NCBI GenBank assembly: GCA_963730155.1
Contig: CAVSQV010000006.1
Span: 22,774 to 86,773 of the forward strand
Direction: 5' to 3'
Length of the DNA stretch: 64,000 nucleotides
DNA from: an uncultured Acidobacteriota bacterium
GTDB lineage: Bacteria; Acidobacteriota; Thermoanaerobaculia; Multivoradales; JBCCEF01
Shown here: positions 1 through 64,000 of the stretch, piece after piece
How positions within the stretch are numbered: the stretch's first letter is position 1
Layout: each line of letters begins with the position of its first letter
Program-made: the position numbers and the translations under genes
The notes under the pieces: generated by a model
The model's input: only the letters and a program-made list of their open reading frames with translations
What the model was told of the DNA's origin: nothing
The model's database searches: none

Positions 1-302
1 TCCTGCGCCTGCTGCGGCGGGTGATCGACTCCGGCCGCGAGGCCGGCCTCGAGGTCAGCCTGTGCGGCGAGATGGCCGGCGACCCGCGCTATGCGCCGCT
101 CCTGATCGGCCTCGGCCTGCGCCGGCTGTCGATGAGCCCGCGCGTGGTGCCGGAGATCAAGACGCGGATCCGCGCCGCCTGCCTCTCCGACCTCGAGCGG
201 CTAGCCGAGGAGTGCCTCGGCTTCGCTACCGCCGCCGAGGTCGAGCGGCACTTGAGCGGAGCGCTCGGCGCCCTGGTCGGGGCGCGCGAGGAGCAGGCGT
301 GA
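1..302 (+). CDS. ptsI: PEP-protein phosphotransferase (PTS enzyme I), 3' end, truncated by window edge
   Basis: SLCGEMAGDP..LLIGLGLRRLSMSP is the characteristic EI C-terminal motif. Confidence 0.9.
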   Translation, partial: LRLLRRVIDSGREAGLEVSLCGEMAGDPRYAPLLIGLGLRRLSMSPRVVPEIKTRIRAACLSDLERLAEECLGFATAAEVERHLSGALGALVGAREEQA

Positions 303-1321
303 GGCGGCTCCGGATCGGCGCGGGCCTTGTGGCCGTGGCGCTGGCCCTCGCGGCCTGCGCAGCCGGTGTCGGCTGCGCCCAGCCGGAGCCGGTGACGCCG
401 TCGGAGGCGGCCGTCTTGGCCGAGGAGACGCGGGCGATGGCCGGGCTGCCGTCGGGCGCCGAGGCGCCGCCGCCGGAAGAGCTCGAGGAGACCGCCGCCA
501 CCGAGCTGCCGCCGCCACCCGCCGCGGCCGCCGCGCCGCCGCCCGACTCCGGAGCCTCCGCCGCCGCGGCGCGTGGCGAGGCGGTCGACGTGAGCCGGTT
601 GATCGAGGAGAAGGAGGGCGCCGCCGAAGGCGCACCCGCCGATCCGACCGTGATCCAGATCGGCCCCGCCGCCGATGGCGTTTACGCCCCGCCGACCCTC
701 GCCGAAGCCGCTGCGGCGGCGCGCGAGAAGCGCCGCAGCGAGGGGCAGCCGCGGTCGACCCTGGTGATCAACAACGACAACCTCGCCGCCTTCGGTGCCG
801 GGGGGCAGGTCACCCTGGTGACGCCGGGCCCGACGGCGGCGCCGGCGGCGGCCGCGCCCGGCGCCACACCGGCCGATGCCGCCGCCGACGATGCCGCGGA
901 TCCCGAGCGCGGCCCGGCCGGCCCCCGCGACGAGGCCTACTGGCGCGACCGCGCCCGTGGCGTCCGCACGCGCTGGGCTGACGCCGCCCGCGAGGTCGAG
1001 CGCCTCGAGGACCAGGCGGCCCAGCTCCGCTGGGACTTCTACGCCGAGGACGATCCCTGGTACCGCGACGAGCGGATCAAGCCCGAATGGGACCGCGTGC
1101 TCGACGAGCTGCGCAGCGCCCGCCAGGACGTCCGCGCCTACCGCGAGGAGCTGGCCGAGGTGATCGAGGAGGGACGCCGCGCCGGGGCGCTGCCCGGCTG
1201 GCTGCGGGACGGCATCGAGCTCGAACCGGAGGAGCCCGATTCGCCGGTCCGCCGCGAGCCGGGCGAGGAGGACATCGAGGAGCCCACCATCTTCGGCGAG
1301 GGCGAGGGGGAGCGGCCGTGA
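299..1321 (+). CDS. Hypothetical exported protein/lipoprotein, Ala/Pro-rich, C-terminal coiled coil
   Basis: GTG at 299 overlaps the ptsI stop (GTGA). Signal peptide RRLRIGAGLVAVALALAAC. DEAYWR helical region. GTGA overlap with miaB. Confidence 0.7.
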   Translation: MRRLRIGAGLVAVALALAACAAGVGCAQPEPVTPSEAAVLAEETRAMAGLPSGAEAPPPEELEETAATELPPPPAAAAAPPPDSGASAAAARGEAVDVSRLIEEKEGAAEGAPADPTVIQIGPAADGVYAPPTLAEAAAAAREKRRSEGQPRSTLVINNDNLAAFGAGGQVTLVTPGPTAAPAAAAPGATPADAAADDAADPERGPAGPRDEAYWRDRARGVRTRWADAAREVERLEDQAAQLRWDFYAEDDPWYRDERIKPEWDRVLDELRSARQDVRAYREELAEVIEEGRRAGALPGWLRDGIELEPEEPDSPVRREPGEEDIEEPTIFGEGEGERP

Positions 1322-2697
1322 CCCTGACCCTGCTCCCAGCCGGTGCCGTCGAGGCCGAGCCGAGCCGGCCGCGCCGCTTCTTCATCGAGACCTGGGGCTG
1401 CCAGATGAACGAGCTGGACAGCCAGCGGATGGCCGGCCAGCTCATGCAACAGGGGATCCTGCCCACCCGCGACGCCGCCGAGGCCGACGTCATCCTGCTC
1501 AACTCGTGCAGCGTGCGCGAGAACGCGGAGAACAAGGTCTACTCGCGTCTGGGCGAGTACCGCCGCTTCAAGCGCGACGGCGCCGAGCCGCTGATCGGCC
1601 TCTGCGGCTGCGTCGCCCAGCAGGCCGGCGAGCGCGCGCTGGCGCGGGTGCCCGAGATCGATTTCGTCCTCGGCCCGGCGCGGGTGGGGGAGCTGGCCGA
1701 CGTGATCGAGCGCCGCCGAGCCGGCGAACGCGTGGTCGCCACCGGGTTCCCGGAGGACCGTCCGTACGCCTTCGACTCGATCTCGCGCCACGGCGAGTAC
1801 AAGGGGATGGTGACGATCATCGAAGGGTGCAACAAGCGCTGCACCTTCTGCATCGTGCCGTCGACCCGCGGCCCCGAACGCAGCCGCCCGATGGCCGAGA
1901 TCGTCGCCGAGGTCGAGCACCTGCTCGACTTCGGCTTCGTCGAGATCGAGCTCCTGGGCCAGACCGTCAACCACTGGCGCGAGCCGGGCGCCGGCGACGG
2001 CGGACCCGACTTCGCCGACCTGCTCGACCGCCTCGCCCGGCTCCCCGGCCTCCGCCGCCTGCGCTTCGTCACCTCCTACCCGCGCGACTTCACGCCGCGG
2101 ATGGTCGACCAGCTAGGCCGCCACGAGGCGATCTGCAACTACCTCCACCTGCCGGTGCAGTCGGGCTCCGACCGCGTCCTCCAGAGAATGGGCCGCGGCT
2201 ACACCGCCGAGGCCTATCGCCGCCTGATCGCCGACCTCCGCGCCGCGCGCCCCGACCTCGCGCTCTCGACCGACCTGATCGTCGGCTTCCCGGGCGAGAC
2301 CCGCGAGGACTTCGAAGCCACCCTGCGCCTGGTCGAGCAGGCCGAATTCACCTCGATCTACGCCTTCCGCTACAGCCCCCGCCCCTTGACCGCCGCCCCC
2401 CGCCTCGGCGACCCGATTGACCCCGCCGAGGCCGACCAGCGCCTCCAGAAGCTGTTCGAGCTCCAGTCCGTTATCCAGCGCCGCCTCCACCAGACCCTGA
2501 TCGGCCGCACCCTCGACGTCCTGGTCACCGGCTGGGCCAAAGAGCCCAACCACCAAGTCGGCCGCACCACCTGCCACCGCGCCGTCACCTTTCCGACCCC
2601 CGCCCCCCCAGCCCCCCTCGGCACCCTAACCCGAGTCCTGATCGAGTCCGCCCACACCCACGGCTTGGCCGGCGAGCCTTTTACCGCGCCCCTCTGA
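1318..2697 (+). CDS. miaB: tRNA-2-methylthio-N6-dimethylallyladenosine synthase MiaB (radical SAM)
   Basis: ETWGCQMN, LNSCSVRENAE, EGCNKRCTFC (CxxxCxxC), LHLPVQSGSD, STDLIVGFPGET, C-terminal TRAM domain. Confidence 0.93.
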   Translation: MTLTLLPAGAVEAEPSRPRRFFIETWGCQMNELDSQRMAGQLMQQGILPTRDAAEADVILLNSCSVRENAENKVYSRLGEYRRFKRDGAEPLIGLCGCVAQQAGERALARVPEIDFVLGPARVGELADVIERRRAGERVVATGFPEDRPYAFDSISRHGEYKGMVTIIEGCNKRCTFCIVPSTRGPERSRPMAEIVAEVEHLLDFGFVEIELLGQTVNHWREPGAGDGGPDFADLLDRLARLPGLRRLRFVTSYPRDFTPRMVDQLGRHEAICNYLHLPVQSGSDRVLQRMGRGYTAEAYRRLIADLRAARPDLALSTDLIVGFPGETREDFEATLRLVEQAEFTSIYAFRYSPRPLTAAPRLGDPIDPAEADQRLQKLFELQSVIQRRLHQTLIGRTLDVLVTGWAKEPNHQVGRTTCHRAVTFPTPAPPAPLGTLTRVLIESAHTHGLAGEPFTAPL

Positions 2698-2714
2698 CGC
2701 CCCCCGCCCAATCC

Positions 2715-2760
2715 AAGCCGGCGCCGTGCCCTGGGAGGGGAGCCCCAGGGCCCGGACCGG
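2715..2760 (+). repeat. Partial copy (one end) of the MITE-like repeat family at 5231-5401 / 5652-5818
   Basis: aagccggcgccgtgccctgggaggg matches 5776-5800. It continues gagcccca (copy-1-like) then cccggaccgg (copy-2-like). Confidence 0.75.
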
Positions 2761-2819
2761 GGGAGGGGGGAGGGGGAGGGGACTTGACCTCCCCCCACCC
2801 CCACCAGACAATACCCCCC

Positions 2820-3335
2820 ATGACCACCCCCCCCGCCGCCGATCCCCGTGAAGAAGTCCGAATGGAGATCCGGGGCCTCATCCTCGACCCGAGCTCCAGC
2901 CGCCCGATCGTCGTCCTCCGCGACGAGAACAGCCAGGTCGTGCTGCCCATCTGGATCGGCCTCTTCGAGGCCAACGCCATCGCGCAGCGGATCGAGAACG
3001 CCGAGCCCCCGCGTCCGATGACCCACGACCTGATGCAGTCCCTGCTCCAACAGATCGGGGTGGCGATCAAGAAGATCGTGATCTCCGACCTCCGGGACGA
3101 CACCTTCTTCGCCCTGATCCACGTCGACCGCGATGGCCGCGAGATCGAGGTCGACGCCCGGCCCAGCGACGCGATCGCCCTCGCCCTGCGCGCCGATGCG
3201 CCGATCTTCGTCCTCCGGCCGGTCCTCGAGAAGGCCAAGGCCGTCGACCTGGCGGGCCAGGGCACCGACGAGGAGAAGCTCAAGAAGTGGCTCGAAGAGA
3301 TCAGCCCCGAGGACCTCGGCAAGTACACGATGTGA
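2820..3335 (+). CDS. Bifunctional nuclease family protein (DUF151)
   Basis: LPIWIGLFEANAIA, RPMTHDL, IEVDARPSDAIALALR motifs. Start could also be ATG at 2862. Confidence 0.9.
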   Translation: MTTPPAADPREEVRMEIRGLILDPSSSRPIVVLRDENSQVVLPIWIGLFEANAIAQRIENAEPPRPMTHDLMQSLLQQIGVAIKKIVISDLRDDTFFALIHVDRDGREIEVDARPSDAIALALRADAPIFVLRPVLEKAKAVDLAGQGTDEEKLKKWLEEISPEDLGKYTM

Positions 3336-3369
3336 CCCGACCCGTGATCCCGACGGCCGCAATCTCCTC

Positions 3370-3385
3370 TGTCGGCGCGCCGACA
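3370..3385. promoter_or_regulatory. 16-bp perfect palindrome TGTCGGCGCGCCGACA, candidate parS/operator, copy 1
   Basis: Exact palindrome, repeated at 3449-3464, upstream of parA. Same length and TGT..ACA ends as canonical parS TGTTTCACGTGAAACA. Confidence 0.7.
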
Positions 3386-3444
3386 CAGGCCATGACCGGC
3401 CCCGCTCGCAACTTGAAAGCGCCTGGAAAGACAGTGAATTTTGC

Positions 3445-3468
3445 GCGATGTCGGCGCGCCGACATCGC
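3445..3468. promoter_or_regulatory. Candidate parS/operator copy 2 (core 3449-3464, extended to a 24-bp palindrome)
   Basis: GCGATGTCGGCGCGCCGACATCGC is a perfect palindrome, ending 57 bp upstream of the parA ATG. Confidence 0.7.
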
Positions 3469-3525
3469 CCTCGCAATGCCCATGGAGAGCCCTGACCGTC
3501 CCTCGACGGATTCCGCAATCAGCCG

Positions 3526-4284
3526 ATGATCATCGCCATCACCAATCAGAAGGGCGGAGTGGGGAAGACCACGACCGCGATCAACCTCTCGGCGGCCCTG
3601 GCGAGCAAGGGCCTCCGCACGCTACTGGTCGACCTCGACCCGCAGGCCAACAGCTCGATGTCGTTCCTCGACATCCACCAGCCTCGCAAGACGGTCTACG
3701 AGGCCCTCACCGAGAGCGACGTCCACATCGCCGACATCATCGTGCCGTCCGACGGCACGCCCGGGCTCGACATCGCGCCGTCGTCGATCTCGCTCGCCAA
3801 GATCGAAGCCAAGCTGATCGGCGAGCTCGACAGCCACTACCGGCTCAAGGACGAGCTGACGACGCTCCACACACGCTACGACTTCATCATCATCGACACG
3901 CCGCCGACCCTCGGCATCATCACGGTCAACGCCCTGGTCGCGGCCACCCACGTGCTGATCCCGGTGCAGGCCAGCTACTTCGCGCTCGAGGGGACGGACG
4001 ACCTCCTGGAGACAGTGGAGAAGGTCAAGATGCGCGCCAACCCGGAGCTCCAGATCCTCGGCGCGCTGATCACCCTCTACGACAAGCGGACGCTCCTCGC
4101 CAAGGACATCCAGGACCAGGTCCGCGCGGTCTTCGGCGGCCGGGTCTTCGAGACGGTGATCACCAAGAGCGTGCGCCTCGAGGAGAGCCCGGCCTATCGG
4201 GAGTCGATCTTCACCTTCGCGCCGCGATCGAGCGGGGCGTACGAGTACTACCGACTGTCCGAGGAGGTGGTCAGCCGTGTCTGA
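3526..4284 (+). CDS. parA: ParA/Soj family ATPase (no N-terminal HTH)
   Basis: NQKGGVGKTT deviant Walker A, VDLDPQAN, IIDTPP, YDKRT, SVRLEESP. Confidence 0.93.
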   Translation: MIIAITNQKGGVGKTTTAINLSAALASKGLRTLLVDLDPQANSSMSFLDIHQPRKTVYEALTESDVHIADIIVPSDGTPGLDIAPSSISLAKIEAKLIGELDSHYRLKDELTTLHTRYDFIIIDTPPTLGIITVNALVAATHVLIPVQASYFALEGTDDLLETVEKVKMRANPELQILGALITLYDKRTLLAKDIQDQVRAVFGGRVFETVITKSVRLEESPAYRESIFTFAPRSSGAYEYYRLSEEVVSRV

Positions 4285-5179
4285 AGTGACGGCCAAGCGC
4301 AAGGGGCTTCCGGTCCGGGTCAAGATGCGGCACCAGTCGCACTTCGTCGACGAGCTGGCCGCGCGCCACGACGCGCCGGTGGGGAAGATGGTGCCGCTCT
4401 CGTCCATCGAGCCCGACACGAACCAGCCACGGTCCGCGATGGGAGACCTCGGCGACCTGGTCTCGTCGATCCGCTCGAAGGGGGTCCTCGAGCCGATCCT
4501 GGTCCGCCCGAACCCCGACCTCGAGGACGGCCCCGGCGAGCCGAACGCCAAGGCCGCCGCCTACCGCATCATCTCCGGAGAACGCCGCTATCGCGCGGCG
4601 CGCGAGGCCGGCCTGTACGAGGTTCCGGTGGTGGTGATGGAGGTCTCGGAGGAAGAGGCGCTAGAGATCGCCCTGATCGAGAATCTCCAGCGCAAGGACC
4701 TCACGCCGTTCGAGGAGGCGGAGGGTTACCGCGCCCTCGCCGATCGCCACGGCTACACGCAGGAGCAGATCGCGGAAACGGTGGGGAAGGCGCGCACGGT
4801 GATCACCGAGAGCCTCGCTCTCCTCAGCCTGCCGCCGCGGGTGCGCGACACGGCGGAGGCGTTGGGGATCGGCTCGAAGTCGCTGCTGCTCGAGGTGCTC
4901 AAGGTCGGCACTCCGGAGGAGATGGTCCGCCTGCTCGAGGAGGTGGCGTCGCACGGCCTCAACCGCGACGACCTCCGGCGCCGGATGCGCGGCGGCTCGT
5001 CGGCGGGCGGCGGCAAGCGGCGGAAGAAGCCCTACACCTTCCGGTTCAAGGCGGCGGACAAGACTTACTCGCTGGCGCTGAGCTTCCGGCAGTCGGAGGT
5101 GGACCGGGGGGACTTGATCCGTGCGCTCGAGGAGATCCTCCAGAAGCTCCGGCACGAGGCTTCGGCGCCTGCTTCCTGA
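4277..5179 (+). CDS. parB: ParB/Spo0J family CTPase and DNA-binding protein
   Basis: NQPR, GVLEPILVR, IISGERRYRAA (CTP motif), IENLQRKDL, HTH TQEQIAETVGKARTVITESL. Overlaps the parA end. Confidence 0.92.
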   Translation: MSEVTAKRKGLPVRVKMRHQSHFVDELAARHDAPVGKMVPLSSIEPDTNQPRSAMGDLGDLVSSIRSKGVLEPILVRPNPDLEDGPGEPNAKAAAYRIISGERRYRAAREAGLYEVPVVVMEVSEEEALEIALIENLQRKDLTPFEEAEGYRALADRHGYTQEQIAETVGKARTVITESLALLSLPPRVRDTAEALGIGSKSLLLEVLKVGTPEEMVRLLEEVASHGLNRDDLRRRMRGGSSAGGGKRRKKPYTFRFKAADKTYSLALSFRQSEVDRGDLIRALEEILQKLRHEASAPAS

Positions 5180-5230
5180 GCTTGCGTCCCCCAAGGCCCG
5201 CGGAACCGGATCGCCTTTCGCCACCCGCCC

Positions 5231-5401
5231 GGCGGCCGGGGCGTGGGGCTCCCTCCCAGGGCACGGCGCCGGCTCTGAGTGGGCGGGTGTCGGTCGGCCG
5301 GCGCCTCGTCAGCCCGCGCGCGGGTCCTTGTCGCCTTCTGAATCGGTGCGTTGAGCGCGCGGGCTGGCGTCCCTGGGAGGGAGCCCCACGCCCCGGCCGC
5401 C
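5231..5401. repeat. MITE/REPIN-like element copy 1, 171 bp, perfect 31-bp terminal inverted repeats
   Basis: 5231-5261 ggcggccggggcgtggggctccctcccaggg is the exact reverse complement of 5371-5401. Confidence 0.85.
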
Positions 5402-5487
5402 GCCCGCCCCACGGTAACCCCTTCAAGAGGGAAGAGGATCAGAAGACGGCATGACCAACAGCCCTTGTGGACGGCTTCACGGATGTG

Positions 5488-5515
5488 AGTTGACATAATA
5501 CATCTTATCGGACTC
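5488..5515 (-). other. dif: dif chromosome dimer resolution site (XerC/XerD)
   Basis: Minus strand GAGTCCGATAA-GATGTA-TTATGTCAACT has 11-6-11 architecture. XerD arm matches B. subtilis TTATGTAAACT at 10/11 and E. coli TTATGTTAAAT at 9/11. XerC arm ends ATAA. Intergenic AT-rich islet. Confidence 0.88.
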
Positions 5516-5651
5516 AAGATATCGGGTTGATGGCTGGCTGCTCACGGGCGCTCCGGGCCCTGCGCGCCCGATCTTGGACCCAGCCGCAACTGTGACTCCG
5601 CCCGGGTCTCAGGACCGTGGGAGCCAACCTCCCGCCGAGAACCGCCGAGGA

Positions 5652-5818
5652 GGTCCGGGTCGAGGGCATCCCTCCCAGGGACGCCAGCCCGCGCGCTCAA
5701 CGCACCGATTCGCAAGGCGACAAGGACCCGCGCGCGGGCTGACGAGGCGCCGGCCGACCGACCCCCGCTCACTCAAAGCCGGCGCCGTGCCCTGGGAGGG
5801 ATGCCCTCGACCCGGACC
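5652..5818. repeat. MITE/REPIN-like element copy 2, inverted relative to copy 1, perfect 29-bp terminal inverted repeats
   Basis: Internal ~130 bp is a near-exact reverse complement of copy 1. 5652-5680 ggtccgggtcgagggcatccctcccaggg pairs with 5790-5818. Confidence 0.85.
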
Positions 5819-5904
5819 GGCCGCTTCAGTCCGAGTGCCCTCCGGACCGGCCCGACACTCATGGCCTTGTCCCCAGACGGACCCCCGACCGATAGACTCA
5901 CCCC

Positions 5905-8319
5905 GTGCTGAACGCGCTCAAGCCAGGACGCCTCCTGGACCGCTACCTGGTCGCCGAGATGATCGGCCCGATCGCCCTCGGCTTCCTGATCTACACCGGG
6001 ATCCTCCTGCTGCGCTTCCTCTTCCAGTCCGCCGAGATGATCATCCAGCGCGGCCTGCCCGTTGCGATCGTCGGCCGGCTGGTGGCGTACAGCCTGCCGA
6101 ACATCCTGGTCCTGACCATCCCGATGGCCCTCCTGTTCGGGATCCTCATCGCCCTCGGCCGCCTGTCCTCCGACAGCGAACTGATCGCCCTGCGATCGAG
6201 CGGCATGAGCCTGACCACCCTCTACCGCCCGATCCTCTTCCTCTCCCTCTGCTTCGCCCTGCTCAACACCTACCTGATGGTCAAGCTCCTGCCCCAGGGC
6301 AACCACGCCCTCCAGCAGCTCCGCCTCGAGATCATCACCGAGTCCGTGGCCGCCCAGGTCGAGCCGCGGGTCTTCTACTCCGAGTTCGAAGACACCCTGC
6401 TCTACGTCTTCGAACGCCCGAAGGGCGAAGAGCGGTGGCGCGGCGTGTTCGTCGCCCAGACCCTGCCCACGAGGAAGAACGAGATCACCGTCGCCGAGTG
6501 GGGCCGGATCAAGCTCGACGACAGCGGCGAGCGGGTCATGCTCGAACTGGGCAACGCCTACACCCACCAGGTCGACCTCGACGACCCGGGCACCTACCAC
6601 ATCGACTTCATCCGCCGCGTCGAGAAAGTGCTCGAGGACCGCTTCACCTCCACCCAGCGGGAGAAGATCCTCAGCTCCAAGAGCCTGCGCGAGCTGACCC
6701 TCGACGAGCTCGCCGCCGAGGCCGCCGATCCCGGTGTGGACGCCGAGCAGCGGCGCATGGCGCGGGTCGAGATCCACAAGAAGTTCGCGATCCCGGCCGC
6801 CTGCGTGGTGTTCGGGATCATCGCCCTGCCGCTCGGCTTCAGCAGCCGGCGCGGCGGCAAGGCTTCGGGTTTCGTGCTGTCGCTGGGGGTCTTCGCGCTC
6901 TATTACCTGCTGCTCAACAACGGCGAGAACGCCGCCCGCTACGGCAAGATGGCGCCCTGGGCCGCGATCTGGATGTCGAACATCCTGCTCGCCGTGGCCG
7001 GCTTGCTCCTGCTGATGCGGCGCAACCGGGACAAGAGCCTGATGCTGTCGCGCATCGACCGCTGGGTGCGTGAGGACTTCTGGGGCCGGCTGGTGCGCTT
7101 CCAGCACTGGCGGTCGACCCAGGAGCGGCGGCGGAAAGAGCGGCGGGAGAGCGGCAAGGGGGGCGGCAACGGCGGCCCCGTCCCGGAGGTCGTGCTCCGG
7201 CTCCCCCGCCTGCGCCTGCGCGTGCCCAACACGCTGGATCGCTACGTGGTGCGTCAGTTCGTCCTGGTGTTCGTGCTGGCGGTGCTCTCGGCTCTCGTCC
7301 TCTACATCATCTTCGACCTGGTCGAGAACTTCGACGAGATCCTCGAGAACCGGGTCTCGCGCGGGGTCGTGCTCTCCTACTACAAGTACCTGTCGCTCCA
7401 GATCTTCTACGACACCGCGCCGTTCATGGTGCTGGTGACCGTCCTGATGGCGTTCAGCCTGCTCGCCCGCAGCAACGAGGTCACGGCCTGCAAGGCGCTG
7501 GGGATCTCGCTCTACCGGCTGGCGATCCCGGCGATCGGCGCGGCCGCCGTGGTGATGCTGCTGTCGATGTTCCTCGAAGCCGAGGTGCTGCCGGCCTCGA
7601 ACCGCAAGGTGGCGGAGCTCAAGGACGTGATCAAGGGGCGCGAGACCTCGCGCACCTACCGGCGGGCCGACCGGCAGTGGCTCTTCGGGCAGGACCGGTT
7701 CGTCTACAACTACATGCACTACGACCCGCGGGGCCCGTCCCTGCAGCGCCTCCAGGTGTTCGAGTTCGACCGCGAGCACCGGCTGATCGGCCGATTCTTC
7801 GCCGACCGCGGCACCTACGTCGGCGACGTCGGCGGCGGTGACTGGCGGTTCAACGAGGGGTGGCTGCGCCGCTTCGATGGCGTCCGGGTCACCGAGTTCG
7901 TCGCCCTCGACCGGCCGCGGCGGGTCGACTACCCGGAGACGCCGGAGTTCTTCGACTCCGAGATCCTGCCGCCCGAGCAGATGACCTACGGCGAGCTCCG
8001 GGAGTACATCGGCGATGTCGCCGCCAGCGGCCAGCCGGTGCCCGACCTCAAGGTCGAGCTGTACCAGAAGCTCGCCTACCCGGCGATCTCGCTGGTGATG
8101 GCGTTCGTCGCCCTCCCCTTCGCCTTCCGGCTCGGGCGCCAGGGGGCACTCTACGGGATCGGCGTGTCGCTCGGGCTCGGGTTCCTCTTCTTCGGGATCT
8201 TCGCCTTCTTCACCAAGCTGGGCGCAGCCGGCGCGCTGCCGCCCGGGCTCGCGGTGTGGAGTCCGAACCTGCTGTTCGCGATGTTCGCGGTCTACCTGTT
8301 CCTCGGGGTGCGGACCTGA
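5905..8319 (+). CDS. lptFG: Fused LptF-LptG LPS export permease
   Basis: Two tandem YjgP/YjgQ modules: LDRYLVAE..GRLSSDSELIALRSSG and LDRYVVRQ..RSNEVTACKALGIS. Each has TM3-beta jellyroll-TM3 layout. Confidence 0.9.
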   Translation: MLNALKPGRLLDRYLVAEMIGPIALGFLIYTGILLLRFLFQSAEMIIQRGLPVAIVGRLVAYSLPNILVLTIPMALLFGILIALGRLSSDSELIALRSSGMSLTTLYRPILFLSLCFALLNTYLMVKLLPQGNHALQQLRLEIITESVAAQVEPRVFYSEFEDTLLYVFERPKGEERWRGVFVAQTLPTRKNEITVAEWGRIKLDDSGERVMLELGNAYTHQVDLDDPGTYHIDFIRRVEKVLEDRFTSTQREKILSSKSLRELTLDELAAEAADPGVDAEQRRMARVEIHKKFAIPAACVVFGIIALPLGFSSRRGGKASGFVLSLGVFALYYLLLNNGENAARYGKMAPWAAIWMSNILLAVAGLLLLMRRNRDKSLMLSRIDRWVREDFWGRLVRFQHWRSTQERRRKERRESGKGGGNGGPVPEVVLRLPRLRLRVPNTLDRYVVRQFVLVFVLAVLSALVLYIIFDLVENFDEILENRVSRGVVLSYYKYLSLQIFYDTAPFMVLVTVLMAFSLLARSNEVTACKALGISLYRLAIPAIGAAAVVMLLSMFLEAEVLPASNRKVAELKDVIKGRETSRTYRRADRQWLFGQDRFVYNYMHYDPRGPSLQRLQVFEFDREHRLIGRFFADRGTYVGDVGGGDWRFNEGWLRRFDGVRVTEFVALDRPRRVDYPETPEFFDSEILPPEQMTYGELREYIGDVAASGQPVPDLKVELYQKLAYPAISLVMAFVALPFAFRLGRQGALYGIGVSLGLGFLFFGIFAFFTKLGAAGALPPGLAVWSPNLLFAMFAVYLFLGVRT

Positions 8320-8338
8320 CCGCCCGCCTCGGCGCAGT

Positions 8339-9595
8339 TCAGAAGCGCGACAGATCGCGCCCGAACAGGCGACCCTTGAACCAGTCGAAGAGGACCTTGA
8401 CTTTGTTGGCCCAGCCGACCAGCTTGGTCAGGTAGACCGAGCGCCAGAACAGCCACGCCGAGCGCCCCGACCACTTGGCCTGCGGCAGGTCGGCGAGCGC
8501 CTCTCCCGCGCCGATGTAGGCGAGCATGCCGAACGACCGATACCGGAAGGGCCCGACCGGCCGGCCCCGGCGCTGCCGCTCCAGGCTGCGAGCGAGGTAC
8601 TTGCCCTGCTGCTGGGCAACCTGGGCGGTGGCGGCGAGCGGCTTGTCGGCGACCGCGGCGCAGTCGCCGAGGGCGTAGACGTCGTCGTGACCGGCCAGGC
8701 GCAGCCGGCGGTCGACGACCAGCCGCCCGCGCTCGGTCTTCTCGGCGTCGAGCTTCTCGATCAGCGGCACCGGCGCGTTGCCGCCGGCCCAGAGCACGAG
8801 ACCGCAGTCGATCGCCTCGCCGCCCTGGAGGCAGACCCGTCCCGGCTCGACCCGGGTCACCGGCGTCTCGGTGCGCACCTCGACCCCCTCGCGGGCGAAG
8901 TGCTTCTGGGCATAGCCCGAGAGCGCCTCGTCGAACCCGGTGAGGAGCCGCGGCAGCGCCTCGACCAGGATCACCCGGGCGCGCGGCGCGAGCTCCGGAT
9001 GAGCGCGGGCGAGCTCGCGCTCGAGGAGATCGTGGACCTCGGCGGCCACCTCGACTCCCGTGGCACCGCCGCCGCAGATCACGAAGGTCAGCCTCCGCGC
9101 CACCTCGTCGTCGGCGATACCGGGAAGGTCGGCGGCGGCGAAGCAGTCGAGGATGCCCTTGCGCACGGCTCGGGCGTCCTCGACCGTCTTGAGCTTGAGG
9201 GTGTGCTCTGCCACGCCCGGGATGCCGAGATCGGCCACCCCGGTGCCGACCGCGATCACCAGCAGGTCGTACGGCACCTCGAAGCGGTCCTCCCCCACCG
9301 CGGCCCGGCAGGCGACGCGCCTGGCCTGCCAGTCGATTCCGGTCGCCTCGGCCTCGACTACGCGCATGCGCCTGAGCCGGCGGTAGGCCGGCTCGAGGAT
9401 GCTCCGGAACTCGACGGTGCCGACGGTCGCTGAGGCGAGCAGCGGGTAGAAGAGGAAGTAGTTGCGGGGGGAGATCAGCGTGGCGTCCCAGTGCCGCGGG
9501 TCGAGCCGGGAGAGCAGCGAGAAGCCGCCGAAACCGCAGCCGAGGACGACCAAGCGAGGCCTGCGGTCGCTCGCGCTGGCGGTCGAGGTGCTCAT
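8339..9595 (-). CDS. ndh: Type II NADH:quinone oxidoreductase
   Basis: VVLGCGFGG, ICGGGATGVEVAAE, VYALGDCA, ATAQVAQQQG, GMLAYIG motifs. Confidence 0.88.
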   Translation of the reverse strand: MSTSTASASDRRPRLVVLGCGFGGFSLLSRLDPRHWDATLISPRNYFLFYPLLASATVGTVEFRSILEPAYRRLRRMRVVEAEATGIDWQARRVACRAAVGEDRFEVPYDLLVIAVGTGVADLGIPGVAEHTLKLKTVEDARAVRKGILDCFAAADLPGIADDEVARRLTFVICGGGATGVEVAAEVHDLLERELARAHPELAPRARVILVEALPRLLTGFDEALSGYAQKHFAREGVEVRTETPVTRVEPGRVCLQGGEAIDCGLVLWAGGNAPVPLIEKLDAEKTERGRLVVDRRLRLAGHDDVYALGDCAAVADKPLAATAQVAQQQGKYLARSLERQRRGRPVGPFRYRSFGMLAYIGAGEALADLPQAKWSGRSAWLFWRSVYLTKLVGWANKVKVLFDWFKGRLFGRDLSRF

Positions 9596-9676
9596 GGCTA
9601 GCCGAGCCCCGAGGCGGGGGCCCGACTCAACCTACCAGGGTGCGTCGACGGTAGTCCAGTCAGACAGACGCGCGGT

Positions 9677-11077
9677 TCAGGTCTGGGAACCCTTGAGCCA
9701 GGCGGAAGGCTGGAACCGGAGCGTGGGATCGGAAGCGGCGCGGCGCAGGTAGGCCGAGAGCTCCTCGACGAGTTTCGCCGAGAGCTCCTCGCGCTGCACC
9801 GCCTCCTTGAAGATGAGCAGGGCCGCGATCGCTTCGCGGTGGATGCGGTGGGAGGTGAACACCGGCAGCATCGCCGCTGCCAGCTCACGGACCTCGGCGT
9901 GACGGTTCTCCTCGCTGAGCAACGCGGCGAGATCGAGGCCGACGAGAGCGGCATCGAAGTCGAGCCTTTCGGCGAGCATGCCGTGGAAGGCCGAGCGAAA
10001 CCTGGACTCCGCTTTCTCGACCCGACCCAGGCCGTGCAGGATCATGGCCTCAACATACTCGAGCCTAATGAGGTCGATCGGGTAGTCGCGATCCAGACAA
10101 AGTGTTCGGACGCCGTCCAAACCCGCAGCAGCCTCCTGAAAACGGCCGGCTTTCGTCAGCGCGACAAGGATATTCTGCTGTACGACGAAGAGGAGACGGG
10201 GCTCCGTGCTCGGCTCGAGGAGTCGTTGCGCTTGCAGCAGCAAGGGCAGCGCTGCTTCGGGTTGGTCCTGGTCTGAATAGCACAGAGCCTTCTGGATCAA
10301 CGCCACGCCGTGGAGGTGACGTTGGCCGACTCTTCGAGCGATCGAGATCGTCCGATCCAAGAGGCGCTTCGCCCGCTCGAACTGTCGCCGGTCGTGCCAC
10401 ATCGAGGCTTGGAGGCTGAGGAGCCCGGCTCGCTCCACCGGATCGCCAGTACCGTGGCACAGCAGATCCTCTGCTGCGTTGAATGCCTGCTCCGACTCCC
10501 GAAACCTCTCCTGGAGACGCAGGACGTTACCCCACTCGCTCCAGGCTCGGCCGCGGAGATCCTGAAGCCGAGCGCTGCCGTAGCGCTCTGGATCGAGCAG
10601 TCCACTGATCAGGATCGCGAGCCGAGCCAAGTGGTCCGCTTCCTCGGGATCACGCTGACAAAGGCGCCGAGCCCTCTCCAACAGTGCCTCGACAAGGGGC
10701 CAAGCCTGGAAGCGCGAGCTGTTGCTGGCCAATACCTCTTGGCGTGGGCGAGGATGTCGCTCCAGCTCGCGAAGCAAGGAGGGGACACTCGCCGCCTCTT
10801 CCGTCAGACTGGCGTGATGCCGCTGCACCACTCTCCCCACTCGCGCGAAGGCTGTCGAGTAATTCATGGAATCGCCCGAAGCCGCCGCATCTCCTCGCGC
10901 TTCTTCGGCCGGCGAGATCGGTTCGGAATCTGATGGCTGGACGATCCGCGTTAGGGCCCCTTGACAGAGCTTACAGCCGCGAAGCAGGTGCTTGACAATC
11001 TCTCCGGTTTCTTCCGGGTTCGCCATCCCCCGCCGAAAACGGGCGAGCGCTTCACGCAAGGGAAGGGAGTGCCTCAC
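9677..11077 (-). CDS. Soluble protein with N-terminal zinc-finger anti-sigma (ZAS/zf-HC2-like) domain and TPR repeats
   Basis: GTG start overlaps the sigma stop (GTGA) with GAGGG RBS. H..ARFRRG..EIVKHLLRGCKLC motif. TPR-like helices (WGNVLRLQERFRESEQAF, GRFQEAAAGL, LGRVEKAESRF). No TM segment seen. Confidence 0.8.
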   Translation of the reverse strand: MRHSLPLREALARFRRGMANPEETGEIVKHLLRGCKLCQGALTRIVQPSDSEPISPAEEARGDAAASGDSMNYSTAFARVGRVVQRHHASLTEEAASVPSLLRELERHPRPRQEVLASNSSRFQAWPLVEALLERARRLCQRDPEEADHLARLAILISGLLDPERYGSARLQDLRGRAWSEWGNVLRLQERFRESEQAFNAAEDLLCHGTGDPVERAGLLSLQASMWHDRRQFERAKRLLDRTISIARRVGQRHLHGVALIQKALCYSDQDQPEAALPLLLQAQRLLEPSTEPRLLFVVQQNILVALTKAGRFQEAAAGLDGVRTLCLDRDYPIDLIRLEYVEAMILHGLGRVEKAESRFRSAFHGMLAERLDFDAALVGLDLAALLSEENRHAEVRELAAAMLPVFTSHRIHREAIAALLIFKEAVQREELSAKLVEELSAYLRRAASDPTLRFQPSAWLKGSQT

Positions 11078-11607
11078 TCGTCCCTCGAGCTTCGGAGGAA
11101 CCCCACACTCATGAGTTCCCGGCTCAATGCAGAGAGGCACCGGTTGGTGATCTTGCGGATGCTCGAGGGTTGGTAGCCCATCTTCTCGGCCACCTCCGAC
11201 GGCCCGTAGCCAAGGCCGTAGCGGAGCCGAAGGAGTCGCTGGCAGCGCTCCGGCAGCCGCACCATCACCCTCTGGAGGTCGTGGGAGAGCTCTGTCTTCG
11301 GCTGCGCCGGCCGCTGCGGCTCCGACAAGAGGTCCAGAATGGCGGCGTCCACCGCTTCGCACACGCGTCCCCGACGCTTGCGCCAGTAGACGATGCACTT
11401 CTTCCGGACCGTGCCGATCAGCCATGCTTCGGGGCTCTGGACCCTGTCCCACTTGTAGAGCAACGTGAGCTGCGAGTCCTGGAGGATGTCCTCGGCGTCT
11501 TCCGGAGGGACATCGTAGTGGCGGAGAACTCGCTCAAGGCTCGGGCGTACCTTGAGCAGCAACTGGTTGAGAGGCTCCCGGAGCTCCGGGCGATCCAGCG
11601 TCGACAT
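11074..11607 (-). CDS. ECF sigma-70 factor (paralog 1)
   Basis: Region 2 EDAEDILQD..PEAWLIGTVRKKC. Region 4 LPERCQRLLRLRYGLGYGPSEVAEKMG. Confidence 0.9.
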   Translation of the reverse strand: MSTLDRPELREPLNQLLLKVRPSLERVLRHYDVPPEDAEDILQDSQLTLLYKWDRVQSPEAWLIGTVRKKCIVYWRKRRGRVCEAVDAAILDLLSEPQRPAQPKTELSHDLQRVMVRLPERCQRLLRLRYGLGYGPSEVAEKMGYQPSSIRKITNRCLSALSRELMSVGFLRSSRDE

Positions 11608-11638
11608 AGAGGATGGGTTCCTATGCGCTCAGATGCAT

Positions 11639-11667
11639 AGGTTATCATCCAAGACGAGACGTGTCCA
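11639..11667 (-). promoter_or_regulatory. Putative sigma70-type promoter of ECF paralog 1
   Basis: TGGACA-N17-TAACCT with extended -10 TGn. Same hexamers upstream of paralog 2. Confidence 0.6.
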
Positions 11668-11750
11668 GCAGCACCACCTGCCGTAAGCGAGCCGCCGCTC
11701 GGGGCGATCACGATCGGTCCCCGGTGTCGTTGGCCCAGGGGTGGCACGGC

Positions 11751-12056
11751 TTATCCATTAGGATCCGTCCCTGGTCCGTTTTCTCCCCCACCGCCACTGC
11801 TATTCGTCGAGTTTCCGGTGCCAGTGCTGCCTGCCGGAGGAGGAGCCGCTGTCGCCCCCTCGTCGCTCCCAGTCAGCCCGAACACCGAGCCGACCCACGC
11901 CCAGAAGCCCCACCACACCTCACCCATGCCGGAGACCCCGGCCGTGGACTCACCTCGATCTTGCTCTACGGGAACGGCGGCGAAGGAGACACTAGGTACG
12001 CAAAAGACAACCACGATGGCCACAGCCGCGGCCAACCTCCGCACGATCTTCGACAT
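11751..12056 (-). CDS. Small secreted protein / putative signalling pro-peptide (101 aa) ending GPGTDPNG
   Basis: GGGAGG RBS. Sec signal MSKIVRRLAAAVAIVVVFCVPSVSFA. Trp-rich amphipathic helix VWWGFWAWVGSVF. G/S/T linker, then ENGPGTDPNG-stop. Confidence 0.8.
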   Translation of the reverse strand: MSKIVRRLAAAVAIVVVFCVPSVSFAAVPVEQDRGESTAGVSGMGEVWWGFWAWVGSVFGLTGSDEGATAAPPPAGSTGTGNSTNSSGGGGENGPGTDPNG

Positions 12057-12222
12057 GAGACCTCCCCATGGCAGCCGACACATAAGAATCTGACAGGCGT
12101 TTGAGAACGCCCCCGCTCTACAACGCAGGTGCTTCGCTGTGACGAAACCGGGACGACTTTTTGTCTAAGCCGGCGACGGGCGACCCGAGGAAGGTAACGC
12201 TCGCGTCAGCAGGGCCGTGTCC

Positions 12223-12825
12223 TCAGTCTTCGCCGAGGTCGCTGCGGTAGCCCAGGGCGGTGAGCTGGCGGGTGAGGCGGGAGAGGCAGCGGCTGGTCAC
12301 CTTGCGCACGCTGGACGGCTGGTAGCCGAGCGCGGCGGCGACTTCCGCGGGTTTGTAGCCGAGGCCGTAACGGAGCCGCAGCAGGGATCGGCAGCGCTCG
12401 GGGAGCTGGCCGAGCACCCGCTCGAGGTCGTGTCGCAGCAGCGCCTTGCTCTGGCGCGGCGCTTCCGGCTGGGCCAGCAGGTCGAGGATGGCCAGGTCGA
12501 CGCTTTCGCAGACCTGCGACCGGCGCCGCCGCCAGTAGATGATGCAGCGGTTGCGGACGGTGGCGAGCAGCCAGGCTTCCGGGTTGTAGATCGACTTCTG
12601 CTTGTAGACCAGGTCGAGGAAGGACTGCTGGAGGATGTCCTCGGCGTCCTCGACCGGCACGCGGTAGCGTGCGAGCACCCTGCGGAGCTTGGGCTGGAGC
12701 TTCTGGACGATGGTCTCGAAGCAGAACTCCTCGCGCGGTTCCTGGGCGCCGTCCGCAGCGGTCTCCTCAGCGCCAGTGGCCGGCACCTCCGGAAGGTCGG
12801 CGGAGGGTTTCGGAGAGAGGCTCAT
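12223..12825 (-). CDS. ECF sigma-70 factor (paralog 2)
   Basis: EDAEDILQQ..PEAWLLATVRNRC and LPERCRSLLRLRYGLGYKPAEVA. Aligns collinearly with paralog 1. Confidence 0.9.
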   Translation of the reverse strand: MSLSPKPSADLPEVPATGAEETAADGAQEPREEFCFETIVQKLQPKLRRVLARYRVPVEDAEDILQQSFLDLVYKQKSIYNPEAWLLATVRNRCIIYWRRRRSQVCESVDLAILDLLAQPEAPRQSKALLRHDLERVLGQLPERCRSLLRLRYGLGYKPAEVAAALGYQPSSVRKVTSRCLSRLTRQLTALGYRSDLGED

Positions 12826-12848
12826 ATATGCCGGAAAATTCGGAGAGC

Positions 12849-12878
12849 AGGTTACCACTACCCGATGTCGCTTGTCCA
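12849..12878 (-). promoter_or_regulatory. Putative sigma70-type promoter of ECF paralog 2
   Basis: TGGACA-N18-TAACCT with extended -10 TGn. Confidence 0.6.
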
Positions 12879-12928
12879 GCCTTGTTTCGGGCCTCGCGCG
12901 GTGACGAAGCCGGCGCGCCTGCCGCGGC

Positions 12929-14107
12929 TCACCGGAGGGCGGCCGCCGGCGGCGCTCCCAGGCGCGCGACCGTTCGCAGTTCCTCCGCGCGGTGAGTCCG
13001 CTCCCAGACCAGCTCCGGTTCATCGCGGCCGAAATGCCCGAAGGCGGCGGTCTGGCGGAAGATCGGACGCCGGAGCTGGAGGTAGTCGATGATGCCACGC
13101 GGCGACAGGGGGAACTGCTCGTGGATCAGGTCCTCGATCGCGCGGTCGGGCATCTCGCCGGTGCCGAAGGTCTCGACGTGGATCGACACCGGCTCGGGCA
13201 CGCCGATGGCGTAGGCGATCTGCACCTCGATCCGCTCCGCGATGCCGGCCGCGACCAGGTTCTTCGCCACGTGGCGCGCCATGTAGCTCGCCGAGCGGTC
13301 GACCTTGGTCGGGTCCTTGCCGGAGAACGCGCCGCCGCCGTGGCTGCCGACGCCGCCGTAGGTGTCGACGATGATCTTGCGCCCGGTCAGGCCGCAGTCG
13401 CCCTGCGGGCCGCCGATGACGAACCGGCCGGTCGGGTTGATGTGGTAGACGGTGGCGCTGTCGAGCATCTCGGCCGGGATCACCGGCCGCACGATCGACT
13501 CGATCACCCCGCGCCGGATCTCGGGAAGGTCGATCGCCGCGTCGTGCTGGGTCGACACCACCACCGTGTGGATCCGCACCGGGGTCGCGCCGCGGTACTC
13601 CACCGTCACCTGGCTCTTGCCGTCGGGCCGCAGCCAGGGCAGCTCGCCGCTGCGCCGCGCGTCGCGCAGGCGCCGGGCCAGGCCGTGAGCGAGCACGATC
13701 GGCAACGGCATGAGCTGCGGCGTCTCGCGGCAGGCGTAGCCGAACATCAGGCCCTGGTCGCCGGCGCCGCCGCTGTCGACGCCCATCGCGATGTCCGGCG
13801 ACTGCGGGTCGATCGCCGACAGCACCGCGCAGCTTTCGCTGTCGAAGCCGTACTCCGGCCGGTCGTAGCCGATCTCGCGCACCGTGCGCCGGGCGACCGC
13901 GGCGAAGTCGACCATCGCCTTGGTCGTGATCTCGCCGGCGAGGAAGACCATGCCGGTGGTCACCAGCGTCTCGCAGGCCACCCGGCCGGTCGGGTCTTGG
14001 CGCAGCACCTCGTCGAGGATGGCGTCGGAGATCTGGTCGGCGATCTTGTCGGGATGGCCGTCCGTGACCGACTCGGAGGTGAACAGATGGGTGTCGCGGG
14101 TGGTCAT
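12929..14107 (-). CDS. metK: S-adenosylmethionine synthetase
   Basis: [35 protein letters not shown]. Confidence 0.97.
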
Positions 14108-14191
14108 TCTCGACTCGCCTCTCGCTGGGATGGCCGACGGATCCAGGCGGGGAAACGCCTGCCGCGGGCCGCGGATGTTAGCACAGCGGTC

Positions 14192-14803
14192 TCACAGGCC
14201 GGCGGCGGCGCGGCGCCCCGAAAGCACGCCGTAGAACAGGGTCGAGAGGGCGTGGAAGGTCGCCTCCGAGGTCGCCGCGCGTCGGTCCTCGGCGCCGCCG
14301 GTGAGGGCGCTGATCATGCCGCCGCCGCGGCGCGTACCGGGGACCGACCCCGGCCCGCCGGAGGCGCCGACGCCGGTGACCAGCCCCTCGGGGAGCTGGA
14401 TCGAGCCGCTGGACCCACACGCCTCGCCCAGCGGGCAGCGCACCGCCGCCCAGCAGCGGATGAAGAAGCGCAAGCCGCCGTCGATCTCGATCGGATGGAG
14501 CCCGCCGTCGCTCGCGACCACGAAGTCGTAATCGCCGCCGACCCGGCGCGCGACCTCGTCGAGCCGGCCGCGCACCCGCGCCAGCGCCTCCTCGTCGCTC
14601 ACCGGCAGCCCGCTCGGGGTCACCTCCACCGGCTGGGGCACCACCGCCACCGGCAATGGCCCCCCTGCCCGATGCCCGGCGACCGCGCCGAAGTAGCGGT
14701 GAAAGCCGTCGCGCACGCCGAGGAGCTGCGCCGGCGCGGTTCCGGCGACCGCCACCGACCCGCCGCTTTGGAGTCGGCGCCAGAAGTCCCTAAGATCGCT
14801 CAC
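14192..14803 (-). CDS. YjjX/DUF84-like non-canonical purine NTP phosphatase (divergent)
   Basis: [43 protein letters not shown] match the YjjX fold. GTG start inferred. Confidence 0.7.
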
Positions 14804-15628
14804 TATGATTACCAGCCCGCGCAACGAGAGGCTGAAGGATATGCGCCGCCTGCGCCGGAGTAAAGGCGACCGGGCGCTGCTCGAGGGACCCCATCTCGTC
14901 GGCGAGGCGCTCGACGCCGGGGTAGCGCTGGAGCTGGTCCTCGCCACTCCCGAGATGCTCGCCGGCGACGAGGGTCGGCGGCTCGCCGCCCGCCTCGCCG
15001 CTCCGCCGCTCGAGGTCGCCGGCGAGGTATTGGCCACCCTCGCCGACGCCGACTCGCCGCGCGGGATGGCGGCGATCGCCCGCCTGCCGCGCTCCGGGGC
15101 CGCCTCGCTGCCGGTGGGCGCCGACGGCGTCGGCGGCGTCTATCTCTACCTCGACGGGCTCCAGGACCCCGGCAACCTGGGCGCGCTGGCGCGGGTCGCC
15201 GAGGCCGCCGGCGCGGCCGGCCTGGCGCTCGGGCCGGGTACGGTACATCCCAACCACCCGCGCGCGCTGCGCGGGTCGGCCGGGAGCCTCTTGCGGCTGC
15301 CGGCGGCGGTCGGGGTGACGCCGGACGATCTCGACCGGCGGCTCCGCGAGGGCGGCGCCGAGCCCCACTGGATCGCGCTCGCGACCCGCGGCGGCGCATC
15401 GCTCTGGTCGGACGATTGGGCGGGGTCGCCTGCCGTGGGCGGCGCGGGCGGCCCGCTGGTGCTCGCGGTCGGCGCCGAGGGCCCCGGACTGTCGCCGGAC
15501 CCCGCGGCGCGAGCGGCGGCGGCGGTGACGATCCCGCTGGCGCCGCCCGTCGAGTCGCTCAACGCCGTCGTCGCCGCCGCGCTGGTGCTCTTCGAGCTGC
15601 GCCGGCGGGCGGCGGCCGGCGCCCACGG

Positions 15629-16751
<1,123 letters not shown>

Positions 16752-16755
<4 letters not shown>

Positions 16756-17217
16756 GTCTGGTCTCCTGCCGCCGGTTTCGCGGCCGCGCTCGTCCCGGCG
16801 GCCGCTCCGGGCCGCCGCCCTTCATGTCGACGCTGCCGCTGAAGAAGGCGCCCTCGGCGATCACCACCCGCGGCGCCGCGAGGTCCCCCTCGGCGACACC
16901 GGACGGCGGCCATCTCGACCCGCTCGGAGGCGGCGACGTCGCCCGATCGACCCGGCCGGCGATCTCGCACCACCCGGGCCTCGACGTCGCCCTCGACGCA
17001 GCCCCCGGCGCCGACGACGACCGCGGCCTCGACCTGCACCGCGCCGTCGACCTCGCCCTCGACCAGCAGCTCGGTCGGCGCCCAGCACCTCGCCCTTCGA
17101 TGCGGGTGCCGGCGGCGATGCGGGTGGCGGCAACGCGCCCGGCGGGCGGCGGTGCGGAGCGGCCGGGGGGCGGTCGGCGGTCGGCGGTCCGGGGTCGTCG
17201 CGGCGGAAGATGGCCAA
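16752..17217 (-). CDS. Bactofilin (polymer-forming cytoskeletal protein), frameshifted
   Basis: MAIFRRDD N-terminus, [42 protein letters not shown]. Confidence 0.8.
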
Positions 17218-17394
17218 GCGCGGACTCCGTTCAGCGCCGCCGGCGGCGCGGTGGGCGGCGGTAGATCGATCGGGTCGCGTCGATCGGGTAGGCCGTCCGC
17301 CCTTGGTCGTCTGGATCGCCCGTCTGTATCGCCCTGCGGGAGACGGCGGGATCGCCGGGCCGCGCGCCACCGGGCGGCGGATCGTCGAGCGAAC

Positions 17395-17470
17395 TGGAGC
17401 GGGCAACGGGACTCGAACCCGCGACATCAAGCTTGGGAAGCTTGCACTCTACCAACTGAGTTATGCCCGC
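17395..17470 (-). tRNA. tRNA-Gly(CCC)
   Basis: GCGGGCATAACTCAGTTGGTAGAGTGCAAGCTTCCCAAGCTTGATGTCGCGGGTTCGAGTCCCGTTGCCCGCTCCA: full cloverleaf, anticodon CCC, encoded CCA. Confidence 0.97.
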
Positions 17471-17660
17471 TCGTCTCGGTTACGAGCGCGGTGCAATCTA
17501 GCCGACGGCCGGCACGGTCAAGGCCGTGCGCGGTCAACGGTCGCGCGGCGGCTGCGCATCGTCGGACGGCTATACGGCGCCATGGAGGTCCAGGCAAGCT
17601 GCCACGCCGGACCCCCTTCAGCGGACTGCCGTCGGTCTCGTCCCGGCTACTACGGAGCGC

Positions 17661-17952
17661 ACGGCTCGGAAGCGCTACGGCCTCCGACCGCCGCGCGAGC
17701 GAGCCGCTCTACTTCTTCCCCGAGCACGAAGGTGACCGACGGCGAGCTGCGCGCGATCCTCCTGCGCCACGGCACCGCGCGACGCAGCGCGCCTGGGCCA
17801 TCTCCCACCTGCTGCGCTACGCGCAGTGGGACGACATCTGGACCTACGTCACCCGCGACGAGGTCCGCGAGATCTTCCCCGATCTCGACCTGCCCGAGAA
17901 CCTCCGGCAGGCCTGGGGCCGGATGCTCAAGGTCGAGATCGCCGTCGGCTAG
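17661..17952 (+). CDS. Small hypothetical protein, frameshifted, start uncertain
   Basis: Protein-like segments [61 protein letters not shown] precedes an ACG (possible ATG error). Confidence 0.55.
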
Positions 17953-17966
17953 TCGCCTGCACGCGG

Positions 17967-19007
17967 TCAGCTCCGCCCATCAACGAGGCCGCCGAGCGCC
18001 GCCGAGCGGCCGACGCCCTCGCCGCGTTGCTGGCCGGCCGAGGGCGCGGCACGGCGGCGAGCACGCGCTCGGCGAGCCGGCTGAACGGCAGCGACTGCAG
18101 CCAGATCCGGCCCGGGCCGGTCAGCGTGGCGAAGAACAGGCCCTCGCCGCCGAAGAGCGCGGTCTTGATCCCCGAGCACCATCTGGATGTCGTAGCTGCA
18201 CCGCGCTGCTCGAAGCGCGACCAGGCAGCCGGTGTCGACGCGCAGCGTCTCGCCCGCCGCGAGCTCGCGCGTCGACGATGCGTGCCGCCGGCGTGGACGA
18301 AGGCGAGGCCGTCGCCCTCGAGCTTCTGCAGGATGAAGCCCTCGCCGCCGAACAGGCCGGCGCCGAGCTTGCGGTGGAACGCGATGCCGACCGAGATCCC
18401 CTTGGCGGCGCACAGGAAGGCGTCCTTCTGGCAGAGCAGCGTGCCGCCGTGCTGCGCAGGTCGACCGGGATGATCGTGCCCGGGTAGGGCGCGGCGAAGG
18501 CGACCTTCTGGCGCGTCCGGCCTGCGTTGCCGAAGACGGTCATGAACAGCGACTCGCCGGTCAGCACCCGCTTGCCGGCGGAGAGGAGCTTGCCCATGAA
18601 GCCGCCGCCGCTCGTCCTGCGCCGGAGCCGTCGCCGAAGATGGTCTCCATCTGGATGCCCGGGGTCCATGTAGATGAAGGCGCCGGCCTCGGCGATGCAG
18701 GCCTCGCCCGGATCGAGGGTGATCTCGACGTACTGCATCTCCTCGCCGAAGATCTCGTAGTCGATCTCGTGCGCGGCTGGACGGCCCGCCCGGCGGCGGG
18801 GGCGGCGGCAGCGGCACGGCGCCGCGCGAACGCCTCGGCGAACTCGGCGCGCGAGCCGATCGGCGCCCAGCCGTCCATCCCCTGACGAAAGACGTGGGCG
18901 CTCGGATCGACGCCGCCGGCGCGCGCCCGGCGTACCACCTCGTCCTCGCTCATCGGGCCTTCCTGCTGTCCGCGGACGGAGATCCACCACAGGTTCGACT
19001 CGGTCAT
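17967..19007 (-). CDS. AIM24/TIGR00266 family protein with N-terminal GYF_2 domain, frameshifted
   Basis: [23 protein letters not shown] (GYF_2). [60 protein letters not shown]. Confidence 0.85.
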
Positions 19008-19056
19008 CGCGACCTCCTGGTTTCTTCGCTGTCGGTTTCGCTCTCGTGGAATCCGG

Positions 19057-19929
19057 TCAAGGCTTCCGGCCGGCGGCGGGGAGCAGACGCACCACGAAGA
19101 GGCGCGGCCAGTACTTGCCGGTGATCAGGTAGACCCGGCGCTCCGGGTCGTAGGCGATGCCGTTGAGGACGTCGGCGGCGGCCGCCTCGGCGGGCGCCAG
19201 GAGCCCCGAGGCGTCGGCGGTCGCGGTGACCCGGCCGCTCGCGGGATCGATGCGCACCAGGTAATCGGCACCGAGCACGTTGGCCCACACCCGGCCGTCG
19301 GCGCACTCCAGCTCGTTGAGGCGGTCGAGCGGCTTGCCGCGCAGGGTGACCTGGAGCCGCCCGAGGACCTCGAACGTCGCCGGGTCCCGGAAGGTGAGGC
19401 GGTCGCTGCCGTCGCTCATCACCAGCCGCTCGCCGTCGAAGCAGAGCCCCCAACCCTCGCCCCGGTAGCGGAGGGTGCCGGCGGGCTCGAGGCCGGGGAG
19501 GGACCAGACCCGCGCCTGCTCCTCCTGCCAGGTGAGCTGGATCAGCCGGCCGCCCCCCTCGCCCGGCACCAGCGCCAGCCCCTCGCCGAACAGCTCGGGC
19601 GGCAGGTCGACCCGGGCCAGCACCTCGCCGCTCTGGGAATCGACCCGGCGCACCGACGACTCGCCGTACTGGCCGGTCGACTCGTAGACCACGCCGCCGC
19701 TCCACACCAGGCCTTGGGTGAACGCCCCGGGGTCGTGGCGGTGGCTCGAGACGACGTCGACGATCAGCTCCTCGACCGGCGCCGCGACCGCCCGGGGGGC
19801 CGGCTCGGCGGCGGGTACGGCGGCGGGCTCGGCGACACAGCCGGCGGCGGTCAGGCCGGCGGCCGCGGCGCCGAGGAGGGCCGGCGCGGCGAGCCGGAGC
19901 GCGGCGGCGCGGACCGACGGCATCCTCAT
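19057..19929 (-). CDS. Glutaminyl-peptide cyclotransferase (lipoprotein)
   Basis: HDPGAFTQGL, YESTGQYGES, FGEGL, QLTW, GEGWGL, LNELE, VLNGIAYD, ITGKYWP. Lipobox AAGC. Confidence 0.92.
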   Translation of the reverse strand: MRMPSVRAAALRLAAPALLGAAAAGLTAAGCVAEPAAVPAAEPAPRAVAAPVEELIVDVVSSHRHDPGAFTQGLVWSGGVVYESTGQYGESSVRRVDSQSGEVLARVDLPPELFGEGLALVPGEGGGRLIQLTWQEEQARVWSLPGLEPAGTLRYRGEGWGLCFDGERLVMSDGSDRLTFRDPATFEVLGRLQVTLRGKPLDRLNELECADGRVWANVLGADYLVRIDPASGRVTATADASGLLAPAEAAAADVLNGIAYDPERRVYLITGKYWPRLFVVRLLPAAGRKP

Positions 19930-19931
19930 CG

Positions 19932-22280
19932 CTAGCCCGAGGCCGCGCCCGGCTCGACCGGAGTCCCCTGCTCGATCTCCTCGATCACCTCTTCCTCGAT
20001 CTCCGGCTCGAGGTCCGGAGCGGCGTCCGGGGCCGCGTCCGGCTCGGCGGGAGGCTCGGCCTCGGTCCCGCCTTCGGCCTCCTCCCCCGCCGCCTTCCCC
20101 GGCTCCCGGGGATCGATCTCCGCCGGCGGCTTCTCGCCGCCCGGGCCCTGGAGGTAGTGCTCGAACCACTGCATCATCCGCAGGTTGTAGTCGAGGCGCG
20201 ACGCCGCGCGCGCGGTTGCCGTGCCCTTCGCCGGGATAGAACACCAGCCGCACCGGCGTCTTGCCGCAGGGTCTTCAGGATAGCGGTGCAGCTCCAGCGA
20301 CTGCGTCGGGTGCACGCGCGGGTCGACCTTGCCGTGCAGGATCAGGAGCGGCGTCCGCGCCTGCTCGACGTGGTAGATCGGGCTCCGCTCGAGAATCACG
20401 TCCCACTCCTCCCACGGCCGTGCCGGGCGTGGACCTCGTGCTCCTCCCGGCGATGTCGGTGGTGCCGACCTTGGAGATCTTGTCGCTGATGCCGACGAAC
20501 ATCACGCCGGCGGCGAAGCGGTCGGAGTAGTAGGTGCTCGCCCAGGCGGTGGCGTAGCCGCCGTAGGAGCCGCCGGTGATGCCGACCTTCGCGGGGTCGG
20601 CGAGCCCGGCGGCGACGAGGTGATCGACGGCGTCGACCAGGTCGTCGAACTCCTTGCCGGCCGGATCGCCCTGGCTCATCTTCGAGAACAGCTCGACGCC
20701 GCGGCCCGGTGCTGCCGCGGTAGTTGGGATAGAAGACCGCGAAGCCGCGGGCGGCCGCCACCTGGCCGGGAGTCGCGTAGCCCGTCAGCCAGCCGTTCGC
20801 GATCGTGCGCCTCCGGGCCGCCGTGGACCGTGAGGATCAGCGGATAGCGCGCGCCCGGGCGCCTCGTCGAGCGGCCGGATCAGGACGCCCTGCGAGCTCG
20901 AGGCCGTCGCGCGCCTGTGCAGCGCACCACCTCCTGCGGCGCCAGGCGCTCCGCGGCGAGCCACGAGTTGCTGTCGGTGCGGCGCTCGGGGACGGCGTCG
21001 GGCCGGAAGCCAGCGGCCTCCGCGGCTCCGGCGCCGCCCGACCCCAGGGCGCCGGCGTTCCAGGTGTAGAGCTCGGCCGGGTGGCGGGGCGAGTCGGCGA
21101 CCAGCGCCGCCATCCCGCCGCCCGCAGCGGCCAGCTCGATCGAGCGCCAGACCGGCTCGCCGGCGCCGACCAGGACCGCCAGGCCGGAGCCGTCGCGGCC
21201 GACCCGCTGGAGCGACGCCTCGACCCCCTCGTGGCCGACGAAGAGGAGCGTCTCGGCGTCGAGCCAGGCGACCTCCTGGACCTCGCCGAGGTAGCCGGGG
21301 AGGAGATCGGCCGGCGCCGGGTCGGCGGACACCGCGCCCGACGCCGGCACCACCATCAGGCGGCCGGCGCTCGGATCGTGGCGGTCGCCGGCGGCGATCA
21401 GCGCCAGGTGCGCGCCGTCCGGGCTCCAGACCACGGCGCCGAGCTTGCCCGGGTTGTCGATCCGGCCGACGACCGCGCCCGAGGCGGCGTCGAGCACCCG
21501 CACGCGGCGGCTCACGTAGCTGTCGTCGACCAGCGGCGTCGGCGCGATCGCGAGCGCGAGCCGGTCGCCCGCCGGGCTCCACGACAGCTCGGAGGCCGAG
21601 CCCTCGAGGGCGGTCACGAGCCGCGCCTCGCCGGCGCGGCCGCCCTGCCCGACCGGCGGGTCGATCTCGGCCGTCCAGAGCCGGACGTGGTCGAGCTGCT
21701 CCTCGTAGACCACGGCGTCGAAGCCCTTCTCCTCCAGGTCCTCGGCCTCCTTCGGCTCCTCCTCGACGGCGAGGAAGGCGACCCGGCGGCCGTCGGGGCT
21801 GAACGCATAGTCGTCGATCCCGGTGGCGTGGGCGAGGACGCGCCGCGCCTCGCCGCCGCCGAGCGGGATGACGTAGAGCGCGGACTCCTCGTCGTCGCCG
21901 CGCTTGGCGACGAAGGCGACGCCGGCGCCGTCGGGGGTGAAGCGCACCGAGCCCACCGACGCCTCGCCGGTGATGAAGGGCCGGCTCGTTCCGTCCGCGA
22001 CCGAGAGGACGTGGAGCTCGCGCCAGCCCGGGCCGTCCTCCTCCTCGAACGGGTCGCGCGGCACCACCAGCGTGTAGGCGACGTGCAGGCCGTCCGGCGA
22101 CACCGCGGCGCTGCGCACCGAGCGGAGGCGGGCGACGTCCCACGGGGTGAGGACGTCGGCGGGGGCCTCCGCGGCGGCCGGGGCCGGCGGCGCCACCGCC
22201 ACGGAGGCCAGGAGCAGGATCGCCGCCAGGGCGGAGCGGACGGGGTTCCAGGACGAACGGATCATGCACAGCCTCCTCAC
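19932..22280 (-). CDS. S9 family (prolyl oligopeptidase-like) secreted peptidase, frameshifted
   Basis: Signal peptide, beta-propeller SPDG repeats, HGGP, PNYRGS, GITGGSYGGY nucleophile, HGKVDPRV, YPGEGHG. Confidence 0.9.
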
Positions 22281-22406
22281 GCTCTCGCGCGGCCATCGGA
22301 TGGGAAGAGCGGGGATTGTATCGGACGGTAGCTCTTGAGTCGCCGGCTTCGCCGGCGGTCGCCCTGCGGGCTCCGTCGCTGCCGCCGGCTTGCCGCGCGC
22401 CGTCTC

Positions 22407-23942
22407 CTAAGGCCAGCGGGAGGTGGGCAGCGCGTACTCCTCGCCGCCCGGGAGCGCGAAGAGGCCGCCCGCCTCGATCGTGCCGGCGGGGCCGAGCCGC
22501 GCCTCGATCGGACCGCTGACCACCTCCTCGCCGGCGCCGACCAGCGTGGCGTAGAGCCTCACGGTGTCGGCGCCGCGGAAGGCCTGCATGTCGGCCGCTT
22601 CCCTGCCGCCCACCATCATCGCGTAGCGCCGGAAGCCGCCGGGTGCGATCGACGGGAAGCTGCCGCCCGGCACCCGCAGCTCGACGTAGTTGTTGGCGTA
22701 GAGCGCGACGTCGGTGGGGCCGTCGCCGGCGTTGACCAGGGCGACGCGGAAGGCCAGGCCGCCGGCGGTGCGCTGGGCGTCGCGCAGCTCGACCGCGAGA
22801 TCGGCGGCGGCGGGCACGCCGAGGAGCGCGTCGGCCAGGACCGGTAAGGTCAGCGCCAGCCCCTCGCCCGGCTCCGGCGCGCGGAAGTACAGCTCGCCCA
22901 GGTGGTGCTCGAGCTCGAGCGCGCGCAGCCGCCGGCGCAGCTCGACGACGTCGCGCCCCTGGATCTGCACCGCACGCAGCCCCTCGCCGGCCTCCAGGCG
23001 CCAGCCCGCGGCCTCGGTCGGGCGCTCGGCGGCGAAGCTCAGGACGCGCCGGTCCCAACCCTCGAGCAGCCGCGTCTGCGTGCGCTCGAGCGCCCGGTTG
23101 CGCACCAGGTCGACCAGGTCGGCGGCGGCGGTGGCGTCGCGCCGGCCGCCATCGGGCCCGAGCCGATAGGCGGCGCCGAGCGTGACCACCTCGACCAGGT
23201 AGTCGGTGCCGAGCCGCTCGAGCGCCGCCACCTGCTCGGTGACCGCGTCGAGCCGCCAGCGCGCCTCGACCTCCGCCTCCTCGGGCCGCTGGCCGTAGAG
23301 TGGGCAGACCAGGAAGTCGGCGGCCTCGGCGAGCCGCTCGGCGCCGGGGTCGGCGAGCCTCCCAGGGTCGAGCCGGGTCGACAGGAGGAGCCCCTCCCCG
23401 GCCCCCGAACGCGCGGCCTCGATCAGCGCCGCGAATTCTTCCATCGAGCCGCCCGCCGGCGTCGAGAGATCGAGGTGGATGCCGACGGCGAGCAGGCCGC
23501 TCCCCTCGGCGGCCAGCCGCAGTCGCGCCAGCTCCCGCCCCAGCTCCTCCCCCGCCGCCTCGCCGGCCCCGGCCGGCGGCCCCCCCCCCCCCACCACCAG
23601 GGTCGCCGGCACGCGCCGCGGCAGCGGCCCGTCGAGGGTGGTCTCGAGCCTCGGCCGGCCGCCCTCCCAGCTCACCTCCGCGGCCGGCACGAACAGCTCG
23701 CGGACTCCCGCGTCGCGCAACCGCTCGAGCGTCCCCGGCGGCAGCGCCGCCACCGCCGGCGTGCCGGCCCAGAGCGCCGATCCCTCCGGCTTGCGCGGGC
23801 GCTCGGGTCCGCCGCAGGCGGCGGCGAGGACGGCGAGCGCTGCGGCGAGCAGGGTGGCCAAACGCGCCCCGGCGAGGAGCGGGCGGACGCGAGGTTCGCG
23901 CGGGACAGCCGCCGTCCCGGATCGGAGGGAGGCTCGGCTCAT
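22407..23942 (-). CDS. Hypothetical lipoprotein, possible TIM-barrel (DUF3142/GH18-like) plus C-terminal beta domain
   Basis: Lipobox LAAAC. GIHLDL and ADFLVCPLYG strands resemble a GH18-like barrel. ATGA-type coupling with the kinase gene. Confidence 0.55.
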   Translation of the reverse strand: MSRASLRSGTAAVPREPRVRPLLAGARLATLLAAALAVLAAACGGPERPRKPEGSALWAGTPAVAALPPGTLERLRDAGVRELFVPAAEVSWEGGRPRLETTLDGPLPRRVPATLVVGGGGPPAGAGEAAGEELGRELARLRLAAEGSGLLAVGIHLDLSTPAGGSMEEFAALIEAARSGAGEGLLLSTRLDPGRLADPGAERLAEAADFLVCPLYGQRPEEAEVEARWRLDAVTEQVAALERLGTDYLVEVVTLGAAYRLGPDGGRRDATAAADLVDLVRNRALERTQTRLLEGWDRRVLSFAAERPTEAAGWRLEAGEGLRAVQIQGRDVVELRRRLRALELEHHLGELYFRAPEPGEGLALTLPVLADALLGVPAAADLAVELRDAQRTAGGLAFRVALVNAGDGPTDVALYANNYVELRVPGGSFPSIAPGGFRRYAMMVGGREAADMQAFRGADTVRLYATLVGAGEEVVSGPIEARLGPAGTIEAGGLFALPGGEEYALPTSRWP

Positions 23943-26900
23943 GGCAATGGGATTGTAATCGCGACCTCGAGCCCGCCCTCGGCCCGGTTCCTGGCGGCGA
24001 TCGTGCCGCCGTGCTCCTCGGCGATCTGGCGCGCGATCGGCAGCCCGAGGCCGGTGCCGGTGTCGTGGGTCGAGAAGTAGGGGTGGAAGATCCGGCCCAG
24101 GAGCTCGGGCGCCACCCCGGGCCCGGCATCCGCGACGGCGATGCGCGCGGCGGCGCCGCCGTCGCCTTCCGCGGGCTCGAGCCGCTCGACCGAGAGGTGC
24201 ACGCGGCCGCCGCCGGCGCTCGCGCGCAGGGCGTTCTCGAGCAGGTTGCGCACCGCGCGGACCAGCAGGCGCCGGTCGAAGCGGGCGGCGATGGCCTCCG
24301 GCCGCGCCTCGAACTCGACCTCGACGCCGGGCGGCGGCGCGGCGCGGTAGCCCTCGCCCAGCTCGCGCATCGCCTCGGCGAGGTCGCCCGGCTTGGGGTC
24401 GATGCGCGGGATCGAGCTGTAGGTCGAGAACTCCGACGCGATCTGACGCAGCTCCTCGACCTGGGTCAGGGCGGCGGCGGTGCAGCGGTCGAGGATCTCG
24501 GCGAAGCGGTCGCCGTCTCCGGGCTCGGGCGAGCGCCGGCCGCGGTCGCGCCAGACCTGGCGCAGGTGCTCGATATTCAGGCGCAGCGGGGTCAGCGGGT
24601 TCTTGATCTCGTGGGCGATGATCCGCGCCATCTCCGCCCAGGCCTGGAGGCGCTGGCCGCGCAGGGTTTCGGTGGCGTCCTCGACCACCAGGAGGGCCGC
24701 GGGCTCACCGGGTCCGGGGACCGGCACCCAAACCAGGCTCCACTCGCGCTCCTCGCCGTCGTCGCCGGGCAGGCGCAGGGTGCGCTGGAGGGTGCTGCCG
24801 GCGTCGCCGGCCGCCGCCTCGGCGACCAGCCCGGCGACCGGCGCGAGCTTCGGCCGCGCCGAGAGCGCCCGGGCCAGAGGCTCGCCGGTCCCGACCCCGA
24901 GCATCTCGGCGGCGACCCGGTTGTGCATCAGCACCCGCCCCTCGGCGTCGAGCGAGACGACCCCGGAGGTGATGTTCTCGACCATCCGCTCGACCACCTG
25001 CTTCTCGCGCACCAGCCGATCGCGCCCCTCGGCGATCCGGCGCGCCATGGCATCGACCGCGGCGACCAGCGCCGCCAGCTCGAGATCGCGCGGCGCCAGG
25101 TCGAGCGAGGTGGCGCCGGCAGCGATCCGGCCGGTGCCGCGGACCACCTCCATCAGAGGCCGGGTGAAGTCGCGCGCCAGCCGCACGCCCACCGCGCCCA
25201 GGAGGGCGAGCAGGGCGGCGGTGACCAGGAACGCCTGCCGGCGGAGGCTCGCGAGTTGGCGCGCCGCCTCCTCCTGCTGGGCGAGGAGCGGCACCGAGAG
25301 GACGAGCTGGCCGGGCGACGGTTGCGCCCCGGGGACCCGGAGCGGCGAGTAGAGCTCGAGGTAGGAGGCGCGGCCGGCGCGGTTGGTGCGCGAGGCGATC
25401 TCGTAGCCCCCGTAGGCGAGCCGGGCGTAGACGTCGCCCGGGATCCGCCGCGGCAGGAGCCCGGCGGCGAACAGCTCGGCCTTGCTCGAGGCGTAGATCG
25501 CGCTCCGCCAGTAGAGGTTGACCTCGTGGTGGATGAGCCGCGACAGCCGGGTCAGGAGCTCGTCGTCGAGCGAGGTGTCGATGCCGAAGCCGGGAGGGAG
25601 CGCCTCGAGCAGCTCGGCGAGCTGGCGCTGGGCCGCCTCGAGCGCCGCCTCGCCGGCCGCGCGCTGCTCGGCGCGCTGCCGCTCCTCGACCGCCGCCATC
25701 AGCACCAGGTTCAAGAGCAGGAGCGGCACCGCGAGGAGCAGGGTGTAGACCACCAGCAGGCGCTTCGAATAGGAGCGCACCGTCCGCCGCAGGAGGTCGC
25801 GGAACGAGGCCCGCGGCAGGGCCAGTGCGACCGCGACCAGCGCCAGGGCGGCTAGGAAGAGAAGCGTGCCGGCGGCGTGGGTGGCGACCCGCTCGAGCCC
25901 GCCGAGCGGGCCGAGGAGCGGCAGGTAGGCCACGGTCCAGACGCCGCCGGAGTGGGCCGAGAAGCCCCAGGCGCGGCCGTCGGGCGTGCGTACCCGGGCG
26001 CGGCGCGCGCCCGCCCCTCCGGCGGCCCCGCCGCCCGCTCCCTCCTCCGGCCCCGCCAGGGCCGCGGGAAGCGGCGGCGTCTCCGGCCACGGCGACACCC
26101 GGGCCTGGCCGCCCGGGCCGTAGAGCGCGAAGAGCGCCGGCGCCGGGAGCGCCGCCGGGCGCAGGCCGCCGGCCGGGCCGCCGCGCAGGAGGCCGACCTC
26201 GACCTCCTGCAGGCCGGCGTCGCCCGAGACCAGGAAGCCCGGGCGCGGCACCAGCCACCAGCGCAGCGTCCCCCACCGCCGGCCGCCGGCCAGGAGCGGC
26301 GCCTCGCCGGCGGCGACCGGCGGCTCGGCGCCGGGCCAGCCGGCGGCGTCGGCCATCGCCGCGGGGCCCGCGACCGGCTCGCCCAGCTCGTCGAGCGGCA
26401 GGCCGAAGGAGAAGGTCGAGCCGGCTCCCCCCGCCTCGAGCGCCGGCTCGACCGTGAGCGCCGACACCGCGTCCGGCCGCGCCAGCGGCGAGCTGCGCCA
26501 GAGCACGAAGGCCAGGTCCTGGCGCTCGAGCCCCTCCGGGCTGCGCGGCACCCGCTCGGCGAGATCGATGCCGGAGAGCTGCGCCGTCGCCCGGCGCAGC
26601 CACGGCGCGAGGTCGGCCTCCCCCGGCGGCGCCAGCGCGGACACCGCGGTCTCCAGCTCGGCGCGCAGGCGCGAGCGGTGCGCGGTCTCCCAGGCGCCGG
26701 CGGCGAGCAGGGAGGCGGCGAGCAGGGCGAGCCCGAGCGCCACCGGCTCCCGGGCGCCGCCGCGGGCGGCCAGCCAGGCGGCCGCCGCGCCACCGCCGGC
26801 GGCGAGGAGCGGCAGCGCCGCGAGCGGCAGGTCGTGGGCCGCCGCCGCGGCGAGGATCGCCCCGAGGGCCAGCCACGCGGTGCGGTCCCGCTCGGCAAGG

Positions 26901-28210
26901 CGGCGGTCGCGGCCGGGACCGCCGGGATCGCCGGGCGGTTGCGCAGCAGCCCGCGCCGATCGCGATCCCGCGATCAGCAGGAGCAGGCCGAGCACGCCGG
27001 CGGCGAGGCCCAGGCGGAGCGCGAAGCCGGACGGCTCGGCGGTCAGCGCCGCGCCGAGGTCGTCGGCGCCGTGCCAGCGCTGGAGGAGCCACGCCCCCGC
27101 CGCCGCCGCGACCGCCGCCGCGGCGCCGCCGGCCGCCGCCGCGGCCGGCCCCCGTGCGCGGCGCGGCGGCCACAGGAAGCCCGCCGCGGCGAGGGCGCCG
27201 CCGAGCGCGAGCACCCCGAGCGCCGGCACCGTCGCCCGCGCGGCGAGCCCCCATGCGATCAGAGCGCCGAGCCCGAACGCCGCTGCTCCCCGCGCCGCCG
27301 CCGCGCGGCCGGGGCCGGCGGCCTCGAGACGGAACCTGGCGGTCTCCGGACCGAGGACGCCGGCCGCCCGCCCCGGCGCCGCCAGCGCCAGCCCGACGCC
27401 GCGGGTCAGCGCCACCGCGAGGAGCGCCGCGCCGATCAGCGCCCAGGCGATCCGCGCCGGCCTCCCCCGCCCCGCTCCGGGCGCGATCGAGCCGGGATCG
27501 ACGACCAGCGACGGCTTCCCCGAGAGCCGGATCACCGCCGCTCCGGCGGCCGCGTCCTCCTCCGCCGCCACCACCGACCAGCGCGCCCGCGGCAGCGGCG
27601 CCGGAAGGCGCCCGATACCGGGCAGCCGTTCGGTGCCGAAGCTGCGCGCCGCGATCACCCGCCAGGGCCTGCGGCCGCCGTCGAGCTGCCGCACCGAGAC
27701 CAGGGTGACCGCGCCGAAGCTGGCCTGGAACGACGCCCCCGCGGCCGGCAGCGCCCCCGGCCGCGGGTCGTGGAGCAGCCCGGGGCCGCTCCAGACGACC
27801 GCGTTGCCGTCCGGATCGACGACCAGGAGCGACGGTCCGGCCGCGCCCGGCCCCGGGGTGCGCCCGGCGAGCGTCTCGAAGGCGGCGAGCGGCTCGGCCT
27901 CGATCGCGGCGGGAGCGGGCAGCGCCGCGGCGGCCTCCTCGGCGGCGGCGTCGAGCTGGTCCCAGATCCGGGCGTAGGCGGCTTCGGCGCGGCCGAGGGC
28001 CCGCGGGCCGCTCAGGAGCGCGCCGGCGACGAGCACCAGGGCGGCCAGGAGGAGCGCGCCGCCCGCGGCCACCACCTCGCGCCGCGGCGGTCGGGTCGCC
28101 AGCCAGCCGGCGAGGAGCGCGACGAGCAACGCCGCCGCCACCGCTGGAGGCGCCAGCGGCGCCGCCGGAGCGGCGAGGAGAAGCGCCAGCTCGAGCCGGC
28201 CGCGGGTCAC
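23939..28210 (-). CDS. Large multi-pass membrane sensor histidine kinase (NtrY-like HAMP-PAS-HisKA-HATPase)
   Basis: MARIIAHEIKNPLTPL H-box, NLLENA, DAGPG, IFHPYFST, GTGLGL. Many TM segments. Confidence 0.88.
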   Translation of the reverse strand: MTRGRLELALLLAAPAAPLAPPAVAAALLVALLAGWLATRPPRREVVAAGGALLLAALVLVAGALLSGPRALGRAEAAYARIWDQLDAAAEEAAAALPAPAAIEAEPLAAFETLAGRTPGPGAAGPSLLVVDPDGNAVVWSGPGLLHDPRPGALPAAGASFQASFGAVTLVSVRQLDGGRRPWRVIAARSFGTERLPGIGRLPAPLPRARWSVVAAEEDAAAGAAVIRLSGKPSLVVDPGSIAPGAGRGRPARIAWALIGAALLAVALTRGVGLALAAPGRAAGVLGPETARFRLEAAGPGRAAAARGAAAFGLGALIAWGLAARATVPALGVLALGGALAAAGFLWPPRRARGPAAAAAGGAAAAVAAAAGAWLLQRWHGADDLGAALTAEPSGFALRLGLAAGVLGLLLLIAGSRSARAAAQPPGDPGGPGRDRRLAERDRTAWLALGAILAAAAAHDLPLAALPLLAAGGGAAAAWLAARGGAREPVALGLALLAASLLAAGAWETAHRSRLRAELETAVSALAPPGEADLAPWLRRATAQLSGIDLAERVPRSPEGLERQDLAFVLWRSSPLARPDAVSALTVEPALEAGGAGSTFSFGLPLDELGEPVAGPAAMADAAGWPGAEPPVAAGEAPLLAGGRRWGTLRWWLVPRPGFLVSGDAGLQEVEVGLLRGGPAGGLRPAALPAPALFALYGPGGQARVSPWPETPPLPAALAGPEEGAGGGAAGGAGARRARVRTPDGRAWGFSAHSGGVWTVAYLPLLGPLGGLERVATHAAGTLLFLAALALVAVALALPRASFRDLLRRTVRSYSKRLLVVYTLLLAVPLLLLNLVLMAAVEERQRAEQRAAGEAALEAAQRQLAELLEALPPGFGIDTSLDDELLTRLSRLIHHEVNLYWRSAIYASSKAELFAAGLLPRRIPGDVYARLAYGGYEIASRTNRAGRASYLELYSPLRVPGAQPSPGQLVLSVPLLAQQEEAARQLASLRRQAFLVTAALLALLGAVGVRLARDFTRPLMEVVRGTGRIAAGATSLDLAPRDLELAALVAAVDAMARRIAEGRDRLVREKQVVERMVENITSGVVSLDAEGRVLMHNRVAAEMLGVGTGEPLARALSARPKLAPVAGLVAEAAAGDAGSTLQRTLRLPGDDGEEREWSLVWVPVPGPGEPAALLVVEDATETLRGQRLQAWAEMARIIAHEIKNPLTPLRLNIEHLRQVWRDRGRRSPEPGDGDRFAEILDRCTAAALTQVEELRQIASEFSTYSSIPRIDPKPGDLAEAMRELGEGYRAAPPPGVEVEFEARPEAIAARFDRRLLVRAVRNLLENALRASAGGGRVHLSVERLEPAEGDGGAAARIAVADAGPGVAPELLGRIFHPYFSTHDTGTGLGLPIARQIAEEHGGTIAARNRAEGGLEVAITIPLP

Positions 28211-28235
28211 CGGGCGCCCTCGCCGGCCGTGGCGC

Positions 28236-29906
28236 TCAGGCTCCGGCCATCGGCAGGTCGACGCCGCGCTCGCGGGCGCAGGCGATCGCCTCCGGGTAGC
28301 CGGCGTCGGCGTGGCGTGCGACCCCGGTGCCGGGATCTCCGGTCAGCACCCGCTCGAGGCGGGCCGCGGCCTCCGGGGTGCCGTCGGCGACCACCACCAT
28401 CCCGGCGTGGATCGAGTAGCCGATGCCGACGCCGCCGCCGTGGTGGACCGACACCCAGGTGGCGCCGTTGACGGCGTTGAGGAGAGCATTCAGGACCGGC
28501 CAGTCGGCGATCGCGTCCGAGCCGTCGCGCATCCCCTCGGTCTCGCGGTTGGGCGACGCCACCGAGCCGCAGTCGAGGTGGTCGCGGCCGATCACGATCG
28601 GCGCCCGGACCCGGCCGCTCGCGACCAGCTCGTTGAACACCCGGCCGGCCTTCGCGCGCTCGCCGTAGCCGAGCCAGCAGATGCGCGCCGGCAGCCCCTG
28701 GAACGCGACCCGCTCGCGCGCCATCCGGATCCAGCGCGCGAGCGCCTGGTCCTCGGGGAAGGTCTCGAGGATCGCGTCGTCGGTCGCCGCGAGGTCCTCC
28801 GGATCGCCCGACAGCACCGCCCAGCGGAACGGCCCCTTCCCCTCGCAGAAGAGCGGCCGGATGAAGAGCGGCACGAAGCCGCCGATCTCGAACGCCTCGG
28901 CGACCCCGGCCTCGAGCGCCTGGCCGCGCAGGTTGTTGCCGTAGTCGAAGGTGACCGCGCCGCGGCGCTGGAGCTCGAGCATCGCTCGCACGTGGTCGGC
29001 CATCGTGCTCATCGACTCGGCGATGTAGCGGGCGGGATCGGCGGCGCGCAGGCGCACCGCCTCCTGGAACGTGTACCCGCGCGGCACGTAGCCGGCGAGC
29101 GCGTCGTGGGCCGAGGTCTGGTCGGTGAGCGCGTCGGGGACGACGCCGGCGGCGATCAGGTGCTCGAGCAGCTCGACCGCGTTGGCCTCGACCGCGATCG
29201 ACACCGCCTCCCCGCGGTCGCGCGCCGCGAGCGCCCGCTCGACCGCCGCCGCGATGCTCGGCGCCTCCTCGTCGAGGTAGCGGGTCTGGAGGCGCCGCTC
29301 GATCCGCGAGCGGTCGACCTCGGCGACCAGGCAGACGCCGCCGTTCATGGTCACCGCCAGCGGCTGCGCGCCGCCCATCCCGCCGAGCCCCGCGGTCACC
29401 GTCAGCCGCCCCTCGAGCGACCCCCCGAAGCGCTGCCGGGCGCACTCGGCCAGCGTCTCGTAGGTCCCCTGCAGGATCCCCTGCGTCCCGATGTAGATCC
29501 ACGACCCCGCGGTCATCTGCCCGTACATCGTCAGCCCCAGCCCCTCGAGCCGCCGGAACTCGTCCGCCGTCGCCCAGTGCGGCACCAGGAGCGAGTTGGC
29601 GATCAGCACCCGCGGCGCCTCGCAATGCGTCCGGAACACCGCCACCGGCTTCCCCGACTGCACCAGCATCGTCTCGTCGTCGCCCAGCCGCCGCAGCGTC
29701 GCCACGATCGCCTCGAAGCACTCCCAGTTCCGCGCCGCCTTCCCCGAGCCGCCGTAGACGATCAGCTCCTCGGGATGCTCCGCCACCTCGGGATCGAGGT
29801 TGTTCATCAACATCCGCAGCGCCGCCTCCTGCTGCCAACCCCGGCAGGAGATCTCACTCCCCCGCGGCGCGCGGACGACGCGACTCTCCGCCGTCACCTG
29901 ACTCAT
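28236..29906 (-). CDS. hutU: Urocanate hydratase
   Basis: [69 protein letters not shown]. Confidence 0.97.
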
Positions 29907-29945
29907 AGCCGGATTCTAGCTCCCACCGCAGGCCCGGCGGCAGGA

Positions 29946-31766
<1,821 letters not shown>

Positions 31767-31843
31767 GGCCCACAGAGGTTACTTCAGGACGCCCCTCCGG
31801 TCCATCCGGCGGGCACTTCCCCGGTGCTATCCTGCGCGCCGCC

Positions 31844-32911
31844 ATGGGCGATCTCTTCCTCCGCGCCTGCCGCGGCGAGCCGGTCGAGCGGGTGCCGGTG
31901 TGGATGATGCGCCAGGCCGGCCGCTACCTGCCGGAGTACCGCGCGATCCGCGCCGAGCACGACTTCCTGTCGATGTGCAAGACGCCGGAGGTGGCGGCCG
32001 AGGTCACCCTCCAGCCGGTGCGGCGGCTGGGCGTCGACGCCGCGATCGTCTTCGCCGACATCCTGCTGCCGCTCGAGGCGATGGGCGCCGAGCTGCGCTT
32101 CGTCCAGGGCGACGGGCCGCACTTCCCCGAGCCGGTGCGCCGGCGCGAGGACCTCGCCCGGCTGTCGCGGCCGGACGTCGAGGCGACCCTCGGCTACGTC
32201 TTCCGGGCGCTGCGCCTGGTGCGCGCGGAGCTCGACAGCCTGGGCCCGAGAGAGGCGTACCCGTGATCGGCTTCGGCGGCACCCCGTGGACCCTCGCCGC
32301 CTACCTGGTCGAGGGGGGCGGCTCGAAGCACTTCGAGCACCTGCTGTCGTGGAGTTACGCCGACCCGGCCGGGCTCGCCGAGCTGACCGCGACTCGCATC
32401 GCCGACATCTCGATCGACTACCTCGCCGGCCAGGTCGCGGCGGGCGCCCAGGCGCTCCAGCTCTTCGACACCTGGGGCGGGCTGCTCGACGGCGCGCGCT
32501 GGCGCGAGGTCGCCCGGCCGCCGCTCGAGCGGGTGATCGAGCGCCTGCGCGCCGAGCACCCCGAAGTGCCGTTGATCTACTACGTCAACGGCGGCGCGCA
32601 CCTCCTGCCCGAGCTGCGCGAGCCTGCCGGTCGACGTCCTCTCGGTCGACTGGCGGCTGCCGCTCTCCGAGGTGCGCCGGATCGTCGGCCCCGGCCGGGT
32701 GCTCCAGGGGAACCTCGACCCGGCGGCGCTCCTCGCCCCGCCGGAGGAGATCGAGCGCCGCGCCGAAGCGATGCTCGCCGACGCCGCCGGCGGTCCCCAC
32801 GTCGCCAACCTCGGCCACGGCATCCTGCGCTGGACCCCGCCCGAGCACGCGGCGGCGTTCGTGCGCACGGTGCAGGAGCGCTCGGCGGCGATCCGCGCCG
32901 GGGCTCGCTGA
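31844..32911 (+). CDS. hemE: Uroporphyrinogen decarboxylase, frameshifted
   Basis: [63 protein letters not shown]. Confidence 0.93.
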
Positions 32912-32964
32912 GCGGCCTGCGGCGCCGGCGCGGACCCGATCGACCCTGGCCGGTCCGAACCGGA

Positions 32965-33527
32965 TCAGTCGATGCAGACGTCGCCGAAGTAGACCCCGCG
33001 GTCGGGGTTGACGAACACCAGCCCGCCTGCCGGCGTCCGGTAGACCGTGTTGCGGCTCGCCTCCTCCGGCGTGTCGGGCTCGTGCCGGCCGGGCACGAAC
33101 TCCAGGCCGTCGATTCGCGCCCGCACCGCCGCCCTGAGCGCCGCGCCGTCGAGAGGCCGCTCGGGCGAGGTGAGCACGACGAAGACCGCGACCAGCCTGC
33201 TCTCTTCCGTGGTCCCCGACATCTCGAGGTCGAGCGGTGTGCCGAGCACCTCGACCCGCAGCGCCGGCTTCTCGCAGCCGAGCAGCCGCTCCGGCTCGAC
33301 CGCTGGCGGCAGGCGCTTCCCCACCGCGACCTCGACCTCGCGGTAGCTCATCCCGAGCACCAGCCCGTCCCAGCCCAGCCGCCCGCGCCGCTCGTGGAGC
33401 TGCCGCAACGGTTCCAGCCGCCCGGCGTCGGGCGAGCCGGCGGGGACCGAGCCGCAGCCGGCGGCGAAGAGGGCGAGAGTCGCGAGCGCGGAGGCGGCAG
33501 CCCTCCGGGCGGTCAGCCGGGTTTTTC

Positions 33528-33531
<4 letters not shown>
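32965..33531 (-). CDS. Hypothetical lipoprotein
   Basis: MRKTRLTARRAAASALATLALFAAGC lipobox. ATGA overlap with the upstream gene. Confidence 0.65.
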
Positions 33532-35279
<1,748 letters not shown>

Positions 35280-35314
35280 GCGGTCACTCTACCGCCGCCG
35301 GCCGCCCCGGACCC

Positions 35315-36574
35315 TCACTCGTACCGCAGCGCGTCGATCGGATCGAGCGCCGCCGCGCGCGTGGCCGGATAGATGCCCGAGGCGAGGCCCACCGCCATCG
35401 CCACGCCGGTCGAGAGCAGGATCGAGCCGTGCCGGTGACCACCGTCTCCCAGCCGGCGTAGGCGGCGACGCCGCGGGCGATGGCGAGGCCGACGGCGATG
35501 CCCGTCGAGGCCGCCGATCAGGCTGATCGCGAACGACTCGACGACGAACTGGAAGCGGATGTCGCCGCGCCGCGCGCCCACCGCGCGCCGCACGCCGATC
35601 TCGCGCGTCCGCTCCAGCACCGTGGCCAGCATGATGTTCATGATCCCGATGCCGCCGACCAGGAGCGAGATGCCGGCGATGCAGCCCATGACCACGTTGA
35701 ACAGCCGCTGCGTCCGCCGGCTCTGCGGCGAGGAGCGCCTCGGGCACCACCAGCTCGTAGTCGTCCGCGCCGCCGTGCAGGCGGTCGAGCAGCGTCGTCG
35801 ATCAGCCGCGCGGCCTCGCCGGCGCGTCGGCGCCTTCCGTCGAGGCGGACGACGATCTCGTCGAGCGGCGCGGCCAGAGCGGGTCGCGATCGAACTTCCG
35901 CTCGGCGGTCGGTCACCGGGAGGTAGATCTCGCTCGCCGGCGAGCCGATGCTGCACCCCCTGGAAGCTCGTCCGCCGTCGGCTCCGCCGGCGCGAGCACG
36001 CCCGACCACCTCCAGCCAGACGTCGTTGACCTTGAAGGTCTGCCGCCAGGGCCGGGCCGTAGCCGAACAGGTCGCGCCGCACCCCGGGGCCGATGACCGC
36101 GACCTGGGCGTGGTCCGCTCGTCGCAGCGGATCGAGGAAGCGCCCCTCGGCGAGGTCGCAGGCGGGCCAGCTCGGCATGGCGGGCCGAGACGCCGAAGAC
36201 GGTGCGCCGTCGGTCTTGCCGGCGGCCGAGATCACCTTGTAGGGCTCGATCTCGATGCGCGGCGCCACCAGCTCCACCCCGGGCACGGCCTCGGCGATCG
36301 CCGCGGCGTCGCGCAGCGAGACGCCCGAGCGACTTCTGGCGGATCTCCTGGGCCTCCTGCGTCCGGCAGCGTCCCGCGCCCGCACCAGGACGTTGCGCAG
36401 CCCGAGCCGCTCGATCATCGCCGAGCGCCTGCCGCTCGGCGCCGGCGCCGATCGAGAGCATGGCGATCACCGCGCCGACGCCGAAGATCATGCCGAGCAT
36501 GGTCAGCGCCGAGCGCAGCTTGTGCGCCGCCAGGTTGCCGAGCGGCGCGAGAGCAGGGCCTCGCGCGGGCTCAC
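35315..36574 (-). CDS. MacB/FtsX-family ABC transporter permease, frameshifted
   Basis: HKLRSALTMLGMIFGVGAVIAML, ISLLVGGIGIMNIMLATVLERTREIGVRRAVGA, LDPIDALRYE. Confidence 0.9.
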
Positions 36575-37905
36575 CGCGCGGCGCCTCCGAGCGGTGCCGG
36601 CGCCGCGGGGCCGCCGCGCCGGGGATCGCCTCCTCGGCGCCGTCCGCCTCGGCCGGCCGGCCGCTCGCTCGGGGTCGATCGAGCGCCACCTCGTCCCCCG
36701 CCGCGAGCCCCTTCTCGATCACCACCCGCCCCATGCGTCGCCGGCCCGAGGGTCACCTCCACCGGCTCGAAGCCGCCGTCCTCGGCGCGACGGTAGACGA
36801 TCCGCTCTCCTTCCTGCTCGAAGACCGCCTGGCGCGGCACGGCGAGCGCATCCGGCCGCTCCTGCAGGACTCGAGCGTGGCCCGCACGCGCTGCCCCGGC
36901 TTCATCGTCTGCGGGATCGGTCGTCTCGAGCTTCAGGATGACGCGCGAAGTACTGCACCGGCGAGCCGCGGAGGCGCGGCTTGGCCAGCGGCGTCGACCC
37001 GGCGGATCGTCGGCCGGCCAGGCGTCGTCCGGCCGCGACTCAGGACCACCGTCGGCGCGCTGGCCCGGCGGCCAGGCCGCCGGCGTCGGCCTCGAGCACG
37101 AAGACCTCGGCCTCCATCTCGGCGAGGTCCGGGATCTCGGCCAGCGGCTGGCCGTTCCAGACCGTGTCGCCGACCCGCGGCGGCTCGCCGCGCCAGTCGC
37201 GCTTGCAGGATCAGGATGCCGTCGTGCGGCGCGGCCACCTCGAGCGCGCGCAGCCCCTGCTCGGCCGCGCTCGATCTTGAGCTCGCGCCTTCCGGCGCTC
37301 GATCTCGAGCAGCTGCGAGCTCGGTGACGCCGAGCCGCTCGCGGGTCGGCGGGCGCCGCGGGCGTGCTCCTCGGCGCTCGACGGCCAGCTCGCGGTCGAT
37401 CTCGGACTCGATGATCTCGTGAGCGCGAGTAGATCACCTCGTCCTTCTTCTGGAAGCTGCTGCGGCGGTCTTCGAGCTCCTCGCGGGCGAGCCGGCGTCG
37501 CGCTCGAGCTTGTCGATCTCGGACTCGACTCTGCGACCTCGGCCTTGACCGTCTTGACCTCGGCGGTGGCCAGCTCCGTCTCCGGCGCTCGGCCAGCTGC
37601 TCCGCCATCTCGGTCGGATCGAAGCGGACCACCACCTCGCCGGCGCGCACCGGGCTGCCGTCGGCGACGAGCCAGGCGATGCGCCCCGCCTGCCCGAGCT
37701 CGACCGGCACGCTGACCGGAGTCGCGCGCACCGCCGCGAGGTGCCCCTCAGCCGGGACCCGGCGGACGAAGTCGCGGCGCTCGACGCGCGCCGTCGGCAC
37801 CTCCGAGGCTGCGCCGAAGAGCGGTGAGAAACCCCACCCGACGGCGGCGGCGACCGCCAGGGCGCCGGCGACGACGGCGGCGAGGGCGGCGCTCCTCCGC
37901 CTCAC
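36571..37905 (-). CDS. Efflux periplasmic adaptor (HlyD/MacA-like) 3, frameshifted
   Basis: N-terminal TM, GRIAWLVADGSPVRAGEVVVRFD, APHDGIL, ALAVPRQAVF, VVIEKGLAAGDEV. Confidence 0.8.
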   Translation of the reverse strand: MRRRSAALAAVVAGALAVAAAVGWGFSPLFGAASEVPTARVERRDFVRRVPAEGHLAAVRATPVSVPVELGQAGRIAWLVADGSPVRAGEVVVRFDPTEMAEQLAERRRRSWPPPRSRRSRPRSQSRVRDRQARARRRLAREELEDRRSSFQKKDEVIYSRSRDHRVRDRPRAGRRAPRSTPAAPADPRAARRHRARSCSRSSAGRRELKIERGRAGAARARGGRAARRHPDPASATGAASRRGSATRSGTASRWPRSRTSPRWRPRSSCSRPTPAAWPPGQRADGGPESRPDDAWPADDPPGRRRWPSRASAARRCSTSRVILKLETTDPADDEAGAARAGHARVLQERPDALAVPRQAVFEQEGERIVYRRAEDGGFEPVEVTLGPATHGAGGDREGARGGGRGGARSTPSERPAGRGGRRRGGDPRRGGPAAPAPLGGAAR

Positions 37906-39140
37906 GCCCCACCCCGCCAGTCGTCGGGCGGGCGCGCCGCCAGCCGGTCGCCCGGCTCGAGGCCGGCGAGCACCTCCACCCAGTCGCCGGTGCGCAGGCC
38001 GATCTCCGGCCGCACCGTCTCGACCCCCAGGCGTCCGCGGCGGAACGCCACCGGCCCGGACGGGCTGCCGAACACCGCGTCGGCCGGGGCGCGCAGGGCG
38101 TCCTCGACCCGCTCGACCTCGATCTCGCCCGAAAAGCGCATCCCCGGCCGCATCCGCTCGGGATCGGTCTCGTCGAGCGCGACCTCGATCCGGACCACCT
38201 TCGCCGCGCTCGCCGCCGAGCGCCGCTGCACGCTGTCGCGGATCGCGCTCACCCGCCCGCGGTAGACCCGGTCGGGGTGGGCGTCGAGGCGCAGGGTGAC
38301 CGGCCGCCCCGGGGCGACCCGTCCGGCGTCGGCCTCGTCGATCTCCCCCTCGGCCATCATCCGGGAGAGGTCGGGGATCTCGACCACCCGGTCGCGCATC
38401 CAGATCGTGTCGCCGACCTTCGGCTTCTCGTGGCCGCGGCTCGCATAGTGGATGACGGTGCCGGCGCTCGGCGCCTGGACGGTCATCCGCCCGATCGTGG
38501 CGTCGATCTCGGCGACCCGCGCGGCGGCGCGGTCGCGGCGCTCGGCGAGGGCGGCGATCCGCGCCCGACCCTGGAGCGCCAGGAGCTCGATCCGGCGCCC
38601 GAGGTGCGCCATCTCGTCCTTCGCCAGCTCGAGGTCGATGCGGGTGGCCGCCAGCTCGTTGGCGCCGATCAGCTCCGCGGGCACCTCGACCTTGAGGTCC
38701 GCCTTGCGCAGCCGCGCCTCGGCCTCGGCCAGCCGCAGCTCGGCGTCGCGGCGGTCGCGCTCGACCTCGGTCCGGAGCTTGTCCAGCTCGGCAGCGGCGG
38801 AGTCCCGCTCGGCCTCCTGCTCGAGCTTCTGGCGCTCCAGGTCGGAGGCGTCGAAACGGAGCACCGGCGTGCCGGCGGCGACCTCCGCCCCCTCCGGGGC
38901 CAGGAAGGAGATCTTGAAGTTCCAGACGTCGCCGACCAGCGGCGGGCCGAGGAGGTCCGAGCGCACCGCGCGCAGCGTGCCGGAGGTCTCGATCCCGACC
39001 ACCAGGGGCCCGCGGTCGACCTCGAGCCACTCGGCCTCCTCGTCGCCCGCGGCCCACCAGACCAGCGCGCCGGCGGCGAGCAGGGCGAGCCCGGCAGCGG
39101 TCCGCCGCGGCCAGCGCCTGCGGGCCCCGGGCGTGGTCAC
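37902..39140 (-). CDS. Efflux periplasmic adaptor (HlyD/MacA-like) 2
   Basis: LAPEGAEVAAGTPVLRFD, coiled coil, APSAGTV, MRPGM, GLEPGDRL. Confidence 0.88.
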   Translation of the reverse strand: MTTPGARRRWPRRTAAGLALLAAGALVWWAAGDEEAEWLEVDRGPLVVGIETSGTLRAVRSDLLGPPLVGDVWNFKISFLAPEGAEVAAGTPVLRFDASDLERQKLEQEAERDSAAAELDKLRTEVERDRRDAELRLAEAEARLRKADLKVEVPAELIGANELAATRIDLELAKDEMAHLGRRIELLALQGRARIAALAERRDRAAARVAEIDATIGRMTVQAPSAGTVIHYASRGHEKPKVGDTIWMRDRVVEIPDLSRMMAEGEIDEADAGRVAPGRPVTLRLDAHPDRVYRGRVSAIRDSVQRRSAASAAKVVRIEVALDETDPERMRPGMRFSGEIEVERVEDALRAPADAVFGSPSGPVAFRRGRLGVETVRPEIGLRTGDWVEVLAGLEPGDRLAARPPDDWRGGA

Positions 39141-40432
39141 CCCGCCGCCTCCGCCGGCGGCGCCGCCGGCTCCGGGGCGCGCGCCAGCCGCTCGCCGGGG
39201 GCCAGCGCCTCGCCCTCCGCGGGCACCACGGCGCAGCGCAGGGCGTCGCAGCCGTCGACCCGCACCCGGCGCCAGCCGCCGTCCGCGAGCCGCACCCGCG
39301 GCGCCTCGCCGTCGAGGTCGAGCGCCGCCCGCGGCACCACAAGCCCCTCGGCGGTCGCCGGCGCGAGCACCTCGACCTTGACCGACATCCCGGGCCGCAT
39401 CCGCTCGGGGTCGACCTCGTCGAGCGCCACCTGGACCGGGAAGAAGCGCCGCTGGCCGCCCCCCCCGTCGGCCCGCGCCACCGGTCCGACCTCGGTCACC
39501 CGGCAGCCGAGCGTCTGGTCCGGGTAGGCGTCGACCGTACAGCGCGCGGCGAGCCCGGGCGTCACCTCGCCGTCGTCAACGTCGGGCAGCTCGGCCTCGA
39601 CCGCGAGCGAGGAGAGGTCCGGGATCCGCATCACGGTCAGGCCGACCCAGATGGTGTCGCCGGCCTGGAGCGGCCGGCCCTCCCAGGGGTGGTCCTCGAC
39701 CACCAGGATGCCGTCGCTCGGGGCGTCGAGGCTGAGCGCGGCGAGCGCGCGCTCGGCGATCGCAATCTCGCGCCGGGCCCCGGCCAGGGCGATCTCGGCG
39801 ACCTCGACCTCGGACCTGCCGGTGCGGCGGGCGGTCGCCAGCTCCTCCTCGGCCTTGGCCAGCCCGGTCGCCGCGCGGTCGCGCGCCAGCCGCCGCTCCT
39901 GGTGGTCGCGGGCGGAGACGAGCGTCTCGGGGACCGCCGCCTCCAGCTCGGCCTTGGCCAGGTCGGCGCGCCGCTGGCGCACCGCGAACTCCTTGTCGGC
40001 GAGCGCCAGCTCGGCCTCGGCGCGCAGGCGCACCAGCTCCTCAGCCTGCTGCGCGGCGGCGAGGCGCTTGTCCTCCAGCTCGCGCGCGAACTGCTCGTTC
40101 TCGAGCTCGAGCACCTTCTGCCCGCGGCGCACGCGCGCGCCGTTCTCTTCCATCCAGCGGATCTGCATCTGCCAGGTGGGCGATTCCGGGACCACGATGT
40201 CGTCGGCGCGGACGGCGCGCAGCTCGCCGGTCAGGAGCAGCCGCGGCTCGACCGAACCGCGCTCGGCGACCAGCTCGGGCGCCGCGGTGCCGGCGGCGCC
40301 GGCGGCCGCGCTTTCGTTAGACGGAGCCGCGGCGGAGGGCCCGCCGCAGCCGGCGGCCGCCGCCGCGGCGAGCAGGATCGCCGCGCGCCAACCGGGGCGC
40401 CCCGGCGGCCTGGAGGGGGGGCTCTCGCACAT
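39137..40432 (-). CDS. Efflux periplasmic adaptor (HlyD/MacA-like) 1, lipoprotein
   Basis: Lipobox AAGC, ENGARVRRGQKV, APSDGIL, MRPGMSV. Confidence 0.88.
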   Translation of the reverse strand: MCESPPSRPPGRPGWRAAILLAAAAAAGCGGPSAAAPSNESAAAGAAGTAAPELVAERGSVEPRLLLTGELRAVRADDIVVPESPTWQMQIRWMEENGARVRRGQKVLELENEQFARELEDKRLAAAQQAEELVRLRAEAELALADKEFAVRQRRADLAKAELEAAVPETLVSARDHQERRLARDRAATGLAKAEEELATARRTGRSEVEVAEIALAGARREIAIAERALAALSLDAPSDGILVVEDHPWEGRPLQAGDTIWVGLTVMRIPDLSSLAVEAELPDVDDGEVTPGLAARCTVDAYPDQTLGCRVTEVGPVARADGGGGQRRFFPVQVALDEVDPERMRPGMSVKVEVLAPATAEGLVVPRAALDLDGEAPRVRLADGGWRRVRVDGCDALRCAVVPAEGEALAPGERLARAPEPAAPPAEAAG

Positions 40433-40475
40433 CCGCTAAGAGTCTACGACGGAGCGCCCGAAATGGTTGGGGGAA

Positions 40476-41441
40476 TCACCCCGCCGCGGCCGCGTGCCGC
40501 GCGCGGAACCAGGCGGCGGTGCGCTCGAGGCCCGCGGCGAGCAGCAGTGCCGGTCCGAGCCCCAGCTCGCGCCGGCCGCGCGCGGGGTCGATCGAGGAGC
40601 GGCGCTGTTCGCCCGGGCGCGGCGGCCCGTGCGCCGGCTCGGCCGCGACCCCGAGCGCGCGCGCCAGCTCGCGGTACAGCTCGACCACCGAGACCTCCAG
40701 TCCGGTGCCGACGTTGTAGATCGCGAAGCCGGGCCGACCGGCGGCGGCGAGGTTGGCGGCGACGACGTCCGAGACGTGCACGTAGTCGCGGGTCTGGAGG
40801 CCGTCGCCGTTGATCGTCGCCTGGGCGCCGGAGAGGAGCCGATGGAGGAAGATCGCCACCACCCCGGCCTCGCCGTGCGGGTTCTGGCGCTCGCCGTAGA
40901 CGTTGGCGTAGCGCAGGCAGACGGCGCCGAGCCCGTGCTCGCGGTGGTAGACGTAGAGGTAGCGCTCGGCCGCCAGCTTGGCGACGCCGTAGGGCGAGAG
41001 CGGCCGCTCCCGGTGCTCCTCGGGCGCCGGGTAGACCTCCTGCTCGCCGTACATCGCGCCGCCGGTCGAGGCGAAGAGCACCTGTCGCACGCCGCCGCGG
41101 CGCGCCCCCTCGAGCAGGTTGAGCGTGCCGAGGACGTTGACCCCGGCGTCGTGGAGCGGATCGGCGACCGAGCGGCCGACGTCGATCTGCGCCGCCTGGT
41201 GGACCAGGACCTCGGCGCCGCTCGCGGCCACCAGCTCGGCGGCCGCCGGCGATCGGACGTCGAGCACGTGCAGCTCGGCGCCGGCGGGGACGTTCTCGCG
41301 CCGGCCGGTCGACAGGTCGTCGATCACCACCACCCGGCAGCCGCGGCCGAGGAAGCCCTCGGCGAGGTGGGAGCCGATGAAGCCGGCGCCGCCGGTCACG
41401 ACCACGGTGCGGGGCTCGAAGGAGGGCGAGTCGGCGGCCAC
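40476..41441 (-). CDS. NAD-dependent epimerase/dehydratase (UDP-glucose 4-epimerase-like)
   Basis: VTGGAGFIGSH, HQAAQIDV, ASTGGAMYG, YGVAK (YxxxK), LRYANVYG, QTRDYVHV. Confidence 0.9.
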   Translation of the reverse strand: MAADSPSFEPRTVVVTGGAGFIGSHLAEGFLGRGCRVVVIDDLSTGRRENVPAGAELHVLDVRSPAAAELVAASGAEVLVHQAAQIDVGRSVADPLHDAGVNVLGTLNLLEGARRGGVRQVLFASTGGAMYGEQEVYPAPEEHRERPLSPYGVAKLAAERYLYVYHREHGLGAVCLRYANVYGERQNPHGEAGVVAIFLHRLLSGAQATINGDGLQTRDYVHVSDVVAANLAAAGRPGFAIYNVGTGLEVSVVELYRELARALGVAAEPAHGPPRPGEQRRSSIDPARGRRELGLGPALLLAAGLERTAAWFRARHAAAAG

Positions 41442-41624
41442 GGGGGGAACCTCTCGATGCGGTGGTTGCCAGGGTGTTGCGATGAAACGCCGGACGCGCG
41501 GGCGGCGAGTGGCCGGCGGCGGCGCCCAGAGGTTACCATCGGCACCACCGCCGAGCGACCCGATGCAGCCCACCGCAAGCGAACCGCCGCGCCCTCCCCG
41601 AGGCGCCGCCGGGTCCCGGCGACC

Positions 41625-42992
41625 GTGAGCGCCGGAGCCGACGGCGCCGCCGGGCGCGGCCGGGGGGCCTCCGACGATCCGCTCTTCGCGTACCGCCCCG
41701 CCCCGGCCGACGGTCTCCTCGCCGCCGCGTCCGTCGTCGAGCGGGGGGCACGCGCCCTGCTCCGCCGCCTCTCGCCGGGACCCACGCCCGGGTCGGGGGG
41801 ATCTCGTGAGTGGCCCGCGGTGCGACCGCCGGGGACCGGCGGTGCCCCGGCCGCCTCGCCCCCGGCCGTCCGCGGAGCGCCGATCCTCTATCTCCCCGCC
41901 CTGCCCTGGGCCTACCGCTTCCAGCGCCCGCAGCAGCTCGCGCTGGCCCTGGCCGCGCGCGGCGTGCCCGTGGTCTGGGCCGAGGGGTTCCTGCGCACCC
42001 GGCTCCAGCCGCGGCTCCAGGTGGCCGCGCCCGCCGGCGGCCTGCGGGTGGTGCGGATGCGGGTGCCCGGCCGCCCAGACCCGTTCCGCGAGCCGCTGCC
42101 GGCCGCGGCCGCACTCGATCTCGCCGCCGCCCTCGCCGGCGGACTGCGCGAGGCCCCGCGGGCGATCGTCGCCCAGCTCCCGTTCTGGTCGCCGCTGGCG
42201 CGGGCGCTGGCGAGCCGCTTCGGCGTGCCGCTGGTCTACGACCGGATCGACCTCCACGCCGGTTTCCCCGGCGTGCCGCCGGCGATCGGCGCGGTCGAGG
42301 AGGAGCTGATCGCGGCCGCCGGCCTGGTGACCGCGACCTCCGAAGCGCTGGCCGACCTGCCGCGCCGCCTCGGAGTCCGCACGGTGATCCTGCGCAACGC
42401 CTGCGATCCGGCCGCCTTCGCCGCCCCGCCTCGAGAGGACGATCCGGCCGCCGAGGCGAGGCGGGACCGCGCGATCGCGGCCGGCCTAGTCGGCGCCCTC
42501 GACGACCGCATCGACGCCGGCGCGCTCGAAGCCGCGGCCCGCGCCCACCCGTCGTGGCGTTTCCGCCTCGCCGGCCGCGTCGACTCCGCCGCCGTCGCCG
42601 CGCTGGCGCGGCTTCCGAACGTCGAGCTGGTCGGCGAGATCCCCTACCGGTCCGTGCCGGGGTTCCTCGCCGGCCTCGACCTCGGTCTGGTCCCCTACCG
42701 CGACACGCCGCTGACCCGGGCGATCGACCCGGTCAAGCTCTACGAGATGCTCGCCGCCGGCCTGCCGGTGGCGCTCCGCCGCTTGCCCGGAGCGGCGACC
42801 GCGGGCGCCGCCGCGCTCGGCCCGCCCCTGGTCTACCCCTACGACGACCCCGCCGAGCTGCCGGCGCTGCTCGATCGAGCCCGCGCCGAGGACTCCGCCG
42901 AGTCGCGCGAGCGCCGCCGCGCCGTCGCGCGCGCGGAGAGCTGGGACCATCGCGCCGCGGCGCTGCTGGCAGCCCTGGCCGGCGAGTGCTAG
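41625..42992 (+). CDS. GT-B (GT4-like) glycosyltransferase, start uncertain
   Basis: WAYRFQRPQQLA, VYDRIDLH, LRNACD, GEIPY, PVKLYEMLAAGLPV, ESWDHR. Confidence 0.85.
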   Translation: MSAGADGAAGRGRGASDDPLFAYRPAPADGLLAAASVVERGARALLRRLSPGPTPGSGGSREWPAVRPPGTGGAPAASPPAVRGAPILYLPALPWAYRFQRPQQLALALAARGVPVVWAEGFLRTRLQPRLQVAAPAGGLRVVRMRVPGRPDPFREPLPAAAALDLAAALAGGLREAPRAIVAQLPFWSPLARALASRFGVPLVYDRIDLHAGFPGVPPAIGAVEEELIAAAGLVTATSEALADLPRRLGVRTVILRNACDPAAFAAPPREDDPAAEARRDRAIAAGLVGALDDRIDAGALEAAARAHPSWRFRLAGRVDSAAVAALARLPNVELVGEIPYRSVPGFLAGLDLGLVPYRDTPLTRAIDPVKLYEMLAAGLPVALRRLPGAATAGAAALGPPLVYPYDDPAELPALLDRARAEDSAESRERRRAVARAESWDHRAAALLAALAGEC

Positions 42993-43022
42993 CCTCCGCC
43001 GGCCCCATTCCCACCGTCCCCC

Positions 43023-44018
43023 ATGACCGAAGCCCCGCTCGCCACCGTCGTCGTCTGCACGCACAACCGCTCGCGCCTCCTGGCCGAGGCGTGTACGGCG
43101 GCGCTGGCGGTCGACTACCCGTCCGAGCGCTGGCAGCTCCTGATCGTCGACAACCGCTCGAGCGACGACACCCTGGCGGTGGCACGCGAGGTGGCGGCGG
43201 CGCACCCGGGGCGGGTGCGGGTGGTCGAGGAGCCCGAGATCGGCCTCTCGGCGGCACGCAACCGGGGCGTCGCCGAGGCGCGAGGCGAGGTGATCGCCTT
43301 CCTCGACGACGACGCCTACCCCGAACCGCAGTGGCTCGCCGCGCTCGCCGACGCGCTCACCGCCGGCGGCGCGCTGGCCGCGGGGGGCCCGGTCGAGCCG
43401 CTCTACGCCGGGAGCCTGCCGCCCTGGTTCGTCGACCGCTACCTCCCCTACCTGACGGTCTGGGACCGCGGCCCCGAGCCCCACGACCTGGCCTACAACG
43501 AGTTCCCGCGCGGCGCCAACGTCGCGTTCCACCGCCGCGCCTTCGAGCGCTACGGCGGCTTCTCGACCCGCCTCGGCAGGAAGGGCGCCTCGCTCCTCTC
43601 GTGCGAGGAGACCGAGCTGTGCCTGCGGATCGAGCGCGGCGGCGACCGCGTCGTCTACGTCCCCGCCGCCCGCGTCCGCCACCGCGTCGCCGCCGACCGG
43701 ATCACCCGCCGCTGGCTGATCGACCGCTTCGCCGCCCAGGGGCGCTCGGAGGCGATCATCGACTGGCGCCACTGGGGCTTCGCCGGGCTCGGCCGCGGCC
43801 TCCGGCAAGGGATCGGCAACGTCGTCACCTCGCACCGCGCCCGCCGCGGCGCCGCCGACCCCGAGGCCGCCGGCCTCCTCCACCGCTGCCACCGGGGGAC
43901 GCTCCGGGGCTACCTGCGTTCCGCCCTCACCGTGCCGCTCACCCTCCGGCGCTGGCGCCCGGGCGTCCGAGCCGGCTCTCAGAGTCGCACGCCACCCCCC
44001 GACCGGTTCCCCCGGTAG
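43023..44018 (+). CDS. GT2 family glycosyltransferase
   Basis: VVVCTHNR, VDNRSSDDT, GLSAARNRG, AFLDDD, GANVAF, EETELC. Confidence 0.92.
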   Translation: MTEAPLATVVVCTHNRSRLLAEACTAALAVDYPSERWQLLIVDNRSSDDTLAVAREVAAAHPGRVRVVEEPEIGLSAARNRGVAEARGEVIAFLDDDAYPEPQWLAALADALTAGGALAAGGPVEPLYAGSLPPWFVDRYLPYLTVWDRGPEPHDLAYNEFPRGANVAFHRRAFERYGGFSTRLGRKGASLLSCEETELCLRIERGGDRVVYVPAARVRHRVAADRITRRWLIDRFAAQGRSEAIIDWRHWGFAGLGRGLRQGIGNVVTSHRARRGAADPEAAGLLHRCHRGTLRGYLRSALTVPLTLRRWRPGVRAGSQSRTPPPDRFPR

Positions 44019-46471
44019 ACCATCCAGGGCCGGACGACCGGGAAGACCACCTCGGCGAACGAGCGCACCCGGCCCTCGAGGATCCCCCGCGTCAGGTCCC
44101 ACCAGACGCTCCCCTTGAAGAGGTCGCGCGCCATGTCGCGGAAGCGATAGCGCTCGCCGAGCGTCCGCCATCCCACCCCCTCGCTCCAGCAGCGCCGGGT
44201 CAGCCCGCGGAGGTCGTAGTCGTGGGTGTGGTGGACGAAGGCGTCGCCGCGGGTCGCGATCGCCCACCCGGCCTCGACCACCTCGCGCTGCCACTTCTTG
44301 TCCTCCATGATCGGCGCGCGCCCGAACGGGTGGCGCCGCCAGACCTCGCGCCGGAGCGCCGCGTTGACAGTCGAAAAGCCGATGCCGCCGTAGCGCGCCA
44401 GCCAGCGGTCGGTCTCGCGGGTGAAGTAGAAGCGGTGGCCGCAGGAGTCCCAGTAGAAGCGCCGCCCCGGGTCGGGCAGCTCCTGGATCCCCCCCTGGAC
44501 CGCGGCGAGGCCGGGTTCGCCCCCGAAGAGCGGCGCGGTGAGGCGGTCGAGCCAGCCGTCGTCGGCGGGCACCGCGTCCTGGTTGAGAAAGACCACCACC
44601 CGCCCGCGCGCCAGCGCGGCGCCGCGGTCGCGGGTCAAGCCGTGGTCGAACTCCGCACGGTCGATCGACTCGAGCCGGATCGGGAAGCCGCGCATCCGCT
44701 CGACCTCCTCGGGGCGCGAGCCGGAGTCGATGCAGATCACCTCGAACCGCCGCGCGCTCGCCTGCCCGAAGATCGCCGAGAGCGCCCGGCCGAGCATCTC
44801 GCCGCCGTCCTTCGTCGGCATCACGATCGAGACCTCGGGCGCGTCCGGCTCCCCTGCCTCCGCCGCGGGCTCCGGCGGCAGCCGTGCCGGCTCCGGCATC
44901 AGCTCCCACCAGGCGTCGAGCAGCCGCTCGGCCGAGCCGGACCAGTCGTAGCGCTCCTCGACCAGCCGGCGAGCCGCCGCCGCCAGCCGGCCGCCCAGGC
45001 TCTCGGGCTCGAGCCCGCCGCCGTCCTCCCCCTCGAGCAGGCGCACCACCTCGCGCGCCAGGCGCTCGGCGCGGTCGGCGACCAGGTAGTGCTCGCCCGC
45101 GGTGCCGCCGATCCCCTCGGCGCCGATCGTGGTCGACACCACCGGCAGCCCGGAGGCCATCGCCTCGAGGATCTTCAGCCGCGTCCCCGAGCCGGCGCGG
45201 ATCGGCGCGATCAGCACCCGGTGTCGCTCGAGGTAGGGGGCGACCTCGGGCACCGCGCCGACGACCCGGATGCCGTCGCGGCCGTCCCAGGCGAGGACCC
45301 GCTCGGGCGGTCCGACGCCGACCACCGACAGCGTCGCCCCCGGCCGCAGCTCCCGCACCCGCGGCCAGATGTCGGTGAGAAGCCAGTCGATGGCGTCGAC
45401 GTTCGGCAGGTGCTGGAAGTTGCCGACGAAGAGGGCGCCGCGGCGGAGCGCGCCGGCGGCGGGCGGCCGCAGCGCGGCGGTGTCGACCCCGTTGGGCACC
45501 ACCCGCAGCCGGCGGGCGCCGTCGGCCAGGAACGACGCCAGGTACGCGCCGTCGGCCTCCGACATCACGTGGACCTCGTGGGCGGCGCCGCACACCTCCA
45601 GCTCGTAGCGGAGCTGGCGCAGGCCGTCGCCGAGCGAGGAGCCGAACGCCCGGTCGTGGTCGTAGCGGCGGTGGAAGCCGGCGCGCCGGCGCCGGTGGCG
45701 CGAGCGGAAGGTGACGTCGATCTCGGTGATCACGGAGCGCGGCGCCCGCACCCGGAGGGCGTACTGGCCCAGCTCGGTGTACTCGAGCTGGAGGATGTCG
45801 ATCCCCTCCTCGTCGACGATGCGCTGGAGCCGCGCCGCCAGCTCGTCCGAGCGGAAGATCTGCTCGCCCGGCGGCCGCATGCGGAAGAGGTCGTGCGCCC
45901 ACGCCGGCTCCCAGCGGTGGAACTCGACCGCGGCACAGAACGGCTCGAGCGCCGCGCGCTGGGCCGGGTCCTCCCCCTCGCGGTCGAGGATCACCAGGTG
46001 GAGGTCGACCGCCGGACCGGCGCGGCGGATCAGGTTGTAGAGGCGCACCGCGCCGCCGTGGTCCGGCGGGTAGATCGAGTAGGGGCTGACCAGGAGGACA
46101 CGCGGCCGCCGCGCCAGGGCCGCCCGCGGCCGCGGCGCGGGCGGCACCGCCAGCGCCGGCGTGTCCGCGAGGGCCGCGCGCCGCCGCAGCGCCCGCCGGC
46201 GGATGCGGCGCCCCCAGACCAGGAGGTAGAGGAAGCCGGCGAATCGCGGCACGATCCGCAGCGGCGTGAAGGTGTTGCGCCGTGCGAAGCGGTAGGCGCG
46301 GCCGGCGGTCGAGCGCGCCCAGTGGCGGAGCCGCCGATACCAGCCGTGGGCGGCGCGCAGCGGGCGGCCGACCAGCCGGTCGACGACGCGGTGGAGCAGG
46401 CCGCCGCGCCGGAGCGCCCGGCGGAGCAGGCGCTCGGCCGAACGGGGTGGGCCGGAGGAGTCCGGGAGCAT
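43979..46471 (-). CDS. Bifunctional glycosyltransferase (GT4 + GT2 fusion)
   Basis: PPDHGGAVR, VVPNGVD, GSGTRLKILEAMASGLPVV (GT4). Then IVMPTKDG, IDSGS, FDHGLTRD, FLNQDA, MED (rhamnosyltransferase-like GT2). Confidence 0.88.
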   Translation of the reverse strand: MLPDSSGPPRSAERLLRRALRRGGLLHRVVDRLVGRPLRAAHGWYRRLRHWARSTAGRAYRFARRNTFTPLRIVPRFAGFLYLLVWGRRIRRRALRRRAALADTPALAVPPAPRPRAALARRPRVLLVSPYSIYPPDHGGAVRLYNLIRRAGPAVDLHLVILDREGEDPAQRAALEPFCAAVEFHRWEPAWAHDLFRMRPPGEQIFRSDELAARLQRIVDEEGIDILQLEYTELGQYALRVRAPRSVITEIDVTFRSRHRRRRAGFHRRYDHDRAFGSSLGDGLRQLRYELEVCGAAHEVHVMSEADGAYLASFLADGARRLRVVPNGVDTAALRPPAAGALRRGALFVGNFQHLPNVDAIDWLLTDIWPRVRELRPGATLSVVGVGPPERVLAWDGRDGIRVVGAVPEVAPYLERHRVLIAPIRAGSGTRLKILEAMASGLPVVSTTIGAEGIGGTAGEHYLVADRAERLAREVVRLLEGEDGGGLEPESLGGRLAAAARRLVEERYDWSGSAERLLDAWWELMPEPARLPPEPAAEAGEPDAPEVSIVMPTKDGGEMLGRALSAIFGQASARRFEVICIDSGSRPEEVERMRGFPIRLESIDRAEFDHGLTRDRGAALARGRVVVFLNQDAVPADDGWLDRLTAPLFGGEPGLAAVQGGIQELPDPGRRFYWDSCGHRFYFTRETDRWLARYGGIGFSTVNAALRREVWRRHPFGRAPIMEDKKWQREVVEAGWAIATRGDAFVHHTHDYDLRGLTRRCWSEGVGWRTLGERYRFRDMARDLFKGSVWWDLTRGILEGRVRSFAEVVFPVVRPWMVYRGNRSGGGVRL

Positions 46472-46488
46472 CACGTCGGGGCCGGCGG

Positions 46489-48012
46489 CTACCGGAGATA
46501 CCCCAGCGCCTTCAGCTCCTCGCGGGTCTCGGCGTCGAGCGCCTCGGTCTCGGCCCGCAGCGGCACGCCGAGCGAGCGCCGGCGCTCCCGGCTCTCCTGC
46601 TGCACGCGGCGGGCGCGGCGCGCCAGCTCCTCGATCGCCGCCGGCTCGGCGAGCGGCCGCTCTTCGCCCGGATCGGCGGCGAGGTCGTACAGCTCGGGCC
46701 GCCCCTTCGTCAGGAGCTTGCGGTCGCCGTCGACCAGCGCCCAGGCCGAGAGGCGGCCGCTCTCGTCGCCGCGCTCGAGCGCCCCCTGGCGCACCTTTTC
46801 GCTGAAGACCGTCCCCGGTTCGCCGGCGCCGGCGATCACCGGCAGGAGCGAGCGCCCCTGGAACTGCGCCGGCGGCTCGAGGCCGACCAGGTCGAGCACG
46901 GTCGGCGCGAGGTCGACCAGGGAGACCGGCGGCGCCACCCGCCGGCCGGCCGGCAGTCCCGGCCCGGCGAGGATCAGCGGCACGTGGAGCAGCTCCTGGT
47001 AGAGCTGGTCGTGGAGGAACTTGCCGTGCTCGTGGAACTCCTCGCCGTGGTCGGAGACGACGATCACGATCACCGGCCGGGGTGCCGCCTCGGCGGCGGC
47101 GAAGAGCGGCGCGAGGTCGCGGTCGACCTCGGCGATCTCGCCGTCGTAGAGCGCCAGGAGGTGCTCGATCGCACGCGGGTCGGCGGCGTCGACCCGCGAC
47201 CAGAAGGCGTCGCGCAGCTCGCGGAAGCCGCCGTCTCCCTCGCCCCCCAGGGCCGCCTCGGCGACCAGGGCCGCCTCGTCGTGCACGATCGGACCGTCGT
47301 AGCCGGGATCGTAGAGCGCGTCGAACGGCGGCTCCGGGGTGTAGGGGTCGTGGGTGTGGTAGGTGTGGAAGAAGAGGAAGACGCGCTCCCCGCCGTGCTC
47401 GGCCAGCCACTCTGCCGCCACCCGCGGGTCGCGCTCGCGCCGGTAGCGCTCGAAGCCGCGGTCGAAGCCGTACATCGGGCCGACGTTGCCGCCGCCGTGG
47501 AAGCCGGCGGTGCGGAAGCCCTCGGCGCGCAGCAGCTCGGCGAGCGTCGCCACCCCGTCGTCCAGGCGCCGCCCGCCCCCGGCCGCGGCGTTGCGCACCA
47601 GGTGGGCGGCAGGGAAGAGCGAGGTCATCATCGACATGTGGGAATCGGCGGTGTGGTACGACGCGCTCTGCGCGCGCTCGAACAGCACGCCGCCGGCGGC
47701 CAGGCGATCGAGACCGGGGCTCGGGCTGGGATCGCGCGAGCTGCCGTAGGCGCCCAGGCGGTCGGCGCGCAGGGTGTCGATCGACACCAGGAGCACGCTG
47801 CACTCGGGGCAGGGCGCGATCGGGGCGACCGGCGCGGCGGCCGAGCCCTGGGCTCCGGCCGGCGGCTGGCCGCAGCCGGCGAGGAGGGCCGCGGCGGCGA
47901 GCCCGACTGCCGCGGCACCGCGGCGTGCCAGGGCCCGCAAGGACGCCCGCAACGGAAAAGCCCCGGCCGAGAGGCTCAGCGCCGCTCGACCGGGGCCCTT
48001 GAACTTCTTCAA
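46489..48012 (-). CDS. Sulfatase-like alkaline-phosphatase-superfamily lipoprotein 1 (Thr nucleophile), start uncertain
   Basis: SIDTLRAD, SYHTADSHMSMMTSLFP, HTYHTHDPY, SDHGEEF, HVPLI, C-terminal LKALGYLR. Confidence 0.87.
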   Translation of the reverse strand: MKKFKGPGRAALSLSAGAFPLRASLRALARRGAAAVGLAAAALLAGCGQPPAGAQGSAAAPVAPIAPCPECSVLLVSIDTLRADRLGAYGSSRDPSPSPGLDRLAAGGVLFERAQSASYHTADSHMSMMTSLFPAAHLVRNAAAGGGRRLDDGVATLAELLRAEGFRTAGFHGGGNVGPMYGFDRGFERYRRERDPRVAAEWLAEHGGERVFLFFHTYHTHDPYTPEPPFDALYDPGYDGPIVHDEAALVAEAALGGEGDGGFRELRDAFWSRVDAADPRAIEHLLALYDGEIAEVDRDLAPLFAAAEAAPRPVIVIVVSDHGEEFHEHGKFLHDQLYQELLHVPLILAGPGLPAGRRVAPPVSLVDLAPTVLDLVGLEPPAQFQGRSLLPVIAGAGEPGTVFSEKVRQGALERGDESGRLSAWALVDGDRKLLTKGRPELYDLAADPGEERPLAEPAAIEELARRARRVQQESRERRRSLGVPLRAETEALDAETREELKALGYLR

Positions 48013-48039
48013 TCGACTTCGGGGCTCTGCCGGGAGTGT

Positions 48040-48702
48040 CTACCGGGTGTTGACGTACTCGTCCAGGTAGATGCTGCCGATGGCGGTGAAGTTGTCAGAC
48101 GCCATGTCGATCACGCCCATCCGGACCATGTCGATGTTCCAGGGGGTCACGTTGACGTTCGTGTTGGCGCGCAGCACACCGTCGCGGAAGACCTGGACGT
48201 TGCCGGTGCCGGCCGTCTTGTCCCAGAGGATCTCCAGCTCGTGCGGTCCGTTGCCCCAGAAGAACTCACCGATGAACTGGAAGTTCTCGTTGTTGTCGCG
48301 CTGGAGCACCGAGACGCGGTACTGGGTGTTCTCGATGTTCCGCTTGAGCGTCACGAACAGGTGCTGCCGCGGGTTGTTGCCGACCTCGCGGTAGCCCTTG
48401 AGGATCCTGACACGGCCCGGGCTGTCGTTGGGCAGATCCGGGAGCGAGACGCCGTTGGCGTCCAGCATGAGCTTGATCGAGACGGTCGGCTCCTGGGCCG
48501 GATGGTCGCTCTCGACGTAGGCCTGACCCTGGTCGACGAGGATCACCTCGAGGCCGCAGGGCTGACCGTTGCAGTTCGAGCCGACCGAGTTCGGGAGCGC
48601 CGCATCCTCGTTGACGTCGAGGCTGTTCGCCTGCGCCGGCATGGCGGCGAGCAGCATCACCGCGGCGGCCAAGAACGCGAGACTGAAGGTCTTCTTCACC
48701 AC
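48040..48702 (-). CDS. Secreted beta-rich protein, possible concanavalin-A-like fold
   Basis: GGAGG RBS. Signal ..AAMPAQA. Asn-rich. HELEILW..GNVQVFRDG..IDMVRMG..GSIYLDEY. Confidence 0.75.
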   Translation of the reverse strand: MVKKTFSLAFLAAAVMLLAAMPAQANSLDVNEDAALPNSVGSNCNGQPCGLEVILVDQGQAYVESDHPAQEPTVSIKLMLDANGVSLPDLPNDSPGRVRILKGYREVGNNPRQHLFVTLKRNIENTQYRVSVLQRDNNENFQFIGEFFWGNGPHELEILWDKTAGTGNVQVFRDGVLRANTNVNVTPWNIDMVRMGVIDMASDNFTAIGSIYLDEYVNTR

Positions 48703-49147
48703 TCTGTACCTCCGGATCCTCAAGATGGTCTCAGGACGGTCGACGGGAACGGTGCAGGAGCCCCTGCTTCCTCGACCTCTAGTCTTCCTCTCCGAGAGTC
48801 TGGCCTATCCTACACCGAGGCCGGGGGCCCCGGGAAGCCTCCCCGATATCCGGGCCGGCTGCCTAGCCGCCCGGCTCCATCGATTCCGTTTGCGACCTCG
48901 CCATGAGGCATCGTTCGGTCCATCGGCGGAAATGGAGATCAACCAACCACTCGATGGCGCGCACTGTAGCACAGGATCCCGCGACCGGCAACGGGAAAGA
49001 TCTGCAAGATCTCGCTTTCCGCGGCCCGGCCGGAGCGGCGGCGGCCGGCGGTGGATGGGATAGCATCCGCCACCCGCACGGCGGCGGGTTCCGGGTCGCC
49101 GCCCCGCCCGTGCCGAGGCCGCAGTCCCCGTCAGCACCCGAGCCGCG

Positions 49148-50647
49148 ATGCCCGCTCCCGACCGCCCCGCCCGTCCCCGCCGGCCGCGCGCCGGACGGCC
49201 TCGCCCCGGAGGTCCGTCCAGCAGGCCGGCGCCTAGCGGACCGGCCCGTAGCGGACCGGCCCGCGACGTCCGGCGCCGGGCCGCGCTCGCAGCGCTCGCC
49301 CTGGCCGCCGCCGGCTGCGGGTCGCCGGCCGCGCCGCCGCCGGCGCGCAACCTCGTGGTGGTGGTGATCGACACCCTGCGCGCCGACCGGGTCGGCGCCT
49401 ACGGCCACGACCGCGACACCACGCCGGCGGTCGACGCCCTGGCGGCGCGCGGCGTGCTGTTCGAGGACGCCGCCGCGCACTCCAACTGGACGGTGCCGGC
49501 GACCGCCAGCCTCTTGACCTCGCGCTATCCCTCCGAGCACGGGGCCGGCGTCCCCGGCGAGGTCAAGCACCTGGGCAAGACGCCGCCGAACCAGATCGCC
49601 ACCGGCGTCGAGAGCCTGGCCGAGGTGCTGCGCGACGCCGGCTTCTCGACCGGCCTGTTCTCCGCCAACCCCTACCTCTACGGGAGCTTCCAGCGCGGTT
49701 TCCAGGTCGCCGAGGTCGAGTGGGTCGACGGCGGCGCCCTCACCGACCGGGCGCTCGCCTGGCTCGGCGCCGGCGGCGGCGGCCGCTTCTTCCTCTACCT
49801 CCAGTACATGGACCTCCACCAGCCGATCCGGCCGCCGCAGCCCTGGTTCGACTGGTACAAGGTCGCCGGCGAGGGGCACGCCGAGCGCCACACCGACTGG
49901 TGGTACCTCGACCTCGACGACCCCTCGGACCCCAAGTTCCAGATCTACCGCGCCCACAAGCTGGCGCTCTACGACGGCGCGCTGCGCTACGTCGACCACC
50001 AGATCGGCCGGCTGCTCGAGGCGCTCGAGGAGTCGGGGGCGGCGGACGACACCCTGATCGTGGTCACCTCCGACCACGGCGAGGAGTTCTGGGACCACTG
50101 GCAGGCCGGGCGCGCGCTGGGCGACGACCCGCGCGGGATCTGGGGGGTCGGCCACGGCCACACCATGTACGATGAGCTGCTCCACGTGCCGCTGGTCTTC
50201 GCCGGCCCCGACCTCGCCGGGGGGCGGCGCAGCGACTGCCCGGTGCGCCACCTCGACGTCGCCCCCACCGTGCTCGCCCGGCTCGGGGTGCCGGCGCCGG
50301 CCGAGATGCGCGGCGACGACCTGACGCCGCTCCTCGGCCGCGGCGAGGCGGCGACGTGCGAGCGCCGGCCGCAGATCGCCGAGTCCCCCGCCTACGGACC
50401 TGAATCGAGCGCGATCACCCTCGGCCGGCGCAAGGTGATCGAGCGGGAGCCCGCGCTGCGCCTCCTCTTCGACCTCCGCCACGACCCCGGCGAGCGGCAG
50501 GACCTCTCGAGCGCCCGCGAGGAGATCGCGGACGCCCTGGCGGCAGCGCTCGCGAGCGAGCTGGCCGGGTTGCCGCGGGGCCGCGGCGAGGCGATGGAGA
50601 TCGACGCCGAGACCGCGGCCGCGCTGCGCGCCCTGGGCTACCTGTGA
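49148..50647 (+). CDS. Sulfatase-like lipoprotein 2 (Thr nucleophile)
   Basis: Lipobox AAGC, IDTLRAD, SNWTVPATASLLTSRYP, YMDLHQP, SDHGEEF, LRALGYL. Confidence 0.88.
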   Translation: MPAPDRPARPRRPRAGRPRPGGPSSRPAPSGPARSGPARDVRRRAALAALALAAAGCGSPAAPPPARNLVVVVIDTLRADRVGAYGHDRDTTPAVDALAARGVLFEDAAAHSNWTVPATASLLTSRYPSEHGAGVPGEVKHLGKTPPNQIATGVESLAEVLRDAGFSTGLFSANPYLYGSFQRGFQVAEVEWVDGGALTDRALAWLGAGGGGRFFLYLQYMDLHQPIRPPQPWFDWYKVAGEGHAERHTDWWYLDLDDPSDPKFQIYRAHKLALYDGALRYVDHQIGRLLEALEESGAADDTLIVVTSDHGEEFWDHWQAGRALGDDPRGIWGVGHGHTMYDELLHVPLVFAGPDLAGGRRSDCPVRHLDVAPTVLARLGVPAPAEMRGDDLTPLLGRGEAATCERRPQIAESPAYGPESSAITLGRRKVIEREPALRLLFDLRHDPGERQDLSSAREEIADALAAALASELAGLPRGRGEAMEIDAETAAALRALGYL

Positions 50648-52137
50648 GGACGATGGACGAGCCGCGCTCCCCCTCCCGCCGCGCGCGCCGGCCGCTCCGG
50701 CGCTCGGCGCTGGCGCTCGCGCTGTGCGCCGCGGGCGCCGCCGCCTGCGTCCGCGAGGCCCCCCCCGTCGAGACGCCGGCGCCGCGGCCGCACCTGATCC
50801 TGATCTCGCTCGACACCCTGCGCGCCGACGCCGTCGGTCCCTACCGCGCCGGCGTCTCGATCACCCCGCACCTCGACCGCTTCGCCGCCGGCGCCGTGAT
50901 CGTCGACCGCGTCCTGGCGCCGATGCCGTTCACCCTCGCCGCGCACATGACGATGTTCACCGGCGTCAGCCCGACCGCCCACGGCGTGACCACCGAGCGC
51001 GACCGCCTGGCGCCGGGGATCGAGACCCTGGCGCAGTGGCTGCGCCGCGCCGGCTACCGCACCGCCGGGCGGGTGACCAACGAGTGGCTCAAGGGGGACT
51101 TCGGCTTCGCCCGCGGCTTCCACACCTACCAGCGGCTCCGCCACGGCCTGACCTACGCCGAGCGGGTCAACGCCGCCGGCCTCGAGGCCCTCGAGGCGGA
51201 GAGCCTCGGCGGCGCTCCGGTGTTCCTCTTCCTCCACTACATGGACCCCCACTCCGACTTCGGCAACAACCAGGGCAACAAGCTCCCCTACTACGCTCCG
51301 CCCGACCTCCTCGGCGACCTCGCCGAGGACCATCGCGACGATCGGTACTGCGACGCCGAGGGCCGCTGCGCCACCGCCTTCCTCAACGCCGCCGACCGCG
51401 ACCGCCGGGAGCTGACTCCGGCGCGGCTGGCCGAGCTCCACGGGCTCTACGAGGCCGGCGTGCGCGGGCTCGACCGGACCCTCGGCGAGCTGTTCGACGA
51501 GCTGCGGGACCGCGGGCTCTACGACCCGTCGCTGATCGTCGTCACCTCCGACCACGGCGAGGAGTTCCGCGAGCACGGCCGGCTCCTCCACTCGCAGACC
51601 TACGAGGAGAGCGTGCGCGTGCCGCTCCTGATCAAGCTCCCCGGCAGCGCCCGCGCCGGCGAGCGGATCGGCGGCCTGGCCGACCTCGCGGACCTGCCGC
51701 CGACGCTCCTCGCCGCGCTCGGGCTGCCGCGCCCCGCGCAGGTGCAGGGACACGACCTCCTGGCCATCCACCGCGCAGGGGAAAGGGGCGGCGGGGATGA
51801 GGGTGTCGAGGGGCGGCGGCTGGCGCTCGGCCAGGACAAACTGGTGCGCAGCCGCTACGCGCTTTCCTCCGGCGGGTTCAAGCTGGTCCATGACTTGAAG
51901 AGCGGCGAGAGCGAGCTCTACGACCTCGCCGCCGATCCCGGCGAACGCCGGGACCTCTCGGAGGCCAAGCGCCAGCGCACCGCGGCGCTGGTCGCCCGCC
52001 TCGACCGCGAGCTGCGCGCCGAGCGCCGGCTCGGCCACGAGCTGCGCGCCGCGGAGGGGGGCGAGCCGGGCGAGGCGGAGGAGAGCGTCCTCGGCGACGA
52101 AGAGCGCGAGCGGCTCAAGGCGCTCGGCTATCTTTGA
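50644..52137 (+). CDS. Sulfatase-like lipoprotein 3 (Thr nucleophile)
   Basis: LDTLRAD, PFTLAAHMTMFTG, HYMDPHS, SDHGEEF, LKALGYL. Confidence 0.88.
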   Translation: MRTMDEPRSPSRRARRPLRRSALALALCAAGAAACVREAPPVETPAPRPHLILISLDTLRADAVGPYRAGVSITPHLDRFAAGAVIVDRVLAPMPFTLAAHMTMFTGVSPTAHGVTTERDRLAPGIETLAQWLRRAGYRTAGRVTNEWLKGDFGFARGFHTYQRLRHGLTYAERVNAAGLEALEAESLGGAPVFLFLHYMDPHSDFGNNQGNKLPYYAPPDLLGDLAEDHRDDRYCDAEGRCATAFLNAADRDRRELTPARLAELHGLYEAGVRGLDRTLGELFDELRDRGLYDPSLIVVTSDHGEEFREHGRLLHSQTYEESVRVPLLIKLPGSARAGERIGGLADLADLPPTLLAALGLPRPAQVQGHDLLAIHRAGERGGGDEGVEGRRLALGQDKLVRSRYALSSGGFKLVHDLKSGESELYDLAADPGERRDLSEAKRQRTAALVARLDRELRAERRLGHELRAAEGGEPGEAEESVLGDEERERLKALGYL

Positions 52138-53963
52138 GACACGCCGTCCGGGGGCGTCGCGTCGATCGCGTCGGGGCGCTCCTGGGTCTGCGCCGCCAGG
52201 TATTTCTCGAAACGCTCCGCCATCCTCTGCCGAATCGGCGTGAGCTTCTGCTCCTGCAGCGCCACCAGCATCCTCCTCCGCCGTTCGGTCAGGAACTCGG
52301 TCTTCACCAGTCTCTCGTCGAGCTGATGCATGCTATCGCCCGCAGGCCCGAGTGCCTGGACCGCTCGTCTCAGTTCCCCGTCGCGAGCAAGGAGGCCGTC
52401 TAAGAAATGCCTCTCCCATTCCGGCCAGTAGAGAGCTGGATTGACGAGCCGGCGTTTCACTTGGAGGGCCACGTCATAGAGGATCTCGAACAGGAACTCT
52501 CGCACCATCTTCGCCAGCGGTTCGGGCTCGAGCTTGGACGTCGCCTGCAACTTGGCGCTGAACTCCGCGCCGAAGACTCGCGCAACGTAGTCGAAAGTCG
52601 CATCGGCGCGAGGCAGGGAGCGTGCCGCGCGACGAAGACCCTTCGGTTCGATTCGGGCGCGATAGGGCATGAGCTGAAAGGTCAGATCGAGCAAGACCAA
52701 GTGCTGGATCAACTCACCCGGATCGGGGACCGTCTCCAGAGTCGGCGCGTTGTCGATGAATTGGGTCAGGACGTCGCAGATCAGGCCCTTGGTCCGGTTC
52801 CAGGCGAGGTCGAACGAGAACAGGTGCCCCATCCCCGAGACCTGCAGGATGTTGACGCCGCCCTCGGGGTTGATGCGCTGGATCGCGTTCGGAGGCACCA
52901 GAGTGTCGGCGCCGCCGAGGACGAAGAACATCGAGCGCGCTGCACCCACGGCTTGGCTGCCGAGCGATCGCATCGTCTGCGCATTGCCCAGGAAGATGTC
53001 CTTGAGGGTCTGGAAATAGGCGCTGGCGAACTCCTGCTCGTGGGGGAAGTTGTCGCGCGCGGCCTCAATGTACCTCCCGGAGTCGCCCAGCACCAGGTTG
53101 TCGAGCATTGCCTTCCACTTGGTCTCGTCGATCCAGCGGGGCGCCGACAGATCGGCCAGCGACCCACCTGAACAGACTGGCACGCAGCCCGAGAAGAGGG
53201 GCGGCCGGTGGGCGTCCCGGGCTCGCCGGCGATCGAACAAGAACTCCGTCAGCGCCCGAAGCCCACCCAGCGAATAACCCAGCAAGGAGATCGAAGGGCG
53301 CTCGGTGACCCAGGACCGGACGGTCGCGGCGATCCGCTCGGGGACGATTGCGCGGGGCTTCAGTTCGGGGAAGGCCTCCTCGACCCGCCCCTCGAGGAAG
53401 AATCGGCAAAGTTCCAGCGTCTCCTTCGAGCCCTGGAGGTGGTTGGTGTAGATCATCGACGGTTCCCAGGTCAACGCCTCGTTGGGGACGTGCATCCGGA
53501 TGAACCGTTCCCCGTGCTTCTCGCACAGCTTGCGGCCGTCTTCGGCGCTCTTGTAGGAGAGCGCGCGGTTCATGTGATAGGGCGTGGGAAGGAGGATCGC
53601 GAGCTTGCCCTGCGACGCCAGCCGGAGCCCCAGTTCGTCGTAGAAGGCGAAGAGCTGGTCGCCGTTGGTGTAGATCGTCTCGTCCAGCCCGTTGTACATG
53701 AGCACGACGTGGCTCTGAGGGTGGTTCGCGCGCCGGTAGCAGCGGGCGAGGAAGGAGCGATTGCACCGGTTGTCGTAGCCGGTGCCGTCGCGAAAGATCT
53801 CCTTGCAATCGGGAGAGTGCAGGCGGAACCAGTAGCACTCGACGCCGCTGGCCTTTGCGTTCAGGTCCAGGTCGAGGTCGATTCCCTTCCGGCGAGCCTC
53901 GATCAAGTTGTCGCGAAAGGTGGGGAAATCCCTGGCGTGCCCCTGGCGGCCCTCCGACTTCAT
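52128..53963 (-). CDS. Alpha/beta-hydrolase-fold protein, lower GC
   Basis: GGAGG RBS before ATG 53963. YNGLDE, PYHMNR, GYSLGG nucleophile elbow, GGADTLV (Asp), MGHLF (His). Confidence 0.72.
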   Translation of the reverse strand: MKSEGRQGHARDFPTFRDNLIEARRKGIDLDLDLNAKASGVECYWFRLHSPDCKEIFRDGTGYDNRCNRSFLARCYRRANHPQSHVVLMYNGLDETIYTNGDQLFAFYDELGLRLASQGKLAILLPTPYHMNRALSYKSAEDGRKLCEKHGERFIRMHVPNEALTWEPSMIYTNHLQGSKETLELCRFFLEGRVEEAFPELKPRAIVPERIAATVRSWVTERPSISLLGYSLGGLRALTEFLFDRRRARDAHRPPLFSGCVPVCSGGSLADLSAPRWIDETKWKAMLDNLVLGDSGRYIEAARDNFPHEQEFASAYFQTLKDIFLGNAQTMRSLGSQAVGAARSMFFVLGGADTLVPPNAIQRINPEGGVNILQVSGMGHLFSFDLAWNRTKGLICDVLTQFIDNAPTLETVPDPGELIQHLVLLDLTFQLMPYRARIEPKGLRRAARSLPRADATFDYVARVFGAEFSAKLQATSKLEPEPLAKMVREFLFEILYDVALQVKRRLVNPALYWPEWERHFLDGLLARDGELRRAVQALGPAGDSMHQLDERLVKTEFLTERRRRMLVALQEQKLTPIRQRMAERFEKYLAAQTQERPDAIDATPPDGVSQR

Positions 53964-54093
53964 CGATTCCCTCCGCTGCACGACGATCTTCGTGGTGGAC
54001 CCGGGAAGACTGCAGCAGGCCGCCGGGATGGTCAAATGCACATAATGCTCAAGAAGACGAGGTGGCTGCACCGCCCGCCGACGGCGGGGCAGG

Positions 54094-55590
54094 CTACCCG
54101 TAGCCCAACGCCCGCAGCCGCGCCAGCACCTCCTCGGGGATCGTGCTCGCCTCGTCCGAAGGCGGCGGCGCGGCGGCGACCCGGCGCTTCCACTTTCGGA
54201 GGTCGAGGTGGAGGTCGTCGACCCGCGTACGGTCGGCCGCCGACAGATCGCGCTGCTCGAGCGGGTCGTCGCGATAGGCGTACAGCTCGCTCCGCGGGCC
54301 CTCGCCGCGGATGCCGCGGATCCAGTGGATCACCCGGTAGCGGTCGCCGGTCACCGCCCGCTGACCCTTGAACATCCTCGACTCGCTGAACGCCGGCAGC
54401 AACGGCGGCTCGCCGGCGTCGAGCCAGGGGGCGAGGCTCCGCCCCTGCGCCGCCGCGGGCGCCGGCACGCCGGCGAGATCGAGCAGGGTCGGCATCAGGT
54501 CGATCAGCTCGACCGGCCGCTCGACCACGTGGCCGGTGCCGCCGCCCGGGCGCCGGATCACCAGCGGCGCCCGCGCGGTGGTCGTGTAGAGCTTGTCGTG
54601 GAGGAGCGAGCCGTGCTCGAAGAACTCCTCGCCGTGGTCGGAGAAGATCGCCAGGACCGCACTCCGGTCGAGGCCGAGCGCCGCCATCTCGCGCCGCAGC
54701 TCCCCCACCCAGTCGTCGACCTGGCGGATGCCGGCGTCGTAGAGCGCCACCGTGTAGGCGAGGTCGCGCGCCGGGAGCAGCGGCCCGCTCTCGCGCCAGG
54801 AGCGCCGGCGGAGCGTGTCGAGGGTCGTCTGGTCGGGCTCGAAGCCAGGGGTCGGCGGCTCGGCCAGCTCGCCGAGGAAGAGCGAGCGGTAGGGCTCGGG
54901 CGGCAGGTAGGGGCTGTGGACGTCGTAGGTGTGGACCAGGAGCAGGAACGGCCGGTCGGCGTGGCGGCGCATCCAGGCCAGCGCGCGCGGCCCGATCCGC
55001 TCGAGGCCGCCGGGCGCGTCCTGGTAGAGGTCGAACCCCTGGTCGAGGCCGAAGCCGTGGTGCATGAAGCCGCCGTCGACGAAGGCGGCGGTGGCGTAGC
55101 CGCGGGCGTTGAGCACCTCGGCGAGGGTCTCGACCTCCTCGGGCACTCGGTCGTGGCGGTCCTCGACCCCGTGCGAGCTGGGGTAGAGCGAGGTCAGGAT
55201 CGAGGTCTGCGACGGCGGCGTGGTCGGCGCCTGGGCGAAGGCCCAGGCGAAGCGGGTCCCCTCGGCGGCGACGGCGTCGATCTCGGGGCTGGTCGGGCGC
55301 GGGTTGCCGTAGGAGGAGAGGCGGTCGGCGCGCAGGGTGTCGATGTCGATCAGGATGATCGAGGGGGGCGGCCCGGACTCGGCCGGCGTTCCGGCCTCCG
55401 GCTCGGCCGGCGCTCCGGCGGCCGCCGCCGAGACCGTCGCGTCCGGCTCCGGCGCGCCGCCGGTGCCCTGCGGTCCCGCACAGCCCCAGGCGGCGAGGGC
55501 GAGGGCGCCGAGCGAGACGGTGAGAGGGACGGTGAGCGAGACCGCGAGCGGGCGCGACGGGCCAAGGCGTCGGGTGAAGCTCGGGAGCAT
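54094..55590 (-). CDS. Sulfatase-like lipoprotein 4 (Thr nucleophile)
   Basis: Lipobox AWGC, DIDTLRAD, APTTPPSQTSILTSLYP, HTYDVHSPY, SDHGEEF, LRALGYG. Confidence 0.88.
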   Translation of the reverse strand: MLPSFTRRLGPSRPLAVSLTVPLTVSLGALALAAWGCAGPQGTGGAPEPDATVSAAAAGAPAEPEAGTPAESGPPPSIILIDIDTLRADRLSSYGNPRPTSPEIDAVAAEGTRFAWAFAQAPTTPPSQTSILTSLYPSSHGVEDRHDRVPEEVETLAEVLNARGYATAAFVDGGFMHHGFGLDQGFDLYQDAPGGLERIGPRALAWMRRHADRPFLLLVHTYDVHSPYLPPEPYRSLFLGELAEPPTPGFEPDQTTLDTLRRRSWRESGPLLPARDLAYTVALYDAGIRQVDDWVGELRREMAALGLDRSAVLAIFSDHGEEFFEHGSLLHDKLYTTTARAPLVIRRPGGGTGHVVERPVELIDLMPTLLDLAGVPAPAAAQGRSLAPWLDAGEPPLLPAFSESRMFKGQRAVTGDRYRVIHWIRGIRGEGPRSELYAYRDDPLEQRDLSAADRTRVDDLHLDLRKWKRRVAAAPPPSDEASTIPEEVLARLRALGYG

Positions 55591-55736
55591 CGGGGTCGGG
55601 CTGGATCGTGCACGGCGCGGGATCGGCCCGGGCCGGGAGCGTGGGGGTCGCGGTGCGGCGTGCATCCTACCAGCCCGGGCCCGCCCTGGGCCCGCCCTTG
55701 ACCGGCCGCGGCGGGCCGGGCAAGATCGACCGCCGC

Positions 55737-57170
55737 GTGAGCCGAACCGCCGTCCTCCCCCGCGCCTCCGATCCGCCGCGCCGGGCGCTCGCCGGCTTCG
55801 CGGCGATCGCCCTCGCGTGCCTCGCCGCGGCGCTCCTCGCCTGGTGGATCGACCACCCGGTGCTCCTCCACTCCGACAGCGGCAGCTACGTCCGCGACGC
55901 CTACGAGCGGTCGCCGGACTGGCCCCGCCCGCTCGGTTACGGGCTCTTCCTGTCCCTCGTCTTCGCCCTCGCCGGCGGCCCCAAGCTCGGCGTCGTGGTC
56001 CTCCTCCAGTGCCTGCTCGGGGCCGCCGTCGGGACCGCCACCTTCGCGCTCGCGCGCCGCGCCCTCGGGGCGCCGCCGTGGGTCGCGGCGGCCGCCGCGC
56101 TGGCGGCGACCCTGTCGCCGCTCCACCTGCTGCTCCAGCGCTTCGTCCTCGCCGACGCCCTGGCCCTGGCGCTCCTCGCGGCGGCGCTCGCGGCCCTCTT
56201 CTGGTTCGTCGAGCGCCCGGGACCGCTCTCGGCCCTGGCGCTCGGCGCGGCCGCGGCGGCGCCGCTCCTGGTGCGCGCGGTCTGGGTCTTCCTGCCCGCG
56301 CTGCTGCCGCTCCTCGGGCTGGCCGGCGCCTGGCTCCGCCATCCCGAGGGGCCGCTCCGCCGGCGGCTCGGGCGCGCGGCGTGGGCGGCGCTGGCGCTCG
56401 GGGCCGCGGCGGCGATCTACGGCGGCTACAGCCACGCGGTCGCCGGCTCGCTCGGCGGCGAGGCGACCGCGACCGCGGGCGCCAGCGGCTTCTCCGGCTG
56501 GGTGCTCTGGGGCTCGGTGGCGCGCTTCGCCGAGCCGGGCGACCTCGACGGAGTCCCCGGGGGCGAGATCCTGCTCTCCGACCCGGAGTCGCTCCGGCGC
56601 AACGGGAGCTGGCAGATCTGGGACTTCGGCTCGACCGCCCACCGGCTGCGGATCGAGCGCTTCGGCGGCAGCTTCGCGGCCACCGACCGGGCGCTCCTCT
56701 CCGCCGCCCTGCGGGTCGCCGCGCGTCACCCGATCGGCTTCGCCCGCCAGCTCGGCTGGTCGCTCGGGCGCTTCTTCCGGCCGATCCAGGGCAACGCCGA
56801 CTACTCGCGGCCGCTCGAGCTGGACCCGACGGTCGGCGGCCACCTCGAGCGCTACGCCGGCATCGCCCTGCCGCCGCCCGCGGAGCGGGCGAGCCGGCTC
56901 GGGCCGGCGGTCCGCGCCTGGCGCTGGTCGCGCTGGCTCCTCTCCGGCGCGGTGGTGGCGGCGCTCGCGGCGGGCCTGGTACGGCCGCGGCGGTGGTTCG
57001 CACTCCTCGCGGTCGGCGCGCTCGGCACCGCCTACCTCCTGGTAGTCAACCTCGCGATCGGCTTCGTCTTCGTCGAGCGCTACTACCTGCCGATCGAGTA
57101 CCTCGGCATCCTGGCGCTCGCGGCGGCTACGGGAGCCTGGCGCCGGCCGCTGACTCAACCGTCTTCGTGA
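55737..57170 (+). CDS. Polytopic membrane protein, GT-C (ArnT/PMT-like) glycosyltransferase candidate
   Basis: TM1 followed by DSGSY..RPLGYGLFL loop, LADAL, about 10 TMs, C-terminal ERYYLP. Confidence 0.7.
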   Translation: MSRTAVLPRASDPPRRALAGFAAIALACLAAALLAWWIDHPVLLHSDSGSYVRDAYERSPDWPRPLGYGLFLSLVFALAGGPKLGVVVLLQCLLGAAVGTATFALARRALGAPPWVAAAAALAATLSPLHLLLQRFVLADALALALLAAALAALFWFVERPGPLSALALGAAAAAPLLVRAVWVFLPALLPLLGLAGAWLRHPEGPLRRRLGRAAWAALALGAAAAIYGGYSHAVAGSLGGEATATAGASGFSGWVLWGSVARFAEPGDLDGVPGGEILLSDPESLRRNGSWQIWDFGSTAHRLRIERFGGSFAATDRALLSAALRVAARHPIGFARQLGWSLGRFFRPIQGNADYSRPLELDPTVGGHLERYAGIALPPPAERASRLGPAVRAWRWSRWLLSGAVVAALAAGLVRPRRWFALLAVGALGTAYLLVVNLAIGFVFVERYYLPIEYLGILALAAATGAWRRPLTQPSS

Positions 57171-57652
57171 CGGGACAGCTTGCGGTAGCCGCGGTTCCAG
57201 TAGACCAAGGGCGCCTCGCCGGGCCGCGGCACGCCGCTCGCCACCACCTCGCCGATGTAGATCGAGTGGGTGCCGGCGGGCTGCTCCGAGACGATCCGGC
57301 AGTCGAGCCAGGCGAGCGCGTCCTCGAGCACCGGCGCGCCGGTGGCGGCCTCGGTCCAGCGGCCCGCGGCGAAGCGGTCCTCGTCCTTCATCCAGGCGAA
57401 GCGGTTGGACAGCTCGGCCTGGTCCTCGCCCAGGACGTTGACCGCGAACGAGGTCCCCGGCATCCGGAGCAGCGCCGAGGCCTTGTGCTTGTGGTCGATG
57501 ATCACCGCCACCAGCGGCGGCTCGGGCGACACCGAGGCGAACGCCGAGACGGTGAGCCCGTGGACCTGGTCGCCGGCGCGCAGGGTGACGATGGTCACCC
57601 CCGCCGGGAAGTGGCGGAGCGCTTCGCGGTACTCCTCCGAGCCGATGGACAT
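57155..57652 (-). CDS. Flavin reductase family protein
   Basis: YREALRHFPAGVTIVT, GLTVSAFASVSPEPPLV, FAVNVL, GTHSIYIGEV. Confidence 0.92.
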   Translation of the reverse strand: MSIGSEEYREALRHFPAGVTIVTLRAGDQVHGLTVSAFASVSPEPPLVAVIIDHKHKASALLRMPGTSFAVNVLGEDQAELSNRFAWMKDEDRFAAGRWTEAATGAPVLEDALAWLDCRIVSEQPAGTHSIYIGEVVASGVPRPGEAPLVYWNRGYRKLSRHEDG

Positions 57653-57713
57653 CGGCGCGCATCTTACGCCGCCCGGCCGGCGGCGGCCGCGCGGCGGTAA
57701 GATCCCGGCGCCG
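57653..57713. promoter_or_regulatory. Pseudo-palindromic bidirectional promoter with a TAAGAT -10 box on each strand
   Basis: atctta at 57661-57666 and taagat at 57698-57703 lie 8 and 10 nt from the respective ATGs. No SD sequences. Confidence 0.6.
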
Positions 57714-58751
57714 ATGAGCCCTCCGCGCGCCACCCGCCTGGTCGTGATGATCCCCTGCCTCGACGAGGCCGAGACCCTGCCGGCGACCCTCGCCGAGCTG
57801 CCGCGCTCGGTGCCCGGGATCGACGAGGTGCGCGTGTTGGTGATCGACGACGGCTCGACCGACGGCACCGCCGAGGTGGCGCGCGCAGGCGGTGCCGACT
57901 GGGTCGTCCGCCACCGGCGCAACCTCGGGCTGGCGCGGGCGTTCGCGACCGGGCTGCGCGAGGCGCTCGCGCGCGGCGCCGACTACGTCGTCCTCACCGA
58001 CGGCGACAGCCAGTACCCGGGCGCCGAGCTGCCGGCCGTCGTGGCGCCGCTCCTCGCCGGCGACGCCGACATCGCGGTCGGCGACCGGCGGCCGGGGACG
58101 CTCGGCCACTTCTCGCCGATCAAGCGCCGCCTCCAGCTCCTGGGCAGCCGCGTCGTCGGATGGCTGGCCGGGTTCCCGGTGCCCGACGCGGCGAGCGGCT
58201 TCCGCGCCTTCACCCGCGACGCCGCGCTCCGGCTGCGGGTCCACACCGGCTTCTCTGCGAGCCTCGAGACGCTGGTCCAGGCCGGCCGCGCCGGGCTCTC
58301 GGTGGCCTGGGTGCCGATCGCCGTCCGGCCGACGCCGCGCCCCTCGCGCCTCCACCGCGGCAGCTTCCACTACGTGCGCCGTCAGACCCTGACCCTGGCC
58401 CGCGCCCTGGCGGTCTACGAGCCGCTCAAGACCTTCGGCTGCCTCGGCTTGCCGTTTTTCCTGGCCGGCCTCGCCCTCGAGCTGCGCTTCCTGGTCATCT
58501 ACCTCGCCGGCGCCGGCGGGGTCGGGCGCTACATCCACTCGGTGACCGTCGGCGGCTTCCTGATCACGCTGGCGGTCCTGATCTGGGCGCTCGGCCTCCT
58601 CGCCGACGGCCTGCTCGCCAACCGGCGGACGATCGAGGACGCGCTCCTGCGACTCGAGACGCTGGAACGCACCGCGATCGGTGCCGGCGCGGCCGCCGAG
58701 CCCGAGCCGGCGGCCGCCGCGCCGGCCGGCACCGCTCACCTCTCCGGCTGA
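57714..58751 (+). CDS. GT2 polyprenol-phosphate glycosyltransferase (DPM1/GtrB-like) with C-terminal TMs
   Basis: IPCLDEA, IDDGSTDGT, NLGLA, TDGDSQY, DAASGFRAF, two C-terminal TMs. Confidence 0.9.
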   Translation: MSPPRATRLVVMIPCLDEAETLPATLAELPRSVPGIDEVRVLVIDDGSTDGTAEVARAGGADWVVRHRRNLGLARAFATGLREALARGADYVVLTDGDSQYPGAELPAVVAPLLAGDADIAVGDRRPGTLGHFSPIKRRLQLLGSRVVGWLAGFPVPDAASGFRAFTRDAALRLRVHTGFSASLETLVQAGRAGLSVAWVPIAVRPTPRPSRLHRGSFHYVRRQTLTLARALAVYEPLKTFGCLGLPFFLAGLALELRFLVIYLAGAGGVGRYIHSVTVGGFLITLAVLIWALGLLADGLLANRRTIEDALLRLETLERTAIGAGAAAEPEPAAAAPAGTAHLSG

Positions 58752-59773
58752 GACGCCTCGCCGTCCTCGCGCCCGCGCAGAGCCCAGGCGGCGCCGGCGA
58801 GGAGGAGGTCGCCGCCGACGGTCACCGCGCGCAGGGCGATCGCCGCCAGCGCCGCCGGCGCCTCGCCGAGGAAGGGCGCGAGCTGGACCGCGAGCGCCGC
58901 CTCGCGGACGCCGATCCCGCCCGGCGCGCCCGGGGTCAGCGTGCCGGCGGCCCAGGCGAGGGGATAGGCGGCGAGCACCGCGCCGAGCGGCGGCGCGCCC
59001 CCCGGCCAGCCCGCCGCCACCAGGCCCCAGAGGATGCCGGCCGTGCCGGCGAGGACGACCAGGTGGAGGCCGAGCGCGGGGAGCGCTGCGGCCGCGGTCC
59101 GCCGGCGCGAGAGCGGCGGCAGCCCCTCGGCCAGCCGGGAGAGCGGCGGCAGCCGGCGGATCAGCGCGTCGGCCGCGACCAGTCCCACCAAGGCGGCGAG
59201 CGCCGCGGCGCCGGCCGCCGCGGAGAGCCGCAGCGAACCGCCGGGAGCCGCCGCCGAGCCGGCCGCGGTGAGCGCCGCCGCAGCGACCAGCACGGTCGCC
59301 AGCTCGAGCGCCGCCGAGGCCGCCAGCTCGGCGTGCGAGACCCCCATCCGCCGCCCGAGCACCTGGCGCCCGACATAGTGGAAGACGTTGCCCGGCAGGT
59401 ACTTCGCGGCCTGCGTGCGGGCCCACAGCCCGACCGCCGGCGCGATCGGCGGCCGCCGGCCGTAGAGCCCGAGGCAGCGCCACCAGGCGGCCGCGGCGAT
59501 CACCCCGAGGCCGGCGTAGAGCGCCGCGGCGGCGGCCGCCGCCGCGATCAGCCGGGAGGTCTCGACCCCGGTGCCGGCGGCGCCCGGGGCGCCGCGCACC
59601 AGCGACGCCACCACCCAGCCGGCGGCGGCGATCGCCAGCGTGCCGCCGAGCCAGTGCGCCCGTCTCGCCCAGGGACTCCGAGCGGGCTTCGCCCAGGCCG
59701 CCGCCGCGGCTCGCGCCGTCGTGCTGCCGGTCCGCTCCCCGCCCCCGGGCGGCTCAGCTCCGGGCGTCGTCAC
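58736..59773 (-). CDS. LPG-synthase TM domain / flippase-like membrane protein
   Basis: AKYLPGNV and TPGAPGGIGVREA motifs, multiple TMs. Confidence 0.8.
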   Translation of the reverse strand: MTTPGAEPPGGGERTGSTTARAAAAAWAKPARSPWARRAHWLGGTLAIAAAGWVVASLVRGAPGAAGTGVETSRLIAAAAAAAALYAGLGVIAAAAWWRCLGLYGRRPPIAPAVGLWARTQAAKYLPGNVFHYVGRQVLGRRMGVSHAELAASAALELATVLVAAAALTAAGSAAAPGGSLRLSAAAGAAALAALVGLVAADALIRRLPPLSRLAEGLPPLSRRRTAAAALPALGLHLVVLAGTAGILWGLVAAGWPGGAPPLGAVLAAYPLAWAAGTLTPGAPGGIGVREAALAVQLAPFLGEAPAALAAIALRAVTVGGDLLLAGAAWALRGREDGEASQPER

Positions 59774-60344
59774 CGGCCGGCTCCGCTCCGAGCACGAAGA
59801 GCTGGTTGGCTCCGAGCAGGAAGCGCCGCGCCTCGAGCACGCGCAGCCGGGCGTCGGCCGCCAGGACCGCCAGATCCGCGCGGCCGATCGGGGTCTGGTG
59901 CTCGGCCGCGCCCTCGCGGCTGAAGAGACCCGCGGCGGCCCCGAGCCGGTGGACGCCGAAGAGCCGCGGCTCGGGGGTGGTCAGGACCATCCGGCCGCCC
60001 GGGGCGAGACGCCGGGAGGCCGCGGCCAGCCAGGCGCCGGGATCGGCGAGGTGCTCGATGAAGGCGAGCGCGACGACGAGGTCGAAGCTCCCCTCGGCGG
60101 CCGCCGCGGCGTCGAGCTCCTCGGGGACGACGAAGCGGTGGCGCGGGAAGCGGGCGCGGGCGGCGGCCAGCGAGTCGGCGTCGCGGTCGACCCCGAGGTA
60201 GCGCTCCGGCGGCACCCGGCGCGCCAGCTCGCCGACGCCGCAGCCGTAGTCGAGCACGCGCCCGCCCCCGAGGTACGGCGCCACCACCGCCAGACGGCGG
60301 CGGCGGAGGTACGGCGAGAGCAGTCCGCTGGTCTGATCGGGCAT
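59754..60344 (-). CDS. Class I SAM-dependent methyltransferase
   Basis: VLDYGCGVG, FDLVVALAFIEHL, LAPGGRMVLTTP. Confidence 0.88.
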   Translation of the reverse strand: MPDQTSGLLSPYLRRRRLAVVAPYLGGGRVLDYGCGVGELARRVPPERYLGVDRDADSLAAARARFPRHRFVVPEELDAAAAAEGSFDLVVALAFIEHLADPGAWLAAASRRLAPGGRMVLTTPEPRLFGVHRLGAAAGLFSREGAAEHQTPIGRADLAVLAADARLRVLEARRFLLGANQLFVLGAEPAGDDARS

Positions 60345-60425
60345 CGGGTCTGATGGGGCTCGTGCCGGGGACCCGGGCGCGGCGGCGCGGGCCGGCGAGC
60401 ATAGCCGATGCGTTCCGGCGGGGCG

Positions 60426-62996
60426 TCAGGGGGCGGACACGGCGGAGCGGCCTGCCTCCAACACCCGCACCGTGCCGTCGAGCGGCGCCGCCGCGAGGCG
60501 GCGGCCGTCGGGGCTCCAGGCGACGGCGTAGACCTGGGCGCCGACCGGCAGCGCCAGGATCTCCTCGCCGCGCTCGGCGTGCCAGAGCCGCACCGTGCCG
60601 TCGTCCGAGGCCGAGGCCAGCCGCTCGCCGTCCGGGCTCCAGGCCAGGTTCCAGACCCTCTCCCGGTGCCCCTCGAGGATCCCGGCGGGCTCGCCGCCGG
60701 GGAGCCGCGAGAGGCGGATCACGCCGTCGTCGCCGGCGCTCGCGAGGAGGTGGCCGCGCGGATGGAAGGCGACCGCGCGCGCCGGCCCGCGGTGGCCGGC
60801 GAGGTCCGCGGCCGGCTCCCCGCCGGCGTGCCACAGGCGGACCCTGCCGTCGGCGGCCGCGGTCGCGAGGAGCGCACCGTCGCGGCTCCAGGCGGCGGCC
60901 TGGACCGCCGCCTCCCCCGCCGGCAGCTCGATCAGCCGCCGGCCGGTCGCGAGGTCCCAGACCGCGGCCTTGCCGCCGCCCGAGGGGGCCAGCGCGCGGG
61001 CGCCGTCCGGGCTGAAGGAGACGGTCAGCGCCCGGCCGCTCGCGAGCGGCTCGAGGTCGGCCAGCCGCTCGCCGCCGGCGCTCCAGAGCGTCAGGTCGCC
61101 GTGGTTGGTGCCGATCGCGAGCCGCTCGCCGTCCGGGTGCCAGGCGAGCCCGACCGCGGCGGCGTCGAAGGTGGCGGGATCGGAGTAGAGCTGGCGCTCG
61201 ACCAGCTCCCGGCCGGTCGCGCCGTCCCACACTTTGAACGTGCCGCCGCCGGCGGCCGAGGCCAGGCGCGAGCCGTCGGGCGAGAAGGCCAGCCCGTAGA
61301 CCGCGGCGGGATGCCGCAGGACTCCCTCCCCGGGCGCCGGCACCCGCCAGAGCCGGACCGTGCCGTCGTCGGAGGCGGTGGCGAGGAGGTCGCCGCCGGG
61401 GGCGAAGGCGACCGCGTGGACCGCGCCCGTGTGCCCGTGGAGGACCCGCACCGGGGCGCTCCCCGAGAGGTCCCAGAGGCGCACGGTCTGGTCGCTCGAC
61501 GCCGTCGCCAGGAGGCCGCCCGCGGGGTGGAACGCGACGCCGTCGACCCCGTTGCCGTGCCCCTCGTCGCGCCCTTCGGGCAGCGACGCCGCCAGTGTGC
61601 CGGCGGCCGGGTCCCAGAGCCGCACCGTGGCGTCCTTCGCCGCCACCGCGAGGCGGCCGCCGTCGGGGCTGAAGGCCACCGCCTGGACCGCCTGGTAAGT
61701 GCCGTCCTCGGGCGGCATCAGCACCCGCGGCGGCCCGGCCGAGCCGCCGTCCGCGGCGACCTCGAAGAGGGCGGTGCCGAAGTCGAGGTCGCCCGCCGCG
61801 AGCGTCCGGCCGTCGGGGCTCCAGGCGAGCGACGAGACGACCTTGCCGGCCGTCAGCTCGGCGCGCCGCTCGCCGGTCGCCGCGTCGAGCAGGAAGACCA
61901 CGCCGATCGCCGGCGGCCCGTCCTCGGCCTCGATCCGGCGCCAGCCGCCGGCGGCGAGGAGCGCGCCGCCGGGGCTGAAGGCGACCGCCGAGAGGTTCTG
62001 CGCCGGCAGCTCCGCCGACCACAGCTCGGTGCCCTCGGCGACCGACCAGACGCGGACGACCCGGTCGCGGCCGGTCGCGGCGAGGAGGCGCGAGTCGGGA
62101 CTGAAGGCGACCGAGTAGAGCTCGCCGCCCGCCTCGAGGACCCGCTCGTCCGCGGCTCCCGGCAACCCGCGCAGGCGGACCGTGCCGTCGGCGCCGGCGG
62201 ACGCCAGCCAGCGGCCGTCCGGGCTGATCGCGACGCGCAGCACCGGCCCGTCGTGACCGCGAAGGACCGCGCTCGCCTGGTCCGCGCGGGAGTCGAGGAG
62301 GCGCCACTCCCAGCCGCGATGGCCGGCCGGCGCGGCCGCCAGCCAGCGCTGCGCGGCCGCGGTGTCGTGGAGGCGGAGCGAGGCCGACGCGGCGGCGACG
62401 TGGGCGAGGTACGAGCCCCAGGAGCCGCCCTCCCCGGCCGCTCCCGTGCGCTCGTAGGCGCTCCGCCAGAGCAGGTGCCACTCGCCGTCGCGCAGCTCCT
62501 CGACGATCGTCTCGTAGCGGTCCGGGCCGGTGAAGCGCCAGACCGAGCGCAGCTCGCGCACCCCCTCGTCGCTCGAGTAGCGCTCGGGGAAGACGACCTC
62601 CTCGGCGCCGGCGGCCTCGAAGATCGCCTCGCCGCGGGTCACCGCGCCGTCGCTCGACCAGTAGGTGAAGCCGACCCGGCCCTGCTCCGGGTCCCCGGCG
62701 TAGAGCGTCTCCCCCTCGTAGTCCTCCTCGCCGGCGGGCGCCTCGACGACGTGGCGGTCGCGCAGGAAGCGGCCGTCCCACTCCCAGGTGAAGCAGTGGA
62801 CGTCGGGGCGGTCGCCGGGCACGCGGCCGCTCCAGCAGCTCCCGGCGAGCCGGCCGAGCGGCCCGAAGCGGGCGCGCGCCTCGACTGCGCCGGAGCCGGC
62901 GCCGGCGACGGGAGCGGCGATCGGCGCCGAGACCGCGAACCCCGCGAGAGCGACCGAGACGATCGCGACGATTCGAGAACGAGGACGGCTTGCCAT
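60426..62996 (-). CDS. Secreted WD40-repeat protein with small N-terminal beta domain
   Basis: Signal peptide. About 14 repeats of GH..V..VAFSPDG..LASA..DGTVRLW. Confidence 0.88.
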   Translation of the reverse strand: MASRPRSRIVAIVSVALAGFAVSAPIAAPVAGAGSGAVEARARFGPLGRLAGSCWSGRVPGDRPDVHCFTWEWDGRFLRDRHVVEAPAGEEDYEGETLYAGDPEQGRVGFTYWSSDGAVTRGEAIFEAAGAEEVVFPERYSSDEGVRELRSVWRFTGPDRYETIVEELRDGEWHLLWRSAYERTGAAGEGGSWGSYLAHVAAASASLRLHDTAAAQRWLAAAPAGHRGWEWRLLDSRADQASAVLRGHDGPVLRVAISPDGRWLASAGADGTVRLRGLPGAADERVLEAGGELYSVAFSPDSRLLAATGRDRVVRVWSVAEGTELWSAELPAQNLSAVAFSPGGALLAAGGWRRIEAEDGPPAIGVVFLLDAATGERRAELTAGKVVSSLAWSPDGRTLAAGDLDFGTALFEVAADGGSAGPPRVLMPPEDGTYQAVQAVAFSPDGGRLAVAAKDATVRLWDPAAGTLAASLPEGRDEGHGNGVDGVAFHPAGGLLATASSDQTVRLWDLSGSAPVRVLHGHTGAVHAVAFAPGGDLLATASDDGTVRLWRVPAPGEGVLRHPAAVYGLAFSPDGSRLASAAGGGTFKVWDGATGRELVERQLYSDPATFDAAAVGLAWHPDGERLAIGTNHGDLTLWSAGGERLADLEPLASGRALTVSFSPDGARALAPSGGGKAAVWDLATGRRLIELPAGEAAVQAAAWSRDGALLATAAADGRVRLWHAGGEPAADLAGHRGPARAVAFHPRGHLLASAGDDGVIRLSRLPGGEPAGILEGHRERVWNLAWSPDGERLASASDDGTVRLWHAERGEEILALPVGAQVYAVAWSPDGRRLAAAPLDGTVRVLEAGRSAVSAP

Positions 62997-63097
62997 TCGT
63001 GACCTCCCTGGAGCGCGGCGCGCAGCCTACCCGTCCGGCGCAAGGGCTGCTTGGAAAAAATCGCAGTGCGGCGGCCTGCTAGGCTCGGCCGCCGCCG

Positions 63098-64000
63098 ATG
63101 CCACGGCCCACCCTCTCCGTCGTCGTCCCGACCCGCGACACCCGCGAGCTGACCCTCGCCTGCCTCGCGAGCCTCGCCGCCGGCAGGGTCGACGGGATCA
63201 AGGGGGTCGCGGGGATCGAGGCGATCGTCGTCGACGAGGCGAGCGGCGACGGCACGGCGGCGGCGGTGGCCGAGCGCTTCCCGTCCGCCCGGCTGCTGAC
63301 CTCCGCCGCCCCGGCCGGTTTCGCCGCCGCCGCCAACCGCGGCCTCGCCGACGCCCGCGGCGAGCTGCTGCTGCTCCTCAACAGCGACACCGAGGTCGAC
63401 CCCGGGGCGCTCGCCGCCCTCGCCGCCGCCTTCGCCGGTGCGCCGCGCCTGGGGATCGCCGGCGCCCGGCTGCGCTACCCCGACGGCACCCCGCAGTGGA
63501 GCGCGGGCCGCGAGCCCGGCGCGGCGCTGCTCTTCGCGCAGGCTAGCGGCCTGCCGCCGTTGCTGGCCCGCGTGCCCGGCTGGCGCCGGCTGCGGCCGCC
63601 GTCCGGCACCGGGGGAAAGGCGGGTGCCCCGCTCCACCCCGCCGACTGGGTGACCGGCGCCGCCCTGGCGCTGCGCCGCGAGGTCTGGGAGCGCTGCGGC
63701 CCGCTCGACGAGGGCTACCGCTTCTACGGCCAGGACCTCGACCTCTGCCTCGCCGCGCGCGACGCCGGCTGGGAGGTCGGGGTGGTCACCGGCTTCACCG
63801 TCCTCCACCATCACGGCGCCACGGTCGGCGGGCGCCAGCGCCTCGACCTGCTCTGGCCGGACCTGGTGCGCTGGGCCGGCAAGCGCCGGGGACCGGCCGG
63901 CGCACGGCGCGCGGCGCGGGCGATCGCGCTGGGCGCCCGCCTGCGCCTCTTCGCCCGCACCGCCGCCGTGCCGTTCGTGCCGTGGCACCGGCGCGACGAC
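63098..64000 (+). CDS. GT2 family glycosyltransferase (WbbL-like), runs off the window and is absent from the ORF track
   Basis: Translated by hand: MPRPTLSVVVPTRDTRELTLACLASL..VVDEASGDGT..GFAAAANRG..LLLNSDT..WVTGAA..YGQDLDLC. Confidence 0.88.
   Translation, partial: MPRPTLSVVVPTRDTRELTLACLASLAAGRVDGIKGVAGIEAIVVDEASGDGTAAAVAERFPSARLLTSAAPAGFAAAANRGLADARGELLLLLNSDTEVDPGALAALAAAFAGAPRLGIAGARLRYPDGTPQWSAGREPGAALLFAQASGLPPLLARVPGWRRLRPPSGTGGKAGAPLHPADWVTGAALALRREVWERCGPLDEGYRFYGQDLDLCLAARDAGWEVGVVTGFTVLHHHGATVGGRQRLDLLWPDLVRWAGKRRGPAGARRAARAIALGARLRLFARTAAVPFVPWHRRDD

What the first reader, a model, noticed from the sequence alone, without database searches (positions are those of the whole stretch)
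3370..5515. Complete non-canonical ParABS module beside the dif site: candidate terminus-positioning system
Seen: parA-parB, two 16-bp palindromes upstream, and a 28-bp dif match about 310 bp after the parB stop. Genes to the left point toward dif, and most genes from 8.3 to 41 kb are on the minus strand, also pointing toward it, as expected where forks converge. No dnaA/rsmG/mnmG origin context is present. Known: chromosomal parABS loci are normally origin-proximal, and described ter organisers (MatP/matS, ZapT) are not ParABS; the ParB paralog Noc acts without its own ParA. Inference: a second, orthogonal ParABS may segregate or position the terminus, or couple it to division. The flanks are housekeeping genes (ptsI, miaB, lptFG), which argues against a recently integrated plasmid.
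Basis: partly seen in the sequence, partly recalled or inferred. Interest (0 to 1): 0.9.

Follow-up and report, generated by a model that had tools for sequence, protein, structure and literature searches.

The report
Second ParABS system beside chromosomal dif
This Acidobacteriota chromosome carries, besides its normal origin-side partition genes, a second complete partition module with its own DNA site placed right next to the dimer-resolution site at the replication terminus, and that arrangement is kept across much of the phylum, which suggests a dedicated terminus-handling machine not found described in the papers searched.

Summary
parA2 lies at 3526-4284 and parB2 at 4277-5179. Two copies of TGTCGGCGCGCCGACA lie at 3370 and 3449, and these are the only two in the 6.2-Mb assembly. 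A 28-bp dif-like site lies at 5488-5515, 309 bp after the parB2 stop.

The locus is at the terminus. A skewed 7-mer (GGGGGAG), learned on other contigs, flips exactly at this site (13 forward/2 reverse on the left, 1/20 on the right). A canonical parAB with two canonical parS cores lies 15 kb from dnaA on another contig.

- ParB2 orthologs occur in 121 of 121 sampled genomes of the class and in 90 of 151 of the phylum.
- In 10 of 10 single-contig genomes parB2 lies 42-50% of the chromosome away from dnaA.
- dif follows the parB2 stop in 49 of 60 loci, at a median of 151 bp.
- The site TGTCGGC-NN-GCCGACA is present in 51 of 60 loci.
- In five closed genomes all nine copies lie within 76 kb of parB2.

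ParB2 keeps the CTP-clamp residues but has a changed recognition helix.

Best reading: an orthogonal ParABS that marks and positions or segregates the terminus. This function is inferred, not shown. I found no description of it in eight literature searches. It is a new variant of a known kind, of high interest.

The parts
3370..3385 (.). parS2 copy 1: 16-bp perfect palindrome TGTCGGCGCGCCGACA
   Evidence: One of only two exact copies in the genome. The same 16-mer lies upstream of parA2 in 29 of 30 loci of the order.
3449..3464 (.). parS2 copy 2, identical, 79 bp after copy 1 and 62 bp before the parA2 start
3526..4284 (+). parA2: 252-aa Soj-type ParA ATPase with deviant Walker A (NQKGGVGKTT)
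   Evidence: Pfam AAA_31 3e-59. 43% identical to ParA1 of the same genome and of the same length. 61-82% identical across 57 relatives, with N7-T17 invariant.
4277..5179 (+). parB2: 300-aa ParB CTPase-type protein with a GTG start that overlaps parA2 by 8 nt
   Evidence: Pfam ParB_N + HTH_ParB. PDB phmmer: Spo0J 1vz0 2.6e-36, M. xanthus ParB 7bnk 3e-36. AF2 model pLDDT 87.6. Foldseek top hits are ParB-CDP/CTPgammaS, Noc and Caulobacter ParB. Invariant Q50-P51-R52, G101/R103/R104, E135/N136/R139, R173 and E178 in 58 sequences.
5230..5402 (.). Copy of a ~170-nt hairpin-ended dispersed repeat (MITE-like), left of dif
   Evidence: 32-nt perfectly complementary ends (I3). 22 blastn hits of at least 150 bp in the genome.
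5488..5515 (+). dif: AGTTGACATAA-TACATC-TTATCGGACTC (11-6-11)
   Evidence: Unique in the genome, 43.6 bits against 5.3. Sits at the flip of the skewed 7-mer. Conserved downstream of parB2 in 49 of 60 loci. Its reverse complement matches the Frankia alni dif quoted in PMC3025954 at 18 of 22 arm positions (my own comparison).
5652..5818 (.). Second copy of the same repeat in the opposite orientation, right of dif
   Evidence: Inverted pair I1: 161 nt, 92% complementary, 258 nt between the arms, with dif in between.
2784..3335 (+). BFN-domain gene (PF02577), conserved left neighbour
   Evidence: Pfam 1.3e-41. Found beside parA2 in 27 of the 30 relatives' loci compared; L038 is cut by its contig end, L086 shows only parB2, and in L043 it lies about 3 kb upstream. 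Found beside dif in two genomes without ParB2.
1087..2697 (+). MiaB-type radical-SAM methylthiotransferase ORF, conserved neighbour
   Evidence: Pfam Radical_SAM + UPF0004; synteny.
5905..8319 (+). Fused lptF/lptG permease gene, conserved right neighbour of dif
   Evidence: Pfam LptF_LptG 4.3e-156, two stretches; synteny.

Best explanation
This is a second, complete ParABS partition system, orthogonal to the origin one, that belongs to the replication terminus.

Shown:
- The chromosome has a canonical parS-parA1-parB1 near dnaA.
- At the opposite pole of the chromosome it has parS2-parA2-parB2 directly followed by the XerCD site dif.
- This second set is vertically inherited and under strong conservation across the class Thermoanaerobaculia and more than half of the sampled Acidobacteriota.
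- Its 16-bp site occurs only in the terminus region.

Inferred mechanism:
1. ParB2 dimers recognise TGTCGGC-NN-GCCGACA through a changed recognition helix.
2. They close as CTP clamps, since all CTP-binding and hydrolysis residues are kept, and slide over the neighbouring DNA. That DNA includes dif, 0.4-2.8 kb away.
3. This builds a partition complex that marks the terminus.
4. The conserved N-terminal peptide (RGLP-x4-MRH-x2-HFVEEL) stimulates nucleoid-bound ParA2-ATP.
5. By the usual diffusion-ratchet, ParA2 keeps a single terminus complex at mid-nucleoid and moves the two sister termini apart after replication and dimer resolution. dif is thereby held where FtsK and XerCD act.

The two parS2 copies just upstream of parA2 probably also give autoregulation.
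For: Identity of the parts:
- Pfam, PDB and fold matches of ParA2 and ParB2.
- Invariant QPR, GERR and ENLQR motifs in 58 ParB2 sequences. The Q and E of these motifs align to the residues mutated in the M. xanthus ParB Q52A and E93A entries (the offset is my own count).

Orthogonality:
- parS2 differs from the canonical parS given in the finding at 10 of 16 positions.
- ParB2 has invariant E178 in TVITESL where ParB1 has N in TITNALR.
- ParB2 is about 40% identical to ParB1, and ParA2 is 43% identical to ParA1.

Terminus position:
- GGGGGAG was learned on C3 and is equally skewed on C2 and C7. On C6 it is 13 forward/2 reverse left of dif and 1/20 right of it. On C3 it flips near dnaA (p = 6e-7).
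- dnaA and parB2 lie 42-50% of the chromosome apart in 10 of 10 single-contig genomes.

Conservation:
- ParB2 orthologs in 39 of 41 genomes of the order, 121 of 121 of the class and 90 of 151 of the phylum sample. The score gap runs from 161 to 128 bits.
- A full-length parA2 directly upstream in 57 of 59 loci.
- dif after the parB2 stop in 49 of 60 loci, median 151 bp.
- In L034 and L035 parA2-parB2-dif is inverted as one unit relative to its flanks.

Site:
- The exact motif is in 51 of 60 loci. It lies upstream of parA2 in this order, and inside parB2 at about +516 to +537, or just after it, elsewhere.
- Genome-wide in five closed genomes there are 9 sites, all within 76 kb of parB2. One genome has five sites spread over 130 kb around parB2. 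The reversed-pattern control gave 0.

Partners of dif:
- An FtsK gamma domain in this genome.
- XerD over the curated cut-off plus a second Xer in 5 of 5 closed relatives.
Against: - No experiment of any kind. Binding of ParB2 to parS2, CTP dependence, stimulation of ParA2 and any cellular localisation are all inferred.
- The assembly is 79% complete in 11 contigs, and the locus is on an 88.8-kb contig. In this genome the terminus call therefore rests on the skewed motif, gene strands and relatives, not on a closed replicon. Plain GC skew is weak.
- The neighbourhood miaB-BFN-dif-lptFG is conserved even without parAB2. Linkage to dif could be inherited order.
- 61 of 151 phylum genomes lack ParB2 at E <= 1e-45, so the system is dispensable in those lineages.
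- In 11 of 60 loci no dif was found within the fetched flanks. In G149, G220 and G244 it was not found anywhere with my pattern.
- In one family the only parS2 copy lies 22.5 kb from parB2.
- dif occurs in either orientation relative to parB2 (34 + and 15 -).
- A simple promoter scan found no sigma-70-like promoter at parS2.
Confidence: 0.6

Rival explanations
1. Division-site or nucleoid-occlusion role. The ParB2-parS2 complex is only a landmark. ParA2 (like MipZ or PomZ) or ParB2 (like Noc) acts on FtsZ or the divisome, so that division is placed over, or licensed by, the terminus. Moving DNA is not its task.
For: - MinD was not found in this genome nor in any of 151 sampled Acidobacteriota at E <= 1e-45, while the control found it over the cut-off in 6 of 14 known genomes. 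How this phylum places its septum is therefore open.
- ParB2's best NCBIfam row is the Noc model (143.7 bits).
- ParA2 has a weak MipZ match (1.8e-13).
- Sites restricted to the terminus would make a good midcell mark.
Against: - The Noc score is far below its cut-off of 315.
- ParB2 keeps a ParA-type N-terminal peptide and has its own ParA partner. It shows no predicted N-terminal amphipathic helix; residues 1-22 are coil in the model.
- MinD is missing equally in genomes with and without ParB2, so there is no complementary pattern.
- No link to FtsZ was tested.
Confidence: 0.15
2. Terminus DNA-processing role. ParB2 clamps loaded beside dif control other machines at the terminus. They might load, stall or unload SMC complexes arriving from the origin, or gate FtsK translocation and XerCD recombination at dif. 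ParA2 would have a secondary role.
For: - The spacing to dif is very tight: median 151 bp from the parB2 stop, and parS2 lies 364-2806 bp from dif.
- Canonical ParB recruits SMC at parS (review PMC7333895, passages seen).
- In one closed genome xerD lies 4.4 kb from parB2.
Against: - ParA2 is the better conserved of the two proteins (61-82% identity), which argues for a positioning function.
- No SMC, FtsK or Xer contact was tested.
- dif works without ParAB2 in the 61 of 151 sampled genomes that lack it.
Confidence: 0.15
3. Relic of a mobile element. A plasmid or Xer-exploiting element carrying parABS once integrated at dif. What remains is a self-regulating gene pair with no chromosome-level function.
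For: - The module sits exactly between BFN and dif, and is exactly missing there in two ParB2-less genomes. That is the position expected for integration by Xer recombination.
- Islands integrated at dif that carry parA/parB homologues are known (gonococcal genetic island; recalled, not checked here).
Against: - No second dif-like site anywhere in the genome.
- No mobile genes lie between miaB and lptFG.
- No close plasmid relative: the best hit is 86 bits and all are below 60% identity.
- Present in 121 of 121 genomes of the class, with ParA2 61-82% and ParB2 39-72% identical and catalytic residues invariant.
- Extra parS2 copies are spread over 130 kb of terminus in one genome.
- An ancient mobile origin followed by domestication is not excluded.
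Confidence: 0.07

Closest known systems
Canonical chromosomal ParABS (Soj/Spo0J-parS), origin-proximal
   Same: - A 252-aa deviant Walker A ParA.
- A ParB with ParB_N and HTH domains and the QPR, GERR and ENLQR CTP motifs.
- A C-terminal strand-strand-helix domain.
- A 16-bp palindromic site beside or inside the operon.
- parA-parB gene order.
   Different: - It lies at the terminus beside dif instead of near oriC.
- It coexists with a canonical set in the same chromosome.
- The site differs at 10 of 16 positions.
- The recognition helix has E and S/A where the canonical ParB has N and R.
- The N-terminal peptide is RGLP..MRH..HFVEEL instead of RGLGRGLDALI.
- Reviews describe parS as origin-proximal (PMC7333895 and PMC7022226, passages only).
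Noc (ParB paralogue of Firmicutes)
   Same: A ParB duplicate with a changed DNA site that coexists with the canonical ParB. It is the best NCBIfam row and a close fold match.
   Different: [quoted passage not shown] That Noc has no ParA partner, and that its sites are spread over the chromosome away from the terminus, is recalled, not taken from that call.
- ParB2 has its own ParA, a site that differs at 10 of 16 positions, and sites only at the terminus.
- Its score is below the Noc cut-off (143.7 against 315).
MatP/matS (and other terminus organisers such as ZapT)
   Same: A DNA-binding protein whose sites are confined to the terminus region. The closest parallel is the five sites in 130 kb around dif in one closed genome.
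   Different: Unrelated protein family with no ATPase motor and no CTP clamp. These properties of MatP are recalled, not tested here.
dif-adjoining canonical parS sites predicted in Conchiformibius steedae (bioRxiv 10.64898/2026.07.20.739713; passages seen)
   Same: parS-type sites next to dif are proposed to help orient the chromosome.
   Different: There the sites are dialects of the canonical parS, bound by the single canonical ParB. No second ParA/ParB pair or orthogonal site is described in the passages I saw.
ParAB2/parS2 of secondary chromosomes (Vibrio cholerae chromosome 2)
   Same: A second, orthogonal ParABS in one cell with its own site.
   Different: That system serves a separate replicon and sits near its origin (abstracts in the listing, and recall). 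Here both systems are on one chromosome, shown by single-contig genomes that hold dnaA, parB1 and parB2.

Membership tests
ParABS partition system (chromosomal type, small ParA) | ParA with the deviant Walker A motif KGGxGK[ST] | tested here: met
   NQKGGVGKTT at residues 7-16, invariant in 58 of 58 ParA2 sequences; AAA_31 3e-59.
ParABS partition system (chromosomal type, small ParA) | ParB with an N-terminal CTPase domain (QPR, GERR, ENLQR) and an HTH domain | tested here: met
   Pfam ParB_N + HTH_ParB. Q50, P51, R52, G101, R103, R104, E135, N136 and R139 are invariant. Fold matches ParB-CDP/CTPgammaS structures.
ParABS partition system (chromosomal type, small ParA) | Cognate palindromic centromere site bound by ParB | tested here: inconclusive
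   A conserved 16-bp palindrome is linked to the genes in 51 of 60 loci and is terminus-restricted genome-wide. Binding itself cannot be tested with these tools.
ParABS partition system (chromosomal type, small ParA) | ParB N-terminal peptide that contacts and stimulates ParA | tested here: inconclusive
   A conserved basic peptide with invariant G10-L11-P12 is present. The interaction was not established.
Canonical origin-proximal chromosomal parABS | Location near oriC/dnaA and the canonical parS TGTTNCACGTGAAACA | tested here: not met
   The locus is 42-50% of the chromosome from dnaA in 10 of 10 closed relatives. Canonical cores occur only at C3:3036011 and C3:3036048, beside parA1.
dif / XerCD chromosome dimer resolution site | 28-bp site with two 11-bp arms around a 6-bp centre, single copy, at the skew switch opposite oriC | tested here: met
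   11-6-11 layout with the two middle columns of the centre least conserved. Unique in the genome. Sits at the flip of the skewed 7-mer. Antipodal to dnaA in relatives. Matches a published actinobacterial dif at 18 of 22 arm positions.
dif / XerCD chromosome dimer resolution site | XerC/XerD recombinases and FtsK with a gamma domain encoded in the genome | tested here: inconclusive
   FtsK gamma is present (94.6 bits). In this assembly the XerD-like genes appear in pieces and below the cut-off (C2:373421-374182, C7:698094-698642). 5 of 5 closed relatives have XerD over the cut-off plus a second Xer.
Noc (nucleoid occlusion protein) | Score over the TIGR04285 cut-off; N-terminal amphipathic helix; no ParA partner | tested here: not met
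   143.7 bits against a cut-off of 315. A full-length parA2 is found directly upstream in 57 of 59 loci. The N-terminus is a basic coil in the model.
IMEX / island integrated at dif | A second dif-like site flanking the element, plus mobility genes | tested here: not met
   The next best dif-matrix score in the genome is 5.3 bits. The flanks are miaB, BFN and lptFG.

The most novel reading that the evidence does not exclude
Acidobacteriota that carry this module have two centromeres on one chromosome: the usual one at the origin, and a dedicated terminus centromere (parS2/ParB2) driven by its own ParA motor. The second system holds dif at mid-nucleoid, separates the sister termini, and serves as the spatial cue that couples septum placement to the end of replication. 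The phylum sample showed no MinD in any of 151 genomes. This would be a ParABS whose cargo is the terminus, a role not found in the papers searched.
Probability: 0.35. Interest if true: 0.92.

Novelty: new variant of a known kind. Interest (0 to 1): 0.85.

Why it matters
ParABS is the textbook origin-segregation machine. Active handling of the terminus is known only from unrelated proteins in a few model lineages.

A conserved, orthogonal ParABS sits beside dif, with sites found only in the terminus region. It would show that the same motor-clamp principle was recruited for the other pole of the chromosome. It would also give a concrete, testable handle on terminus positioning, dimer resolution and division coupling in a large, poorly studied soil phylum that showed no MinD in the 151 genomes sampled.

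It also supplies a natural pair of non-cross-reacting ParB/parS systems within one chromosome. That pair is useful for studying specificity evolution and as orthogonal DNA-labelling tools.

Tried and rejected
- Plain GC skew is weak and noisy at contig scale. I did not rely on it and used a skewed oligomer learned on other contigs instead.
- A loose ATAA-N6-TTAT scan gave three sites. The two on C3 are perfect palindromes. One lies about 600 bp from a tyrosine recombinase gene (C3:978257-979135), and both score below 5 bits with the dif matrix. I rejected them as the chromosome dif.
- MinD as a complementary marker: none was found in 151 genomes whether or not ParB2 is present, so there is no informative correlation.
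- The promoter/terminator scan of 3250-5950 found no promoter at parS2 and no terminator.
- The Rfam scan of 2600-6000 gave only a sub-threshold SgrS match inside parB2 (19.8 bits against 37), taken as chance.
- The plasmid tblastn found no close relative.
- The Protein Atlas search lists Acidobacteriota as the commonest phylum of the nearest clusters. I used this only as a lead on range.
- Complex prediction (ParA2 dimer + ATP + ParB2 residues 1-45, collected) returned no answer (score 0.24, mark 0.32). This is neither for nor against binding.
- I did not build a ParB1/ParB2 tree with outgroups. Whether ParB2 arose by duplication of ParB1 or by capture is therefore open.
- I did not test whether the family occurs outside Acidobacteriota.
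- Literature: eight searches and passages of four papers gave no description of a second ParAB pair at the terminus. The exact 16-mer had 0 occurrences among the top-ranked papers. Supplements were not seen, and subscription-only papers are not in the library.
- Unpublished genomes: the tallies include G044 and G131 and G044, G281 and G192. Without them the counts are 119 of 119 and 88 of 148. No locus I fetched comes from them.
Full report
WHAT IS THERE.

The window is G000:C6:22774-86773, from a 6,197,203-bp, 11-contig assembly of about 73% GC that is 79% complete.

- parA2: window 3526-4284 encodes a 252-aa ParA (AAA_31 3e-59, CbiA 1.6e-26).
- parB2: 4277-5179, overlapping parA2 by 8 nt, encodes a 300-aa ParB (ParB_N 2.5e-24, HTH_ParB 1.2e-16).
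- Palindromes: two perfect 16-bp copies of TGTCGGCGCGCCGACA lie at 3370 and 3449, just upstream of parA2. They are the only exact copies in the assembly. Near matches with 1-3 mismatches are scattered GC-rich background.
- dif-like site: 309 bp after the parB2 stop lies AGTTGACATAA-TACATC-TTATCGGACTC (5488-5515).
- Flanks: a MiaB-type radical-SAM gene, a BFN-domain gene and a fused lptF/lptG gene.

IS IT THE TERMINUS, AND IS THE SITE dif?

Plain GC skew is weak. I therefore looked for strand-skewed octamers on one replichore of contig C3. The family around GGGGGAG is skewed in the same sense on the independent contigs C2 and C7.

- On C3 the 7-mer switches from reverse-rich to forward-rich at 3.0-3.1 Mb, where dnaA lies (C3:3019718-3021046).
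- On C6 it is 13 forward/2 reverse left of the dif-like site and 1 forward/20 reverse right of it. Fisher p = 6e-7, or 2e-6 if four clustered hits in a repeat are dropped. The motif thus points at the site from both sides, as FtsK-orienting sequences do (the concept is recalled).
- Gene strands agree: 12 + and 1 - on the left, and 11 - and 2 + in the first 33 kb on the right.
- A matrix built from 27 sites of relatives scores the window's site at 43.6 bits. The next best place in the genome scores 5.3.
- The two other ATAA-N6-TTAT sites are palindromes. One lies beside a tyrosine recombinase gene.
- The reverse complement of the site matches the Frankia alni dif quoted by Kono et al. (PMC3025954, passages) at 18 of 22 arm positions.
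- An FtsK gamma domain is encoded in the genome. XerD-like genes appear only in pieces in this assembly. However, 5 of 5 closed relatives have XerD over the curated cut-off plus a second Xer gene.

A SEPARATE CANONICAL SYSTEM EXISTS.

The only other ParB_N match in the genome is at C3:3037607, 16 kb from dnaA. It is preceded by a 252-aa ParA1 and by the only two canonical parS cores in the genome (C3:3036011 and C3:3036048).

- ParA2 and ParA1 are 43% identical. ParB2 and ParB1 are about 40% identical.
- ParB1 carries the usual RGLGRGLDALI peptide and the TITNALRLL recognition helix.
- ParB2 carries RGLP-x4-MRH-x2-HFVEEL and TVITESLxLL.

CONSERVATION.

Contig titles of relatives place the lineage in Acidobacteriota, class Thermoanaerobaculia.

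ParB2 orthologs form a separate score class: 161-635 bits and full length, against 128 bits or less for canonical ParBs.
- Order: 39 of 41 genomes. The two misses are 89% and 79% complete.
- Class: 121 of 121 genomes, spanning 61 genera.
- Phylum sample: 90 of 151 genomes, made up of 13 of 13 inside the class and 77 of 138 outside it.

Position relative to dnaA, in all ten single-contig genomes examined:
- G084 48.9%, G115 49.7%, G108 49.6%, G212 47.0%, G245 47.3%, G230 47.6%. These use exact contig lengths.
- G014 about 42%, G024 about 47%, G025 about 49%, G034 about 46%. These use rounded genome sizes.

Across the 60 loci fetched:
- A full-length parA2 directly precedes parB2 in 57 of 59 relatives. 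One locus is cut by a contig end and one has none detected.
- A dif-matrix hit above 20 bits is present in 49 of 60 loci: 27 of 30 in the order, 9 of 10 named MAG contigs, 9 of 10 in other orders of the class, and 4 of 10 in other classes.
- That hit is always downstream of the parB2 stop, at a median of 151 bp (range 15-3128), and in either orientation (34 + and 15 -).
- One further genome has the site 5.3 kb downstream.
- The gene order miaB-BFN-parA2-parB2-dif-lptFG is kept across the phylum.
- In two MAGs the parA2-parB2-dif unit is inverted as a whole between the same flanks.
- In two closed genomes without ParB2, dif follows BFN directly. In a third it precedes lptFG.

The module was therefore gained or lost exactly at dif. 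Part of the linkage may simply be inherited gene order.

THE SITE.

The exact motif TGTCGGC-NN-GCCGACA is present in 51 of 60 loci.
- In the window's order it lies upstream of parA2, in 1-6 copies, in 29 of 30 loci.
- In other orders and classes it lies inside parB2, at about +516 to +537 from the start of the parB2 match, or just after the gene.

A cis-site that keeps its sequence while changing position relative to the genes is strong evidence that it is functional.

Genome-wide in five closed genomes:
- Three genomes have a single copy, at the operon.
- One has a single copy 22.5 kb from parB2.
- One has five copies at -53, -22, 0, +50 and +76 kb from parB2.
- None lies elsewhere in 27 Mb, and the reversed-pattern control gave 0.

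The site differs from the canonical parS given in the finding at 10 of 16 positions.

THE PROTEINS.

- ParB2 matches Thermus Spo0J and Myxococcus ParB by sequence (2.6e-36 and 3e-36).
- The AlphaFold model, built on an alignment of 58 sequences, has pLDDT 87.6. Its best fold matches are ParB bound to CDP or CTPgammaS, Noc and Caulobacter ParB.
- Invariant in 58 sequences are Q50-P51-R52, G101/R103/R104, E135/N136/R139, R173 and E178. By my count of the offset in the alignment, Q50 and E102 correspond to the residues mutated in the M. xanthus Q52A and E93A entries. E102 is conserved in at least 90% of the sequences rather than invariant.
- ParB1 has N where ParB2 has the invariant E178.
- ParA2 is 61-82% identical across the phylum, with an invariant Walker A.
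- No plasmid in PLSDB carries a close relative: the best hit is 86 bits and all 116 hits are below 60% identity.

INTERPRETATION.

Shown:
- A complete second ParABS, orthogonal in site and recognition helix.
- It is vertically inherited.
- It is located at dif, opposite dnaA.
- Its sites are restricted to the terminus region.

Inferred:
- ParB2 loads at parS2 as a CTP clamp and covers dif.
- ParA2 positions or separates the resulting terminus complex.
- The two promoter-proximal sites autoregulate the operon.

Rivals that are not excluded, and are partly compatible:
- A division-site role. No MinD was found in 0 of 151 sampled genomes, but with no contrast between carriers and non-carriers.
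- Control of SMC, FtsK or XerCD at the terminus.
- A mere mobile-element relic is unlikely, although capture at dif followed by domestication remains a plausible origin.

NOVELTY.

- Reviews describe chromosomal ParABS as origin-proximal (PMC7333895 and PMC7022226, passages).
- Eight full-text searches found no second ParAB pair at a terminus.
- The nearest item is a 2026 preprint predicting dif-adjoining canonical parS sites for the single ParB of Conchiformibius steedae (passages).
- Supplements and subscription journals were not visible.

LIMITS.

- There are no experiments.
- The assembly is fragmented.
- The gene calls on C6 are my own crude GC3 filter.
- The dif matrix includes the window's own site among its 27.
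- Relatives are not independent samples.
- The taxonomic range outside Acidobacteriota was not tested.
- The tallies include a few unpublished genomes, named in Tried and rejected.

Noticed in passing
window 5230-5402 and 5652-5818 (also a partial copy near 2698-2770): A ~170-nt dispersed repeat with 29-32-nt perfectly complementary ends gives 22 blastn hits of at least 150 bp in the genome (30 hits in all). Two full copies form a 92%-complementary inverted pair that brackets dif, with only 258 nt between them. Such a pair could invert the dif segment by recombination. Relatives show dif in both orientations (34 + and 15 -). No Rfam family matches the repeat.
   Followed up: partly
G000:C6:1-5580 (outside the window, same contig): The first 5.6 kb of the contig is about 30% GC in a 73% GC genome. 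This could be foreign DNA or a chimeric contig end.
   Followed up: no
G000:C3:977654-977681 and C3:978257-979135: A perfectly palindromic Xer-like site (both arms alike) lies about 600 bp from a tyrosine recombinase gene, in a 100-kb stretch with unusual skew and lower GC. It may be a single-recombinase site or a mobile element. A second palindromic site is at C3:3270126, in a low-GC stretch with repeated integrase genes.
   Followed up: partly
whole genome; motif GGGGGAG: A strongly strand-skewed 7-mer (3-6 to 1 on the leading strand of three large contigs) flips at dnaA and at dif. It is a candidate FtsK-orienting sequence for this lineage.
   Followed up: partly
window 2784-3335 and relatives (L087, L088): The BFN-domain (PF02577) gene and miaB stay directly beside dif across the phylum, even in genomes without parAB2. 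Such conserved synteny around a terminus is unusual, and the role of the BFN protein is unknown.
   Followed up: partly
G000:C2:373421-374182 and C7:698094-698642: The XerD-like and XerC-like genes of this assembly appear as two or three pieces in different frames. These may be assembly indels or broken genes. Closed relatives have intact copies.
   Followed up: no
151 sampled Acidobacteriota genomes: No MinD (TIGR01968) match at E <= 1e-45 in any of them, although the control genomes gave matches. The phylum sample appears to lack the Min system.
   Followed up: partly
G245:C1:923183-924046: In this closed relative, xerD lies 4.4 kb from parB2 and dif, and five parS2 copies are spread over 130 kb around them.
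   Followed up: no

Follow-up and report, generated by a model that had tools for sequence, protein, structure and literature searches.

A second ParAB pair with a probable parS-like palindrome of its own near a dif-like site in Acidobacteriota: a candidate partition system of the chromosome terminus

ParABS systems are known for replication origins and plasmids, and the handling of the chromosome terminus is credited to FtsK–XerCD, MatP and ZapT. The locus considered here, in the 64,000-nucleotide stretch of acidobacterial DNA that we analysed (the window), holds a parA–parB pair preceded by a palindrome with the outline of parS and another core, and it raises the question of which protein this palindrome serves and at what place on the chromosome. 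The palindrome, TGTCGGCGCGCCGACA, is perfect over 16 bp and is present, as the first-pass annotation had stated, in two exact copies 79 bp apart, at 3370–3385 and 3449–3464, between the DUF151 gene and the pair that we call parA2–parB2; like any palindrome, it belongs to neither strand in particular. We designate the copies parS2 as putative loading sites of ParB2. The first is an exact palindrome of a kind kept beside parB2 in related loci. The second is the centre of a perfect 24-bp palindrome (3445–3468), which explains the end coordinate 3468 of that annotation, and it stands where relatives of the same taxonomic order have their upstream copy, of which there is usually just one. The description of a site with the 16-bp length and TGT/ACA ends of parS and a different core was likewise borne out. 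A search of the 6.2-Mb assembly (79% complete) at up to two mismatches returned two exact copies, both in the window, a single match with 1 mismatch and five matches with 2, against an expectation of 0.022–0.023 exact copies per genome under first-, third- and fifth-order Markov models, so the motif is commoner than chance. At three mismatches the window count (2 against 2.74 by chance) does not exceed chance, and the signal therefore lies in the exact copies.

The two genes behind the palindrome have the make-up of a type I ParABS system, with a deviant Walker A ParA encoded together with a ParB whose CTPase fold, HTH and C-terminal dimerisation domain were recognised by Pfam, by the structural model and by fold search. 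parA2 (3526–4284, forward strand) encodes a 252-residue deviant Walker A ATPase without an N-terminal HTH (Pfam AAA_31, E 3e-59), and parB2 (4277–5179, forward strand) a 300-residue protein with an N-terminal GLP..RH..HFV peptide, a CTPase fold, an HTH and a C-terminal beta-beta-alpha domain (Pfam ParB_N and HTH_ParB). In 33 orthologues of ParA2, which are 59–80% identical, KGGVGKTT, D36/D38 and D124 are invariant; in ParB2 so are the CTP-site residues Q50, GERR 101–104, E135 and N136, and the best structural matches of its model (pLDDT 86) are ParB and Noc. The genome has two ParB genes, and the pair in the window is its second system, ParAB2. The origin-side parAB lies 17 kb from dnaA together with two canonical parS-like sites, behind genes that look yidC-, jag- and rsmG-like from their translations; its ParA is 42% identical to ParA2. 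The conserved upstream neighbours of ParAB2 are a miaB-like gene, which ends at 2697, and a bifunctional-nuclease-domain gene (DUF151; 2784–3335, forward strand), and a frequent downstream neighbour, beyond dif, is an lptF/lptG fusion (5905–8319, forward strand). No replication gene and no division gene was found in the conserved neighbourhood.

Relatives of ParB2 with names belong to the Thermoanaerobaculia and other Acidobacteriota. A ParB2 match at E 1e-40 or better was present in 73 of 121 genomes of the phylum and absent from 48, so that the system is dispensable in many lineages; a class search at 1e-20, positive in 251 of 251, also catches canonical ParB and was not taken as a count of ParB2. 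Five genomes marked as unpublished (G004, G104, G135, G175 and G179) enter the tallies only, and no sequence of theirs was used. parA2 is present in 145 of 155 loci, all of which keep the N-terminal peptide of ParB2 or a close variant of it, and the ten loci without parA2, from genus g7 and families f43 and f28, are without the GLP..RH..HFV peptide as well. Such a joint loss is what would be expected of a ParA-binding peptide. At these ten loci (L046–L050 of g7, L141–L142 of f43 and L146–L148 of f28) parB2 has a truncated N-terminus and no adjacent parA2; g7 and f43 keep dif beside parB2, and in f43 the palindrome covers the start of parB2.

Across the phylum the palindrome accompanies the gene. 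In 154 loci chosen from the best-scoring hits, mostly covered over 2.5 kb upstream and 0.6 kb downstream and leaving out L008, L014, L015 and the window's own locus, TGTCGGC-NN-GCCGACA stood beside parB2 within one mismatch in 114, with 46 sites upstream, 44 inside parB2, 15 downstream and 9 in two places, and 40 loci had none. The reversed pattern and canonical parS, of the TGTTTCACGTGAAACA type, were both found at 0 of the 154. Within the taxonomic order of the window, the site lies upstream of parA2, within two mismatches, in all 38 other loci with upstream DNA, and it is thus conserved near orthologous parA genes. On the scale of whole genomes the exact pattern occurs in 41 of 68 (one copy in 37 of them, two copies in 3 and five in 1), a count that still includes four genomes of genus g7 with exact matches about 400 kb from parB2, and the control pattern occurs in 2 of 68. 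All six genomes without a ParB2 hit lack the exact site. The g7 matches, which lie inside one conserved coding sequence, were treated as coincidence and rejected as sites. The genome with five copies, G348, has them spread over 130 kb around dif. One or two sites per genome are few for a centromere; the origin-side parS sites of this genome also number two.

The position of the site is flexible. In family f13 the single site is displaced 23–230 kb from parB2 to a conserved intergenic spot beside rnpB, with an AT-rich IHF-like flank kept, and parB2 itself stays a few kb from dif wherever dif was found. No exact site was found in 21 of 62 ParB2 genomes, and some of the loci without a site are explained by one mismatch, by the variant of family f57 described below, by loss of parA2 or by a more distant site; for families f26 and f48 and genomes G253, G047, G022 and G099 the absence has no explanation. 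In f48 (L126, L128 and L140), where the common site is absent, another palindrome, ACAGACT-NN-AGTCTGT, lies behind parB2, in two copies in L126 and one in L128, and a longer-spaced form of it precedes parA2 in L140; it is possibly a replaced specificity or a terminator. Where the site lies inside parB2 it occupies codons 193–198 (4853–4868 of the window, forward strand, where this genome has none), which spell C-R-x-A-D in 53 of 155 orthologues. All 53 use TGT CGG nnn GCC GAC, although the background use of TGT, CGG, GCC and GAC is 0.24, 0.28, 0.42 and 0.72, and loci that have Cys at the same place and no internal site use TGC in 41 of 47 cases; in a metagenome set, 19 of 20 C-R-x-A-D loci use the same codons. 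Codon use of this kind reflects selection on the DNA. From the sequence comparisons as a whole, the palindrome is very probably the site of ParB2 itself.

How might ParB2 read it? The first-pass annotation had paired the palindrome with an altered recognition helix and proposed a new ParB–parS specificity pair. The helix is indeed altered and has the sequence given there, ARTVITESLALL, at residues 172–183, where the canonical ParB of the same genome has ARPTITNALRLL. In a register taken from the alignment to Thermus Spo0J, the predicted DNA-reading segment, residues 170–204 (4784–4888, forward strand), contains R173 and E178, both present in 155 of 155 orthologues, K/R201 in 151, L204 in 152, and S202. 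We presume, from the parS and NBS sequences, that bases 1 and 6 in the numbering of Jalal et al. correspond to positions 2 and 7 of the 16-mer. According to that paper (PMC7383237), the canonical residues are R173, N178, G201 and R204, guanine 1 is read by R173 and cytosine 6 by R201 of Noc, and a variant combining R173 with R201 prefers a hybrid site. If the mapping is right, the new site would have exactly G and C at the bases read by R173 and R201, and we infer that ParB2 reads the palindrome with R173 on G2, K/R201 on C7 and residue 202 on position 6.

The assignment of residue 202 comes from family f57, in which the change G6A/C11T in the site tracks the change from S to T at this residue, with exceptions. 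Among its 30 loci, those with T202 have TGTCGAC-NN-GTCGACA (19 full and 2 half sites, with 2 loci siteless and no full G form), and those with S202 have the full G form in five, a half site in one and the A form in one; four sister contrasts are found on a tree of ParA and the N-terminal part of ParB, from which the helix was left out. L170 breaks the covariation, and L037, L141 and L142, which do not belong to f57, combine T202 with the G form, so that residue 202 alone is insufficient. T177S was also considered as linked to the variant site and did not hold in the 30 f57 loci. Conservation, this covariation and the plasmid relatives discussed below argue for a non-canonical parS-like site together with an altered DNA-reading surface of ParB, and to this extent the proposed specificity pair stands; the quoted helix does not contain the residues that appear to explain the new core best, since these are 201–204, which lie after it.

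The place of the locus on the chromosome is indicated by a dif-like site, AGTCCGATAA-GATGTA-TTATGTCAACT (5488–5514, reverse strand), which lies 311 bp behind parB2; nothing else in the assembly fits the pattern perfectly. The palindrome locus thus adjoins the presumed terminus. The site is of the same family as acidobacterial dif sites predicted in the supplement of Kono et al. (PMC3025954). It has the 11-6-11 layout of dif and the XerD arm TTATGTNAANT, and such sites number about one per chromosome and lie opposite oriC; it is a predicted dif. Matches fell within the fetched stretch at 84 of 155 parB2 loci, and a genome-wide search gave a match, mostly a single one, in 44 of 62 genomes. ParB2 is present in 40 of these genomes. 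In 36 of the 40 the dif-like match shares a contig with parB2, and in 34 the two are no more than 8 kb apart, the match nearest to parB2 being taken where a genome has several. In single-contig genomes parB2 shares its contig with dnaA, and the distance between the two is 0.416–0.499 of the genome in all 20 (median 0.479; 19 at 0.45 or more), with contigs taken as circular, ten sizes rounded, and 12 of the 20, kin and hence non-independent, coming from one genus that has lost parA2. The eight single-contig genomes outside this main genus give 0.457–0.497. On the window's own 89-kb contig, GC skew and KOPS counts show no clear switch and are uninformative, so that for this genome the placement at the terminus rests on the dif-like site. 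FtsK is present in the assembly, which is error-prone, and a match to XerD above the cut-off was not found in it.

The surroundings of the dif-like site have some peculiarities of their own. It is flanked by inverted 161-bp elements (5236–5396 and 5655–5815), 92% complementary and with internal inverted repeats, of which a partial third copy lies behind miaB (2698–2760); these elements are REP- or MITE-like. A close relative is without 223 bp between parB2 and dif. Elsewhere, at G000:C3:977655-979135, there is another dif-like site, an imperfect one, at a distance of 600 bp from a gene for a tyrosine recombinase; it is possibly the attachment site of an integrated element.

ParAB2 resembles several known systems and coincides with none of them. 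With the chromosomal ParABS systems (Soj/Spo0J–parS; Thermus Spo0J 1vz0, Myxococcus ParB 7bnk, Caulobacter ParB 6t1f/6s6h) it shares the parA–parB operon, a short Soj-type ParA, the CTPase fold with its GERR motif, the HTH, a 16-bp TGT..ACA palindrome and R173. It differs from them in the core of the site, in the changes N178 to E, G201 to K/R and R204 to L, in its N-terminal peptide, in its location at dif and not at oriC and in forming a separate clade, so that by site, location and residues parB2 falls outside the canonical class; the two systems coexist, the canonical sites lying beside the other parAB near dnaA. NBS sites, for their part, are many and avoid ter, whereas ParB2 has one site at ter. 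The Noc–NBS system of Bacillota, as described in PMC7383237, is similar to ParB2 in being a paralogue of changed specificity with a basic residue at 201 and a C at the base recognised by R201 of Noc; Noc, however, is an orphan without ParA and has Q173, K179, K184 and R201, whereas ParB2 has its own ParA encoded next to it, keeps R173, has K/R at 201 and carries S/T/A at 179 and a variable residue at 184. Against the Noc model TIGR04285 ParB2 scored 143.7 bits, with a cut-off of 315. MatP–matS of E. coli and Vibrio and ZapT of Caulobacter also mark the terminus region in a sequence-guided manner; these systems employ many sites in the ter macrodomain and non-ParB proteins, with no ATPase or CTPase motor, while ParAB2 is built on the unrelated ParB, in a ParA/ParB pair, and has one exact site in 37 of the 41 genomes with a match. 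In the open-licence papers searched we found no account of the ParAB2 system or of its motif.

The next relatives of ParB2, taken as 50%-identity representatives, are ParBs with E178, C/Y-R-T-S-D, SKSxLLEI and plasmid-like N-termini, and in PLSDB they match partition genes from plasmids of Nitrosococcus and from replicons of Azospirillaceae, in one case next to repA. As to a location of parAB2 on a secondary replicon, the best PLSDB matches were weak and partial. Three of five plasmid loci hold a 16-bp palindrome of their own in the same parB codons, two of them with a second copy just downstream, and E178 occurs in one of the five. The Nitrosococcus site, AGTCGGACGTCCGACT, shares the GTCGG..CCGAC arms, and the Nitrosococcus ParB has both E178 and SKSxL. 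Plasmid and chromid ParABS systems with parS inside parB (Thermus pTT27 ParABm–parSm, Nitrosococcus pNHAL01, Azospirillum, Indioceanicola) may share with ParAB2 a replicon-specific palindrome in the parB codons that is repeated nearby, and for the Thermus megaplasmid PMC4409726 describes the intragenic parS as replicon-specific and bound specifically. ParAB2 differs from all these in lying on the main chromosome, at the terminus, among housekeeping neighbours and without a rep gene, and in being vertical across the phylum. A metagenomic parA–parB pair (L278) is another member of the intragenic-site family: TATCGGGCGCCCGATA precedes its parA and recurs within its parB, where the residues are Y-R-A-P-D.

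A site variant predicted from C-R-T-S-D was found on 19 viral contigs, with parB beside it in three and no parB within 2 kb in 16; two of the three are near-identical, and in these two the copies lie upstream of parA and inside parB. A search of viral contigs with the ParB2 profile gave no ParB2 member among 80 loci. A metagenome scan for outgroups mostly returned ParB2 itself: 77 of its 80 loci were examined, of which 37 had E178 and 35 were ParB2-like. In a quick tree of 68 rows the ParB2 clade (29 rows, SH-aLRT 97) sits outside the canonical clade (9 rows, 100), between it and the plasmid-type groups; the rows had been selected for their similarity to ParB2, and the tree, being unrooted, gives no direction of transfer. 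Sequence relationships of this kind suggest that ParAB2 was likely captured from a plasmid, the reverse derivation of the plasmid systems from chromosomal ParAB2 being possible, and we infer that a plasmid- or chromid-type cassette took up a permanent place at dif early in the history of the phylum. Outside the Acidobacteriota, one parA–parB pair with E178 (L292:4126-5815) is followed, some 30 bp beyond parB and within AT-rich DNA, by an exact copy of the 16-mer and stands among the chromosomal genes gltX, tatC and fur, with no dif in 10.5 kb; its relatives are named Syntrophorhabdales, Syntrophobacter and Deltaproteobacteria, and Desulfobacterota may use the same site.

We propose that ParB2 loads on parS2 and would form a CTP-gated clamp cluster at the replication terminus, which ParA2 on the nucleoid would position through contact with the N-terminal peptide of ParB2. 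A single ParB2 focus would then be held near mid-cell, the sister foci would be separated once the terminus is replicated, and this separation would help FtsK–XerCD resolution and the clearing of the septum. That CTP-loaded ParB2 spreads at the terminus and is positioned by ParA2 seems to us moderately probable from the conserved sequences and by analogy, the positioning step of the focus being extrapolated from ParABS on plasmids and origins.

A quite different purpose would be transcriptional, since the first-pass annotation had placed a -35 element, TTGAAA (3413–3418, forward strand), between the two copies and suggested that the pair may autoregulate. The hexamer is there, but as a -35 it was rejected: it has no -10 partner, a sigma-70 scan of 3300–3560 found 0 promoters, and the contig of a close relative reads G at 3414, which alters it. 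The same-order loci instead have a conserved sigma-70 promoter, mostly TTGACC-N17/18-TACACT, just before parA2 in 39 of 41, whose counterpart in the window (3492–3525, forward strand) appears eroded, with CTGACC and no TACACT; two related contigs likewise lack a consensus -10. In L004–L045 this promoter ends about 10 bp before the parA2 ATG, so that the parA2 transcript probably has little or no leader. In 23 of the 41 same-order loci an AT-rich element resembling the IHF consensus lies 4–24 bp upstream of the site (mirror position 1 of 41, shuffles 8.9%), and it also accompanies the displaced f13 sites; the window has a weak remnant of it with three mismatches (3429–3441, forward strand). The site might serve mainly as an operator for the control of parAB2 transcription by ParB2 or by some other regulator. 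This could be argued from its place before parA2 in all 38 same-order loci, from the known ability of spreading ParB to silence promoters, and from f13 (L385–L395), where the displaced site is again near a promoter: at all six loci tested it precedes the gene for RNase P RNA by a short distance, about 80–300 bp. Yet the site ends 9–210 bp upstream of the conserved promoter, at variable spacing and never overlapping it, lies inside or behind parB2 in 68 loci, and elsewhere is tens of kb off or, as in G348, repeated five times around dif. A site that moves upstream, inside and downstream of its gene is not a promoter operator, and autoregulation as its point is not upheld; the operator reading is weak and, as the main role, very improbable, although spreading ParB2 could dampen its own operon.

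Positioning of the terminus by ParA2 must also be weighed against readings in which the DNA is not moved. ParB2 bound at ter might be a landmark from which ParA2, acting like MipZ, MinD or PomZ, places or times the septum; many bacteria do have dif at mid-cell in the end, such second uses are common among ATPases of the ParA family, and a single site would be enough for a landmark. ParA2, however, is of the AAA_31/Soj type (E 3e-59, against 2e-13 for MipZ) and without a MinD-like C-terminal membrane helix, the conserved neighbourhood is devoid of division genes and the relatives are replicon partition cassettes, which leaves division control an unlikely role. The ParB2 cluster might otherwise be a scaffold over dif that gates XerCD, FtsK, topoisomerase IV or SMC/Mks, with ParA2 secondary: dif is usually 1–2 kb from the site, within the normal spreading range of ParB, and g7 and f43 keep ParB2 beside dif after the loss of parA2. 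The retention of parA2 in nearly all loci speaks against this, as does f13, in which parB2 is near dif, where dif was found, and the site, at 23–68 kb from parB2, is beyond usual spreading, and we regard a mere scaffold as quite unlikely. Hardly credible, finally, is that a plasmid or second chromosome once fused at dif and left the locus behind as an inert remnant with no present role; the plasmid-type relatives, the fact that parA2 and also the entire locus were lost independently, and the seemingly eroded promoter of this genome would fit it, but the frames are intact, the catalytic residues are invariant across the phylum, the site is under codon-level selection and has been re-created at new positions, and no replication gene is nearby.

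With ParA2-driven positioning of the terminus as the preferred reading, these chromosomes would carry two orthogonal ParABS systems, the second being a domesticated plasmid-type cassette that positions and splits the terminus as a second centromere with a readable residue-to-base code; this wider picture we consider evenly poised between true and false. A ParABS system conserved at dif in one of the most abundant phyla of soil would, if true, give this machine a new use and show a new way in which bacteria without MatP position their termini. The orthogonal ParB–parS pair and its natural specificity variants at position 6 and residue 202 may be usable as a DNA label, and the lineages without parA2 are natural tests of a ParA-free role. 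A plasmid partition cassette has here likely been turned into a core function of the chromosome.
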